Source of the DNA: a virus
Taxonomy: Duplodnaviria; Caudoviricetes
Strand: one strand, 5' to 3'
Length of the DNA stretch: 41,076 nucleotides
Virus record (IMG/VR): IMGVR_UViG_3300049329_000004
Coordinates: 1 to 41,076 of that record
The position numbers and the translations under genes were made by a program. The notes under the pieces are model-generated. The model was not told where the DNA came from and searched no databases. It was given only the letters and a program-made list of their open reading frames with translations. Below are positions 1-41,076 of this stretch, piece after piece (position 1 is the first letter of the stretch; the number at the start of each line of letters is the position of its first letter).

Positions 1-2
1 TA

Positions 3-176
3 AAACTTTCCGAAGCCGAGTTATCTTTGCGGGCATGCGGCAGTATTGCTGCCCTTCAAGAAGCGTGGCTAAGGCTTAATCAAGAGCAGCGCCGCGCATT
101 GGCGGATGTAAAAGAAGAATGCAAACAAGACATATTAGACGCCGATGCAGCTACAGAAAAACGCGTCGTGGCATGA
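3..176 (+). CDS. Probable C-terminal part of the ERF single-strand annealing protein (continuation of the ORF at 40666)
   Basis: Frame 3 is open from the edge (KLSEAELSLRACGSIAALQEAWLRLNQEQRRALADVKEECKQ...) to TGA 174-176, overlapping the exonuclease start. Confidence 0.65.
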   Translation, partial: KLSEAELSLRACGSIAALQEAWLRLNQEQRRALADVKEECKQDILDADAATEKRVVA

Positions 177-729
177 GGCGAGGCAAGGGCGCTTAACCGC
201 TTCTAACTTTGCTGCCGCTGCCGGAATATGCCCTTATAAATCCAGGCAAAAGCTATGGCGAGAATTAAACGGCTTAGACGAACCATTTACCGGCAACGCT
301 GCAACCGACTGGGGAGAATGTCATGAGAAAGACGCAATAAATGAGTATGAGTGTGTTACAGGCAATATTGTTTTACCTGTTGGCTTTATTAGCCATTCTA
401 GCTTTGGCTGGCTTGGTTGTAGCCCTGACGGTTTGGTTTCTATTGATGGCGCGGTCGAGGCGAAATGCCCGATGGGAGAACGCCCTAATTCTGAAGTACC
501 CAATCATTATCAAGCACAAATCCAAGGTCAGCTCGAATGCACCAACCGAGACTGGTGCGATTTCGTCTCCTGGACAGAAGCAGAAACCGTCATCATCAGA
601 GTCAAAAGAGACCAAGCATATTTTGGATGGCTTCTAAATTTGCTACAAGAGTTTTGGTTTGATTACGTTTTAAAAGATATCCCACCACCACGACTAGGAA
701 GGAAACCTAAGTATGTACCAGCAAAATAA
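145..729 (+). CDS. YqaJ/lambda-exonuclease family recombination exonuclease
   Basis: W..AR...LTAS, G...E..A, GCSPDGL, EAKCP and Y.AQIQGQL motifs. Confidence 0.93.
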   Translation: MQLQKNASWHEARQGRLTASNFAAAAGICPYKSRQKLWRELNGLDEPFTGNAATDWGECHEKDAINEYECVTGNIVLPVGFISHSSFGWLGCSPDGLVSIDGAVEAKCPMGERPNSEVPNHYQAQIQGQLECTNRDWCDFVSWTEAETVIIRVKRDQAYFGWLLNLLQEFWFDYVLKDIPPPRLGRKPKYVPAK

Positions 730-946
730 TAATAGCGGCGCCTTGTTTAAAAATGAGCGAAAGACAACCGACAAGCATCCTAATGCAACCGGCACTGCCT
801 TAATTGACGGGGTTGAATATTATCTCAGTGCGTGGACTAAAGAGAGCGCCAAGGGTAAATGGCAGTCATTAAGCTTTAAGCGCAAAGATGATCAAACGCC
901 CACAGAGAATGACTTGGTTAACAACGCAAAAGATATTCCTTTCTGA
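713..946 (+). CDS. Small phage ssDNA-binding protein (DUF736-like OB fold)
   Basis: GALFKN..K...HP..TG...IDG.EY.LSAW pattern, C-terminal DIPF tail, position after ERF/exonuclease. Confidence 0.8.
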   Translation: MYQQNNNSGALFKNERKTTDKHPNATGTALIDGVEYYLSAWTKESAKGKWQSLSFKRKDDQTPTENDLVNNAKDIPF

Positions 947-1206
947 TGAGCGACTTCGAGGTCACCCCACTAGGCAGAATCCAGCGTTTACTCTCAGAAA
1001 ACGAGGCGCTGCAACAAAAATGCATTCTGTACGCGGCAGCGCTGGATAAAAGCGATAAAAAGCTTGTGTTCTTTGAGAACACCCTACGTCGTGCGCAGGA
1101 CATCTTAACCGAATACCTATCCAATCAAGCTCTCAGCAAAGCGTTAGCACTTAGCCAATTAGCTGCCGTGTTGGACAACAAAGAATTAGCGGAGAAAATG
1201 AAATGA
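946..1206 (+). CDS. Hypothetical coiled-coil protein
   Basis: Overlap-coupled ORF in the early-left operon. Confidence 0.7.
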   Translation: MSDFEVTPLGRIQRLLSENEALQQKCILYAAALDKSDKKLVFFENTLRRAQDILTEYLSNQALSKALALSQLAAVLDNKELAEKMK

Positions 1207-1610
1207 ACTATACAACTAAAGAGCTAAAACAAATTCGTGACCGCGCGTTTAATGAAGGCATATTTATAGCTGGAGCCCTTATAGTTATCTCTATCTTTTT
1301 GATTAGCGTATATAACCAAGTTCATGCTGATTACTCCCGCTCTTGTGAAGTTAATGCGGAAGCGGATACAAGCACTCTCTTTGACGGTGGCGAAGTAAGC
1401 TTTGCGTCCTTTGTCGAAGGCATGGTGAATCGATCCGTCGATCAATGTATTGTAGACCTGCGAGAAGCCTGTGCAGGTATGGCAGGCAGTAGCACGGTTA
1501 CCGATAGCGATGTTATCTGCTGGACCGAGGGCACTACCTTTAAATGCTTTGGCAATCAGTCGATGTTTTGTGAAGAGCACGAGATTGATTGGTCGTTGGA
1601 GTGGGCGTGA
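1203..1610 (+). CDS. Membrane-anchored or exported Cys-rich hypothetical protein
   Basis: N-terminal hydrophobic segment then an acidic domain with 6 Cys; ATGA overlap. Confidence 0.65.
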   Translation: MNYTTKELKQIRDRAFNEGIFIAGALIVISIFLISVYNQVHADYSRSCEVNAEADTSTLFDGGEVSFASFVEGMVNRSVDQCIVDLREACAGMAGSSTVTDSDVICWTEGTTFKCFGNQSMFCEEHEIDWSLEWA

Positions 1611-1773
1611 GAATGGCTGAGGCTGAAAGATTAATTGTTATTCTTTGAATTTATAGATTTTTGAATCAAGCCTAACGTCTCAATAATTTTGCCTGTAGTT
1701 TCTCCTGCCCGATATAAGCTCAGAGAAACAAGATTGAAAATTATTAGGCTCATGTACCGATGCCGGGGGAGGG

Positions 1774-1896
1774 ATGATTAAAACGATTAAACATTACTGG
1801 CACAGTAAATACTTTTGGAATGGCGTTGGACAAGGCATAGCGTGGACAGCGCCTTTATGGGTAATCGCTTTCTTGATTGTTTATCTATGGAAATGA
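1774..1896 (+). CDS. Small membrane protein (40 aa, not in ORF track)
   Basis: GGGGAGGG before ATG; MIKTIKHYWHSKYFWNGVGQGIAWTAPLWVIAFLIVYLWK; ATGA overlap with next gene. Confidence 0.55.
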   Translation: MIKTIKHYWHSKYFWNGVGQGIAWTAPLWVIAFLIVYLWK

Positions 1897-2069
1897 CCGA
1901 CACCGAAATGCTGGATTGGTTGGAACAACACGCGGAGATATATTTACGTGGCGAGGCGTTGGAATTTCGCTTCGCCAAACTTATCTGGAAACGCCATTGG
2001 CGACATAAAAAACCAATCCGCGACGCCATCCGTGCTGCGGTAGCGGAGCAGAAGGAGGGGGCGGGATGA
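1893..2069 (+). CDS. Hypothetical phage protein
   Basis: D.EMLDWLE...IRDAIRAA pattern typical of small early phage proteins; start moved to ATG 1893 (ATGA coupling). Confidence 0.65.
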   Translation: MTDTEMLDWLEQHAEIYLRGEALEFRFAKLIWKRHWRHKKPIRDAIRAAVAEQKEGAG

Positions 2070-2317
2070 TTAACTACAAAAAGCTTAGCGAGGATATCCA
2101 CGATATCGTTGCACAACGGCTGCACTATTTTGAGAGGGTGAACGATCTTAATCTCAATATCGCTTCTGCGCAGGAAGTAATCAATTTAGCAGAAGGTGGT
2201 AGGAGCAGGTATCACACAGACTACCGCTTTAAACAGAGAGTTAGAACAATTGCTGCAGCGGTACTGCAGGCCGTACGTCAAAGCGAGCAATCACCGGAAC
2301 AGGTGAAAGATGATTGA
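2066..2317 (+). CDS. Hypothetical protein
   Basis: Coupled ORF with RBS. Confidence 0.6.
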   Translation: MINYKKLSEDIHDIVAQRLHYFERVNDLNLNIASAQEVINLAEGGRSRYHTDYRFKQRVRTIAAAVLQAVRQSEQSPEQVKDD

Positions 2318-2531
2318 AGGTACCGAGACACTTATTTGGGTAATATTCATTCGCATTACGCGCAAGATTGATAATGCTTTGAAAAGCATAACCCAAGAGA
2401 TAGTTGTGCCAGCCAATGATAGCCAAGAGGCAACAAAACTAGCGATTGAGACTGCTATGAACTGGCCAAATGTAATACACGCAGAAGTAGACCCAGAAGG
2501 AAAACGCAATAGCCTTTTTCCTTGGCCTTAG
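2310..2531 (+). CDS. Hypothetical protein
   Basis: Coupled ORF. Confidence 0.55.
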   Translation: MIEGTETLIWVIFIRITRKIDNALKSITQEIVVPANDSQEATKLAIETAMNWPNVIHAEVDPEGKRNSLFPWP

Positions 2532-2541
2532 CAGGCGAAAG

Positions 2542-2715
2542 ATGAACCAAGCGCCTAAGCTGTTAGATCCGATTCATATACAAATTAGTGATCGGAAATT
2601 CTCTTGCGGCAATATTCTTTTGCAACCGGGAGCGAAGGTAATCTTTAACTATAAAGATCAAGTCAAGATGATTACTTATATAGAGTTCCTGCAACGATTA
2701 GGGTTTGAGGTATGA
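2542..2715 (+). CDS. Hypothetical protein (57 aa, not in ORF track)
   Basis: MNQAPKLLDPIHIQ...QRLGFEV fills the gap; ATGA overlap with next gene. Confidence 0.55.
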   Translation: MNQAPKLLDPIHIQISDRKFSCGNILLQPGAKVIFNYKDQVKMITYIEFLQRLGFEV

Positions 2716-2894
2716 GTGAATTCTTCTGTAGGCCGGATATTGTTATTGCGCTAGCAATACTTTCTTTTTGTTTGGGATTTTTACTCTGCCACAAATTGCA
2801 AAATGGAATGATTCAGACAATGCGCGATTATATAAGTTGGCTTGAGCAAAGTAATACAGTTTTTGAGGGACAACATCTAAAGGTTGAGATATGA
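2712..2894 (+). CDS. Small single-TM protein
   Basis: Hydrophobic N-terminal segment; coupled on both sides. Confidence 0.6.
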   Translation: MSEFFCRPDIVIALAILSFCLGFLLCHKLQNGMIQTMRDYISWLEQSNTVFEGQHLKVEI

Positions 2895-3163
2895 GTGATA
2901 CGCCACGTGTTGATGAATTTTTGGATAAGTGGAGCAAAATCTTTCCATCATTGCCTCAAAAAGCTGACCTTTATACTGAAAAACCAGTTGCTTTTATAGA
3001 ACTGTATGGTCTAGCCCGCCAGCTTGAGCGTGAGCTGAATGAGGCGAGGAGAAAATATGACACCTGCAAAACAGTTCGGGATTTTGCCGCTCTTAAAGCA
3101 GGAATAAGTATTCAAGATATACGTGATTTAAGCAACGCGCTTGAGCACGAAACTAAACTATGA
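2891..3163 (+). CDS. Hypothetical phage protein
   Basis: MSDTPR...ARQLERELNEAR pattern common in phage early regions. Confidence 0.7.
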   Translation: MSDTPRVDEFLDKWSKIFPSLPQKADLYTEKPVAFIELYGLARQLERELNEARRKYDTCKTVRDFAALKAGISIQDIRDLSNALEHETKL

Positions 3164-3345
3164 CTAACACCACAGAATTAGCGCCGTGTCCGTTTTGTAA
3201 CAGTAATTCCCATATGGCTAAATCAGACTATACGGACTTTAGCTTTGCAGTTTGCAGTGTATGTGGTGCTTACGGGCCACCTGCTGCTACACCAGAAGAA
3301 GCCGCCGCCCTGTGGAATCGGAGGATAGATGAAACCATTTCGTAA
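3160..3345 (+). CDS. Lar-family restriction alleviation zinc-ribbon protein
   Basis: LAPCPFC...V.C..CGA.GP......A...WNRR signature. Confidence 0.85.
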   Translation: MTNTTELAPCPFCNSNSHMAKSDYTDFSFAVCSVCGAYGPPAATPEEAAALWNRRIDETIS

Positions 3346-3532
3346 AGAAGAAGAATTCTTCAAGGATTTTGGCGAGCTAAGGCCTGAATGTGCGCTCACG
3401 ATCAATAAAGGTACGGTAGCTGTATTTACCGTGGAAGAACTGTATCAAGCCGTCAAAGACAGGCTATTAGCCGAGGTGAAAGCAGAAGGCGCGTTGGCTG
3501 AATTGGAGTTGAGTAAGGAAATGAGTGAATAA
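3329..3532 (+). CDS. Hypothetical protein
   Basis: GGAGG RBS; overlapping ORF in operon. Confidence 0.6.
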   Translation: MKPFRKEEEFFKDFGELRPECALTINKGTVAVFTVEELYQAVKDRLLAEVKAEGALAELELSKEMSE

Positions 3533-3665
3533 GAAAATTTCTATTGCTGTTTTAGTTGCAGTGATCGTAATTTTTTTAGGCTGGTTAGCCTTTAAATGGT
3601 CTGATTGTGCAGATTTAGGCGGGCATTTCCTGCGAAGTGTTTTCTTCTTTGAATGTATTAGATGA
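3525..3665 (+). CDS. Small membrane protein (46 aa, not in ORF track)
   Basis: GTG start; TM segment followed by C...GG...C. Confidence 0.55.
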   Translation: MNKKISIAVLVAVIVIFLGWLAFKWSDCADLGGHFLRSVFFFECIR

Positions 3666-3886
3666 ACCAACGATTAACTATTAAACCAGGAAGCAAATGC
3701 GAATTTCCAGGCTAGAAAAAACGCTGAAATCCTAGCTGCTGACAGACAAGGGCCGGATCTGAGGACGGGCCATATGATGTTGAGGTAGGTCGATATTGCA
3801 AAGAACACGGCGAGGATACATCTAATTCAAATAGCCCAGAATATGTGGTGACATGCCCTAATTGTCGGTGCAGGTTTGGGATTTAG
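3662..3886 (+). pseudogene. Possible decayed zinc-binding protein gene
   Basis: ATGA-coupled start MNQRLTIKPGSKCEFPG, three in-frame stops in 3713-3742, then the same frame resumes ...RYCKEH...TCPNCRCRFGI. Confidence 0.35.
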
Positions 3887-3929
3887 TGATCTAAGTTATA
3901 AGGAAACTGCCCTTAGCAAATAGCGTGCT

Positions 3930-3957
3930 ATTGACCATAACGGGTCTTATGTTAAAT
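3930..3957 (+). other. dif-like XerC/XerD recombination site (ATTGACCATAA-CGGGTC-TTATGTTAAAT)
   Basis: Right arm identical to the E. coli dif XerD arm TTATGTTAAAT; left arm ends in CATAA like the XerC arm; 11-6-11 layout; intergenic. Confidence 0.88.
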
Positions 3958-4119
3958 ATAATCGACGTTTCTATAATCTTGTAGTAACAAGATCATTTGG
4001 AATTGAATACAATTTATACTGATTTGTAGGGTACAAATAAACTTTTTTATGGTGGGCGCTGGCGAACTATTATTGGGAACCCGGTATATAGATAATAGTT
4101 GCGGGGGTAAAGGCTAGAT

Positions 4120-4147
4120 AAAAGCCTAGTTGATCACTAGGTTTTTT
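4120..4147 (+). terminator. Intrinsic terminator ending the early-left transcript
   Basis: AAAAGCCTAGT-TGATC-ACTAGGTTTTTT hairpin with T tract. Confidence 0.7.
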
Positions 4148-4239
4148 AACCGGCGTCGTGTCTAGTCTCCTTAGAACGCGCGCGACTTGGCAGCACTATA
4201 TATATACGGAAATAAGCGTTAGCCTGCCACCTTATTATT

Positions 4240-4527
4240 ATGACCATCGACACTATCAGCCACGTTGTCCTAAAACAACTTGCCAAAGCTAATGCCGTCC
4301 ATTTTGCTGTCCTGGTCGGCCAGCCTGGCGGCTTTGCCTTGCGCGTGCGCTATAACCTGGAAGAAAAGGCTGTCGTTACGGCACGCGGTAAGCTGCGGGT
4401 CTTCAGTTCCTTAGATACCGCTTTTGGCTATCTGCACAAATTCAAGATTAGCCGCTTTGAGGTCAACAGCGCGAGCTATGAAGGCAAGCTCACAGAAGTA
4501 AAAGAACCTAAATGGATGAGCGAATAA
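4240..4527 (+). CDS. Small protein resembling plasmid ParC-type partition-associated proteins
   Basis: TI.H..L..L..A.AV....VGQPGG....V.Y...E......RG..R.F...T...YL...I.RF.V pattern recalled from plasmid proteins; not verified by search. Confidence 0.6.
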   Translation: MTIDTISHVVLKQLAKANAVHFAVLVGQPGGFALRVRYNLEEKAVVTARGKLRVFSSLDTAFGYLHKFKISRFEVNSASYEGKLTEVKEPKWMSE

Positions 4528-4529
4528 AT

Positions 4530-4700
4530 ATGGAAATTAAAAAGCTTATTGGATGCGCCATTGCCATGCTGCCGATAGTAATATGGCTTGGTTTTTTTGG
4601 TATTGTTTATGGTTGGACAAATGTTGCGATTGTTGTGTTAACTGCCTTAATTGGTTTAGCTATGGTGCTGATAGGCGTTCATATTGCGGTCAGCGAATAA
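4530..4700 (+). CDS. Small two-TM membrane protein
   Basis: Highly hydrophobic ORF directly after 4240-4527. Confidence 0.55.
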   Translation: MEIKKLIGCAIAMLPIVIWLGFFGIVYGWTNVAIVVLTALIGLAMVLIGVHIAVSE

Positions 4701-4705
4701 GGACG

Positions 4706-5059
4706 CTAGCTTATTACCTTTTTTATTTTTTGCTTTAGTTTCTTCACCTGCTTTTCCGGCTTATCCTCCACATCAATAAACTCGTTTCTGGCCTTCGAGG
4801 ATCTTATCAGTTCATCCAGCTTTAGATGAAATGCTCGGGAGTCTCGATTTTGCGTATTCTGAATAATAAACACCATCAGGAAAGTAATGATGGTCGTCGG
4901 CGTGTTGATATACAGCTGCCAAGTATCGCTGTAGTCGAATAAAGATCCTGTACAAGCCCAAACCACTATTATTAATAGTGCAATGCTGGTAGCCCACGGT
5001 GAACCGGCAGACGCGGATACTTTGCAGGCGAACTTAGTAAACCAATCGTTAAGCGCCAC
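4706..5059 (-). CDS. Low-affinity iron permease family protein (Fet4-like)
   Basis: SDTWQLYINT.TTIITFLMVFIIQNTQNRD..A.HLKLDELI signature. Confidence 0.9.
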   Translation of the reverse strand: MALNDWFTKFACKVSASAGSPWATSIALLIIVVWACTGSLFDYSDTWQLYINTPTTIITFLMVFIIQNTQNRDSRAFHLKLDELIRSSKARNEFIDVEDKPEKQVKKLKQKIKKVIS

Positions 5060-5291
5060 TTATCGGAGGCTCAATAATTTCTTTTGATTTAATGGCTTCT
5101 TCTAGCCTAGTTCTAGCTTGGTTATCCAGGTCTTCAATTTCTATCCATTCATCATCGGTAAAGTCCGGGCGGCCCGCATCTTTTGCCCGTTGAATAACTG
5201 AGCCCACTTGATCCATTCTTAAGGATAGCTCGGCAATGGCGGTAGTTAGATCCAGTAATATTTGAACCCCTTGTAATACGCTGGTACTCAT
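5049..5291 (-). CDS. Hypothetical protein of the lysis cassette
   Basis: Coupled to the lipoprotein gene. Confidence 0.7.
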   Translation of the reverse strand: MSTSVLQGVQILLDLTTAIAELSLRMDQVGSVIQRAKDAGRPDFTDDEWIEIEDLDNQARTRLEEAIKSKEIIEPPISGA

Positions 5292-5632
5292 TTAGTTGCC
5301 TCTTTCGATTTAAGATAATTTTCTAAGCCTCGCAGCTGGGTATTGGCAAGCTCCAGCCAGGTCGATGCATCATTAGGTTTATCTGCCCGCAACAGTGATT
5401 TAGCCGTGTCGAGATTGACTCGAATGCCATCGGATTGTGCTTGCACCTGTTTAGCATCGGCAGTAGATATGCGGCCACGCTCCAATAAAGATGCGGCGGT
5501 ATTGCGTGCTGCTGCGAGCGCACCATAGGAATAACCAAGCTTTTCCTGGAGCGTAGTCTGCTGCAATGTGACACAAGCGGATAGCAGCAGGACTAGGAAT
5601 AAAAAGTAGCGGTAATCTAGTAGCTGTCTCAT
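5288..5632 (-). CDS. Lipoprotein of the lysis cassette (possible spanin role)
   Basis: Signal peptide with LSAC lipobox; helical body. Confidence 0.7.
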   Translation of the reverse strand: MRQLLDYRYFLFLVLLLSACVTLQQTTLQEKLGYSYGALAAARNTAASLLERGRISTADAKQVQAQSDGIRVNLDTAKSLLRADKPNDASTWLELANTQLRGLENYLKSKEATK

Positions 5633-5949
5633 GCTTGCCCCAGCGTTTCTTTGAAGGTTTCAACTTCGGTCGCCGCTCTGGCTTTTTCTTCAGAGACCTT
5701 GCTGCGGCCTTCGATGTATTTGCCACTGACATAAGCAAAGCCAGCGAAGCTTGCAAAGAGAAATAGAAGTTGATTTAAGCCCTCGTTTAGTGCGCCAGCA
5801 GAATCGGCCTCTATAACGCCAAGCTGCACCAATCCTGTAATTACCGACAAGATAATTGGCGGAGCAGAATTAAGTAAAACAACCTTAAATGATGAGGTTT
5901 TTAGGCCCTCTTTTGGTATCACTGCGTTTGTTTCAGTTTTAGTAGTCAT
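5629..5949 (-). CDS. Putative holin (2 TM)
   Basis: Two hydrophobic segments and charged C-terminus; AAGGAGG RBS and ATGA coupling to endolysin put the start at 5949. Confidence 0.65.
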   Translation of the reverse strand: MTTKTETNAVIPKEGLKTSSFKVVLLNSAPPIILSVITGLVQLGVIEADSAGALNEGLNQLLFLFASFAGFAYVSGKYIEGRSKVSEEKARAATEVETFKETLGQA

Positions 5950-6455
5950 GCTGCCTCCTTGAGTTGGTAACACTTTTGCATGCGATTCATCCAGCCACAA
6001 ATAAAGGTTAATTGGCTGCGGTCGTTGTTGATAATCTCTCCATAGAACTGGTAACGCTCGATTAAATAACGATCAAACAAACATGGTGCGGCGCCTACTG
6101 CGGCAGCAGTACGATGCCCAAATATTCCGTCATCAGTCACGTTAGCAGCGCGCTGTAAAAGCTTAATCGCGGTAGCTGGTCCATGATTTACCGCGCTATC
6201 GAAATGGAGAATATCAAGCGGTATATGCAATAACTCGCAGCCAGCAGGTTTCCAGTAATCCTCGAAGTACAATTGTTTGCGTTCTGCTGCTGTGGATTTG
6301 GTAACCGCCTTCGCGGTATAGCCATGACGTCTGCGAAAAGAGTCATAAGCCTTTTGCGTCACGCCCGCCATAGTTACTCCGCCACCATCATTAGGGTTAT
6401 TACTAAATCCACCTTCTTCCCCTAGGACGAATTTGAGAGCAGCTTCAAAGTTCAT
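5946..6455 (-). CDS. Endolysin, glycoside hydrolase family 108
   Basis: EGGFSNNPNDGGGVTMAGVT, FDSAVNHG, LQRA..V.DDG.FG..T, F..GW.NR motifs. Confidence 0.92.
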   Translation of the reverse strand: MNFEAALKFVLGEEGGFSNNPNDGGGVTMAGVTQKAYDSFRRRHGYTAKAVTKSTAAERKQLYFEDYWKPAGCELLHIPLDILHFDSAVNHGPATAIKLLQRAANVTDDGIFGHRTAAAVGAAPCLFDRYLIERYQFYGEIINNDRSQLTFICGWMNRMQKCYQLKEAA

Positions 6456-6859
6456 CGCCGGATTAAATCGCGTTCTTCCATCCTACCAATCCTGCGAGTG
6501 TTTTCTTCCGCGCGCGAGATAATTGCGTCCTGGCGTGTCTCAATGACAGCGATGCGCCGCTTCATTTCCTGCGTTTCATTTAGGACTAACTGATTGGTGG
6601 TAACTTGAGATTTACTAAAATCAGCAAATGTTTCTAAGCGGTTATTAATCGAATCGAATTTGTTAGAAATATCGTTCCGATATTTAGATTCAGTCCAAAG
6701 CCCAACACCGATATTAATTAATATTCCTGCAATCACAGTGACCACCCAATAAAAGGGCACCGACATAACAACTTGGAACCTTTCCAGCATCGTTCTAGGC
6801 TGCCAGTCTGTTTGTTCATTCCGTCGGTCGGAGGCTCTTCTAGTTGGTTTTGGTGGCAT
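6452..6859 (-). CDS. Single-TM coiled-coil protein upstream of endolysin (holin/antiholin-like)
   Basis: One TM then coiled coil; first gene of lysis cassette. Confidence 0.6.
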   Translation of the reverse strand: MPPKPTRRASDRRNEQTDWQPRTMLERFQVVMSVPFYWVVTVIAGILINIGVGLWTESKYRNDISNKFDSINNRLETFADFSKSQVTTNQLVLNETQEMKRRIAVIETRQDAIISRAEENTRRIGRMEERDLIRR

Positions 6860-6880
6860 AAAAAAAGCCGCTTAGCGGCC
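6860..6880 (-). terminator. Intrinsic terminator after tailspike
   Basis: GCCGC-TAA-GCGGC-T7 on the - strand. Confidence 0.7.
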
Positions 6881-6905
6881 CTGTGTGATTAAAGAATGAA
6901 AAAAT

Positions 6906-9008
6906 TTATGTTGCTTGCTCTAACTTGATGATTTTTTCGTTTAGCTCTTTGACTGCGGTCAATAACATGGGCACTAATACGCTGTACTTGACACTTTTAG
7001 TCACGGTTCCGGTAGGTTCAGCAGTCGATATAATCTCGCCTTTTTCGTTGGTCTCTTCCTTCAGCTCCGTATCAGGGACGCTATCAACTAACCCGGGAAA
7101 GATTTCTTCTACTTCCTGAGCAATTAAGCCAAGCTGAGTGGGTTTATCCGATTGTTGAGTTTTATAGCTAAATCTCACTACGTTTAGTTTGCATAGATCG
7201 TCTAAGTAATTGCGGGCGGGCGTAATGTTTTCTTTTAGCTTGATGTCAGAGATTGCGCCATAAACGTTGTTGACGTTTCTTATGTCTCCATTATTGGAAA
7301 ATTCAGTTACTTTCGTTCCGGTGCCGCCAACGTTTGAATAAAAGGCTATGCCTAAACTGCCGCCCGCGCTGCTCGCGTTATAAAACGCAGTTATTCCTTT
7401 ATTAATAAAAGTTTCCACGCCTTGAATACGGCTTATTGTTCCTACCCCAACCCAATCGGAGGTACCGTTAACATGCAATACAGAAGTATCGAAAGAGATG
7501 TTATTAGGGCACGAGACCGCCGTGCTATTCCATTGCACCGTGTCGCCGCCATAATCTTGGCCGATCTTAAAATCACCTAGTATTTCTGTAGGCCCTTGAT
7601 ATGATTTTCCGGATTGAGTACCCCCATTTGGTCCAGGCATAATCGTATAGCAAGGGAAAGTAATCCCCCCATTAATACTAGTGGCTACACCAACAGGAAT
7701 TTCGCCGTATACTCCGCGCACACTGCCGTTTGCGCTGCATCGAATCGCATAGCCGGATGAAATTGGGTCATCCCATTCGCCCCCACGTATTCCTATGTTT
7801 TGTGTGTAGTTGGTGCGATCTGCCCCGGCAGTACTTGGACTACTATAAACCCAGGCTTGCCCCATTCTGAGCAAGTCATAAGCAACCTGCTCAAAACGAG
7901 GATTGATAAATTCAATGTGTCTTACCCTTGGCCCAGCGACAGAGACAAGATCCCTGGGATCCAAAGTAATCCCGCGTAATGAATTCTCGGCGCGGAAGTT
8001 GATAAACGTTTGTGCATCGACCACTTCATCATCTGCGTCAGGACAAAGCAATAGAGCATAGGCCGCAGATTCCGCCGAGTCTCCTACATGTGTCCCTAAC
8101 GTAGTCATCGAGCCATAATGATGGCCGATATAACAAGCATTGGCATGGCAGTTATAAGTATTAAGCGGCCAGCTGGATTTATAGTAAAAGCCCTTGTAGC
8201 AACGACGAACAATAATATTTTCTAGCGAAACATCCAGCGCACAATTAAGCTCAATCCCAACGGTAGTGCCGTCAGGAGTAGGGTTAATTATTCCGCCAGA
8301 GACAGTGCAATTTTGGGTTTCAGGGCCAAGAATTTTTAAATCTCTAACAACGCAAATTCCTGTTTCGTGAACTTGAGGAATTCCTGTTGCCCCGATCTTA
8401 AGAAGCGAGCCCGTAGTCAGGGCAGACGCAGACCAATCCAAGGTTGCCCCGTTTCCTTGGATAACCCATGTTTGCACTAATGAGTTAGATACGGTTTCGA
8501 TTAACGTTATAACCCCGCTCATTGGGTACTTAATACCAGTACCAAAATGCAGTGTTCCACTATTAGATTTAATGTGATTTAGAGCATTTTGGATTGCAGT
8601 AGTATTAGCATTCCCCGATGCGCTTGCCGATGCGCCAAAATCAGCCACATGGACAACATCTCTTAATTTATCTTCGAGTGTTCTTGTTACGGCTCCTGTT
8701 CCGGCTGGAGTGAAGCCCACATCAAGGGAATCAGCAGATACGGCCTCAATATTGTCCTGCGTCCAGATAGGTCCTTCGTTGGCATCTTTTAATACGTATT
8801 TATACGGTCCTGTGGCGAGATAAATATCCGCTTCACCGCGTGAATCCAGAATAATCGGATTGGCGTTTGGTACGGCGCCAGCGCTATCGGTATAAGTTGT
8901 TTTTGGTGTAGTGGTGCCAGCGGTATAGGTATAAAGTTTGCCGCCGACCAAGGGATCGCCGTTGCTATCAAAAAACTGTAGCGTTGGCGATGGTGAGAGT
9001 GATGCCAT
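6906..9008 (-). CDS. Tailspike: virion-binding N-domain, beta-helix body, C-terminal peptidase S74 chaperone
   Basis: QFFDSNGDPLVGGKLYTY.AGTTTP N-domain, V.DFGA beta-helix entry, SD..LKENI...GLIAQEVE ICA motif; GGAG RBS supports ATG 9008. Confidence 0.88.
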   Translation of the reverse strand: MASLSPSPTLQFFDSNGDPLVGGKLYTYTAGTTTPKTTYTDSAGAVPNANPIILDSRGEADIYLATGPYKYVLKDANEGPIWTQDNIEAVSADSLDVGFTPAGTGAVTRTLEDKLRDVVHVADFGASASASGNANTTAIQNALNHIKSNSGTLHFGTGIKYPMSGVITLIETVSNSLVQTWVIQGNGATLDWSASALTTGSLLKIGATGIPQVHETGICVVRDLKILGPETQNCTVSGGIINPTPDGTTVGIELNCALDVSLENIIVRRCYKGFYYKSSWPLNTYNCHANACYIGHHYGSMTTLGTHVGDSAESAAYALLLCPDADDEVVDAQTFINFRAENSLRGITLDPRDLVSVAGPRVRHIEFINPRFEQVAYDLLRMGQAWVYSSPSTAGADRTNYTQNIGIRGGEWDDPISSGYAIRCSANGSVRGVYGEIPVGVATSINGGITFPCYTIMPGPNGGTQSGKSYQGPTEILGDFKIGQDYGGDTVQWNSTAVSCPNNISFDTSVLHVNGTSDWVGVGTISRIQGVETFINKGITAFYNASSAGGSLGIAFYSNVGGTGTKVTEFSNNGDIRNVNNVYGAISDIKLKENITPARNYLDDLCKLNVVRFSYKTQQSDKPTQLGLIAQEVEEIFPGLVDSVPDTELKEETNEKGEIISTAEPTGTVTKSVKYSVLVPMLLTAVKELNEKIIKLEQAT

Positions 9009-9024
9009 AATTTCTCCGGGCAAT

Positions 9025-9047
9025 AAAAAAGCCGCATCTAGCGGCTT
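9025..9047 (-). terminator. Intrinsic terminator before tailspike
   Basis: AAGCCGC-TAGAT-GCGGC-T6 on the - strand. Confidence 0.7.
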
Positions 9048-9066
9048 GGTTTGTTACAATTCGTTT

Positions 9067-9234
9067 ATGAGTACTTGGACCTTAGCAATTATCCTAAAGC
9101 CAATCGTTTATCTTCTATTCTTTGTTTGTATTCTGCTGCCTGTAAGGGTAGCGGTTATGCATTGGATGCCGGAAGGTCGATTAAAGCGCATTTTGTTGTT
9201 ACCGGTTTTGAAGGACAACATCGGTAGCAAGTAG
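9067..9234 (+). CDS. Small antisense-oriented membrane protein (moron; superinfection-exclusion candidate)
   Basis: MSTWTLAIILKPIVYLLFFVCILLPV...; preceded by TG-T-TACAAT 6 nt before ATG. Confidence 0.6.
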   Translation: MSTWTLAIILKPIVYLLFFVCILLPVRVAVMHWMPEGRLKRILLLPVLKDNIGSK

Positions 9235-11220
9235 TGGTGCTAAGCGATTAACCATCGGGTTATTCGCTATTCTGGCAGGCAGTGTTACACCTAATCCTGG
9301 CGCATAAGACGGCGCTTGAGTGGCCATCCGTTGATATAAATCTGATAACAGTACCGAACGTACTGCTGGTCTTGCGCCTATTCCAGCAAGTGCCGCGACA
9401 TTCCCTGATGCCGCAGTCGATAACCCCCCCACCGCATAATCTAATGGGCTTACCCCGGGTGTGCTGCTGGTAATTTCCTGCGCTGCTTTGGGAAATGCTT
9501 GTGAGAATTGCCCCGCTGTTTTCAATTCGCCGCTTAAATACTTACCTTTTCGTAATGCCCCGCCAAGCTTTTGTGCGGCAACATTGCTAGTGCTTTCATT
9601 TAAAGCATTTTCAACCGTATAGGTTTTAGCAATTAGTGTTCTGGCTTTTCTAAACTCTTTTACCAAATTACCTTTTCCAGATTGTTGTAAGTTTCGTTCT
9701 GCCAAGCTTTCCAAAGCATCGGCAGCCTCTATTTGTGCATTGCCGAGTATCTTTTTGGCCGGGTCAGCAGTTCTAGCTGCTGAGGCTAAATTGCCTTGGC
9801 CGTTATAGCGCAAGCTCTTAATGGCCTCAATTGCACCTTTAGGCGAGAATTCATTTTTGGATAAAGCTTGAATGACTTTATCCACCCCTTCGGTGCCCAG
9901 CTCTGGAAATTCCTTTACAAAATCTGAATAGCCCTTTCCTAGCGATTGAACCTCTGCTGAGAATTGCTCGTCTGGCACAAACTTATTCGCATACTTTGCA
10001 ACCGCATCATAAGCCTTACCGGCTTGCGCTCTGACACCTCGCAAGGTTTCCTTAGTCAATGGCGCGTCTTCGGCTAAGCCTAGCGCCTTTTTTGCAAGCT
10101 TATTAGTAACTTCTTGGTTTTTGACTGATGCTGCTTGCGCGGTTTGGATCTTGCCGGAAAATCCTTCTAGTGCTCGATTAGCCAATGACGGATTAGCTTG
10201 CGAGGGTGGAATTACATAACCCGCTTCACGTGCCGCAGCAACAGTTGCATCTTTTGTGGCGTTCTGTGATTGTTGCGTAGCAAGCTGCGCTGTTCGGTTA
10301 GCTAATCTGTCGCCAAGCACTTTCGCAACTTTGTCACCTATAGCTTTTCCGGCCAGCCCAGATCCAACTCCCACCGCAGTATTCAAACCTCTGGATTCGC
10401 CTTCGGCGGTCGGTTGTAATGCACCTAATGCTCCTCCCACAAGCGCTGCGCCAGTGTAGGTATTTGCGCCTGGCACCAAGGCAGTAGGTACAAACGCGGC
10501 CACATTCCCCGCAATATTCCCAACCGCACCTGCCGTAGTTGCCATCAAAGGCGCATCTAAGGCTCGCGCTTCATCTATTTGGGTTTGCACATCAGCAGCG
10601 GTTTGATCGGACACTAAGCCGACTTTATTTCCAGCTTGGGTAGCGACTTGCTTCACACCACGGCCTAAATCAACCAAGGCTTTACCAGCCCCAGCAGCTA
10701 ATCGCTGGCCTGTGCTCATGCCTTCCGTTGGATTATATTGCTGTGGTTTTGCTGGCGGTTGCGTGCTGATTAATTCAAACCCTGCCGGAGGCGGAGGTGT
10801 GCCTTGTGCTTTAGTAGGTGTATCAATCAATTCAAACCCTGGCGGAGGCTTGGCTGGATTAGCGGTAGTTAGTCGGTTGGTCACCTTAGTGACATAGCCT
10901 TGTGTTTCCTTAAAAGGTGGCACACCACCGTATTTATCTACAGCACCAGGGCCAGCATTGTAGGCAGCCAACGCTAATTTCACATCGCCATATTTCTTAA
11001 GGTTCTGCGATAAGTATCTTGCAGCACCTTCGGCGGCTTGTGTGGGATCAAGTGGATTAACACCTAGGTCTTTAGCCGTAGCTGGCATGATCTGAAATAA
11101 GCCTTGCGCACCTTTTGGGCTAACCGCTTTTGGATTGCCACCAGATTCCACGCGAGAAACCGCATGCAATAGCCCGCTAGGGAGGTTATAGCGCTGCTCT
11201 AATTCTTCAAAGAGCGCCAT
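9199..11220 (-). CDS. DNA ejection protein with N-terminal lytic transglycosylase (SLT) domain
   Basis: VESGGNPKAVSPKGAQGLFQIMP and AAYNAG motifs; Ala/Gly-rich helical body; position. Confidence 0.85.
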   Translation of the reverse strand: MALFEELEQRYNLPSGLLHAVSRVESGGNPKAVSPKGAQGLFQIMPATAKDLGVNPLDPTQAAEGAARYLSQNLKKYGDVKLALAAYNAGPGAVDKYGGVPPFKETQGYVTKVTNRLTTANPAKPPPGFELIDTPTKAQGTPPPPAGFELISTQPPAKPQQYNPTEGMSTGQRLAAGAGKALVDLGRGVKQVATQAGNKVGLVSDQTAADVQTQIDEARALDAPLMATTAGAVGNIAGNVAAFVPTALVPGANTYTGAALVGGALGALQPTAEGESRGLNTAVGVGSGLAGKAIGDKVAKVLGDRLANRTAQLATQQSQNATKDATVAAAREAGYVIPPSQANPSLANRALEGFSGKIQTAQAASVKNQEVTNKLAKKALGLAEDAPLTKETLRGVRAQAGKAYDAVAKYANKFVPDEQFSAEVQSLGKGYSDFVKEFPELGTEGVDKVIQALSKNEFSPKGAIEAIKSLRYNGQGNLASAARTADPAKKILGNAQIEAADALESLAERNLQQSGKGNLVKEFRKARTLIAKTYTVENALNESTSNVAAQKLGGALRKGKYLSGELKTAGQFSQAFPKAAQEITSSTPGVSPLDYAVGGLSTAASGNVAALAGIGARPAVRSVLLSDLYQRMATQAPSYAPGLGVTLPARIANNPMVNRLAPLLATDVVLQNR

Positions 11221-12428
11221 TATCTAACTGGAATCCACCGATTGCCGTCGAACTCTACTACTGCGCCAGTTTGAGGGTTTCTGGCTCTAGGGCGAGCGGT
11301 TTGTTGTGATGGCGGAGAATTCGTAGCGCTTCCTGCCGGTCCAGCCATGGTCCTTAATCCTTCGATAGCGGTTTGCCGGTTCGATTTTTTCTGTTCGATA
11401 ACTTCTTGACTATCCCCAGGTTGTGGAAAATATTGACGCCTAGCATTGGAAAATTCAGAAGGAGAAATTACCGCGCCGGATTCTTGCCGCAAGATGGCAT
11501 TAACAAAGTTACGCTGTGCTTGCTCCGCTTTCTGTGATTCTTTGGAAAGGGCTTTGTTTGCAATGGCTTCTGTCGTTGGCCCACCAATAAACGAATTAGA
11601 GATACCTTCTTTTACATTAATAGCATATGGGCTGTATTTGCCCTCCAGGTCAGCAATAATCTTGTCAGATTCCGTCGCGCGGGTAGCATAGAGATTAGCT
11701 TTACCTTGGGCTTCGGTCAGCTTGGTAGGAGACTTGATATTTAGGGGCTGGCCGCCTTGTGTGACGGATGTCGCTTCGCCCGTATCTTTATTTACGATTA
11801 CGCCACGTTCAGCATCGTATTGAATACGATCACGGCTAGCAGTTTCTCGCGCTCGCGCATTAGTTAAATCCTGGCCGCGCATTGTTACTCCACGATTAAG
11901 ACCAGCCTCCAATAATCTAATTTCATTTGCGATTTGGTCTTTTATCGGTATAGCTTCCCGCCTTTTTTGCTCGATAAAATTAGGATCGTAAGTTTCTGGT
12001 GTATTGGATATATCTATGTTCTGGCTAGCAAGAAACTGCCTACCTGCCGCATATTCCTGAGGGCTTCTAGCGTTCCCCAGTGTTTGATCAACCATTTGAA
12101 ATTGCTGCGCTGTTGCTTTTAGCTGAGAGAGTCTCTGCTCGGCTTCCAATTTTTTCTGCTCAGAAAGTGTTTTCTGTAACGCGATAGCAGGTTTATAGGC
12201 GCCAGCAGTTAGCGCTGCTTTGCTAGCTGCTTCTAAATCACCGCCGCTTTGCGACAATATTTCTCTTAAGCGATTTTCATCGGCAATGCCTTGCTCTAGC
12301 TGTTGGCCCTGCAAGCCAGCTAACTTATTTTGTTGCAGCGCAGATTGCACCGCCAAAGCCTTAGCATAACTATCGAGCGGGCCTTCTGGTGGCCGAATGT
12401 GTAAGGCAATAGATGGGTCAATTGGCAT
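11220..12428 (-). CDS. DNA ejection / internal virion protein
   Basis: Gln/Ala-rich with RGQD motif; lies between two other ejection genes. Confidence 0.75.
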   Translation of the reverse strand: MPIDPSIALHIRPPEGPLDSYAKALAVQSALQQNKLAGLQGQQLEQGIADENRLREILSQSGGDLEAASKAALTAGAYKPAIALQKTLSEQKKLEAEQRLSQLKATAQQFQMVDQTLGNARSPQEYAAGRQFLASQNIDISNTPETYDPNFIEQKRREAIPIKDQIANEIRLLEAGLNRGVTMRGQDLTNARARETASRDRIQYDAERGVIVNKDTGEATSVTQGGQPLNIKSPTKLTEAQGKANLYATRATESDKIIADLEGKYSPYAINVKEGISNSFIGGPTTEAIANKALSKESQKAEQAQRNFVNAILRQESGAVISPSEFSNARRQYFPQPGDSQEVIEQKKSNRQTAIEGLRTMAGPAGSATNSPPSQQTARPRARNPQTGAVVEFDGNRWIPVR

Positions 12429-12433
12429 AGTTT

Positions 12434-13411
12434 TTACCCGTATAGGTCGCCATAGCGATTAGCAGAGGCGTAATCAAACCCTCCATACGAATTAGCATAT
12501 GGGTTTGTATTTGCGCCACCAACACCACCTAGCTGACTTAAGTAATTCTGCTGCTGATAGTTTCCGATTCCACTATTAATAGCATTCGCCGCACCGATGT
12601 AGCCGGAAGCTCTGGCATTGCCGGCCCCGGTAATATTGTTGGCTAGGCTTTGGCCCAATACGCTGCTTTGATTACCCAGCTGTTGCACCGCCGTCTGGCC
12701 AATGCCAGAGATAGCGGCCAAGCGATTAAACTTATTGGTTTGGTTTAGATTGAAGCGGTTATAGGCATTGGAATATTCATCGGATGCTAAATTACCTGAA
12801 CGTTCTAACAAGGCCTTCAAAGTGGCACCAGAATTAAAGCGGCCTCTTGCCCCGGCAGATCGATTAATGGCTTTTTCCTGTTCCGCTAATCTAAAGCCAT
12901 AGCCAGGGTCGGTCTGAAAATCAGCCAGAGAAAAACTTCTCAATAGCTCGCCCGTTTGTGGGTCTATCGCCCCTGTGGCATTTGTGGCGGCGGCTGGTGC
13001 AGTCGTAGTCGTTAATGGCTGATTCTGTAATGCTGCTTTAGCTTGGTTTAGCCTAGCAACCGCGCTGCCATACAAAGCCTGGGTTGCATCGGCACTATTT
13101 TCTATAGGCTGTAAATTATAGAAATCATGTAATGCGTTTAAATAATTATTAAGTGCATTGGTAGGAATTTGCTGACTTCCAGCGGCCTGCTGAGCGGGAG
13201 CGGTTCCCGTGCCATTAAGTCCCAGCAATACCGCAAGCTTATTTAAGCCTTGCTCGCCAACACGACGATAAGGTTCCGATAGGGCACTTTGCTTATCGAA
13301 TAATTGAAGTTGAGTGTCGGAAGCTTTATTAGCAGCGTCTTGTTGCGCATCTGCGGCAAGGCTAGAGCCAATTAAACCAACCCCGGCACCTATTACGGCT
13401 GCGAATGGCAT
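12434..13411 (-). CDS. DNA ejection/pilot protein (P22 gp7-like)
   Basis: Hydrophobic Gly/Ala N-terminus; DPGY.FR......AI..SA.ARG...SGAT.KAL motif. Confidence 0.8.
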   Translation of the reverse strand: MPFAAVIGAGVGLIGSSLAADAQQDAANKASDTQLQLFDKQSALSEPYRRVGEQGLNKLAVLLGLNGTGTAPAQQAAGSQQIPTNALNNYLNALHDFYNLQPIENSADATQALYGSAVARLNQAKAALQNQPLTTTTAPAAATNATGAIDPQTGELLRSFSLADFQTDPGYGFRLAEQEKAINRSAGARGRFNSGATLKALLERSGNLASDEYSNAYNRFNLNQTNKFNRLAAISGIGQTAVQQLGNQSSVLGQSLANNITGAGNARASGYIGAANAINSGIGNYQQQNYLSQLGGVGGANTNPYANSYGGFDYASANRYGDLYG

Positions 13412-13412
13412 C

Positions 13413-13736
13413 TTAGTTCTCCTTGATTAGAACTTGGTCGATATTTTCAGCATCGGTTTCGTTCGTTGCATGTATGCAGTACCAAACCACATCTTCTATT
13501 GCTGTGATCTTGTGCGTAACCCCGGCCTTAATTTCAATGCAAGCAGGAGCGGAATAAACCGTTTTTTCGTCATTTGCCTCAACCATAGCTATGCCGCTGG
13601 CTAAAACACTTAAATGGCTATATTTATGTTTGTGCGATAAAGCGCAATGGTTACTTGGCAACATCATTTGTTTCGCATACAAGCCATCGGAAAAATAATG
13701 TTGAGTACCTAAAAATTTATCTAGTAAGTTACCCAT
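13413..13736 (-). CDS. Cupin-fold protein
   Basis: HKHKYSH and later H metal-binding cupin motifs; WYCIH. Confidence 0.8.
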   Translation of the reverse strand: MGNLLDKFLGTQHYFSDGLYAKQMMLPSNHCALSHKHKYSHLSVLASGIAMVEANDEKTVYSAPACIEIKAGVTHKITAIEDVVWYCIHATNETDAENIDQVLIKEN

Positions 13737-14286
13737 CGCATCTCAAACAAATAATTAGGGTTATACGATCCGTATCGCCGCTGTTCTTTACTTCGTGCTC
13801 TAGCGTGTTATTGAAGTACCAAACCTCACCAGACGACATAACCACTTGTTCATCTTCAACCCGATTGAAGCACTGCGGATTGCTCAAAATCGGTACATAA
13901 AGTTTTACGTTGTAATACTCTGGATGCCAGCCTTTATCGGCATGTGGTAGCACATGGCCATTCGGTGGAATCTTAGTAATTAATATAGCGCCAAGCCTTA
14001 CCGCTTCGCAGCGGGCCATTAAGCCAAAGATAATGGGTCTTAATTGCGGCAGCTGGTAATAAGGCGGATGCCACACGGAATCATGCTGCGCCGTGAATTC
14101 TTCGTAACCTTTATCTAGATTCTTCAGATCGTTATAACGAATCCATATATCGGAGGTAGCTTTATGCGCTGAACCTTCAAATTCTTTTCTATCATTGTTT
14201 TGGTCCCATAATTCCGGCTGTCTTTGTAGTGCCAAGCCTAGTGGAATAACATCTATTCCTTCCGCTATCTTTAAAAAATGCTTCAA
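13729..14286 (-). CDS. Aspartyl/asparaginyl beta-hydroxylase family 2OG-Fe(II) dioxygenase
   Basis: PHAD (HxD), GEVWYFNN..EHEV.N (distal His), DRITL (2OG-binding Arg). Confidence 0.88.
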   Translation of the reverse strand: MKHFLKIAEGIDVIPLGLALQRQPELWDQNNDRKEFEGSAHKATSDIWIRYNDLKNLDKGYEEFTAQHDSVWHPPYYQLPQLRPIIFGLMARCEAVRLGAILITKIPPNGHVLPHADKGWHPEYYNVKLYVPILSNPQCFNRVEDEQVVMSSGEVWYFNNTLEHEVKNSGDTDRITLIICLRCDG

Positions 14287-14621
14287 GTAACCTCAACCCC
14301 GCTCACAACCAAAGTAATCGCAGTTGCCGACCCTGCTAAGGCTTGGATAAATCCTGCTGCCTCCAGCACATGATTAACCAGCTCTGGGCAATTGTAGGTT
14401 TCACCAGCCGCAATACTCTTGGCGGAAATTAAGGTATTGGTAGCTCCAGCAGTGCCGCCGCTCGAAATGAGATAAACCGTCGCGGTTACCGCGCCTGCGG
14501 TCGTGTTTACTAGAGAAGCGGCTTTAATTACCGCTTTGGTATTAGCGCCAGCCGTGTAATAAGTGGCGGCGGAAGCAGTGAGCTGCGAGCCATTGACTAA
14601 GCGTTTTACTGTAGTTGCCAT
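14283..14621 (-). CDS. Virion structural protein (small beta-rich)
   Basis: Thr/Ala-rich; in tail block. Confidence 0.65.
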   Translation of the reverse strand: MATTVKRLVNGSQLTASAATYYTAGANTKAVIKAASLVNTTAGAVTATVYLISSGGTAGATNTLISAKSIAAGETYNCPELVNHVLEAAGFIQALAGSATAITLVVSGVEVT

Positions 14622-14996
14622 CTAAAATATCCCCGCAATTTCTATATCGTTTATCCGTTTTTGCAGTTCATGATTCGGTTGTTGAATCATTAATAGCTCG
14701 GTGCTTAAATTGGTCAGTGCTTTTTTAAGCTCTGCTAAATCTGCTACCGGCTGAAATTCCAAAGCGATTGGCAGGTTGCCAAGCTGTTTCTTAAGTTCTG
14801 CGGCTTCAGCGCCGTATTCTGGAATCGCTAAAATACTGCTTTCAACACTGGTAATAATTGCATCAACATCGGTTATGTTTCCCGTGTTAACATTAACTTC
14901 GCCGCCTAATTCTTCGAAGAATCGATACCATTCTCTCGCCATCAACCCCGTCTTTTCATCCAGAAAAGGTGTGCGCGGTGGCAGGATCTTGATCAT
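14622..14996 (-). CDS. Tail accessory protein (needle/plug position, coiled coil)
   Basis: PPR.PF.D..TG...REWYRFF N-terminus; directly after gp10-like gene. Confidence 0.6.
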   Translation of the reverse strand: MIKILPPRTPFLDEKTGLMAREWYRFFEELGGEVNVNTGNITDVDAIITSVESSILAIPEYGAEAAELKKQLGNLPIALEFQPVADLAELKKALTNLSTELLMIQQPNHELQKRINDIEIAGIF

Positions 14997-16405
14997 TGAT
15001 TAATATCTGCGCCGATAAGCGCAATCTTCACGGGGTCCGTACCGGATATCTCAAATATACGGTTTGTTTTCTTACGCGACATCCCAAGGCGGCGCCACTT
15101 AACACGCGCACCGTATTCACCGATCCGCCCCATTGAGCGCCAGCGCTCATTGCTCCAGGTATGGCCACCATCATCGGAATAGCGCAATATCATCTGAGGA
15201 TCTGAGCCTTGGCCGCTGGCAAGCCCCACACCTGTTTCACAATCCACTTGCAAGGAACTAAAAATAACTCTTTCTTGGCTTTGTCCTGTAGGTAGCGCTG
15301 GCCAGGAGCGCAGCCACTTTTTTGTGTCTCCGGCATCGGTGTAGGTGTCTAGATTTAGCCGGTATATCTTGCCGTTGCTGTGGTCGCCAACAAGGTATTC
15401 GTTATTAAAGAAGCAAAAGCAATTTGCTCGGTGCCGCTCAAACTGGCTGGTAACGGAATTAAAATAAGCTCGCTCATGCCATAAGCGAGTAGATGCGTCA
15501 TAAACCCAGCTCGTATCCCAATCAGGAGAAGTCAACCATAAATTTTCGTGGCCTTCTTGCTGATAAGAGAAAACAATCGTTCTGTTTAAATCAACGCTAG
15601 ATAAATATTTTTCTAAGGCATGAGTAGAAATGCGGCCAGGGTTATAGCCTCTGGCATACCAGACAATGCAGCAGCCTTTTTCATCCTGCCCCACCCATGC
15701 TAATGAGCCATCAAACTTTGCTACGGCATAGGGAGAAACAATACCTTGCTCAATAAATCGCCCGCTGGTTGCCTCAAACGGAAAATCTGCGGCGCCCGTG
15801 TTGACATAAATTTCAGTAGACTGCGTGCCAAATGCCCACACTTCACGATGGTCTGCTATGACAGCTAATACATCATCTGGCTTACCTTCCGCCGTGATGT
15901 AATCCAGCGGGTCCACCACAGTGCCATCATATTGGCCGGTAATGCCCCATTGACCGGTTCCAATGATGTTGAAAGCAAAGTAAGTGTCGATGAATGCAAC
16001 CGTGTTAGCGTTCACGCTACCCACTTGGGTTAAAGTCGCGGTAGCAATGGTGTAGATATAAAAATAGCTGCCGTCAGCAATAGCAACCTGTAAGCCGTTG
16101 TCATCCATAGAAACAATGCCGTTCGAGGTCAACAAGGTGCCTCGGGCAGTGGCTACATAACCCGTACTAATTTCATAAAGCGTATTGCCGATTACGGCAT
16201 ACATAAAGGGCGTTAATTCACACATGCCCCTAACTTCCGCTATTGCTGGCTGGACCAATTCATCCAAGCCTGGGGTTCCAAAGAAGCCTGCTACTTCTTT
16301 GCCGTCCTTAGTGTCTACAATTTCAGGGTATAAATTAATACAGCGCTGGGCATTTAAATTTAAGCTGCGGGCTTCATAGGTTCCACCCAGGAATGGTGTT
16401 TTCAT
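14993..16405 (-). CDS. Tail hub / packaged DNA stabilisation protein (P22 gp10-like)
   Basis: Q.CINLYPE start, AEG.PD, SDDGG.TWS..RW...G..GEY..R..W.RLG end; 470 aa. Confidence 0.9.
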   Translation of the reverse strand: MKTPFLGGTYEARSLNLNAQRCINLYPEIVDTKDGKEVAGFFGTPGLDELVQPAIAEVRGMCELTPFMYAVIGNTLYEISTGYVATARGTLLTSNGIVSMDDNGLQVAIADGSYFYIYTIATATLTQVGSVNANTVAFIDTYFAFNIIGTGQWGITGQYDGTVVDPLDYITAEGKPDDVLAVIADHREVWAFGTQSTEIYVNTGAADFPFEATSGRFIEQGIVSPYAVAKFDGSLAWVGQDEKGCCIVWYARGYNPGRISTHALEKYLSSVDLNRTIVFSYQQEGHENLWLTSPDWDTSWVYDASTRLWHERAYFNSVTSQFERHRANCFCFFNNEYLVGDHSNGKIYRLNLDTYTDAGDTKKWLRSWPALPTGQSQERVIFSSLQVDCETGVGLASGQGSDPQMILRYSDDGGHTWSNERWRSMGRIGEYGARVKWRRLGMSRKKTNRIFEISGTDPVKIALIGADINQ

Positions 16406-17349
16406 TCCAGGTAAGGCTGAAAATAAAGCGAACTGGTGTCAGGGTCGGCATTCCTGGCAATCGCCGTTGATTCTTTGTAGATATCTTCTAAATCAGGCGT
16501 CCAGGGCACTTTAAACTTAGGTGCCATAATCTTAGCCAACCCCCACGACAAGGCTAAAAACCAGACCTGCGGATAGGCAATATCGTCACTAGCCGAATCG
16601 TAATCTTCGGACGGCGCTACAAAGGTAAACGACAATACTTGCGTGACATCATTAGGATCGCTATTGGTAAATAACAATCCATTTGGAATATTTTGCTGAT
16701 AATAAATACTGCCCGGGTCGCCTTCAGCGCCCTTATCCGGAATCTTGTCGTAATCCTCAGTGTTGCGCAGGATGCGTAAACCCCAATCAGAGCTATCACT
16801 ATTACGTAAACTGATGCTGCGAATATGCAAAGGCCGCATCAATTTAGTTGTGTAAGCAAATACGCGATTACCGCTGCTAGCTGAACTTGGCAATGCATCG
16901 GCTATCGTGACGGTAGCACCACTAGGCGCGCCGTTTACGGTGCTCCAGTGCAAGGAACCGTCATCTAGTTCTATCCCGATATAATCCGCTGCTGTGATTC
17001 CAGAAATACTGGTGACCGACAAAGCAGTTTGTCCGGCAGCTTCGGCGCCGGATAAAGTAGTCGTAACGTATTCCAGCGTGGCATGATCCCCAGTTGGACC
17101 TAACGCATATTCATGCTGGTCTTTCTGTAGAAACAAGAATCCACGTTTCAAACTCCAGGTTTTCAAGCCAGGTGAATAGTCATTTGCCCCCTGCCATTGC
17201 TTTGCTAAGAAATTAAGACTCCGTAAACACGTGGCTTGATCTTCAGCAGATAACGTTTCGCCTGGATCGTAGACGGCAATATTCTCCAAAGCATCAATAA
17301 TCACGTCCCCAGCAGTAACGAGGTAATCGTAAGAGCCAGAAGTCGCCAT
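16402..17349 (-). CDS. Head-tail adaptor (gp4-like) with an inserted beta-rich domain
   Basis: T..D.I..AL..I...GE.L.AED....L..LN start, P..W..AL..GLA end; central TTTLSGAEAAGQT... insert. Confidence 0.75.
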   Translation of the reverse strand: MATSGSYDYLVTAGDVIIDALENIAVYDPGETLSAEDQATCLRSLNFLAKQWQGANDYSPGLKTWSLKRGFLFLQKDQHEYALGPTGDHATLEYVTTTLSGAEAAGQTALSVTSISGITAADYIGIELDDGSLHWSTVNGAPSGATVTIADALPSSASSGNRVFAYTTKLMRPLHIRSISLRNSDSSDWGLRILRNTEDYDKIPDKGAEGDPGSIYYQQNIPNGLLFTNSDPNDVTQVLSFTFVAPSEDYDSASDDIAYPQVWFLALSWGLAKIMAPKFKVPWTPDLEDIYKESTAIARNADPDTSSLYFQPYLE

Positions 17350-18365
17350 TAGGCTGCTTTCTCAAGTAGCGGTGTCATCGCATTCCAAAATTGATCAGCA
17401 GAAATATCCGCCTGACAAGCTGCCGTGCCTGATTCTTCATCTCTTACACAATGCTCAAAGCCAAAATGCATCAGGTGGCAGGGATAACAGGGTGTGTTTT
17501 TAGGTGTTAGCACCGTGCAATTTACCCAATCCCTGGTTAAGTTTTCATGGGAGGAATGGGACAAAGTAATGATCTTGGGCACGGATAAAAATGCCGCCGC
17601 ATTCAATACGCCTGTTTCAGGGCCTACCACCATATCGGCGTGATTTATAAAGGTCAGCGTTTCTCGAATGCTCCAGACGCCAGAGCGCTTGATTACTCGC
17701 GGCTCGTTCTCCCAGCCGCATTCCAGCATCTGACACATGGGGTCACCCACTGTCACAATTCTGCAATCTGGATAGCTTATAAGCAGCCTTGCGATAATCG
17801 TGTCTAGATATGGCCAGGTTTTATGCACTGATGAACCGGAAAGCGACCACACAATGCAAGAACCGCCGCCCATCTTGTTGCGCTCGCGCCGCGCCCAAGC
17901 CGTTTCATCCGCTGCGGGATAAAACTTCTGTGAGGGCTTGTAAGGTAAGTCCGCTAATTCGTGGGTGAACTCTAGATAATTAGTGTTCATGTACTTCGCT
18001 TTAACCGTCTTATTCCAGCCATGATTTGATCGTCCTGGCAGCGCTAGCCAAGTGGCTTCGACCGATTCGCAAAGGTTGATAAACTTGTCGTATTTCTTAG
18101 CGGTGTAGTCAAAGAACTCTAGCAGTTGAGTTCCTGGAACTTGATCTTTGTCTTGCACGATAAATCGATCAATGTGCGGGTCATGCTTGAGAATCTCGAA
18201 ACCAGCTGGCACGGTATAAAACGTAAGGTGATAGCCTTGCGCCTTCAGCAAGGGCAATAAACTGGATGCTTGGATAACATCACCAAAGCCGCCATAACGC
18301 ACCACACCAGCGGTTTTTTTAGGCTTAGGGTTTGTATAGGAATAGCGATGTATAAACTTGCCCAT
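17349..18365 (-). CDS. Glycosyltransferase family 9 (heptosyltransferase-like)
   Basis: R.GGFGDVI...LL, HKTWP, VGPETGVLNAAA and C-terminal CYPC...C...C motifs. Confidence 0.88.
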   Translation of the reverse strand: MGKFIHRYSYTNPKPKKTAGVVRYGGFGDVIQASSLLPLLKAQGYHLTFYTVPAGFEILKHDPHIDRFIVQDKDQVPGTQLLEFFDYTAKKYDKFINLCESVEATWLALPGRSNHGWNKTVKAKYMNTNYLEFTHELADLPYKPSQKFYPAADETAWARRERNKMGGGSCIVWSLSGSSVHKTWPYLDTIIARLLISYPDCRIVTVGDPMCQMLECGWENEPRVIKRSGVWSIRETLTFINHADMVVGPETGVLNAAAFLSVPKIITLSHSSHENLTRDWVNCTVLTPKNTPCYPCHLMHFGFEHCVRDEESGTAACQADISADQFWNAMTPLLEKAA

Positions 18366-18889
18366 CAGATTCGCTTAAACACGAAAAACAAGCTGTACTC
18401 GTAATCCTGGTTACGCTTCTGAAAATCCACTAAATCCCACGAGCCGATTTCTTTCATGGCATCTACAACGCGGTCATAATTAACATTCCATTTGTGGTCA
18501 GGGTTTGCACCTTCTTCGCCCACTTTTGGATATTCATCTTCATCCGGCACATAGAGGATTAAGTAGCCGCCTGGCTTCACACATCGAAACCATTCTTTCA
18601 GCGCCGCTTGGTAATCTTCTATGTGCTCCAGCAAATGACTGGAAAACACAAAATCCATCGACTGCGAGGCAATTAAATCTAATTTCTCGCAGCTCTCTAC
18701 AATTAAATTAGCTTTGTTCTGCCAGCCAAACTGTTGATCGTGGTGCCCATTATCGACACCAATAAAATGCGGAAACGCTTTGAACGGCCCGCAGCCAAGG
18801 TCCAAACCTCGGCCACGGGTATATTCAACCAACTCCCAGCGAATCTTTGCAGACTCGTTACCCTGCGGGTCGTCAATGCGCCAAACCAT
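18365..18889 (-). CDS. Class I SAM-dependent methyltransferase
   Basis: LDLGCG motif I, D.VFSSHLLEH, R.VKPGGYL. Confidence 0.9.
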   Translation of the reverse strand: MVWRIDDPQGNESAKIRWELVEYTRGRGLDLGCGPFKAFPHFIGVDNGHHDQQFGWQNKANLIVESCEKLDLIASQSMDFVFSSHLLEHIEDYQAALKEWFRCVKPGGYLILYVPDEDEYPKVGEEGANPDHKWNVNYDRVVDAMKEIGSWDLVDFQKRNQDYEYSLFFVFKRI

Positions 18890-19114
18890 TTATTTACGTT
18901 TGGTAGTTGTGTTTTGGTCGCCAGTGACATTAGTGGCGCCTACCGTGGTAGAAGTATCGGTATTGGTGCTTTGAGCAGTGCTGTTGTCGGTTTGCACTAA
19001 ATTTCCATCGGCATCGTAGTACAAGCCGTTTTGCTCATAGCGATAGGTGCCGCTACCAACAACTTCACCATAAGGTTTGCTTTTATCGAGTTTGGTTTGA
19101 TCTTGCTCAGCCAT
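18890..19114 (-). CDS. Small protein with Ser/Thr-rich C-terminus
   Basis: AAGGAG RBS; YEQNG.YYDADG then T/S/N-rich tail. Confidence 0.7.
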   Translation of the reverse strand: MAEQDQTKLDKSKPYGEVVGSGTYRYEQNGLYYDADGNLVQTDNSTAQSTNTDTSTTVGATNVTGDQNTTTKRK

Positions 19115-19126
19115 CTTATTTCTCCT

Positions 19127-19300
19127 TTAATTATTAATGTCTTTAGCGACAGGTTGTACTACGGGTGGAACTTTCACATCTGGCGCTTGATAGCCGCGCT
19201 TTAACTCTTCAACGGTGCAACCATAACGATCCCCGGCAGCGGGTACGGTAGCCGACCAGTTAATCTCTAAATCCATCATCCTTGTCTCTTTTTCAGGCAT
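19127..19300 (-). CDS. Hypothetical protein (57 aa, not in ORF track)
   Basis: GGAGG RBS; MPEKETRMMDLE...GCTVEELKRGY...; fills the gap. Confidence 0.6.
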   Translation of the reverse strand: MPEKETRMMDLEINWSATVPAAGDRYGCTVEELKRGYQAPDVKVPPVVQPVAKDINN

Positions 19301-19310
19301 AGGGCCTCCA

Positions 19311-19335
19311 AATAAAAAGGGGCCGCAAGGCCCCT
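19311..19335 (-). terminator. Intrinsic terminator after capsid/decoration genes
   Basis: AGGGGCC-TTGC-GGCCCCT-TTTTATT. Confidence 0.75.
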
Positions 19336-19356
19336 GATTGCTACGTCATAGATTGC

Positions 19357-19710
19357 TTAAACCGTTATTTCAGCGCTAGGCAAAATGTCATATTCGACAA
19401 AAACCTGGCCTTCTACTCCTGAGCCTTGCAGCTCAATGGAGTTACCGGCGGCCAAACTGATATCTTTGTCGAAATAAACGATTTCACGCTCGGTACTGGT
19501 GCCTGCTGCAATCTTGCCCAGTGACATCGTGCCGCTCATAACCTCCCATCCTGAATCTTCAGCAGTAGCTTCTGAGGTGATGATTGCGCGAAAGCTTTTA
19601 ATGCGCATATCAGCGAAGGCATAAAACTTTTCGCCTGTCTTAATCGGGGCAAAGTGTCGAGTGATATAGGTAGGATGATCGAATCTTAATTTACGTTTTG
19701 TTGCCATCAT
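19357..19710 (-). CDS. Putative head decoration protein
   Basis: Directly after capsid; beta-rich; AGGAG RBS supports a start at 19710/19707. Confidence 0.55.
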   Translation of the reverse strand: MMATKRKLRFDHPTYITRHFAPIKTGEKFYAFADMRIKSFRAIITSEATAEDSGWEVMSGTMSLGKIAAGTSTEREIVYFDKDISLAAGNSIELQGSGVEGQVFVEYDILPSAEITV

Positions 19711-19808
19711 AAAGCTCCTGCTGCGATAGCCTCCTATCGCAGAATAGTGTGCCAGCACGGAAAGGCGTGATAAGGCGATTAGGTAATTTACTGGCCTGTT
19801 AAATACCT

Positions 19809-20801
19809 TTAGGCCGCGCTATCCCATTTAACGATAGTTGCGCCTGCTGCGGCAGTACGTACTAACCCAAAGCCGCCCAAATAATACCAAGCAACCCCTC
19901 TAGATCTACCAAAGTCAGTTGGGATTTTTGCGCGCATTTCTTCAGGAATTACAATCGCTTCGGCGACCGTTTCTTCACCAAAGAAGAATATCCAGTCAGA
20001 CTGAGCGTTATCCCAAGGATCTGCCGTGTTGGTATAGGCATTGAAAGTACCGGAGTTTGCCGCGCCACCTTTAGGAATATTGGTCTGCTCGATGTAACGC
20101 ACGTTCTCATAACGTCCAACTTCCCCGTTCATAACCATGTTCAGGCCTTGCGGGGTGTATTGGTGCAGGGTTTCAAGATCATTTCTCAATCTGCGGAAAG
20201 TAGAAGGCCACCCAAGCGCAAAATAATCATTGCCCTCAAAAGCTGGGATGTTGCGCTCTTTCATCACATCCACAGCCAACTTAGCGTGATCCTTGGTAAA
20301 GACAACGTTATTTGTAGCGGTCGCCGTGCCATTGGTCGTTAAAGTCAGTGCGGTAGTAGAGGTGCCGCCCGTTGGAACAACCCGTAATGGTGTTGCGTTA
20401 AATTGCGTGAATACCGCCACATCAAAGGTTTTTGCGGCATCATTTCTTAGCGCTTGCATAATCGGACGTTGAACATCAAATTGCGAGAGCGCCTCTAACT
20501 TACCCGTGTAAGGTACGCTGTTGCCGTACTCTGTTACGGTTAAAGTGCTTTGGGTAATGGTAAAGTTTGATTCTGGCATCGTGCTGGTTTCTGCTACCAC
20601 GGTACCGCGATTTACTAAGTCAGAGACCACATTCCATGTAAATGTTTCGCCTCTTCCCGTGCCTTGTTGGGTAGCATCTTTTACATCCGCAAACTGGCGA
20701 AACTTAGTCATCGGTTGCAAGGCAACCCGTAACTTTTTCGACAGATTTGGCGAATAAAGATAACCACCAAGGCTACCTGTAAGCCATAGTTGACCGGCCA
20801 T
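19809..20801 (-). CDS. Major capsid protein (HK97 fold, N4-gp56-like)
   Basis: FRQFA, G.T.TW, E.G..V.YT, GEVGRYENVR.IE, DFGR...AWY..GG; strong RBS; after scaffold. Confidence 0.9.
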   Translation of the reverse strand: MAGQLWLTGSLGGYLYSPNLSKKLRVALQPMTKFRQFADVKDATQQGTGRGETFTWNVVSDLVNRGTVVAETSTMPESNFTITQSTLTVTEYGNSVPYTGKLEALSQFDVQRPIMQALRNDAAKTFDVAVFTQFNATPLRVVPTGGTSTTALTLTTNGTATATNNVVFTKDHAKLAVDVMKERNIPAFEGNDYFALGWPSTFRRLRNDLETLHQYTPQGLNMVMNGEVGRYENVRYIEQTNIPKGGAANSGTFNAYTNTADPWDNAQSDWIFFFGEETVAEAIVIPEEMRAKIPTDFGRSRGVAWYYLGGFGLVRTAAAGATIVKWDSAA

Positions 20802-20812
20802 GATTAACTCCT

Positions 20813-21727
20813 TTAAATAGTGGCTTGCTTACGAGATTTACGTATTTCTTCTATAAGCTCGCTTGCTGTTGGTTCTTTTTCAACTGGTTTAGCTGGCTGG
20901 CGTCCTGCCGCTGGCTGCACCAAATGGATGGATGCTTTCTTTTCCCGTTTCTCTTCAAGTCCGGTCGATTGTGTGGTTCCCCGCCATTCACGCAGCTTGT
21001 TGCCAATTTCTTGGAAACGTTCGTAATCGGAGCGAGTATCGCCACGCATTAGATTTTCGTTTTCCAATTGAACGGCAAGCTTTGCAAGGTAAGGGTCTTC
21101 AATGACATCTTTGTACTCAGTTTTAAAACGGGTTAATGCTTCTTGTGCGCTGACTTCTCTTGCAACTATCGCCCGTATGTCATTTGGGGTAGCCGTTGGA
21201 ACGAGCCCCGCGATTTGGGTAGTTAATTGCTTTAAAGCTTCAGCAGCTTGGTTGTCATCTCCATAGCGGATAGCCTCAAGTATTTGAGAGTCCACGACAG
21301 GAGTTTGGGGAGACGCAACGTCTTGCGATGGTTGCGGTTTTGCTCTTTGTTCAGCCTCGCGCAATAAGCGCGTTGCTTCTATTAATCTTTGTTCTGTGGC
21401 GGTCTCTTTTTGCAGCGTCCGTTTTCCAGCCTCGATTATTTGGTCCAGCGGAACTTCGCGTTCTTCGCCATCAACCTTGATTTTGACCAGCTGCGGTTTT
21501 TCTTCTTCTGGCGCGGGCCCATCTTCAGCCTCCAGTTCCGCTTCCGGCTCTTGTTCTTGTTGGTCTTGGCCAATAGTTAGCGGGTCTTGAATACCATAAT
21601 TTGGTAATTCCTTACCTTCCTGTGCCGCTTGCTCTACTCGCTTTTTAGCAATTTCTTCGATTGCATCATCTCTTGGGTTAGAGGTTCTAACTAGCTGTTC
21701 CTGTTGCTCTAATTCGTTTTCGTCCAT
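20813..21727 (-). CDS. Capsid scaffolding protein
   Basis: Acidic N-terminus, KIKVDGEEREV motif, basic C-terminal helix; before capsid. Confidence 0.85.
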   Translation of the reverse strand: MDENELEQQEQLVRTSNPRDDAIEEIAKKRVEQAAQEGKELPNYGIQDPLTIGQDQQEQEPEAELEAEDGPAPEEEKPQLVKIKVDGEEREVPLDQIIEAGKRTLQKETATEQRLIEATRLLREAEQRAKPQPSQDVASPQTPVVDSQILEAIRYGDDNQAAEALKQLTTQIAGLVPTATPNDIRAIVAREVSAQEALTRFKTEYKDVIEDPYLAKLAVQLENENLMRGDTRSDYERFQEIGNKLREWRGTTQSTGLEEKREKKASIHLVQPAAGRQPAKPVEKEPTASELIEEIRKSRKQATI

Positions 21728-21741
21728 TTACACACCCCAAT

Positions 21742-21768
21742 AAAAAAGGGCCACCGAAGTAGCCCTTT
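21742..21768 (-). terminator. Intrinsic terminator between portal block and scaffold
   Basis: AAAGGGCTAC-TTCG-GTGGCCC-T6. Confidence 0.75.
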
Positions 21769-21789
21769 GTTTAATAATTTAATGTTTGT

Positions 21790-22059
21790 CTATCTTTGCT
21801 CGTCCAAGACTTGCTCAGCTTGACGGCCCGCCATAATCATTTCAGCTAACCATTCTTGGAAGCTCCTTGCTCGCCATACCTCATTTTGTAATTGCTGAAT
21901 TCGCCTGCGCCGCCATGGGTGGGTCGTAGATAACAACTCCAAGGCTTCTTGCTGTATTTCTTCGGCACGGCCAATTAGATATCGGCCTAATTCACTCTTA
22001 AGAAAGTCTTCGGCTTCTTTTCCTAGGATGGCCTCTGCAAATAACGTTTCTTCGCTCAC
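21790..22059 (-). CDS. Small head-module protein after portal
   Basis: G.EAE.FL.S.LGRY pattern; GTGA-coupled to portal. Confidence 0.75.
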   Translation of the reverse strand: MSEETLFAEAILGKEAEDFLKSELGRYLIGRAEEIQQEALELLSTTHPWRRRRIQQLQNEVWRARSFQEWLAEMIMAGRQAEQVLDEQR

Positions 22060-24068
22060 TGTCTTGCCGCAGTAATTTCATCGACCTGTCTTAATAACTG
22101 CAAAGCCTGATTTTCAGCTTCGTTAGCACTCTTGATATCTCGTAGCTCAAGTTCTGCCGCAATTCGTCGGTATTCGGCATCCAAATTCTTCTTGGCAAGC
22201 TCCAATTCTTTCTTGGCGAACTCCAGTTTTTGCAATTCATCCTCAACCGCATCGGCCTTGTCAGTGATATCGGCTTCCTGTTTTGCCAATATCTGAGCTT
22301 TTTGCTGAAGCTGTGCCTCTGCTTGCTTGATTTGCTCTGCATTAATCGCTTGTTCCTGGCTAAAGAAGCGTTTGCCGTCTCGATAACCTAAGGCGCCAAA
22401 GATTTCCTTGCTGATTTCCTCTAAAGTAATGTTAGGCGCGCCACTTGATGCAATATCTGCAAAGGTTTTAATGCCAAGGACGAATTTCTGCAACTTGGTA
22501 TTCGGGTCGGTCGCACCCATGCCCACATTTACTCGCAAACTCAGTTCTTGATTGAGTAAATCATCGGTAACTTGATTAATGCCGTAGCGCTGAAACACTT
22601 GTGCGCGCTCAGCAGCTAAGCTCAGCACCACTTCGTCGGTTTCGTAGGCTTGCTCTAGCTTAACCAGCTGGCGGAGTACTTTTTCCACCCAAGTTTCAGT
22701 AATGGTGCGCAGCAAATATTCCTGCATTTGCGTCGCACCCTGATTTAATAAACCAAGTCCGCCCACGGTTTCGCCAAGCTTTCGATTGGTCGAAACACTG
22801 CTGGTGGAAAAGTTGCCTACCAGTTCGTCATAATCGACATTTACCCGGTCTTGCTCCAAATAAGCGGAGCTGGTGACATCAGGGAAATTAATTTGGCCAA
22901 CATCTTCGTTAACGTTATCAACTTGGGTCACTGAGCCCGGCACATTTCTCAGCAAACTTTGTATATCTACTTGCCTGCCACGTTTGACCAAATAGCGCTT
23001 ATTCAGCACCAATTTGACGTTATCTAGCCGCTGATTAACGATCTCATTGGCTTCAAGCTGTAAGCCTTCTCCCAGCTTCACCACGCCGGATGGCATGGTT
23101 TTATGGGTTTCGATAATGGCGCAGCCGATAGCGAAGGGTCGCTGGCCATGCAAATAGACTTCTTCTATACGCTTAGGTGTAGAAAGTAAATGTAGTGTGC
23201 CTAGGGTGTAAAACACCCAGTCTTGATCATCTTGCCGGATGATATTTAAGTGCACCCAAACCGTTTCAAAGTCATTAACCGGCTGGTTTAATTCTTTGGC
23301 ATCTTCGCGATTGCCGTCCCGTACCATACGGGTAGGGTCATATTCCTTGGCTGCCGCTGTTAACTCTTCCTCTTCTAAGCGCTTCCATTTTGGCTGACCG
23401 GTTTTGTCATCGGTCGCATCCATCATGGCTTTAATATCGCCGATATACATCGGCATCTTCCATATAAAATATGGACTGGTATTGACCGGGTCAATCCAAG
23501 AAGCGGCAGGGCTAAAACGAGTGTTTTCTATAGGGATAAGTTCAATGCACGGCTTATCGTCTATAACTTTGAGCTGCTCAAATTCTTCCTCGGTTTCAAA
23601 ACCAAATTCATCGGTAATGACTCGGCGATACTTTTCTTTCTTAGCTTTATATTTCCAGTATTGGTAGGAGCAAACCACGCCTTGAACTTGAGCGTCTTGC
23701 ACGCCACCTACCAAGATCTGAAACCAAGGTATGGTTTTTTGTAAACGATAATTAATTAATTCCTTAACAACGGAAGCGGAGGCCTGTTGTATCGGGTTGT
23801 TGTCATCTTCGGCATCAATCGACACCACATCTTGGTTCGAAAAAAAAGCCGCAGCAGCGGCGGCTTCGTTCTTCCTGACTACAGATCGGCTTTTAGGTCG
23901 AAAGATTTTGGAGCGATGGCGATAACCCTCGGAGTTATACTTAGAATTGGCCGGATGTTCGTTATTGAACATCTTTATGGCATCTTCCCATTCCCGGCGA
24001 TAATTAGCGTCTACATAAGACGTGCTGCTGTCATAAGCATCGCTAGCCAGCTTGAGCCAATCGGTCAT
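22056..24068 (-). CDS. Portal protein (P22-like, C-terminal coiled-coil barrel)
   Basis: 670 aa; Q.E.N...NQRLDN, ET..G...L, C-terminal coiled coil; between terminase and scaffold. Confidence 0.88.
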   Translation of the reverse strand: MTDWLKLASDAYDSSTSYVDANYRREWEDAIKMFNNEHPANSKYNSEGYRHRSKIFRPKSRSVVRKNEAAAAAAFFSNQDVVSIDAEDDNNPIQQASASVVKELINYRLQKTIPWFQILVGGVQDAQVQGVVCSYQYWKYKAKKEKYRRVITDEFGFETEEEFEQLKVIDDKPCIELIPIENTRFSPAASWIDPVNTSPYFIWKMPMYIGDIKAMMDATDDKTGQPKWKRLEEEELTAAAKEYDPTRMVRDGNREDAKELNQPVNDFETVWVHLNIIRQDDQDWVFYTLGTLHLLSTPKRIEEVYLHGQRPFAIGCAIIETHKTMPSGVVKLGEGLQLEANEIVNQRLDNVKLVLNKRYLVKRGRQVDIQSLLRNVPGSVTQVDNVNEDVGQINFPDVTSSAYLEQDRVNVDYDELVGNFSTSSVSTNRKLGETVGGLGLLNQGATQMQEYLLRTITETWVEKVLRQLVKLEQAYETDEVVLSLAAERAQVFQRYGINQVTDDLLNQELSLRVNVGMGATDPNTKLQKFVLGIKTFADIASSGAPNITLEEISKEIFGALGYRDGKRFFSQEQAINAEQIKQAEAQLQQKAQILAKQEADITDKADAVEDELQKLEFAKKELELAKKNLDAEYRRIAAELELRDIKSANEAENQALQLLRQVDEITAARQ

Positions 24069-24391
24069 TGCACCGGTCCAAAATTACTCGCGCCATCCAA
24101 TGTTGGAGCAAAATCGCCGTTCCATCTGCCACGCTTTAAGCGAGCGCGTTCCAAGAATTCCCCGGCAAAATTCAATACTTTTTTCTTGCGCGCAGCCGCA
24201 TCATGCATGATTTTGTCTTGATGAATGACCATTCCCCACATAGAAGAAATATTTAATGCTTTAATGACCACGCAGCCACCGTTTATTTCTATCGCCCATA
24301 AATGACCGGGATAAGTTGTATGCAACATCTCGCCTATTTCTTTGGCCAGCGACATATCAGCATCTTCAGCGGTAAAGGCTTGAACGATCAT
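24065..24391 (-). CDS. Conserved-looking hypothetical protein before portal
   Basis: L...YPGHLWA...GE.LER..L.RG pattern; coupled to portal. Confidence 0.75.
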   Translation of the reverse strand: MIVQAFTAEDADMSLAKEIGEMLHTTYPGHLWAIEINGGCVVIKALNISSMWGMVIHQDKIMHDAAARKKKVLNFAGEFLERARLKRGRWNGDFAPTLDGASNFGPVQ

Positions 24392-24600
24392 CAGGCGTTA
24401 GCCGGCTTTGATACTCTGCAAATAAATGGATGCGTCATTTCTTCATAGTTGTCCGCACACATATCGCAATGTGGTTTTCCATCCTTAAACAACAAAAATG
24501 TTGGCTCATGTGCATAAGGACACCAAATAACAAACCCCTTCTGGAACTTAGTGTCAAAATGCACGGCATTTGGATCGCCTACCTCATCTTTGTAAATCAT
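24391..24600 (-). CDS. Small Cys/His-containing hypothetical protein
   Basis: GAGG RBS; CPY.H and C..C. Confidence 0.55.
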   Translation of the reverse strand: MIYKDEVGDPNAVHFDTKFQKGFVIWCPYAHEPTFLLFKDGKPHCDMCADNYEEMTHPFICRVSKPANA

Positions 24601-24610
24601 CTTTACCTCT

Positions 24611-24847
24611 TTATGAGCGTAACCAAGTTAGTAACTGCCACCACTTTTGTGGCTTAGGTTTAAAATAATCTGACATGTATTTATTGGCCCCACTTTTTAA
24701 CTTAATTGCTGGGCGGGCATAATCTGAAATAAAAATATATTGAATATCTTCGGCTTTTATATCGCGTTCTTGGCAATAAGAAATGAGATTAATCAAAAAA
24801 TCGTTACGAATTGTTAACCTAAAAAATTCCTCTGGAATTTCATTCAT
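24611..24847 (-). CDS. Hypothetical protein (AT-rich)
   Basis: ATGA-coupled ORF. Confidence 0.55.
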   Translation of the reverse strand: MNEIPEEFFRLTIRNDFLINLISYCQERDIKAEDIQYIFISDYARPAIKLKSGANKYMSDYFKPKPQKWWQLLTWLRS

Positions 24848-25527
24848 GAGCGTCTATAAACCCCGTGTTCAGTACGATCTGTTGAATAAAACTTACGGCC
24901 ATTGCTAAATTCATAGACTACTTCAGGTTTTCCCCATTCTTCGCCCCAAGCTTCTCTCACCATAGAGGCATAATCCAGCGTTCTCGTGTGAACTGGCGGT
25001 AAATTAAGATAGATATTTGGACCGGCTGGTGCCTGTGGCTGATCGCCGCCCGTAATAACGGGGTAGCCAAACAGTTCTCCAGAAGCAATGCCAGGCGCTT
25101 GGATTTGTGCCGCGCCAATGGTAATAACCGCTGTGCCAAAAGCTTCCGCTGAAGCTATGGCCGATGGCGATATCGAATAGACGCGAGTTAGCGTCGCCGC
25201 ACCGATTGCTTCACCGCTGGCAATCCCGGTTGCGGTAATAGATACCGCGCCGGTCGTAATTACCGGATTTGATACACTTTCTGCGCTGTCTATTGCGGTC
25301 GCGACAATCGTCAAACCGCCAGAAGTAACAACGGCGCTGCCGATTGCTTCTGCGCTGGCTATACCAGCAGGCAATATTGAGCTTGCCGCGTCCGCATAGC
25401 TTCTATAGGCGTAAGTTAGCTGCTGGCGATCCGCCTGATTGATTGAGCCGTCAGGATTAGGAAAAACGCGGCCAGATAAGCCAACCGCTAATGCTGAACC
25501 GCGTCTATTTCTTGAATCTAAGGCCAT
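24844..25527 (-). CDS. Virion fibre-like protein with five ~22-aa repeats
   Basis: Repeating I...(G/A)I.S.E..G...(I/V)T units. Confidence 0.7.
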   Translation of the reverse strand: MALDSRNRRGSALAVGLSGRVFPNPDGSINQADRQQLTYAYRSYADAASSILPAGIASAEAIGSAVVTSGGLTIVATAIDSAESVSNPVITTGAVSITATGIASGEAIGAATLTRVYSISPSAIASAEAFGTAVITIGAAQIQAPGIASGELFGYPVITGGDQPQAPAGPNIYLNLPPVHTRTLDYASMVREAWGEEWGKPEVVYEFSNGRKFYSTDRTEHGVYRRS

Positions 25528-26445
25528 TTACGCCCATTCAGCCCGCGTAAAGGTCGTACCATCATCGGATACGGCGGCAGTCGAGATATTGCCGCTATCC
25601 GCATCATTTCTAAGTGTCTGTGTGGTAGCCGTTTGCGTAATCTTGTTCCTGGCCAATGCGCAGTTCCAACTAATCTTGGCGGCAATAGATGCCGTGGCCG
25701 CTGGTGGGGCAGAAGGTTCGGCATAAGTATCGGTAGCAAGGGCATCTACTACTTCGGCATTGACCGAAGCTTTCATGGCGGCGGTCAAATCCCCGCTGCT
25801 AGGTGCGTTGGTCAAGTTAGTCACCGTCGTGATTGTTCCTGCCGTGATATTGGTGGGGCTAGCTATGGATGCGGGTATGGTTACCCCGGCGGCTGCGGTA
25901 ATAGTCTGGCCAGCAAATTGGGTTGCATTGGCTTTGACTACACCGCTAGTAATATCAAGCTGCCCCGTTCCAGTGCCCGCGGACAGCAGCACGCTTGCGC
26001 CGATATCTCTTGCGGTTTGAGTCGTGCCAGCAATCTTGATCACATCGACTCTGCCGCTACCATCCACCGATAAGCTAGCAAAGTTTGTCGGGAAGGCTTG
26101 GCTTAGCGAATAACCTGTTTTATCGTTATTGGTACCAACGGTTACCCCGGTAAACTGGCCGCTCGCATCGTAAGCCAACGGATAAACCTGAATAGTGGCG
26201 TTAATGGCGTTCGTGTTAACGAAAGTGAAGGCCACTTGAGTATAGTTAGTCTCGGCTTGTGCTGGCGCATAGGTCCAATAACCGTTGCCTTCGTGGGTAG
26301 CAGCGCCAGCGCTCACCGAACCTGCGGCTTGAGTACCCGCATCGCCAGTAACATACACAGTCGTGGTGCCGCTGGTGATTGGTGTGCCGTCAGCCTTCGC
26401 AATTAACTGCGCGCCGATAAATTGGCCTCCTACATTACGTCTCAT
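25528..26445 (-). CDS. Thr/Ala/Gly-rich virion appendage protein
   Basis: Ig-like N-terminus (GNGYWTY...AETN), VGTNNDKTGYSL motif. Confidence 0.65.
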   Translation of the reverse strand: MRRNVGGQFIGAQLIAKADGTPITSGTTTVYVTGDAGTQAAGSVSAGAATHEGNGYWTYAPAQAETNYTQVAFTFVNTNAINATIQVYPLAYDASGQFTGVTVGTNNDKTGYSLSQAFPTNFASLSVDGSGRVDVIKIAGTTQTARDIGASVLLSAGTGTGQLDITSGVVKANATQFAGQTITAAAGVTIPASIASPTNITAGTITTVTNLTNAPSSGDLTAAMKASVNAEVVDALATDTYAEPSAPPAATASIAAKISWNCALARNKITQTATTQTLRNDADSGNISTAAVSDDGTTFTRAEWA

Positions 26446-27317
26446 GCGGCAATTCCTGGTTGTATGATTGAATTAGCATTTCTTGCCCAAGCAGGTTGAA
26501 AACTAACCCCACCGCCTACTGCCTCAATTAGCGTATGAGGTAGAACCAATCGCCGCAGTAATCCAGAGTAACCACGGCAAGCCAAAGCATATCTGGCACT
26601 AACATCCGCAGCGGAAAGAGCGCGGGCAGGATAAAGCGTAATGTCATCCAGGCGGCCATCCATATAGAAGCTACCATCGCCCAGCCGCCCAATCCGGTTG
26701 GCATTAGTGAGCCCGCCGAAGCCACCTGATCCGGTAACACCCTGTGATCGTCCGTTTGCGTAAATCGCATAGCTGGTAGCGCTGGTTTTATCCACGCCGT
26801 CAAAAACAATATCTATTCTGGTCCATACCCCAATGGTTGGGAAAACGGTTGCCGAATGAAAGGTGGCCCAGACCGCAGATCCAAAAGCTACCGGGTCATA
26901 ACTGCCCGCATCGGTTAGGAATACTTCAAAGGGCGAACCTTCGCTAACGGCTAGGGTGATCACTCCAGGGAATGAATTCGCGTAAGAGTCGAGGTACTGC
27001 CACCACCCCACCGAAAATGGTCTAGTAGAGCTAATCAGTAAATCGGTGCCGAAGTCTCCCTGATCATCCACGCCATCGAACTTAAAGCAGCCAACACCAC
27101 CCGGCCTGGTGCTGCCACGCCATTTGCCTTGTACTGGATCTGTTGAACCCGTGGTAAAGGTCATCTGGCGTTTTTTTACTAGGTCTTTCCAGGAAGATCC
27201 ACCACGATGGCCAGGACGCCCCGTATCTAGCCACCACAGAGCAAGCCCGGCATTAATGGGATTTGACCAATCCACCGGAGACGACCAGTCGATTAGATTG
27301 TGATCATTCCTGATCAT
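26442..27317 (-). CDS. LamG/ConA-like lectin-domain protein
   Basis: FDGVDD, FSVGWW, W..I..VFDG, IYANG, IGR...DGRLDDI..Y..ALSA.DV. Confidence 0.85.
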   Translation of the reverse strand: MIRNDHNLIDWSSPVDWSNPINAGLALWWLDTGRPGHRGGSSWKDLVKKRQMTFTTGSTDPVQGKWRGSTRPGGVGCFKFDGVDDQGDFGTDLLISSTRPFSVGWWQYLDSYANSFPGVITLAVSEGSPFEVFLTDAGSYDPVAFGSAVWATFHSATVFPTIGVWTRIDIVFDGVDKTSATSYAIYANGRSQGVTGSGGFGGLTNANRIGRLGDGSFYMDGRLDDITLYPARALSAADVSARYALACRGYSGLLRRLVLPHTLIEAVGGGVSFQPAWARNANSIIQPGIAA

Positions 27318-27826
27318 TAGTCTTGGATTAGCTCTTCAACAGCAGTAATGGTAATGGTGTGGTCTCCCGCCGTAGCCCCTAGAGCGACTCCGCTCTTATT
27401 GACGATAAACGGGGTCCCGTAACGAGCGGGCGGAAAGAACACTAAGGCTTGCTTCTGGATATTGGTGCCGCGAGCGTTACTTAAAATGATGCTGCCGACA
27501 AAGATAGACTGATACTTAACTTCGTCTGGGTTTGATAGCGCTGCGTCAGCGCCCGTCAAGTTGCTCGGATTGTCAGTGCCCGCGGTAGCCGATGTACTAG
27601 GCCCCCACCAGAGCTCGATTTCTGTGCCATTCACCGCTGCTGAGGTAACACTGGAAGTAAATAAGGCATGATGGCGTCTCGCCCAAGTCGCGCCTAAGTC
27701 CCCTTTAGCGCCTTCTCTAGCCGCACCATGAGCGATGCTGGTAGGCGTAATGGCATAAGTGCCGCCTGAAGCCTTCCACGTTATCGCCGCGCCTTGCTCT
27801 AACTTAAAATAATCGGGTAATGCCAT
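27317..27826 (-). CDS. Putative structural protein
   Basis: Beta-rich; N.SG.AL C-terminal motif; coupled to LamG gene. Confidence 0.6.
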   Translation of the reverse strand: MALPDYFKLEQGAAITWKASGGTYAITPTSIAHGAAREGAKGDLGATWARRHHALFTSSVTSAAVNGTEIELWWGPSTSATAGTDNPSNLTGADAALSNPDEVKYQSIFVGSIILSNARGTNIQKQALVFFPPARYGTPFIVNKSGVALGATAGDHTITITAVEELIQD

Positions 27827-27829
27827 CTA

Positions 27830-28306
27830 TTAACCTCGCAGTGCTTTAGCGATATCGTCGGAAGAAACGGTAACTAATGCGCCAAATAGCTCTTCGGCAC
27901 GTGAACCGTTCTTAATGGCAACCGCATCCAATCTAGTTTGGCTACCATTGGTGTCGCCAACTAAGCGATCTATATTTTTGCGTGTTTGAGTTTTACTGCC
28001 ATCGGGATTGGCTAACCTTACTGTGTCCGCTTGAGTAATAGATTCAAACCAAGAGGCGGCTAAAGTCGCGTTATTTACCTGTCCAGGAGTAGCAGGAAAA
28101 TCCCGCACATCTATCGCATCCAAAATCTCGAATCGGCCTACTGTGGGACGACGGATCGTAATAGCAGTCCCGTTGGTACCATCTCTAACGGTATTTAACA
28201 TCCCGGCAAGCGCGGCATCGTTACCGGTTGTAAGATGCTCAGCATAGCCATAGCCTCTCGGGTCGGTCTGTAACTCCGTCTTAAGCGTTGCATAATTAAT
28301 TGCCAT
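27830..28306 (-). CDS. Putative structural protein
   Basis: Y..LK.E...DP...GY start and SRAE.L end; GGAG RBS. Confidence 0.6.
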   Translation of the reverse strand: MAINYATLKTELQTDPRGYGYAEHLTTGNDAALAGMLNTVRDGTNGTAITIRRPTVGRFEILDAIDVRDFPATPGQVNNATLAASWFESITQADTVRLANPDGSKTQTRKNIDRLVGDTNGSQTRLDAVAIKNGSRAEELFGALVTVSSDDIAKALRG

Positions 28307-28318
28307 GATTACTCCAAT

Positions 28319-28340
28319 AAAAAAGCCGCTTAAAGCGGCT
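28319..28340 (-). terminator. Intrinsic terminator
   Basis: AGCCGCT-TTA-AGCGGCT-TTTTT. Confidence 0.7.
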
Positions 28341-28366
28341 CTGGTTTGATTCGTTGTTGGTTTTGT

Positions 28367-28765
28367 CTACAGCTTGAATATCTTGTTAGCCCCGCTGTCC
28401 CAAATGATGTTGATATCACCACTGTTGGGCGTGACCGGCAGTCCAGTTGCGGTATCTATATAGGCAATCAAAGGGCTAGTTGCGGTTGAGCCAGTATCTT
28501 TATAAATAATTAATGCTTCCGCACTAGCTCCAGTCACCGCCGTAAATGTGACATCAGCCGCATCAGCAACACCACTAGTGGTTGTTTTGCTGGCGAGTGT
28601 TTGAGGCGTACCTACCACACCAGATACGGATGAATAAAACTCATGGGTTTGCGAAAAAGTGTAAGTGCCGGTATCCACCAAAGCCACCTTTATCGTATCT
28701 GAAGCAAAAGCAATGGAGCCTTCTAGAAACTTTTGCCGCCCCTTGTCGTATAGCGTATTAGCCAT
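28367..28765 (-). CDS. Virion fibre/decoration subunit
   Basis: MAN.LY...R..FL......DTIKVALV...DAADVTF...PNSGDI.I.W...IFKL pattern of phage structural proteins. Confidence 0.75.
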   Translation of the reverse strand: MANTLYDKGRQKFLEGSIAFASDTIKVALVDTGTYTFSQTHEFYSSVSGVVGTPQTLASKTTTSGVADAADVTFTAVTGASAEALIIYKDTGSTATSPLIAYIDTATGLPVTPNSGDINIIWDSGANKIFKL

Positions 28766-28934
28766 CGTTGTTATCCTTGGTATAGGTTGTTAACCATTGC
28801 TCAACATCCTGCTTTTTGAGGGTAAATGTGTTTTTGCCGATGGTGATTTGATACTTGCCGCGCTTATTTATGACGTAATAGCCATCTTTTTGATGATGCT
28901 CGTGCAAAACTTGAATAATCCGCCCGTCAATCAT
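28758..28934 (-). CDS. Hypothetical protein (58 aa, not in ORF track)
   Basis: ATGA-coupled to terL stop; MIDGRIIQVLHEHH... Confidence 0.55.
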   Translation of the reverse strand: MIDGRIIQVLHEHHQKDGYYVINKRGKYQITIGKNTFTLKKQDVEQWLTTYTKDNNDG

Positions 28935-30517
28935 GAATCGAAAAAGGCTTCTGGCTCTAAATCGTACTGATTAATAATGACCGGCGGCACGGGGTCCATG
29001 TCATAGATGCGGCTTACGGCATCGATTAAGTCTTTAAGCGGCGCAAATGGGTAAAACAGCACTTGCTCTTTAAAGTGCTTGATTAAGTCGTAAATATTGT
29101 TTTCCGAATCCCGTTTCTTGATGGGCTTAGCGACGCGATAAGCTTCTCCACCGTTAATTACCCGTTGCTGCTGGCTAGTAACGCCTTCAGTAATCAGCGG
29201 CACATAGAATTTATGCGTTCTAAAGTCAGGGCCAAGACGCTGTACCCGGTCATCTTTGGAGCCTTCGCCGTCTCTCGGCCATTTCAGCTCATTAATGGGA
29301 AAGCTGCGCCCAGTAACCTGCATTTGCTCGTACATGTAATCTAAGTCCGCTTGCGCCCCATAGGCTTCGTAGCCAATCTGGACGTTTTGCACCCCGGTTT
29401 CATGAATCCAGCGCCAGCGCAGTGCCGCTAGGTTTTCCCAGCGCCCCTTTAAGTCTAGCCGATGGTTTATGCCGTCTAACAGGTATTTATTGCGAGCGCT
29501 ATCTACTCCAATCACCGCCATCGCGGTATTGGCCGAGCCTTTTTTCATGGAGCGGGCCGGGTCTACCAGGATGTACACGTTTAGAGTAGAAGGGCGTACT
29601 TCGTAATGCTGGATATCGTTGACATCGAACATAGCCTGCTGCCCCGCAATCGGGTTTTGCAGCATTTGGCAGGCAATGGTTGCCGGGCCTTGCACAATCT
29701 TTTTTTCTTCCCACTGTGCTTGTGTCATCAGCACCGGGTTACCATCGGCTTGGCCGGTGTCGGTCGCAGCATATAGCCGTGATTTCAGCGCGCCACGCTC
29801 GATAATGGCGTGATACGTGTCGGCATAGCTGTAGCGCGTGCCAATATGCCATTTCCTGCCGCTGGCAGTACCTAAGTTATCCGATAGTTCCCACGCTTCT
29901 GTCGTCTTCTGTACTTGCTCAGGAGTGGTTACCGATTCACGTGTAACAACGTCGTCGTAAACTCGTAAGGCAAAGTGAGCAGACGTTGGTTGCCCATCGA
30001 CTAGCCCCCATGCTTCTAGTGTTGCCTCTTTTGGATTTGACTTACGCTTTACAACGATGCCGTGCTCTTCCGACCATCTTGGAGAATCCTTGGCCGGATG
30101 CTGGTAGAGCACATCAGGAAATAACACCTTTAAGTGCTCATTCGCCTCAAATTCCTGTTTAATCTGGCGGAAGAACTTCTTTGCTATCGGCTTGGTATGA
30201 CTAAAGATCCCGATGGTTACTTCAGGATTGCGTAGGATCTCTTGAATGATCCCGGCATAAGTAATGATGGTTGACTTGTAATGCTCCCGCGCCCACAAGT
30301 CTAAGTAATCATCGGGCTGGGCTTCCACTTCTCTACAGCGCTGATATAACCACGGATGTAGCGCATCCTCACGCTTACAGACTCTAACGAGTAAATAGTA
30401 ACGATCAGCTAAACAGAGATTACGCGCGCCTTCATCTTCGTATTCTTCCTCGATGGCATCCCAAAATCTTATTGTTTGCTCAAGCGTGAGCTGCCTAACG
30501 CCTTCACTGAGATCCAT
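28931..30517 (-). CDS. terL: Terminase large subunit
   Basis: AREHYKST Walker A variant, VYDD Walker B, IGTRY motif C, VDPA and DLIDA nuclease motifs. Confidence 0.93.
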   Translation of the reverse strand: MDLSEGVRQLTLEQTIRFWDAIEEEYEDEGARNLCLADRYYLLVRVCKREDALHPWLYQRCREVEAQPDDYLDLWAREHYKSTIITYAGIIQEILRNPEVTIGIFSHTKPIAKKFFRQIKQEFEANEHLKVLFPDVLYQHPAKDSPRWSEEHGIVVKRKSNPKEATLEAWGLVDGQPTSAHFALRVYDDVVTRESVTTPEQVQKTTEAWELSDNLGTASGRKWHIGTRYSYADTYHAIIERGALKSRLYAATDTGQADGNPVLMTQAQWEEKKIVQGPATIACQMLQNPIAGQQAMFDVNDIQHYEVRPSTLNVYILVDPARSMKKGSANTAMAVIGVDSARNKYLLDGINHRLDLKGRWENLAALRWRWIHETGVQNVQIGYEAYGAQADLDYMYEQMQVTGRSFPINELKWPRDGEGSKDDRVQRLGPDFRTHKFYVPLITEGVTSQQQRVINGGEAYRVAKPIKKRDSENNIYDLIKHFKEQVLFYPFAPLKDLIDAVSRIYDMDPVPPVIINQYDLEPEAFFDS

Positions 30518-30768
30518 TAACTAATAACCACAAACCTACCAAACCAGCCAATGCCGATTTCCTCTACCGCCAAAGTAACGTTACGATCACAGTCTTCGTA
30601 TTGAATATATACTTCAACATTGCCGAGTTCGTGGCGATATTTAGTTAGCCTAGCTATGACATCATCTAATAAAAGGATCCTTTCGGCCCGCCGCTTAGCA
30701 TATTCTTCCCGAAAAGCCTTTAAATACTCTGAGCGTTCCGTTTCATTCATATCAGCAAGGTGTTTCAT
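30517..30768 (-). CDS. Hypothetical protein between terS and terL
   Basis: Coupled ORF. Confidence 0.6.
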   Translation of the reverse strand: MKHLADMNETERSEYLKAFREEYAKRRAERILLLDDVIARLTKYRHELGNVEVYIQYEDCDRNVTLAVEEIGIGWFGRFVVIS

Positions 30769-31085
30769 GACTGAGATCCACTTGGCTTTACATGAAATAT
30801 TTGCTCGCCCCCAGTATCAGCAAGCACACATATCCTAACTGGATGGCAGATATTTGGTTGTACATATTCTTCAATGACATATTCCATACCGTGAATTTCT
30901 TCGCCCGAATACAATCCATCTACTTTTCCAGCAATTATAGGAAACTCAAATTCTCCTTTAGCGCTTTGCCCTAAAAGAACACTAGCATGATCTCCATAGC
31001 CGTCTTCGATCAAAGCCTTTTTTAGCGCACTAAAACATTTATCGCAGTAAATATACTCGGTAACAAATGATCCTCGTTCGCTCAC
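30765..31085 (-). CDS. Hypothetical protein between terS and terL
   Basis: Coupled ORF with CxxC. Confidence 0.65.
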   Translation of the reverse strand: MSERGSFVTEYIYCDKCFSALKKALIEDGYGDHASVLLGQSAKGEFEFPIIAGKVDGLYSGEEIHGMEYVIEEYVQPNICHPVRICVLADTGGEQIFHVKPSGSQS

Positions 31086-31372
31086 TGCTGATTCCTAATC
31101 TTGTTTATTAGATCAATCGCTCGGCTGCCAAAATCATGGCTAATTTTCATTTGCAGCGGATTCTCAGAGTCCCCATGCACTTGCAGCGGTAACACCTTGC
31201 CGATCAGCGTCATAAAAGAAGCAGGATTAAGCGTTGCCTGCTGCTCTAAATAATCCACGCCACCCGCTTTATCTAGCGCTTGCAGGATCATATTTTTAAG
31301 CTCGGCAGTATTCTTGTTTATCGCTCCCTTTTGCCGGCCGCCGTAGCGCTCATGTCCTTTTGGTGCTGCCAT
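31082..31372 (-). CDS. terS: Terminase small subunit
   Basis: GGRQKG..NK.T..LK.MI..AL...GGV.YL...A..NP..F..L.GKVLP. Confidence 0.85.
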   Translation of the reverse strand: MAAPKGHERYGGRQKGAINKNTAELKNMILQALDKAGGVDYLEQQATLNPASFMTLIGKVLPLQVHGDSENPLQMKISHDFGSRAIDLINKIRNQQ

Positions 31373-31594
31373 TTAACTATCCAAAACTATTTTAGTTTTT
31401 GCTCTATAAGTCCGCATATATTCACGCTGATACTCTCGCTTGTTAAATCTGTTAGAGTTTTCTTGTCTAACTAACTCATTGTTAGACTGCTCTTGTCTAA
31501 CGGTTAACTCTTCTCTCGCATCAGCTAACAAGCGTTTAAGCAACTGAATGCATGAGCCTGTATGCTTAGCCTCGCCACAAATACCGCAATTCAT
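31373..31594 (-). CDS. Hypothetical protein (CxxC, basic tail)
   Basis: REYQREYMR.YR C-terminus. Confidence 0.65.
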   Translation of the reverse strand: MNCGICGEAKHTGSCIQLLKRLLADAREELTVRQEQSNNELVRQENSNRFNKREYQREYMRTYRAKTKIVLDS

Positions 31595-32106
31595 TAAACT
31601 ACCTTTCTTGCCGGCGGCAACGTTTCACCCGGATTAAGATTGGCCACCTCAATAGCCCTTTGCCAGCCATCAGTTTCCGGGCGGAAATATTTGCCTAGGT
31701 CTTTCTTCATTCTTTCTTCGCGGCTTTTAGCACATTCAATTTGCGCCGCCTTGATTTTATCAATCGCTTCTCTCGCTCTAATCTCGACAACGTGATTTCT
31801 TATTCCCACCATCACATAAGAGGGTATGCAGCCGGGTGAAACTTCTAGCTCTATAGATAATGGAGTTAAATATTCAAAGTGCTCGGCCTTGAGCGTAATC
31901 ATGGGCCAAGGGGAGGGCAAATAGGTCTTATATCTCCATTCCCCGGTAAATCCGAATCCACCTTCCATAGATTTGAATGTCGCGCCGTCTTCAGGCCAGG
32001 CAGTAACTTCTATTTCACACCCGACCACACAATCAAGTAATTTATGCGGCGGGTTTGGCTTTAGCTTTCCAAGAAAGATATCACCTATGGAAATCTTTTT
32101 GTTCAT
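31594..32106 (-). CDS. Hypothetical protein
   Basis: Start moved to ATG 32106 (ATGA coupling with upstream small membrane gene). Confidence 0.6.
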   Translation of the reverse strand: MNKKISIGDIFLGKLKPNPPHKLLDCVVGCEIEVTAWPEDGATFKSMEGGFGFTGEWRYKTYLPSPWPMITLKAEHFEYLTPLSIELEVSPGCIPSYVMVGIRNHVVEIRAREAIDKIKAAQIECAKSREERMKKDLGKYFRPETDGWQRAIEVANLNPGETLPPARKVV

Positions 32107-32240
32107 ATGCCAGTAAGAAGCTGCGCCAGTGCCCAGCACGCCAAGCCAGCCGCGATTAAATTAATCCTTCCGGCAGATAAGCCGATTGCCGCAACGGTAA
32201 ACAGTACTAAAGCAAATACCAGCAGAATCATTGTGATCAT
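32103..32240 (-). CDS. Small two-TM protein (45 aa, not in ORF track)
   Basis: MITMILLVFALVLFTVAAIGLSAGRINLIAAGLACWALAQLLTGI; ATGA-coupled at both ends. Confidence 0.7.
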   Translation of the reverse strand: MITMILLVFALVLFTVAAIGLSAGRINLIAAGLACWALAQLLTGI

Positions 32241-32395
32241 TTGTTTTTCCCTCTTGGCTTTGATTTCAGAATGCCTGTGCGCTTATCTGCCGCGTTGAAT
32301 TCTTGCGCCACTTTCTTAGGTGGGCAGTTCTTATAGTCAGCGCCATTAGCGCAGGCAGCCATCAGCTTTGCTTGAGATTTAGACTTTGAAGGCAT
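32237..32395 (-). CDS. First late gene, small basic protein
   Basis: MPSKSKSQAKLMAA.A...P.KVAQEF..AD pattern; GGAG RBS. Confidence 0.75.
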   Translation of the reverse strand: MPSKSKSQAKLMAACANGADYKNCPPKKVAQEFNAADKRTGILKSKPRGKNK

Positions 32396-32409
32396 ATGAA
32401 TCTCCAAAT

Positions 32410-32444
32410 AAAAAAGCCCCAAACCTTGTCAGGAGAGGGGCTTT
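32410..32444 (-). terminator. tR'-like terminator after late promoter
   Basis: AAAGCCCC...GGGGCTTTTTT just downstream of pR'. Confidence 0.75.
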
Positions 32445-32482
32445 GCACAAACTCTGGTGCCAACTAACACCAATTTATACTA

Positions 32483-32511
32483 AATATAGTGGTTTAGTCC
32501 CATTATGTCAA
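32483..32511 (-). promoter_or_regulatory. Late promoter pR'
   Basis: TTGACA-17 nt-TATATT immediately after Q, followed by a terminator. Confidence 0.85.
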
Positions 32512-32515
32512 GTAG

Positions 32516-32926
32516 TTATGTGATTAAAGAAGCAAAGGCCTGCTCAGCTTTATCTAAGCGGTAAAAGTAATTGGTTCGTGAGTTCACTATACCCGTTGTC
32601 CGGCCCTGTTTTATCAGTTTATCTAAGGTGCCTTCTCGCAAATAATGCATATAAATGGCCTGTTGGTGCTCTCGCGGCAGTGTCATAATCAAGTCATTAG
32701 TGTGCGCCGCCTCTAGTGCATCCACATTAACCCGCCCGCGATAGTCTGGATCGTACACAGAGCCCAGGGGAGGGGTGTACAAGCGATTTATAACGCTGCT
32801 GGTATATCCGGTCTTCTCTCGACTGCTAGCAGCCCAGTACGCCCAATTTTGCAGCATTGCACGGGCTTTTTGAATCTCATAGGATTCTTTCGGTTGAGCT
32901 GACATATCTTTCCTTTTAGGTTTCAA
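32516..32926 (-). CDS. Q: Late antiterminator Q family
   Basis: L.NWA.W start, sigma4-like C-terminal HTH, position before pR'/tR'. Confidence 0.75.
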   Translation of the reverse strand: MKPKRKDMSAQPKESYEIQKARAMLQNWAYWAASSREKTGYTSSVINRLYTPPLGSVYDPDYRGRVNVDALEAAHTNDLIMTLPREHQQAIYMHYLREGTLDKLIKQGRTTGIVNSRTNYFYRLDKAEQAFASLIT

Positions 32927-33233
32927 GGATATCGATTCCGTGACAAGCCTTCATAAGCTTACGTTTTAGCTTATATTCAGGCGTTTTTGGTCCCTTGCTA
33001 TCCTCTACTATCTTTACTTTGTGAGTATCGTTATAAACAAAATCGGCAATCCACTTACATACCCGCTGGCCATTTACCCAGCATTCATAGGAAACCTGCC
33101 GCTGCAAATTCGAGATAAGCCCGGCTTTTTCCAGGAGCCTTAACTGTTGCCAGCGCTCGGCCTCACGTTGGCTATGAAACATCATTCCATCGGCTTTGGT
33201 ACGTTTGGCGCGGTATTTATTCACGCAGCCCAT
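32916..33233 (-). CDS. DUF1064-family PD-(D/E)XK endonuclease (resolvase position)
   Basis: NKYRA..T..DG..F.S..EA, ADFVY, VEDSKG..T..Y.LK.KL. Confidence 0.88.
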   Translation of the reverse strand: MGCVNKYRAKRTKADGMMFHSQREAERWQQLRLLEKAGLISNLQRQVSYECWVNGQRVCKWIADFVYNDTHKVKIVEDSKGPKTPEYKLKRKLMKACHGIDILET

Positions 33234-33514
33234 TTCGGCTCTTTATCCGTTCTACCAGCTCGAATAACATAGTTTTTATTGCTCGCCGCCTCGTACCTCA
33301 GCTTGGCACCGCAATATCGGCAAAAATAGCCAGCATGGATCATCTTTGCCCCAACTTCGGCATAAGAAAAATGGCCGCAAGTATGGACGCCCAGCTTACA
33401 AAGCCACTTTTCACACCTAAATGCAAACTGTTGCAGTGGTGTAGAAAGATAGTTGGCCTCAAAAATCCTTGGCTTAAAGGCATCGAGGGCTTTTTTCCGG
33501 TCTTCCGGTGTCAT
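33221..33514 (-). CDS. Hypothetical zinc-binding protein
   Basis: LCKLG.H...C..CG. Confidence 0.6.
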   Translation of the reverse strand: MTPEDRKKALDAFKPRIFEANYLSTPLQQFAFRCEKWLCKLGVHTCGHFSYAEVGAKMIHAGYFCRYCGAKLRYEAASNKNYVIRAGRTDKEPKWAA

Positions 33515-33536
33515 TGCGGTTTGGCCCAGTATTTAG

Positions 33537-33728
33537 TCATATAAATAATAGGAACATGCGCTGCGATATATACTTAAGCTGATCGTCTATCGGCAAATCC
33601 TTTATAGATTCGATCATTAACTCGAACCGTCTTTCTTGTGCTTTTAAAACTTCTTCAGTTGCAGCAAGAAATTGCTCTTCGCTTAAATAAGGATTCATTG
33701 CTAACGCCCATAGCTGCGAACTCATCAC
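33537..33728 (-). CDS. Hypothetical protein
   Basis: Coupled ORF. Confidence 0.5.
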   Translation of the reverse strand: MMSSQLWALAMNPYLSEEQFLAATEEVLKAQERRFELMIESIKDLPIDDQLKYISQRMFLLFI

Positions 33729-34408
33729 AGCGCTATCTCTCGTTCAAACTGATCCAGCATTTCTTGCGTAATCTCGCTTAGCGACTCGATGCCTAGATGT
33801 TCTCTCATCTTGGTTTTCATTTGCTGAGCAGTTAAATCAATAGCAAATATCTGCAATTGCTTTTTTTCTTCCCGCGTGGCCTTGTTATGCGCCCAATCCT
33901 GATGATGATTAATGGCACATAGTGGTACGCAATACCAATCTGGCACCTTACGTGGTGTATTAGGGTTTCCAGAAGCAGGTAAATCAGCGCTGGTCACATG
34001 GTGCGCAACAATATCGCCGAAACATTTGGACAGATTACTAGTGCAACAAGGCCTTTGTTCCACCCACGCCTTATGCTTCGCCTGCGTATAAATACCCGCC
34101 CGCTCCATTGCTGCCCATAGTTTTGGATTCCTAAAGTAGCCATCGCGATGCATCTTTTGCGCAAGAGACCGATAGATTTCGTCGCTTTTTTGCGCATTAT
34201 CTATCGTGGTAGTTTTATCCGGTTTTTCCGGATAAAAACCAGCATTCACGGCTTTAGGATCAAGTGGCGCTATCGCCACCGGCATATCAATCTCGCCGAA
34301 GAGCTCTAGGAACTGCTTTTTAAATGGCGGATCGATATGTAGTTTGAGTTCTATCGTTCCATCGGGGAGCTCGCGATACTGCCTACGTGTTGCGGAGACT
34401 GCGTTCAT
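33725..34408 (-). CDS. Protein with C-terminal DUF968/HNH-like zinc-binding domain
   Basis: PC...C.G..VAHH...D...VPLC...HH. Confidence 0.7.
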   Translation of the reverse strand: MNAVSATRRQYRELPDGTIELKLHIDPPFKKQFLELFGEIDMPVAIAPLDPKAVNAGFYPEKPDKTTTIDNAQKSDEIYRSLAQKMHRDGYFRNPKLWAAMERAGIYTQAKHKAWVEQRPCCTSNLSKCFGDIVAHHVTSADLPASGNPNTPRKVPDWYCVPLCAINHHQDWAHNKATREEKKQLQIFAIDLTAQQMKTKMREHLGIESLSEITQEMLDQFEREIAL

Positions 34409-34641
34409 TCAGCAGAAAGCGGTACATCACGCCATTGTTCTGGTTCGTCAGGATCATCACTAACCCACAGTTGCTGTAAAAATCTAGCGTGCGATGATTC
34501 GCTATCTGGGGAAAAACCGCTATTATTTGGGCCAAGCGCACTATATGGTCGATGTACAAATCGCAAATTCATGGTTGGTTTATATGGGCTCACGCTTCCC
34601 TCCTTTATTTCCGTAACCGTCTTTAATAAGTGTGGTCCCAA
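34405..34641 (-). CDS. Hypothetical protein
   Basis: LRFV...LQQLW...EQWRDVP pattern; true start may be downstream. Confidence 0.65.
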   Translation of the reverse strand: MGPHLLKTVTEIKEGSVSPYKPTMNLRFVHRPYSALGPNNSGFSPDSESSHARFLQQLWVSDDPDEPEQWRDVPLSAE

Positions 34642-34828
34642 TAATGCATGGAGCTTCAGGATGTTCCATTAGCCATTTAATCGCCGCCCGGGTTTTTTCC
34701 TGGTTTTTCTTTCTGTAAGGGGGCCAAACTTCCAGAATTTTCTCTAATAAACCTTGTCGCTTAAATATCATCATGCCGCTTTCCTTTTCATCCGTTCCCG
34801 CTTCGCTATACATGCAGCACACATCCAC
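34580..34828 (-). CDS. Hypothetical protein (start probably at the internal MMIFKR)
   Basis: ORF in nin-like region. Confidence 0.55.
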   Translation of the reverse strand: MDVCCMYSEAGTDEKESGMMIFKRQGLLEKILEVWPPYRKKNQEKTRAAIKWLMEHPEAPCIIGTTLIKDGYGNKGGKREPI

Positions 34829-34974
34829 AACTTAAAGTTTTGTATCTGGCTGCGCTTGCCGTGATATGCCACCTTATTGCGCACAAAGGTTTTACCGCCT
34901 TCGGCTGGCGCGAAATCTTTGTGGCATTGGCAGAATTTAAGTGGCTCGCTCATTAAATTTGAATTCAGCATCAC
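34771..34974 (-). CDS. Small zinc-finger protein
   Basis: KFCQC...WMCAAC. Confidence 0.6.
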   Translation of the reverse strand: MMLNSNLMSEPLKFCQCHKDFAPAEGGKTFVRNKVAYHGKRSQIQNFKLWMCAACIAKRERMKRKAA

Positions 34975-35140
34975 AATCTAAGATATGCCCAACCAAGCTG
35001 AGAAAGTTTTTTCTTGCTCCGCTATAGCGCTTATATCCTTCTCCAGAATCAGCAATAATTCGCCCGTTTCTAGCGACAAATCTCCAGCGCCACTCACCTT
35101 TTTTATCCACGTACATCTCAATCTTGGCGGTGCGTTTCAT
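34937..35140 (-). CDS. YegP/DUF1508-family protein
   Basis: Y.DKKGEWRWR..A.NG.IIADSGEGY. Confidence 0.88.
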   Translation of the reverse strand: MKRTAKIEMYVDKKGEWRWRFVARNGRIIADSGEGYKRYSGARKNFLSLVGHILDCDAEFKFNERAT

Positions 35141-35376
35141 TAGAACAATCTCTGTTGTCCAGCTCTTTCTAGGTCAATTGGGCTAGATCTAACTAATTCT
35201 ATTTCCTCGCCATAAGCACAACACTCATTAGCTTCCTGTACATCGAGATAAACTTCATCGCATTCAGCGCACACATAAACAGTATTTACTTCACGTGGGC
35301 AGCATTCCTGAGCTTCCCATTCGTCGTCATGAATGTCATAACAAGAAGTACATTCATATTTAGTTTCTGGCTTCAT
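35140..35376 (-). CDS. Cys-rich zinc-finger protein
   Basis: Two C..C...A.ECC repeats; C-terminal LE.AGQ.RLF. Confidence 0.75.
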   Translation of the reverse strand: MKPETKYECTSCYDIHDDEWEAQECCPREVNTVYVCAECDEVYLDVQEANECCAYGEEIELVRSSPIDLERAGQQRLF

Positions 35377-35569
35377 GATTGGCCACCTTCCTCTTCTGAT
35401 CCCATTCCTTTCTTACTACCGCTCGAAGCTTGTCGGTATGGTCTTTCCCTCTCGCGTCCTCGACGTGCTGCAAATACAGCTGCCTTTCGGCGAGTGATGG
35501 TAATTTGCACACGTAGCGGGCTTCGCAAATTAGCCGCCATTCTTCGCTCCATGTAAAACCGCGTTCAAT
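35360..35569 (-). CDS. Conserved-looking phage protein lacking a standard start codon
   Basis: Open frame TWSEEWRLICEARYVCKLP...RQLYL..VE..RG.....LR..V..EW; only ATT (35569) or CTG (35584) upstream. Confidence 0.5.
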   Translation of the reverse strand: MERGFTWSEEWRLICEARYVCKLPSLAERQLYLQHVEDARGKDHTDKLRAVVRKEWDQKRKVANHEARN

Positions 35570-36539
35570 GGTGTTGTTCCACAGGGTGTTTTAGCCTGTC
35601 AAAAATCCGTGCTCTCAATTGCGAGCAGCTTTCCTCGGTAAGTCGGGATAACCCAAGTTCTTTAGCTTTTTTCTCAATGCCATCGTCTGAATGCCACCAC
35701 ATCGTTTCACGCGTAGGTGATTGATAAATTTCAGGTTTTTTTCCACCATTTCCACCATTGCCGTTATTTCCAAGTTTTGCCCAATTCTCACGGACAGCGC
35801 ACATGAAAAATTCATCCCAATCGATTTTTTGATAGCCGTTAGCTTTGACCTTCGAGAGGAAAGCTTCCAGGTGTTCCTCAAGGCGGATATGCCCCTTTTC
35901 CTCTGCCCAACGCCTGACACGATCCGAGATTCCGAAGTCTTCTGGCAGCGGGGTTTTTAGGGGTTTTGGTTTTCCAACCCTTCGAGTGCGAATGCCGACG
36001 CCGTTAGGCGGAGGGGAATTGTTCGTCGGAGCCGTGGTAAACGTCGGAATTTCCATGTTAGTGGACACTAACGTGTCTACACTCCCGCTAGGGAGTGTAT
36101 GAATCAGTGAATCAGGAATCAGTAAATCAGGGGGATTTCCACCGTCTTCGTTTCGTGAGTTCACCGTTATTTCACAGTTAATCACAGGAGCTCTTACAGA
36201 ACAACTACTTACAGAATCATAAGCGGGAAGGGTAGAGGGTTTTTCAGTATGGTGCGGTGACTGATGTTTTTTGAAATTCTGCACTTGTATGACTGCTATT
36301 CCGTTACTCACGTACCTTTTAACGAACCCTAACCGTTCAAGCACGGTTAATTCACCGTTAATATCACAATCGTAATAAGGAAATATTTCTGCCTTGATTT
36401 TTCGAGGCTTATCTTCTAGTCGACCTTCTTTATCTGCAAGGCACCACAAACCAGCAAATAGCAATTGTGACAATGGTCCAGCATCAGCCAGCTCATAGTT
36501 CTTAAAGAATCCTGGCTTAATATTCCTAGCACGAGCCAT
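35565..36539 (-). CDS. Replication initiator protein (lambda O-like)
   Basis: MARARNIKPGFF.N..L...LLF.GLW.LAD.EGRL N-terminus, NF.KHQ, internal iterons. Confidence 0.88.
   Translation of the reverse strand: MARARNIKPGFFKNYELADAGPLSQLLFAGLWCLADKEGRLEDKPRKIKAEIFPYYDCDINGELTVLERLGFVKRYVSNGIAVIQVQNFKKHQSPHHTEKPSTLPAYDSVSSCSVRAPVINCEITVNSRNEDGGNPPDLLIPDSLIHTLPSGSVDTLVSTNMEIPTFTTAPTNNSPPPNGVGIRTRRVGKPKPLKTPLPEDFGISDRVRRWAEEKGHIRLEEHLEAFLSKVKANGYQKIDWDEFFMCAVRENWAKLGNNGNGGNGGKKPEIYQSPTRETMWWHSDDGIEKKAKELGLSRLTEESCSQLRARIFDRLKHPVEQHH
36101..36361. repeat. Putative replication origin: iterons in the initiator gene
   Basis: TTCACCGTTA 36160 and 36351, TTCACAGTTA 36171, GCACGGTTAA 36341; four AATCAG copies in 36101-36130. 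Confidence 0.65.
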
Positions 36540-36568
36540 TTTTTATCCCTGACTGATTAGTTAAAAAT

Positions 36569-36826
36569 CTACCAAACCTCTAGACCTTTTTTGGAAAACA
36601 CTTTAAGCGCTCTCCACTCATCTACCGTAAGGTGTACCACCTCGGTTTCTTTTTCGTAAACAACCAGCCCCAGCACCTCGAATAACGCATCTAACTCCTC
36701 GATTCTTAAAGAAGTTTGGCTGGATAGCATCTTGCTTACCGTGCTGGCTTCTTTGTTCAGAGCCCGGGCAATGGTTTCCTGCTTAACCTGCTTGGATCGC
36801 TCAATAATTAGCTGTTCTATACTCAT
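36569..36826 (-). CDS. cII: CII-like transcriptional activator
   Basis: Q..IA.AL....STVSK HTH and L..LGL; between cro and initiator; start ATG 36826 or TTG 36853. Confidence 0.7.
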   Translation of the reverse strand: MSIEQLIIERSKQVKQETIARALNKEASTVSKMLSSQTSLRIEELDALFEVLGLVVYEKETEVVHLTVDEWRALKVFSKKGLEVW

Positions 36827-36857
36827 AAATTCTCTCTGTTCAACAGTTTTCAATTGG

Positions 36858-36892
36858 CTTCACTTAACTTCAGCCCAAAGGCTTGTTATGCT
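36858..36892 (+). promoter_or_regulatory. pRE-like CII-activated promoter
   Basis: TTCA-N6-TTCA direct repeat followed 14 nt later by TATGCT with a TG extension, pointing towards cI. Confidence 0.5.
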
Positions 36893-36902
36893 GCATTTGA
36901 GT

Positions 36903-36937
36903 AAAAAATAAGCGCAGCCCCTGTGAAAGCCGCGCTT
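36903..36937 (-). terminator. tR1-like terminator upstream of cII
   Basis: AAGCGCGGCTTT-CACA-GGGGCTGCGCTT-ATTTTTT on the - strand. Confidence 0.7.
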
Positions 36938-36974
36938 TAAAAACTGCCCCAAATGGGCAGCGAGGAGGCAGGTT

Positions 36975-37211
36975 ATGTCAAAGGAAGAATTAGAAGCTCG
37001 CATTAGCGCTCTAGAACATTTTGTCGTAGTTCGTGACGCCCGACAGTTTCTGGAATATCCGCACCCGTATGAAGCAATGAAATTAGAGAATGATCAGGTG
37101 CGGCAGATAGTAAGTAAGCTGGGGCATCAGGAGCTGGAGGACGCGTTGCAGGCGCTGCTTGCCGCCGGCGAGACTTTATTGCAAACCATGCCAAAAGAAG
37201 AGGGATACTAA
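36975..37211 (+). CDS. Hypothetical protein antisense to the cro-cII transcript
   Basis: GAGGAGG RBS; LEARISALE N-terminus. Confidence 0.65.
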   Translation: MSKEELEARISALEHFVVVRDARQFLEYPHPYEAMKLENDQVRQIVSKLGHQELEDALQALLAAGETLLQTMPKEEGY

Positions 37212-37540
37212 AAGAGCACTTATTGCTTTTTGGGGCCATAGAAATCACTTTAAGTTAGTAACAAACAATATATCTTTGTTACTTTAAGCGTAATTAGCTT
37301 AAGCAGCTAACCAACTGTTTAACTTATTGATTTGTATGGCTTATTCGTATAATAGGTATTATGAATTTGCTTGCTTTAGCCATACAAACTATGTACATTT
37401 GGAAAACCACTTCCCTGCTCTTTTTGATGATCAGTACCCCGCTAAAGAAGAGGGCGCAGATCAGGATATCTAGTAGGGAAGGGGGGTTAAATTTGCGATA
37501 TTTAGTCCCTATTAGTCAATTTACCAATACGCGCATTGAT

Positions 37541-37789
37541 TTAGGCCGCTTCCCGTGGATACAGATCCGGTCGCATATCGTATCGGGTTAATTGACGGTT
37601 AGTGATGCGTTCAATGGGAATGACCACTTGAGCAGGGATTACCTTATCTCGATTAAGCCAATTCCAGACATGCTGACTAGTATATGGGTGTTTTGTTAGT
37701 TCAGACAGACGCCGAGCTAGTTCGGCCTGACTGCCCACTATGTGGATAACGTCAGGCAGAAATGAATTGATTTTAGGAACGTTGCGCAT
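37541..37789 (-). CDS. cro: Cro-like repressor (YdaS/Cro family)
   Basis: GSQAELARRL...Q.VW.W...IP......IE..T.......RPDLY; divergent from cI. Confidence 0.88.
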   Translation of the reverse strand: MRNVPKINSFLPDVIHIVGSQAELARRLSELTKHPYTSQHVWNWLNRDKVIPAQVVIPIERITNRQLTRYDMRPDLYPREAA

Positions 37790-37794
37790 TGCTC

Positions 37795-37833
37795 TTTATA
37801 CCAACAATAGTGTATTTATGTCAACACTAGTTA
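37795..37833 (-). promoter_or_regulatory. PR promoter and OR operators
   Basis: TTGACA-18 nt-TATAAA on the - strand; operators CAACAATAGTGT 37802-37813 and CAACACTAGTTA 37822-37833. Confidence 0.75.
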
Positions 37834-37846
37834 ACGGAATTGTCAC

Positions 37847-38260
37847 ATGGCCTTAGGCAAAAGATTGAAAGAAGCCAGAGAATATCGAGAAAAAACGCGC
37901 GGTTGGCTAGCAAAACAGGTCAAAACAGCACCTGGTAAAACGCTAAGTCAAACAGCAGTTAAAAATCTTGAGGATCGAGATAGCCCAACGTCTCGCTATT
38001 CTGCTCAGTTTGCCGAAGCTTTAAGAATAAACGTGGAATGGCTAACTACCGGAAGAGGTTCGATGATAGGTGGAGACAATAGCAATATTGACCCAAAAGT
38101 TTTGGAAGTGGCTAAGAATTTAACCTTGCTGCCAGAAGATCAGTTTGAAGGAATAATGGCTCTTGTTAAAAATGCATTGAAGGGCATCAAAAGAACGACC
38201 TTAGAATCCGCAAAACACCGCCGTTTGAACGATAACAACCATTTGAGATTAGCGCATTAA
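37847..38260 (+). CDS. cI: CI-like XRE-HTH repressor without S24 peptidase domain
   Basis: LGKRLKEARE...LA......SQ.AV..LE.......A.AL.INVEWL.TGRG; only 137 aa. Confidence 0.85.
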   Translation: MALGKRLKEAREYREKTRGWLAKQVKTAPGKTLSQTAVKNLEDRDSPTSRYSAQFAEALRINVEWLTTGRGSMIGGDNSNIDPKVLEVAKNLTLLPEDQFEGIMALVKNALKGIKRTTLESAKHRRLNDNNHLRLAH

Positions 38261-38275
38261 CTCAGGAGGGATATC

Positions 38276-38548
38276 ATGAGTAAATTACTATATGTTTTAT
38301 TGGCTTCAATCAGCATAAGCGCATTTGCTGATCAATTTGTACAAGGCTATTTACGTAAAGACGGTGTGTACGTTGCGCCACACTTTAGGTCATCGCCTAA
38401 CAATACAACCTTAGATAACTATTCTACACATGGCAATATAAATCCACATACTGGACAAACAGGATATGTAGCACCAAATTACCAAGCTCCGTTTACAAAT
38501 AGAGAAAGTGGGTACGACCCTAGGTTAAATAGTGGTTTTGCGCGCTAA
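38276..38548 (+). CDS. Exported protein co-transcribed with cI
   Basis: Signal peptide (AFA-D), V.GY.RKDG.YVAPH.RSSPN...DNYST.GNINP.TG motif. Confidence 0.8.
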   Translation: MSKLLYVLLASISISAFADQFVQGYLRKDGVYVAPHFRSSPNNTTLDNYSTHGNINPHTGQTGYVAPNYQAPFTNRESGYDPRLNSGFAR

Positions 38549-38583
38549 TTAAGCTAATTCAGTATGTATTGCTTTTAGCCTTT

Positions 38584-38673
38584 TTAATCTCGATTATTTT
38601 TATGGATCTCATACATAACAATAACAAAGCCAGCCGTCATTATTCCTAATGCTAAAATGGGTGCCCAAGTCAT
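38584..38673 (-). CDS. 29-aa single-TM peptide (not in ORF track)
   Basis: GGAGG RBS and TAATG coupling; MTWAPILALGIMTAGFVIVMYEIHKNNRD. Confidence 0.5.
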   Translation of the reverse strand: MTWAPILALGIMTAGFVIVMYEIHKNNRD

Positions 38674-38900
38674 TATAGTTCCTCCAATTGGTTAATGCGC
38701 TGAATAGCAGACTGATTAATAAATATTATAGCTAGAGTAAAGATCACTACACCAGCAATGGCCGTCCCAATGTTTTCACGAGGCGCCGTATCAAAGTTCT
38801 GGGAAATCCATCCCACTAAAGAAATATTAACTGCCGCAGCAATTCCAAAGGCGATTTTTAGCCAGCCAAGCTGTTCTTTAATTTTGTCTAGCTTCGACAT
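38673..38900 (-). CDS. Two-TM membrane protein in the immunity region
   Basis: MSKLDKIKE.LG.LK..FG; two hydrophobic segments; own extended -10. Confidence 0.75.
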   Translation of the reverse strand: MSKLDKIKEQLGWLKIAFGIAAAVNISLVGWISQNFDTAPRENIGTAIAGVVIFTLAIIFINQSAIQRINQLEEL

Positions 38901-38979
38901 TAAAATAGTGTAGCACGTTCCTCACCAAGCAATCCTCCGTAACATCCCCACACCAATACCAGCAGCCCCACCCATTTAG

Positions 38980-39056
38980 CAACACTATTTCAATATACAA
39001 GTTTTACGTCGTATAATAAACAATAGTTGACAAAGGTCAACAAATGTTGATATTAT
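38980..39056 (+). promoter_or_regulatory. PL promoter and OL operators
   Basis: TTGACA 39027-39032, 18 nt, TATTAT 39051-39056; operators at 38980-38991, 39018-39029 and CAACAAATGTTG 39038-39049. Confidence 0.8.
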
Positions 39057-39293
39057 TCACCCATACGCTAAATCAGCGTCGTAACACAGCCGCGAAGCCG
39101 CAGAGCCCAAAAGCCACAGGCAGACGTTAGTCCCACAAACGGACAGGCTGAATTAGCCGGATTTGAAACGGCAAGAATATAGGAAATAAGGCAGGCGGGG
39201 CTCACTTCCCGGTCATTGCTCCCAGCCCAAGGGGAGTTTGCCTAAATGGCTTGGGCAAGAATTTTTGCATATAACAATTTAACCAGAGGGCCT

Positions 39294-39551
39294 ATGAACC
39301 GAGCTTACGCAAATGCAATGGCGGACGACTTAGAGGTCCGTTTATATGAAGCTAAAGACCGCGCTATCGAGCGCCACACTAACCTATTACGTAGTTTGCC
39401 CATGAACGAAAAAGTCATTAAAGACGAGCTAAGCAAAATCCATGAGGACAGCGATTTAGCTTGCCGATTGAAGCTGCAAATAATTTCACTACGCACTGGC
39501 GCCCCAGTGGTTATTGAAAATTACCCAGGGCTAGTCAAGCCACAAGCATAA
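39294..39551 (+). CDS. First early-left gene, hypothetical
   Basis: AGAGGG RBS before ATG 39294; no Arg-rich motif of N proteins. Confidence 0.65.
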   Translation: MNRAYANAMADDLEVRLYEAKDRAIERHTNLLRSLPMNEKVIKDELSKIHEDSDLACRLKLQIISLRTGAPVVIENYPGLVKPQA

Positions 39552-39560
39552 GAGGCCAAT

Positions 39561-39752
39561 ATGAACCTAGCTGAGATGGTGAAAACGTTAATTGAGCTTG
39601 AAGGCGAATTAGAAACCCGCCAGGCCAAAATAGACGAGCTTCAAAAAAAGGAAAAAGAAGAGGTGCACCTGTTTTATGCCAAGTTCGGCATTCACCAAGC
39701 TTATAAGCATTTGCAATTAATCGAAAACGGCAATCTTAAACTCGTTAAATAG
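39561..39752 (+). CDS. Hypothetical coiled-coil protein
   Basis: GAGG RBS. Confidence 0.65.
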   Translation: MNLAEMVKTLIELEGELETRQAKIDELQKKEKEEVHLFYAKFGIHQAYKHLQLIENGNLKLVK

Positions 39753-39760
39753 GAGAAGTC

Positions 39761-39967
39761 ATGGACTATCACTTAGACGGTTACAAGCTGCAAGCACATG
39801 TCGACTATTACCAGGAAGAACGCAAAAAGTTTATAGAAACAGGTGAGCCGGTTAGGCCTAAACAGAAAGCAAAAATACTTGATCCCAACTTTGAATACCG
39901 CAATAGCGCTATGAGAATTGACTGGGAACGTTACAAAGAAATGATTAAACAAGAAAAAGCCGCGTGA
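39761..39967 (+). CDS. Hypothetical protein
   Basis: AGGAG RBS; ILDPNF.Y.NSA motif. Confidence 0.65.
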   Translation: MDYHLDGYKLQAHVDYYQEERKKFIETGEPVRPKQKAKILDPNFEYRNSAMRIDWERYKEMIKQEKAA

Positions 39968-40128
39968 TGATTGATCTTTACATTTTGTTGTTTACCGTAA
40001 TTGCCATCGCTATTTGTTTAATTGTTGGGCTGGTTATAGATGTCGTTCGGGTCTACGGCGCCATAAAGCGCCGGGAGCAAGAAACTAAGCCCTCTATTTT
40101 GTATGACATGGTTCGGTGGGAGGAATAA
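39967..40128 (+). CDS. Single-TM protein (53 aa, not in ORF track)
   Basis: MIDLYILLFTVIAIAICLIVGLVIDVV...; coupled at both ends. Confidence 0.6.
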   Translation: MIDLYILLFTVIAIAICLIVGLVIDVVRVYGAIKRREQETKPSILYDMVRWEE

Positions 40129-40421
40129 TGGATATGTTCGAAATGAAGTGGGAAGAAATCAAGCGTGATCCCGATCTATTGCATGACTTCTTGCTGCGAC
40201 AATTTATGAATCGTGGTGACTTTGCCAAGCTGGTCTACGGCTTTGAATGGGATGCACAAGGGCTAGTGTTAGGCGAGATTCTGCAAACCGCTGTAATCGA
40301 TCCTACAGAAGCTGGAGTTATTGCTAAGCGCTATGCCAATGAGATTGCCTATCATGCCGCTGCTCACTTTGTTGAGCATGGCGAAAGCGGCCACACCAAG
40401 TATTTAAACCCGTATTTATAA
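40128..40421 (+). CDS. Hypothetical protein
   Basis: GGAGG RBS before ATG 40128. Confidence 0.65.
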   Translation: MDMFEMKWEEIKRDPDLLHDFLLRQFMNRGDFAKLVYGFEWDAQGLVLGEILQTAVIDPTEAGVIAKRYANEIAYHAAAHFVEHGESGHTKYLNPYL

Positions 40422-40431
40422 GGAGATATTA

Positions 40432-40617
40432 ATGACTATCTTTGAAGCCCTACAAACCGCAGAAAGTAACCTTAAAAACTTTGGCGCTACCGCTAAGATT
40501 TTAGGCGCAGGCCAGCTACATATTGCCGTGATGTTATTAGAAAACGGCTACGGATTGGACGATCCGTTTGATCCATCTATTTTGGAAAACACTAGGACAC
40601 TACGACTTGCCGCATGA
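40432..40617 (+). CDS. Hypothetical protein
   Basis: AAGGAG RBS. Confidence 0.65.
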   Translation: MTIFEALQTAESNLKNFGATAKILGAGQLHIAVMLLENGYGLDDPFDPSILENTRTLRLAA

Positions 40618-40665
40618 GTCACGGTCAATGGTATGCGCAAGTTGGACAACGGCAGGAGATAGAAG

Positions 40666-41076
40666 ATGCAGAGCACGGAATCGATCAAGGCGTTAGCGAG
40701 CGCGCTAACGAAGGCGCAGGCGCAGATAGAGAAAGCAGAGAAAGACAAAACGAACCCGCATTTTCGTTCGAAGTATGCGGATCTGGGGAACGTAGTCGAT
40801 GCGATCAAACCGGCGATAGAGCAATTTGGTTTGAGTTTCATCCAAGTTTGCCATGATTGCGAGAATGCGGCCAAAGTGGAAACCGTCATTCTTCATGAAA
40901 GCGGCGAATGGTTATCTTGCGGCGCTGTATCTGTACCAGTTAGTAAACAGGATGCGCAGGGTTATGGGTCCGCTCTCACTTACGCTCGCAGATATTCTTT
41001 ATCTGCTGCGTTTGGTGTTGCGCCAGAAGACGATGATGGAAATAAAGCGGCTAAGAATCCACCAAAGAAAGCAGAA
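40666..41076 (+). CDS. erf: ERF-family single-strand annealing protein (runs off the window end; not in ORF track)
   Basis: AL.KAQ......KD..NPHF.SKYADL..V..AI.P, HESGEW, QGYGSALTYARRYSL.A..G.A.EDDDG. Confidence 0.93.
   Translation, partial: MQSTESIKALASALTKAQAQIEKAEKDKTNPHFRSKYADLGNVVDAIKPAIEQFGLSFIQVCHDCENAAKVETVILHESGEWLSCGAVSVPVSKQDAQGYGSALTYARRYSLSAAFGVAPEDDDGNKAAKNPPKKAE

Follow-up and report, generated by a model that had tools for sequence, protein, structure and literature searches.

A XerC/XerD-type site in a repressor-bearing tailed phage and its possible recombination by host XerCD

A tailed phage that has a repressor switch and no detectable recombinase gene carries between its operons a 28-bp site which, judged from its letters, is likely to be of the XerC/XerD type and would be bound by host XerCD. 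The window analysed here, a stretch of 41,076 nucleotides, is the whole of the virus record, which is classed as linear. An earlier sequence-only reading had proposed that this phage exploits host XerCD, either to integrate at dif or to resolve dimers of a plasmid-like prophage. Exploitation is well supported as an inference, as the site is real, no recombinase accompanies it and strains have kept it; of the two uses, resolution of circles agrees with more of the findings than does integration at dif. That reading took no account of the ParC-like neighbour, the one-way KOPS or the similar sites on cultured tailed phages that do not integrate. The reading that we prefer, tentatively and at a little under an even chance, is that a plasmid-type site for self-recombination stands in place of the integrase and keeps an extrachromosomal phage circle monomeric.

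The site and the genome that carries it

The 28-mer ATTGACCATAA-CGGGTC-TTATGTTAAAT was confirmed on the window sequence at 3930-3957 of the + strand, where the sequence-only reading had placed it, and it stands far above shuffled sequence. Its right arm is identical to the XerD arm taken from MG1655, and its left arm is so close to the reversed XerD arm that the site is almost symmetric (Table 1). The pattern ATAA-N6-XerD arm is matched at the site with no mismatches, while shuffles yield a mean of 0.21 matches even with two mismatches allowed. With a dif weight matrix, trained on 57 sites that were themselves picked via the arm pattern, the site scores 25.9 bits; the best score in each of 20 shuffles averages 11.8 and reaches 20.0 at the top. 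The 28-mer has the architecture of a XerCD core site: an 11-bp XerC arm, a 6-8-bp spacer, an 11-bp XerD arm and an inner dyad. It is intergenic, lying 3′ of the + strand early-left genes and 5′ of two small + strand genes and of the end of the − strand late operon, and the gene map thus bears out the claim that early-left and late operons converge here. A turn in GC skew near the site was set aside as evidence, since it tracks gene direction. No exact copy of the 28-mer was found among viral contigs, and the 18 viral loci with ACCATAA-N6-XerD have no protein in common with the window.

Table 1. Coordinates of the site, its surroundings and other features in the window
Feature	Position	Strand	Basis or remark
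Left (XerC-side) arm, ATTGACCATAA	3930..3940	+	7/11 vs E. coli XerC arm, 9/11 vs reversed XerD arm
6-bp spacer CGGGTC	3941..3946	+	2/6 identity to TGTATA, both end bases differ
Right arm, TTATGTTAAAT	3947..3957	+	exact E. coli XerD arm
X2 replacement point, 229 other letters, 16 bp left of site	3909..3914	.	X2 contig alignment
ParC-like plasmid-family gene, 95 aa	4240..4527	+	PF28031-like by model; plasmid homologs
Small hydrophobic ORF, variable cargo	4512..4700	+	4518-4692 deleted in X2
Likely C-terminal part of ERF gene	3..176	+	aligned to C-termini of 7/120 ERF homologs
YqaJ exonuclease, after ERF C-terminal part	145-729		annotation
Phage replication initiator, downstream of cro-cII	35565..36539	−	annotation
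cII-like regulator	36569..36853	−	phrog_725
cro-like repressor, YdaS family	37541..37789	−	annotation
Two operator-like repeats between cro and cI	37802..37833	+	sequence
cI-like repressor, 137 aa, HTH only	37847..38260	+	annotation
ERF annealing protein, N-terminal part, off record end	40666..41076	+	ERF N-terminus match
KOPS (GGGNAGGG), intergenic	1766..1773	+	motif scan
KOPS, antisense to portal gene	23330..23337	+	motif scan
KOPS, antisense to ORF 31594-32139	31910..31917	+	motif scan
KOPS, antisense to Q-like gene	32767..32774	+	motif scan
KOPS, antisense to initiator gene	36225..36232	+	motif scan
KOPS, downstream of cro	37476..37483	+	motif scan

The completeness of the record is put at 66% by CheckV, which gives closed relatives of 42 and 45 kb only 69% and 54%. 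An ERF N-terminus at the right end and an ERF C-terminus at the left suggest that probably only a few codons are missing, and the genome is probably a circle of ~41.1 kb, short of those codons. The first 58 codons align with ERF C-termini at a best E of 1e-5 within a small set of 120 homologs (BLAST), and a profile of ERF C-termini has no match in the window, the record ends being joined by BLAST alone.

The window encodes a terminase, an SU10-type portal, a capsid, P22-like head-closure and ejection proteins, a tail fibre and an endolysin, together with a replication initiator, cII-, cro- and cI-like regulators, ERF and YqaJ. No viral relative of the ejection protein was found. Judged by genes alone, this is a temperate tailed phage (terminase, portal, capsid and tail genes, divergent cI/cro, and cII), and the cI/cro/cII switch that had been claimed is present in all three types of gene. 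In the cI-like repressor no peptidase domain was detected, and it has no homolog among 37 candidates. The claimed absence of a tyrosine or serine recombinase also stands: none was found among the 79 ORFs, and six-frame translation yielded no match to PF00589 or PF00239. In having no element-encoded recombinase the phage resembles IMEX, the gap at the record ends being probably small. There is no PF13614 (ParA) match in the genome and no ParB or plasmid-type Rep among the window ORFs, so neither the partition ATPase nor the plasmid-type replicon of a phage-plasmid of the P1/N15 kind was found in it.

Two further groups of genes deserve mention. Methyltransferase, glycosyltransferase-like, hydroxylase and cupin genes lie within the head-tail operon (16402-18889 and 13413-14286) and are kept in capsid relatives, and glycosylation of the virion is possible. 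At the end of the late operon there is a moron of the low-affinity iron permease family (4706-5059), ~55-62% identical to genes on plasmids of soil proteobacteria and uninformative on the host.

Parts of the region occur in 14 soil runs, seven of which (X1-X7, X1 possibly being the source) were compared, all as contigs. Besides X1, the site is covered in X2, X3 and X6, in all three of which the 28-mer is identical; X4, X5 and X7 do not cover it. That the 28-mer is kept in X2 despite indels on both of its flanks supports the plasmid-type self-recombination that we prefer.

A plasmid-type neighbour and spacer

The gene downstream of the site is ParC-like (PF28031) by model, with a TM of 0.80-0.85, and it matches NCBIfam NF041544 with an E of 5e-8, below the curated cut-off; the ParC-like protein is no partition ATPase. 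It has 195 cluster representatives and matches to 447 plasmid records. None of the capsid relatives examined encodes it, and a single-sequence search returned no viral relative, an alignment-based one giving two loci. Of 12 plasmid loci, six have a Xer site with a G-rich spacer of 7-8 nt ~100 bp upstream of the homolog and oriented alike, as does a locus at a provirus edge. The phage has the same orientation with a spacing of 282 bp. A plasmid dif module has its gene between two inverted Xer sites, and several plasmid loci do have an inverted site directly downstream of the homolog too; in the phage only the upstream site is present, no inverted partner occurring within 3640-5200 of the window. 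The six plasmid loci form one close Aeromonas/enterobacterial clade, and the upstream site is absent from six loci on Xanthomonas, Rhizobium and Serratia plasmids. Support from a single clade, the 282-bp spacing and the missing partner weigh against the reading that we prefer. The ParC-like gene lies between inverted Xer sites in small Aeromonas and Shigella plasmids and at the provirus edge (L403, L407, L408 and L416).

The spacer differs from TGTATA, as the sequence-only reading had noted, with neither end base shared; that reading had taken the difference to suit integration through partial homology, a resolution site like psi or an atypical host dif. CGGGTC has no homology to TGTATA at either end, and the spacer homology of IMEX is thus missing with respect to TGTATA, the common host type. 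The dif pattern was found in 130 of 251 gammaproteobacterial genomes, a sample that includes two unpublished ones (G136 and G214), and among the 145 matches listed the spacer starts with T in 127, with C in three and with CGG in none, as counted by eye. ATAA-CGGGNN-TTATGTNAAAT occurs in none of 401 gammaproteobacterial genomes, and CGGGTC as a chromosomal dif spacer was not found in the genomes searched; two text supplements of PMC3025954 have no match to it. CGGGTC is thus unlike the chromosomal dif spacer, as expected of a site for plasmid multimer resolution. The exact spacer does occur in 13 metagenome loci, including one Rep3 plasmid (L356) and one contig that appears plasmid-like (L355), the remainder adjoining resolvase, efflux, group II intron or IS genes; in three of the loci there is an inverted partner site ~0.9 kb off. 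It is also found in a phage (G091) that encodes its own integrase.

Several related arrangements were seen along the way. In three sediment contigs (L351, L352, L358) resolvase and two-component genes adjoin an inverted pair of Xer sites separated by ~0.9 kb. In a Rhodocyclaceae bin (G077), which also contains a TTTGTA-spacer site, a CGGGCA dif-like site has genes for a DUF927 helicase and a tyrosine integrase as neighbours (L205:12018, G077:C6). One bacterial contig has two TGTATA dif copies, inverted and 29 kb apart (L393-L394, G336:C1:158081-187432), and double dif matches also occur in G165 and G233.

How would such a site serve the phage? A plasmid-kind XerC/XerD site would have arrived together with the ParC-like gene and taken the place of the integrase. 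The ERF/YqaJ system of the phage would generate dimers of the phage circle, host XerCD would recombine the two site copies to bring dimers back to monomers, and the lysogen or carrier state would be kept as a non-integrated circle. Identical spacers would allow recombination of site with site, and would exclude a host dif of the TGTATA type, which differs in the first and last base. Resolution is preferred to integration at dif because of the missing spacer homology to host dif, the plasmid-borne spacer class and the neighbour from a plasmid Xer module. The preferred reading is weak in that it lacks an activator as well as partition genes and a replicon of its own: with no ParA, ParB or plasmid Rep, and with the sole initiator in the cro-cII operon that would be repressed in a lysogen, stable plasmid maintenance is left unexplained, which argues against it. 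Gokushovirus dif motifs have a variable spacer and integration still occurs, according to the accessible part of PMC7062461, and this also counts against it.

Integration, passenger and terminal-repeat alternatives

Is the site instead an attP? In the main alternative, which is somewhat unlikely, XerCD would integrate the phage at the host dif in the manner of IMEX, with KOPS turned against the coding strand and the prophage joining one replichore. A XerC-first exchange would produce a working dif at the right junction, made up of the phage left arm, the host spacer and the host XerD arm, and would leave the left junction unmatched; with one-way KOPS the prophage would be part of the XerC-side replichore, where the restored dif alone would be activated. 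The main evidence is the one-way arrangement of GGGNAGGG, which we take to be the FtsK-orienting KOPS motif. It occurs six times on the + strand (0.55-1.13 expected) and not at all on the − strand, ranking first of 42 patterns of the same composition, and the four copies lying antisense inside genes have P = 0.004 in 2000 synonymous-codon shuffles. All six point toward the XerC arm of the site, that is, toward the right junction of a prophage cut there, whereas in E. coli the motif converges on dif from both sides. Polarised relatives have their KOPS on the late-gene strand (G051 1/6, G077 0/6, G039 2/0, G035 4/0), opposite to this phage, and several relatives have no KOPS polarity. FtsK activates XerD via DNA beside the XerD site (PMC2673442, accessible part), so that KOPS aimed at the XerC arm are a misfit with FtsK-driven resolution of a free circle. 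The polarity fits a prophage with a restored dif, situated on the XerC side of it, or else a remnant of integration in the past, and in the latter case it could date from a life driven by an integrase, which takes force from the argument for attP.

Integration would also suit the position of the site at the end of the early-left operon: in the equivalent operon of a Polaromonas prophage (G051) an integrase gene lies downstream of ERF. An integrase is found on the capsid contig in two of five prophage-bearing genomes tested, and a repressor switch with no partition genes requires some other route of inheritance. Against attP stand the spacer, with no homology to TGTATA at either end and with C-first host dif sites as rare as three of the 145 listed, and the search for integrated copies. 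The sequence-only reading had led one to look for related prophages flanked by dif-like sites. Capsid relatives occur in 31 bacterial genomes (from 50 loci), in none of which the contig with the capsid gene also contains a dif match, and no close relative of the phage was found in them. A switch from phage to host sequence at the site was likewise absent among the joints and loose ends listed for the four covering runs (X1, X2, X3 and X6), where contigs can reveal presence, not absence.

A second alternative, which we consider distinctly improbable, makes the site a passenger: a plasmid dif module would have lost one half, the other half would have been captured with the ParC-like gene into a variable region and be dispensable for the life cycle, perhaps serving as a hot spot for the exchange of cargo. 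The layout of site and then gene is that of plasmid modules, and X2 has indels on either side of the site. The capsid relatives, which are ~50-70% identical and come from many taxa, also bear on this. A tyrosine integrase was found in none of 20 of their records, so that many manage without one, in keeping with a dispensable site, and the closest closed relative (G039, terminase 72% identical) lacks an integrase, and its best site is not significant, at 12.0 bits for a null mean of 12.3. Of the capsid-relative records compared (50 of 80 loci), five contain the dif-like pattern with two mismatches allowed. The match in G006 falls inside a head-closure gene, and a provirus-edge match in G040 lies within an ORF at null level. 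A site conserved throughout the family was rejected, as only one of 15 relatives scanned (G025) beat all shuffles; in this complete 37-kb relative, in which there is no integrase, the site ACTTCGCATAA-TCACCA-GTATGTGATGT (L350:4643-4670, G025:24643), with a good XerC arm and a degenerate XerD arm, lies between initiator and resolvase genes. Conservation therefore holds among strains, the 28-mer being unchanged in X2, X3 and X6, and fails among capsid relatives, where the one significant dif-like site lies elsewhere in the genome. Bas95 is distant, and the half of its genome that was examined has no dif-like site. However, a passenger would hardly be expected to keep a perfect XerD arm and an unchanged site in three other samples; the genome-wide KOPS bias in core genes suggests long contact with FtsK, and capture exactly at the integrase position would be a coincidence.

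The third alternative comes from other tailed phages, and for this phage it is very improbable: virion DNA would have short terminal repeats that contain the site, and once it is injected XerCD would join its two ends, a role that has been suggested in rV5-like phages. A search with the 28-mer matched cultured Seunavirus phages, and the site of these phages, which has E. coli arms and CGTGTA, matched 293 phage records, 268 of them over most of its length and largely rV5-like. In the rV5-like phages GAP31, 4MG, SPLA5a, Hena1 and 18-1-2 (L364-L368, L391), E. coli dif arms enclose CGTGTA or GGTGTA. In many rV5-like records the site is less than 1 kb away from an end of the record, and several others contain it twice; in Hena1 it lies at 289-316 of both 519-bp terminal repeats. 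These phages are presumably lytic, and first-base-altered dif copies in cultured rV5-like phages indicate that a dif-like site need not be an attP. In 7 of 10 annotated CGGGNN tailed-phage loci the site lies within ~2.6 kb of a terminase gene, and the best cultured terminase matches of our phage (22-32%) include VpV262 and SIO1, which we take to have defined genome ends. A contig of X3 has a depth of 41 over 3834-4415 and of 19 next to it, a peak that is uninformative since depths in X3 span 0 to 52. In this phage, however, the site lies 25 kb from the terminase, Hena1 has a single KOPS in the 109 kb examined, unlike this phage, and the ParC-like neighbour would be left unexplained. Finally, that the 28-mer is a chance resemblance to dif is scarcely credible, for although the motif is short and ~1700 viral stretches contain a similar pattern, the shuffle and weight-matrix scores, the intergenic place and the adjoining plasmid-module gene speak against it.

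In a sample of 121 of those viral stretches there are 78 different spacers, TGTATA accounting for 14, and with CGGG at one of the 121 a special viral class of this spacer is unsupported. Sites with CGGGNN near a terminase gene are L173, L175, L179, L180, L183, L189 and L334 (G094), the last between terS and terL. A Seuratvirus (SLUR75, L369:8000-8027), from a second cultured group, has AGTGCGGATAA-CGTCTA-TTATGTTAAAT ~1 kb from the record end. A closed jumbo phage of 358 kb (G092, L182:9994-10021) has the fully symmetric ATTTAACATAA-CGGGGA-TTATGTTAAAT, with two XerD-type arms, and no tyrosine integrase match. Low-GC viral contigs (L088-L092, L097, L099, L100, L102) have direct dif-like pairs 1.8-2.4 kb apart, each site being followed by an A-rich terminator-like stretch.

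Comparison with known systems and significance

At sites of the cer and psi kind, PepA acts together with ArgR or ArcA on ~180 bp of accessory sequence that adjoin the XerC arm. The left flank of the phage site is not conserved among strains, so that there is no evident accessory region, and the 229-nt change in X2, 16 bp left of the XerC arm, argues against accessory sequences there. What the phage site shares with plasmid sites such as ColE1 cer and pSC101 psi is XerC/XerD arms around a non-chromosomal spacer that starts with C or G (PMC5357621, accessible part). The ParC-like modules of small Aeromonas and Shigella plasmids (CP071153.1, NZ_CP068093.1) also have the site upstream of the gene in the same orientation, but with the spacer GGGGGCG and an inverted partner, whereas the phage site has the 6-nt CGGGTC, no partner and a place on a tailed phage.

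Among elements that integrate, CTX depends for compatibility on the bases adjoining the XerC site (PMC4246890, in part), and the VGJ attP departs from dif near the XerD side, while TLC and GGI retain the spacer (PMC5357621, in part). IMEX of the VGJϕ type resemble this phage in a single dif-like site on a double-stranded circle, with no integrase and no XerD-side homology, as far as the available text of both sources goes (PMC4246890, PMC5357621). They differ in that the attP of VGJ, a 7.5-kb filamentous phage, retains homology beside the XerC site; the phage spacer has no such homology and no integration was observed. TLCϕ, the gonococcal island, dif-type double jelly-roll prophages and enterogokushoviruses are likewise integrase-less users of host XerCD according to PMC5357621, PMC12715192 and PMC7062461, and the IMEX phages in the accessible list of PMC12715192 are non-tailed only. 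In TLC and GGI the spacer resembles that of the host and it is the XerD arm that is degenerate, the reverse of the phage site, and unlike the tailed phage here all these elements are non-tailed or islands. The dif copy of the Vequintavirinae (Hena1, GAP31, 4MG) does lie on tailed phages, with intact arms, a changed first spacer base and a place where gene blocks converge; it differs in a spacer that is otherwise host-like, and the phage here has a repressor switch. We take these Vequintavirinae to be lytic myoviruses of ~140-150 kb. P1 carries genes for a recombinase and for partition as well as a plasmid replicon, none of which was found in this phage. The likeness to P1 Cre-loxP is in the function proposed here, site-specific monomerisation of a temperate phage circle (PMC5357621, in part).

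A literature search with sparse coverage of subscription papers found no publication in which a tailed phage makes use of a dif-like site, in line with the earlier remark that no well-characterised lambdoid tailed phage was known to do so, nor was the terminal-repeat dif copy of the Vequintavirinae found in print. What is new here is the link to a plasmid module, the comparison of the spacer with host dif sites and the finding that KOPS polarity is reversed. Given ~1700 viral stretches with mostly non-chromosomal spacers, a dif-like site is not to be read as an attP without a test of spacer and junction. Cultured rV5-like phages make a role of XerCD in tailed-phage DNA testable in E. coli now. 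Temperate phages are usually recognised by their integrase genes, and a repressor combined with a Xer site and no recombinase would represent a lifestyle that such screens overlook.
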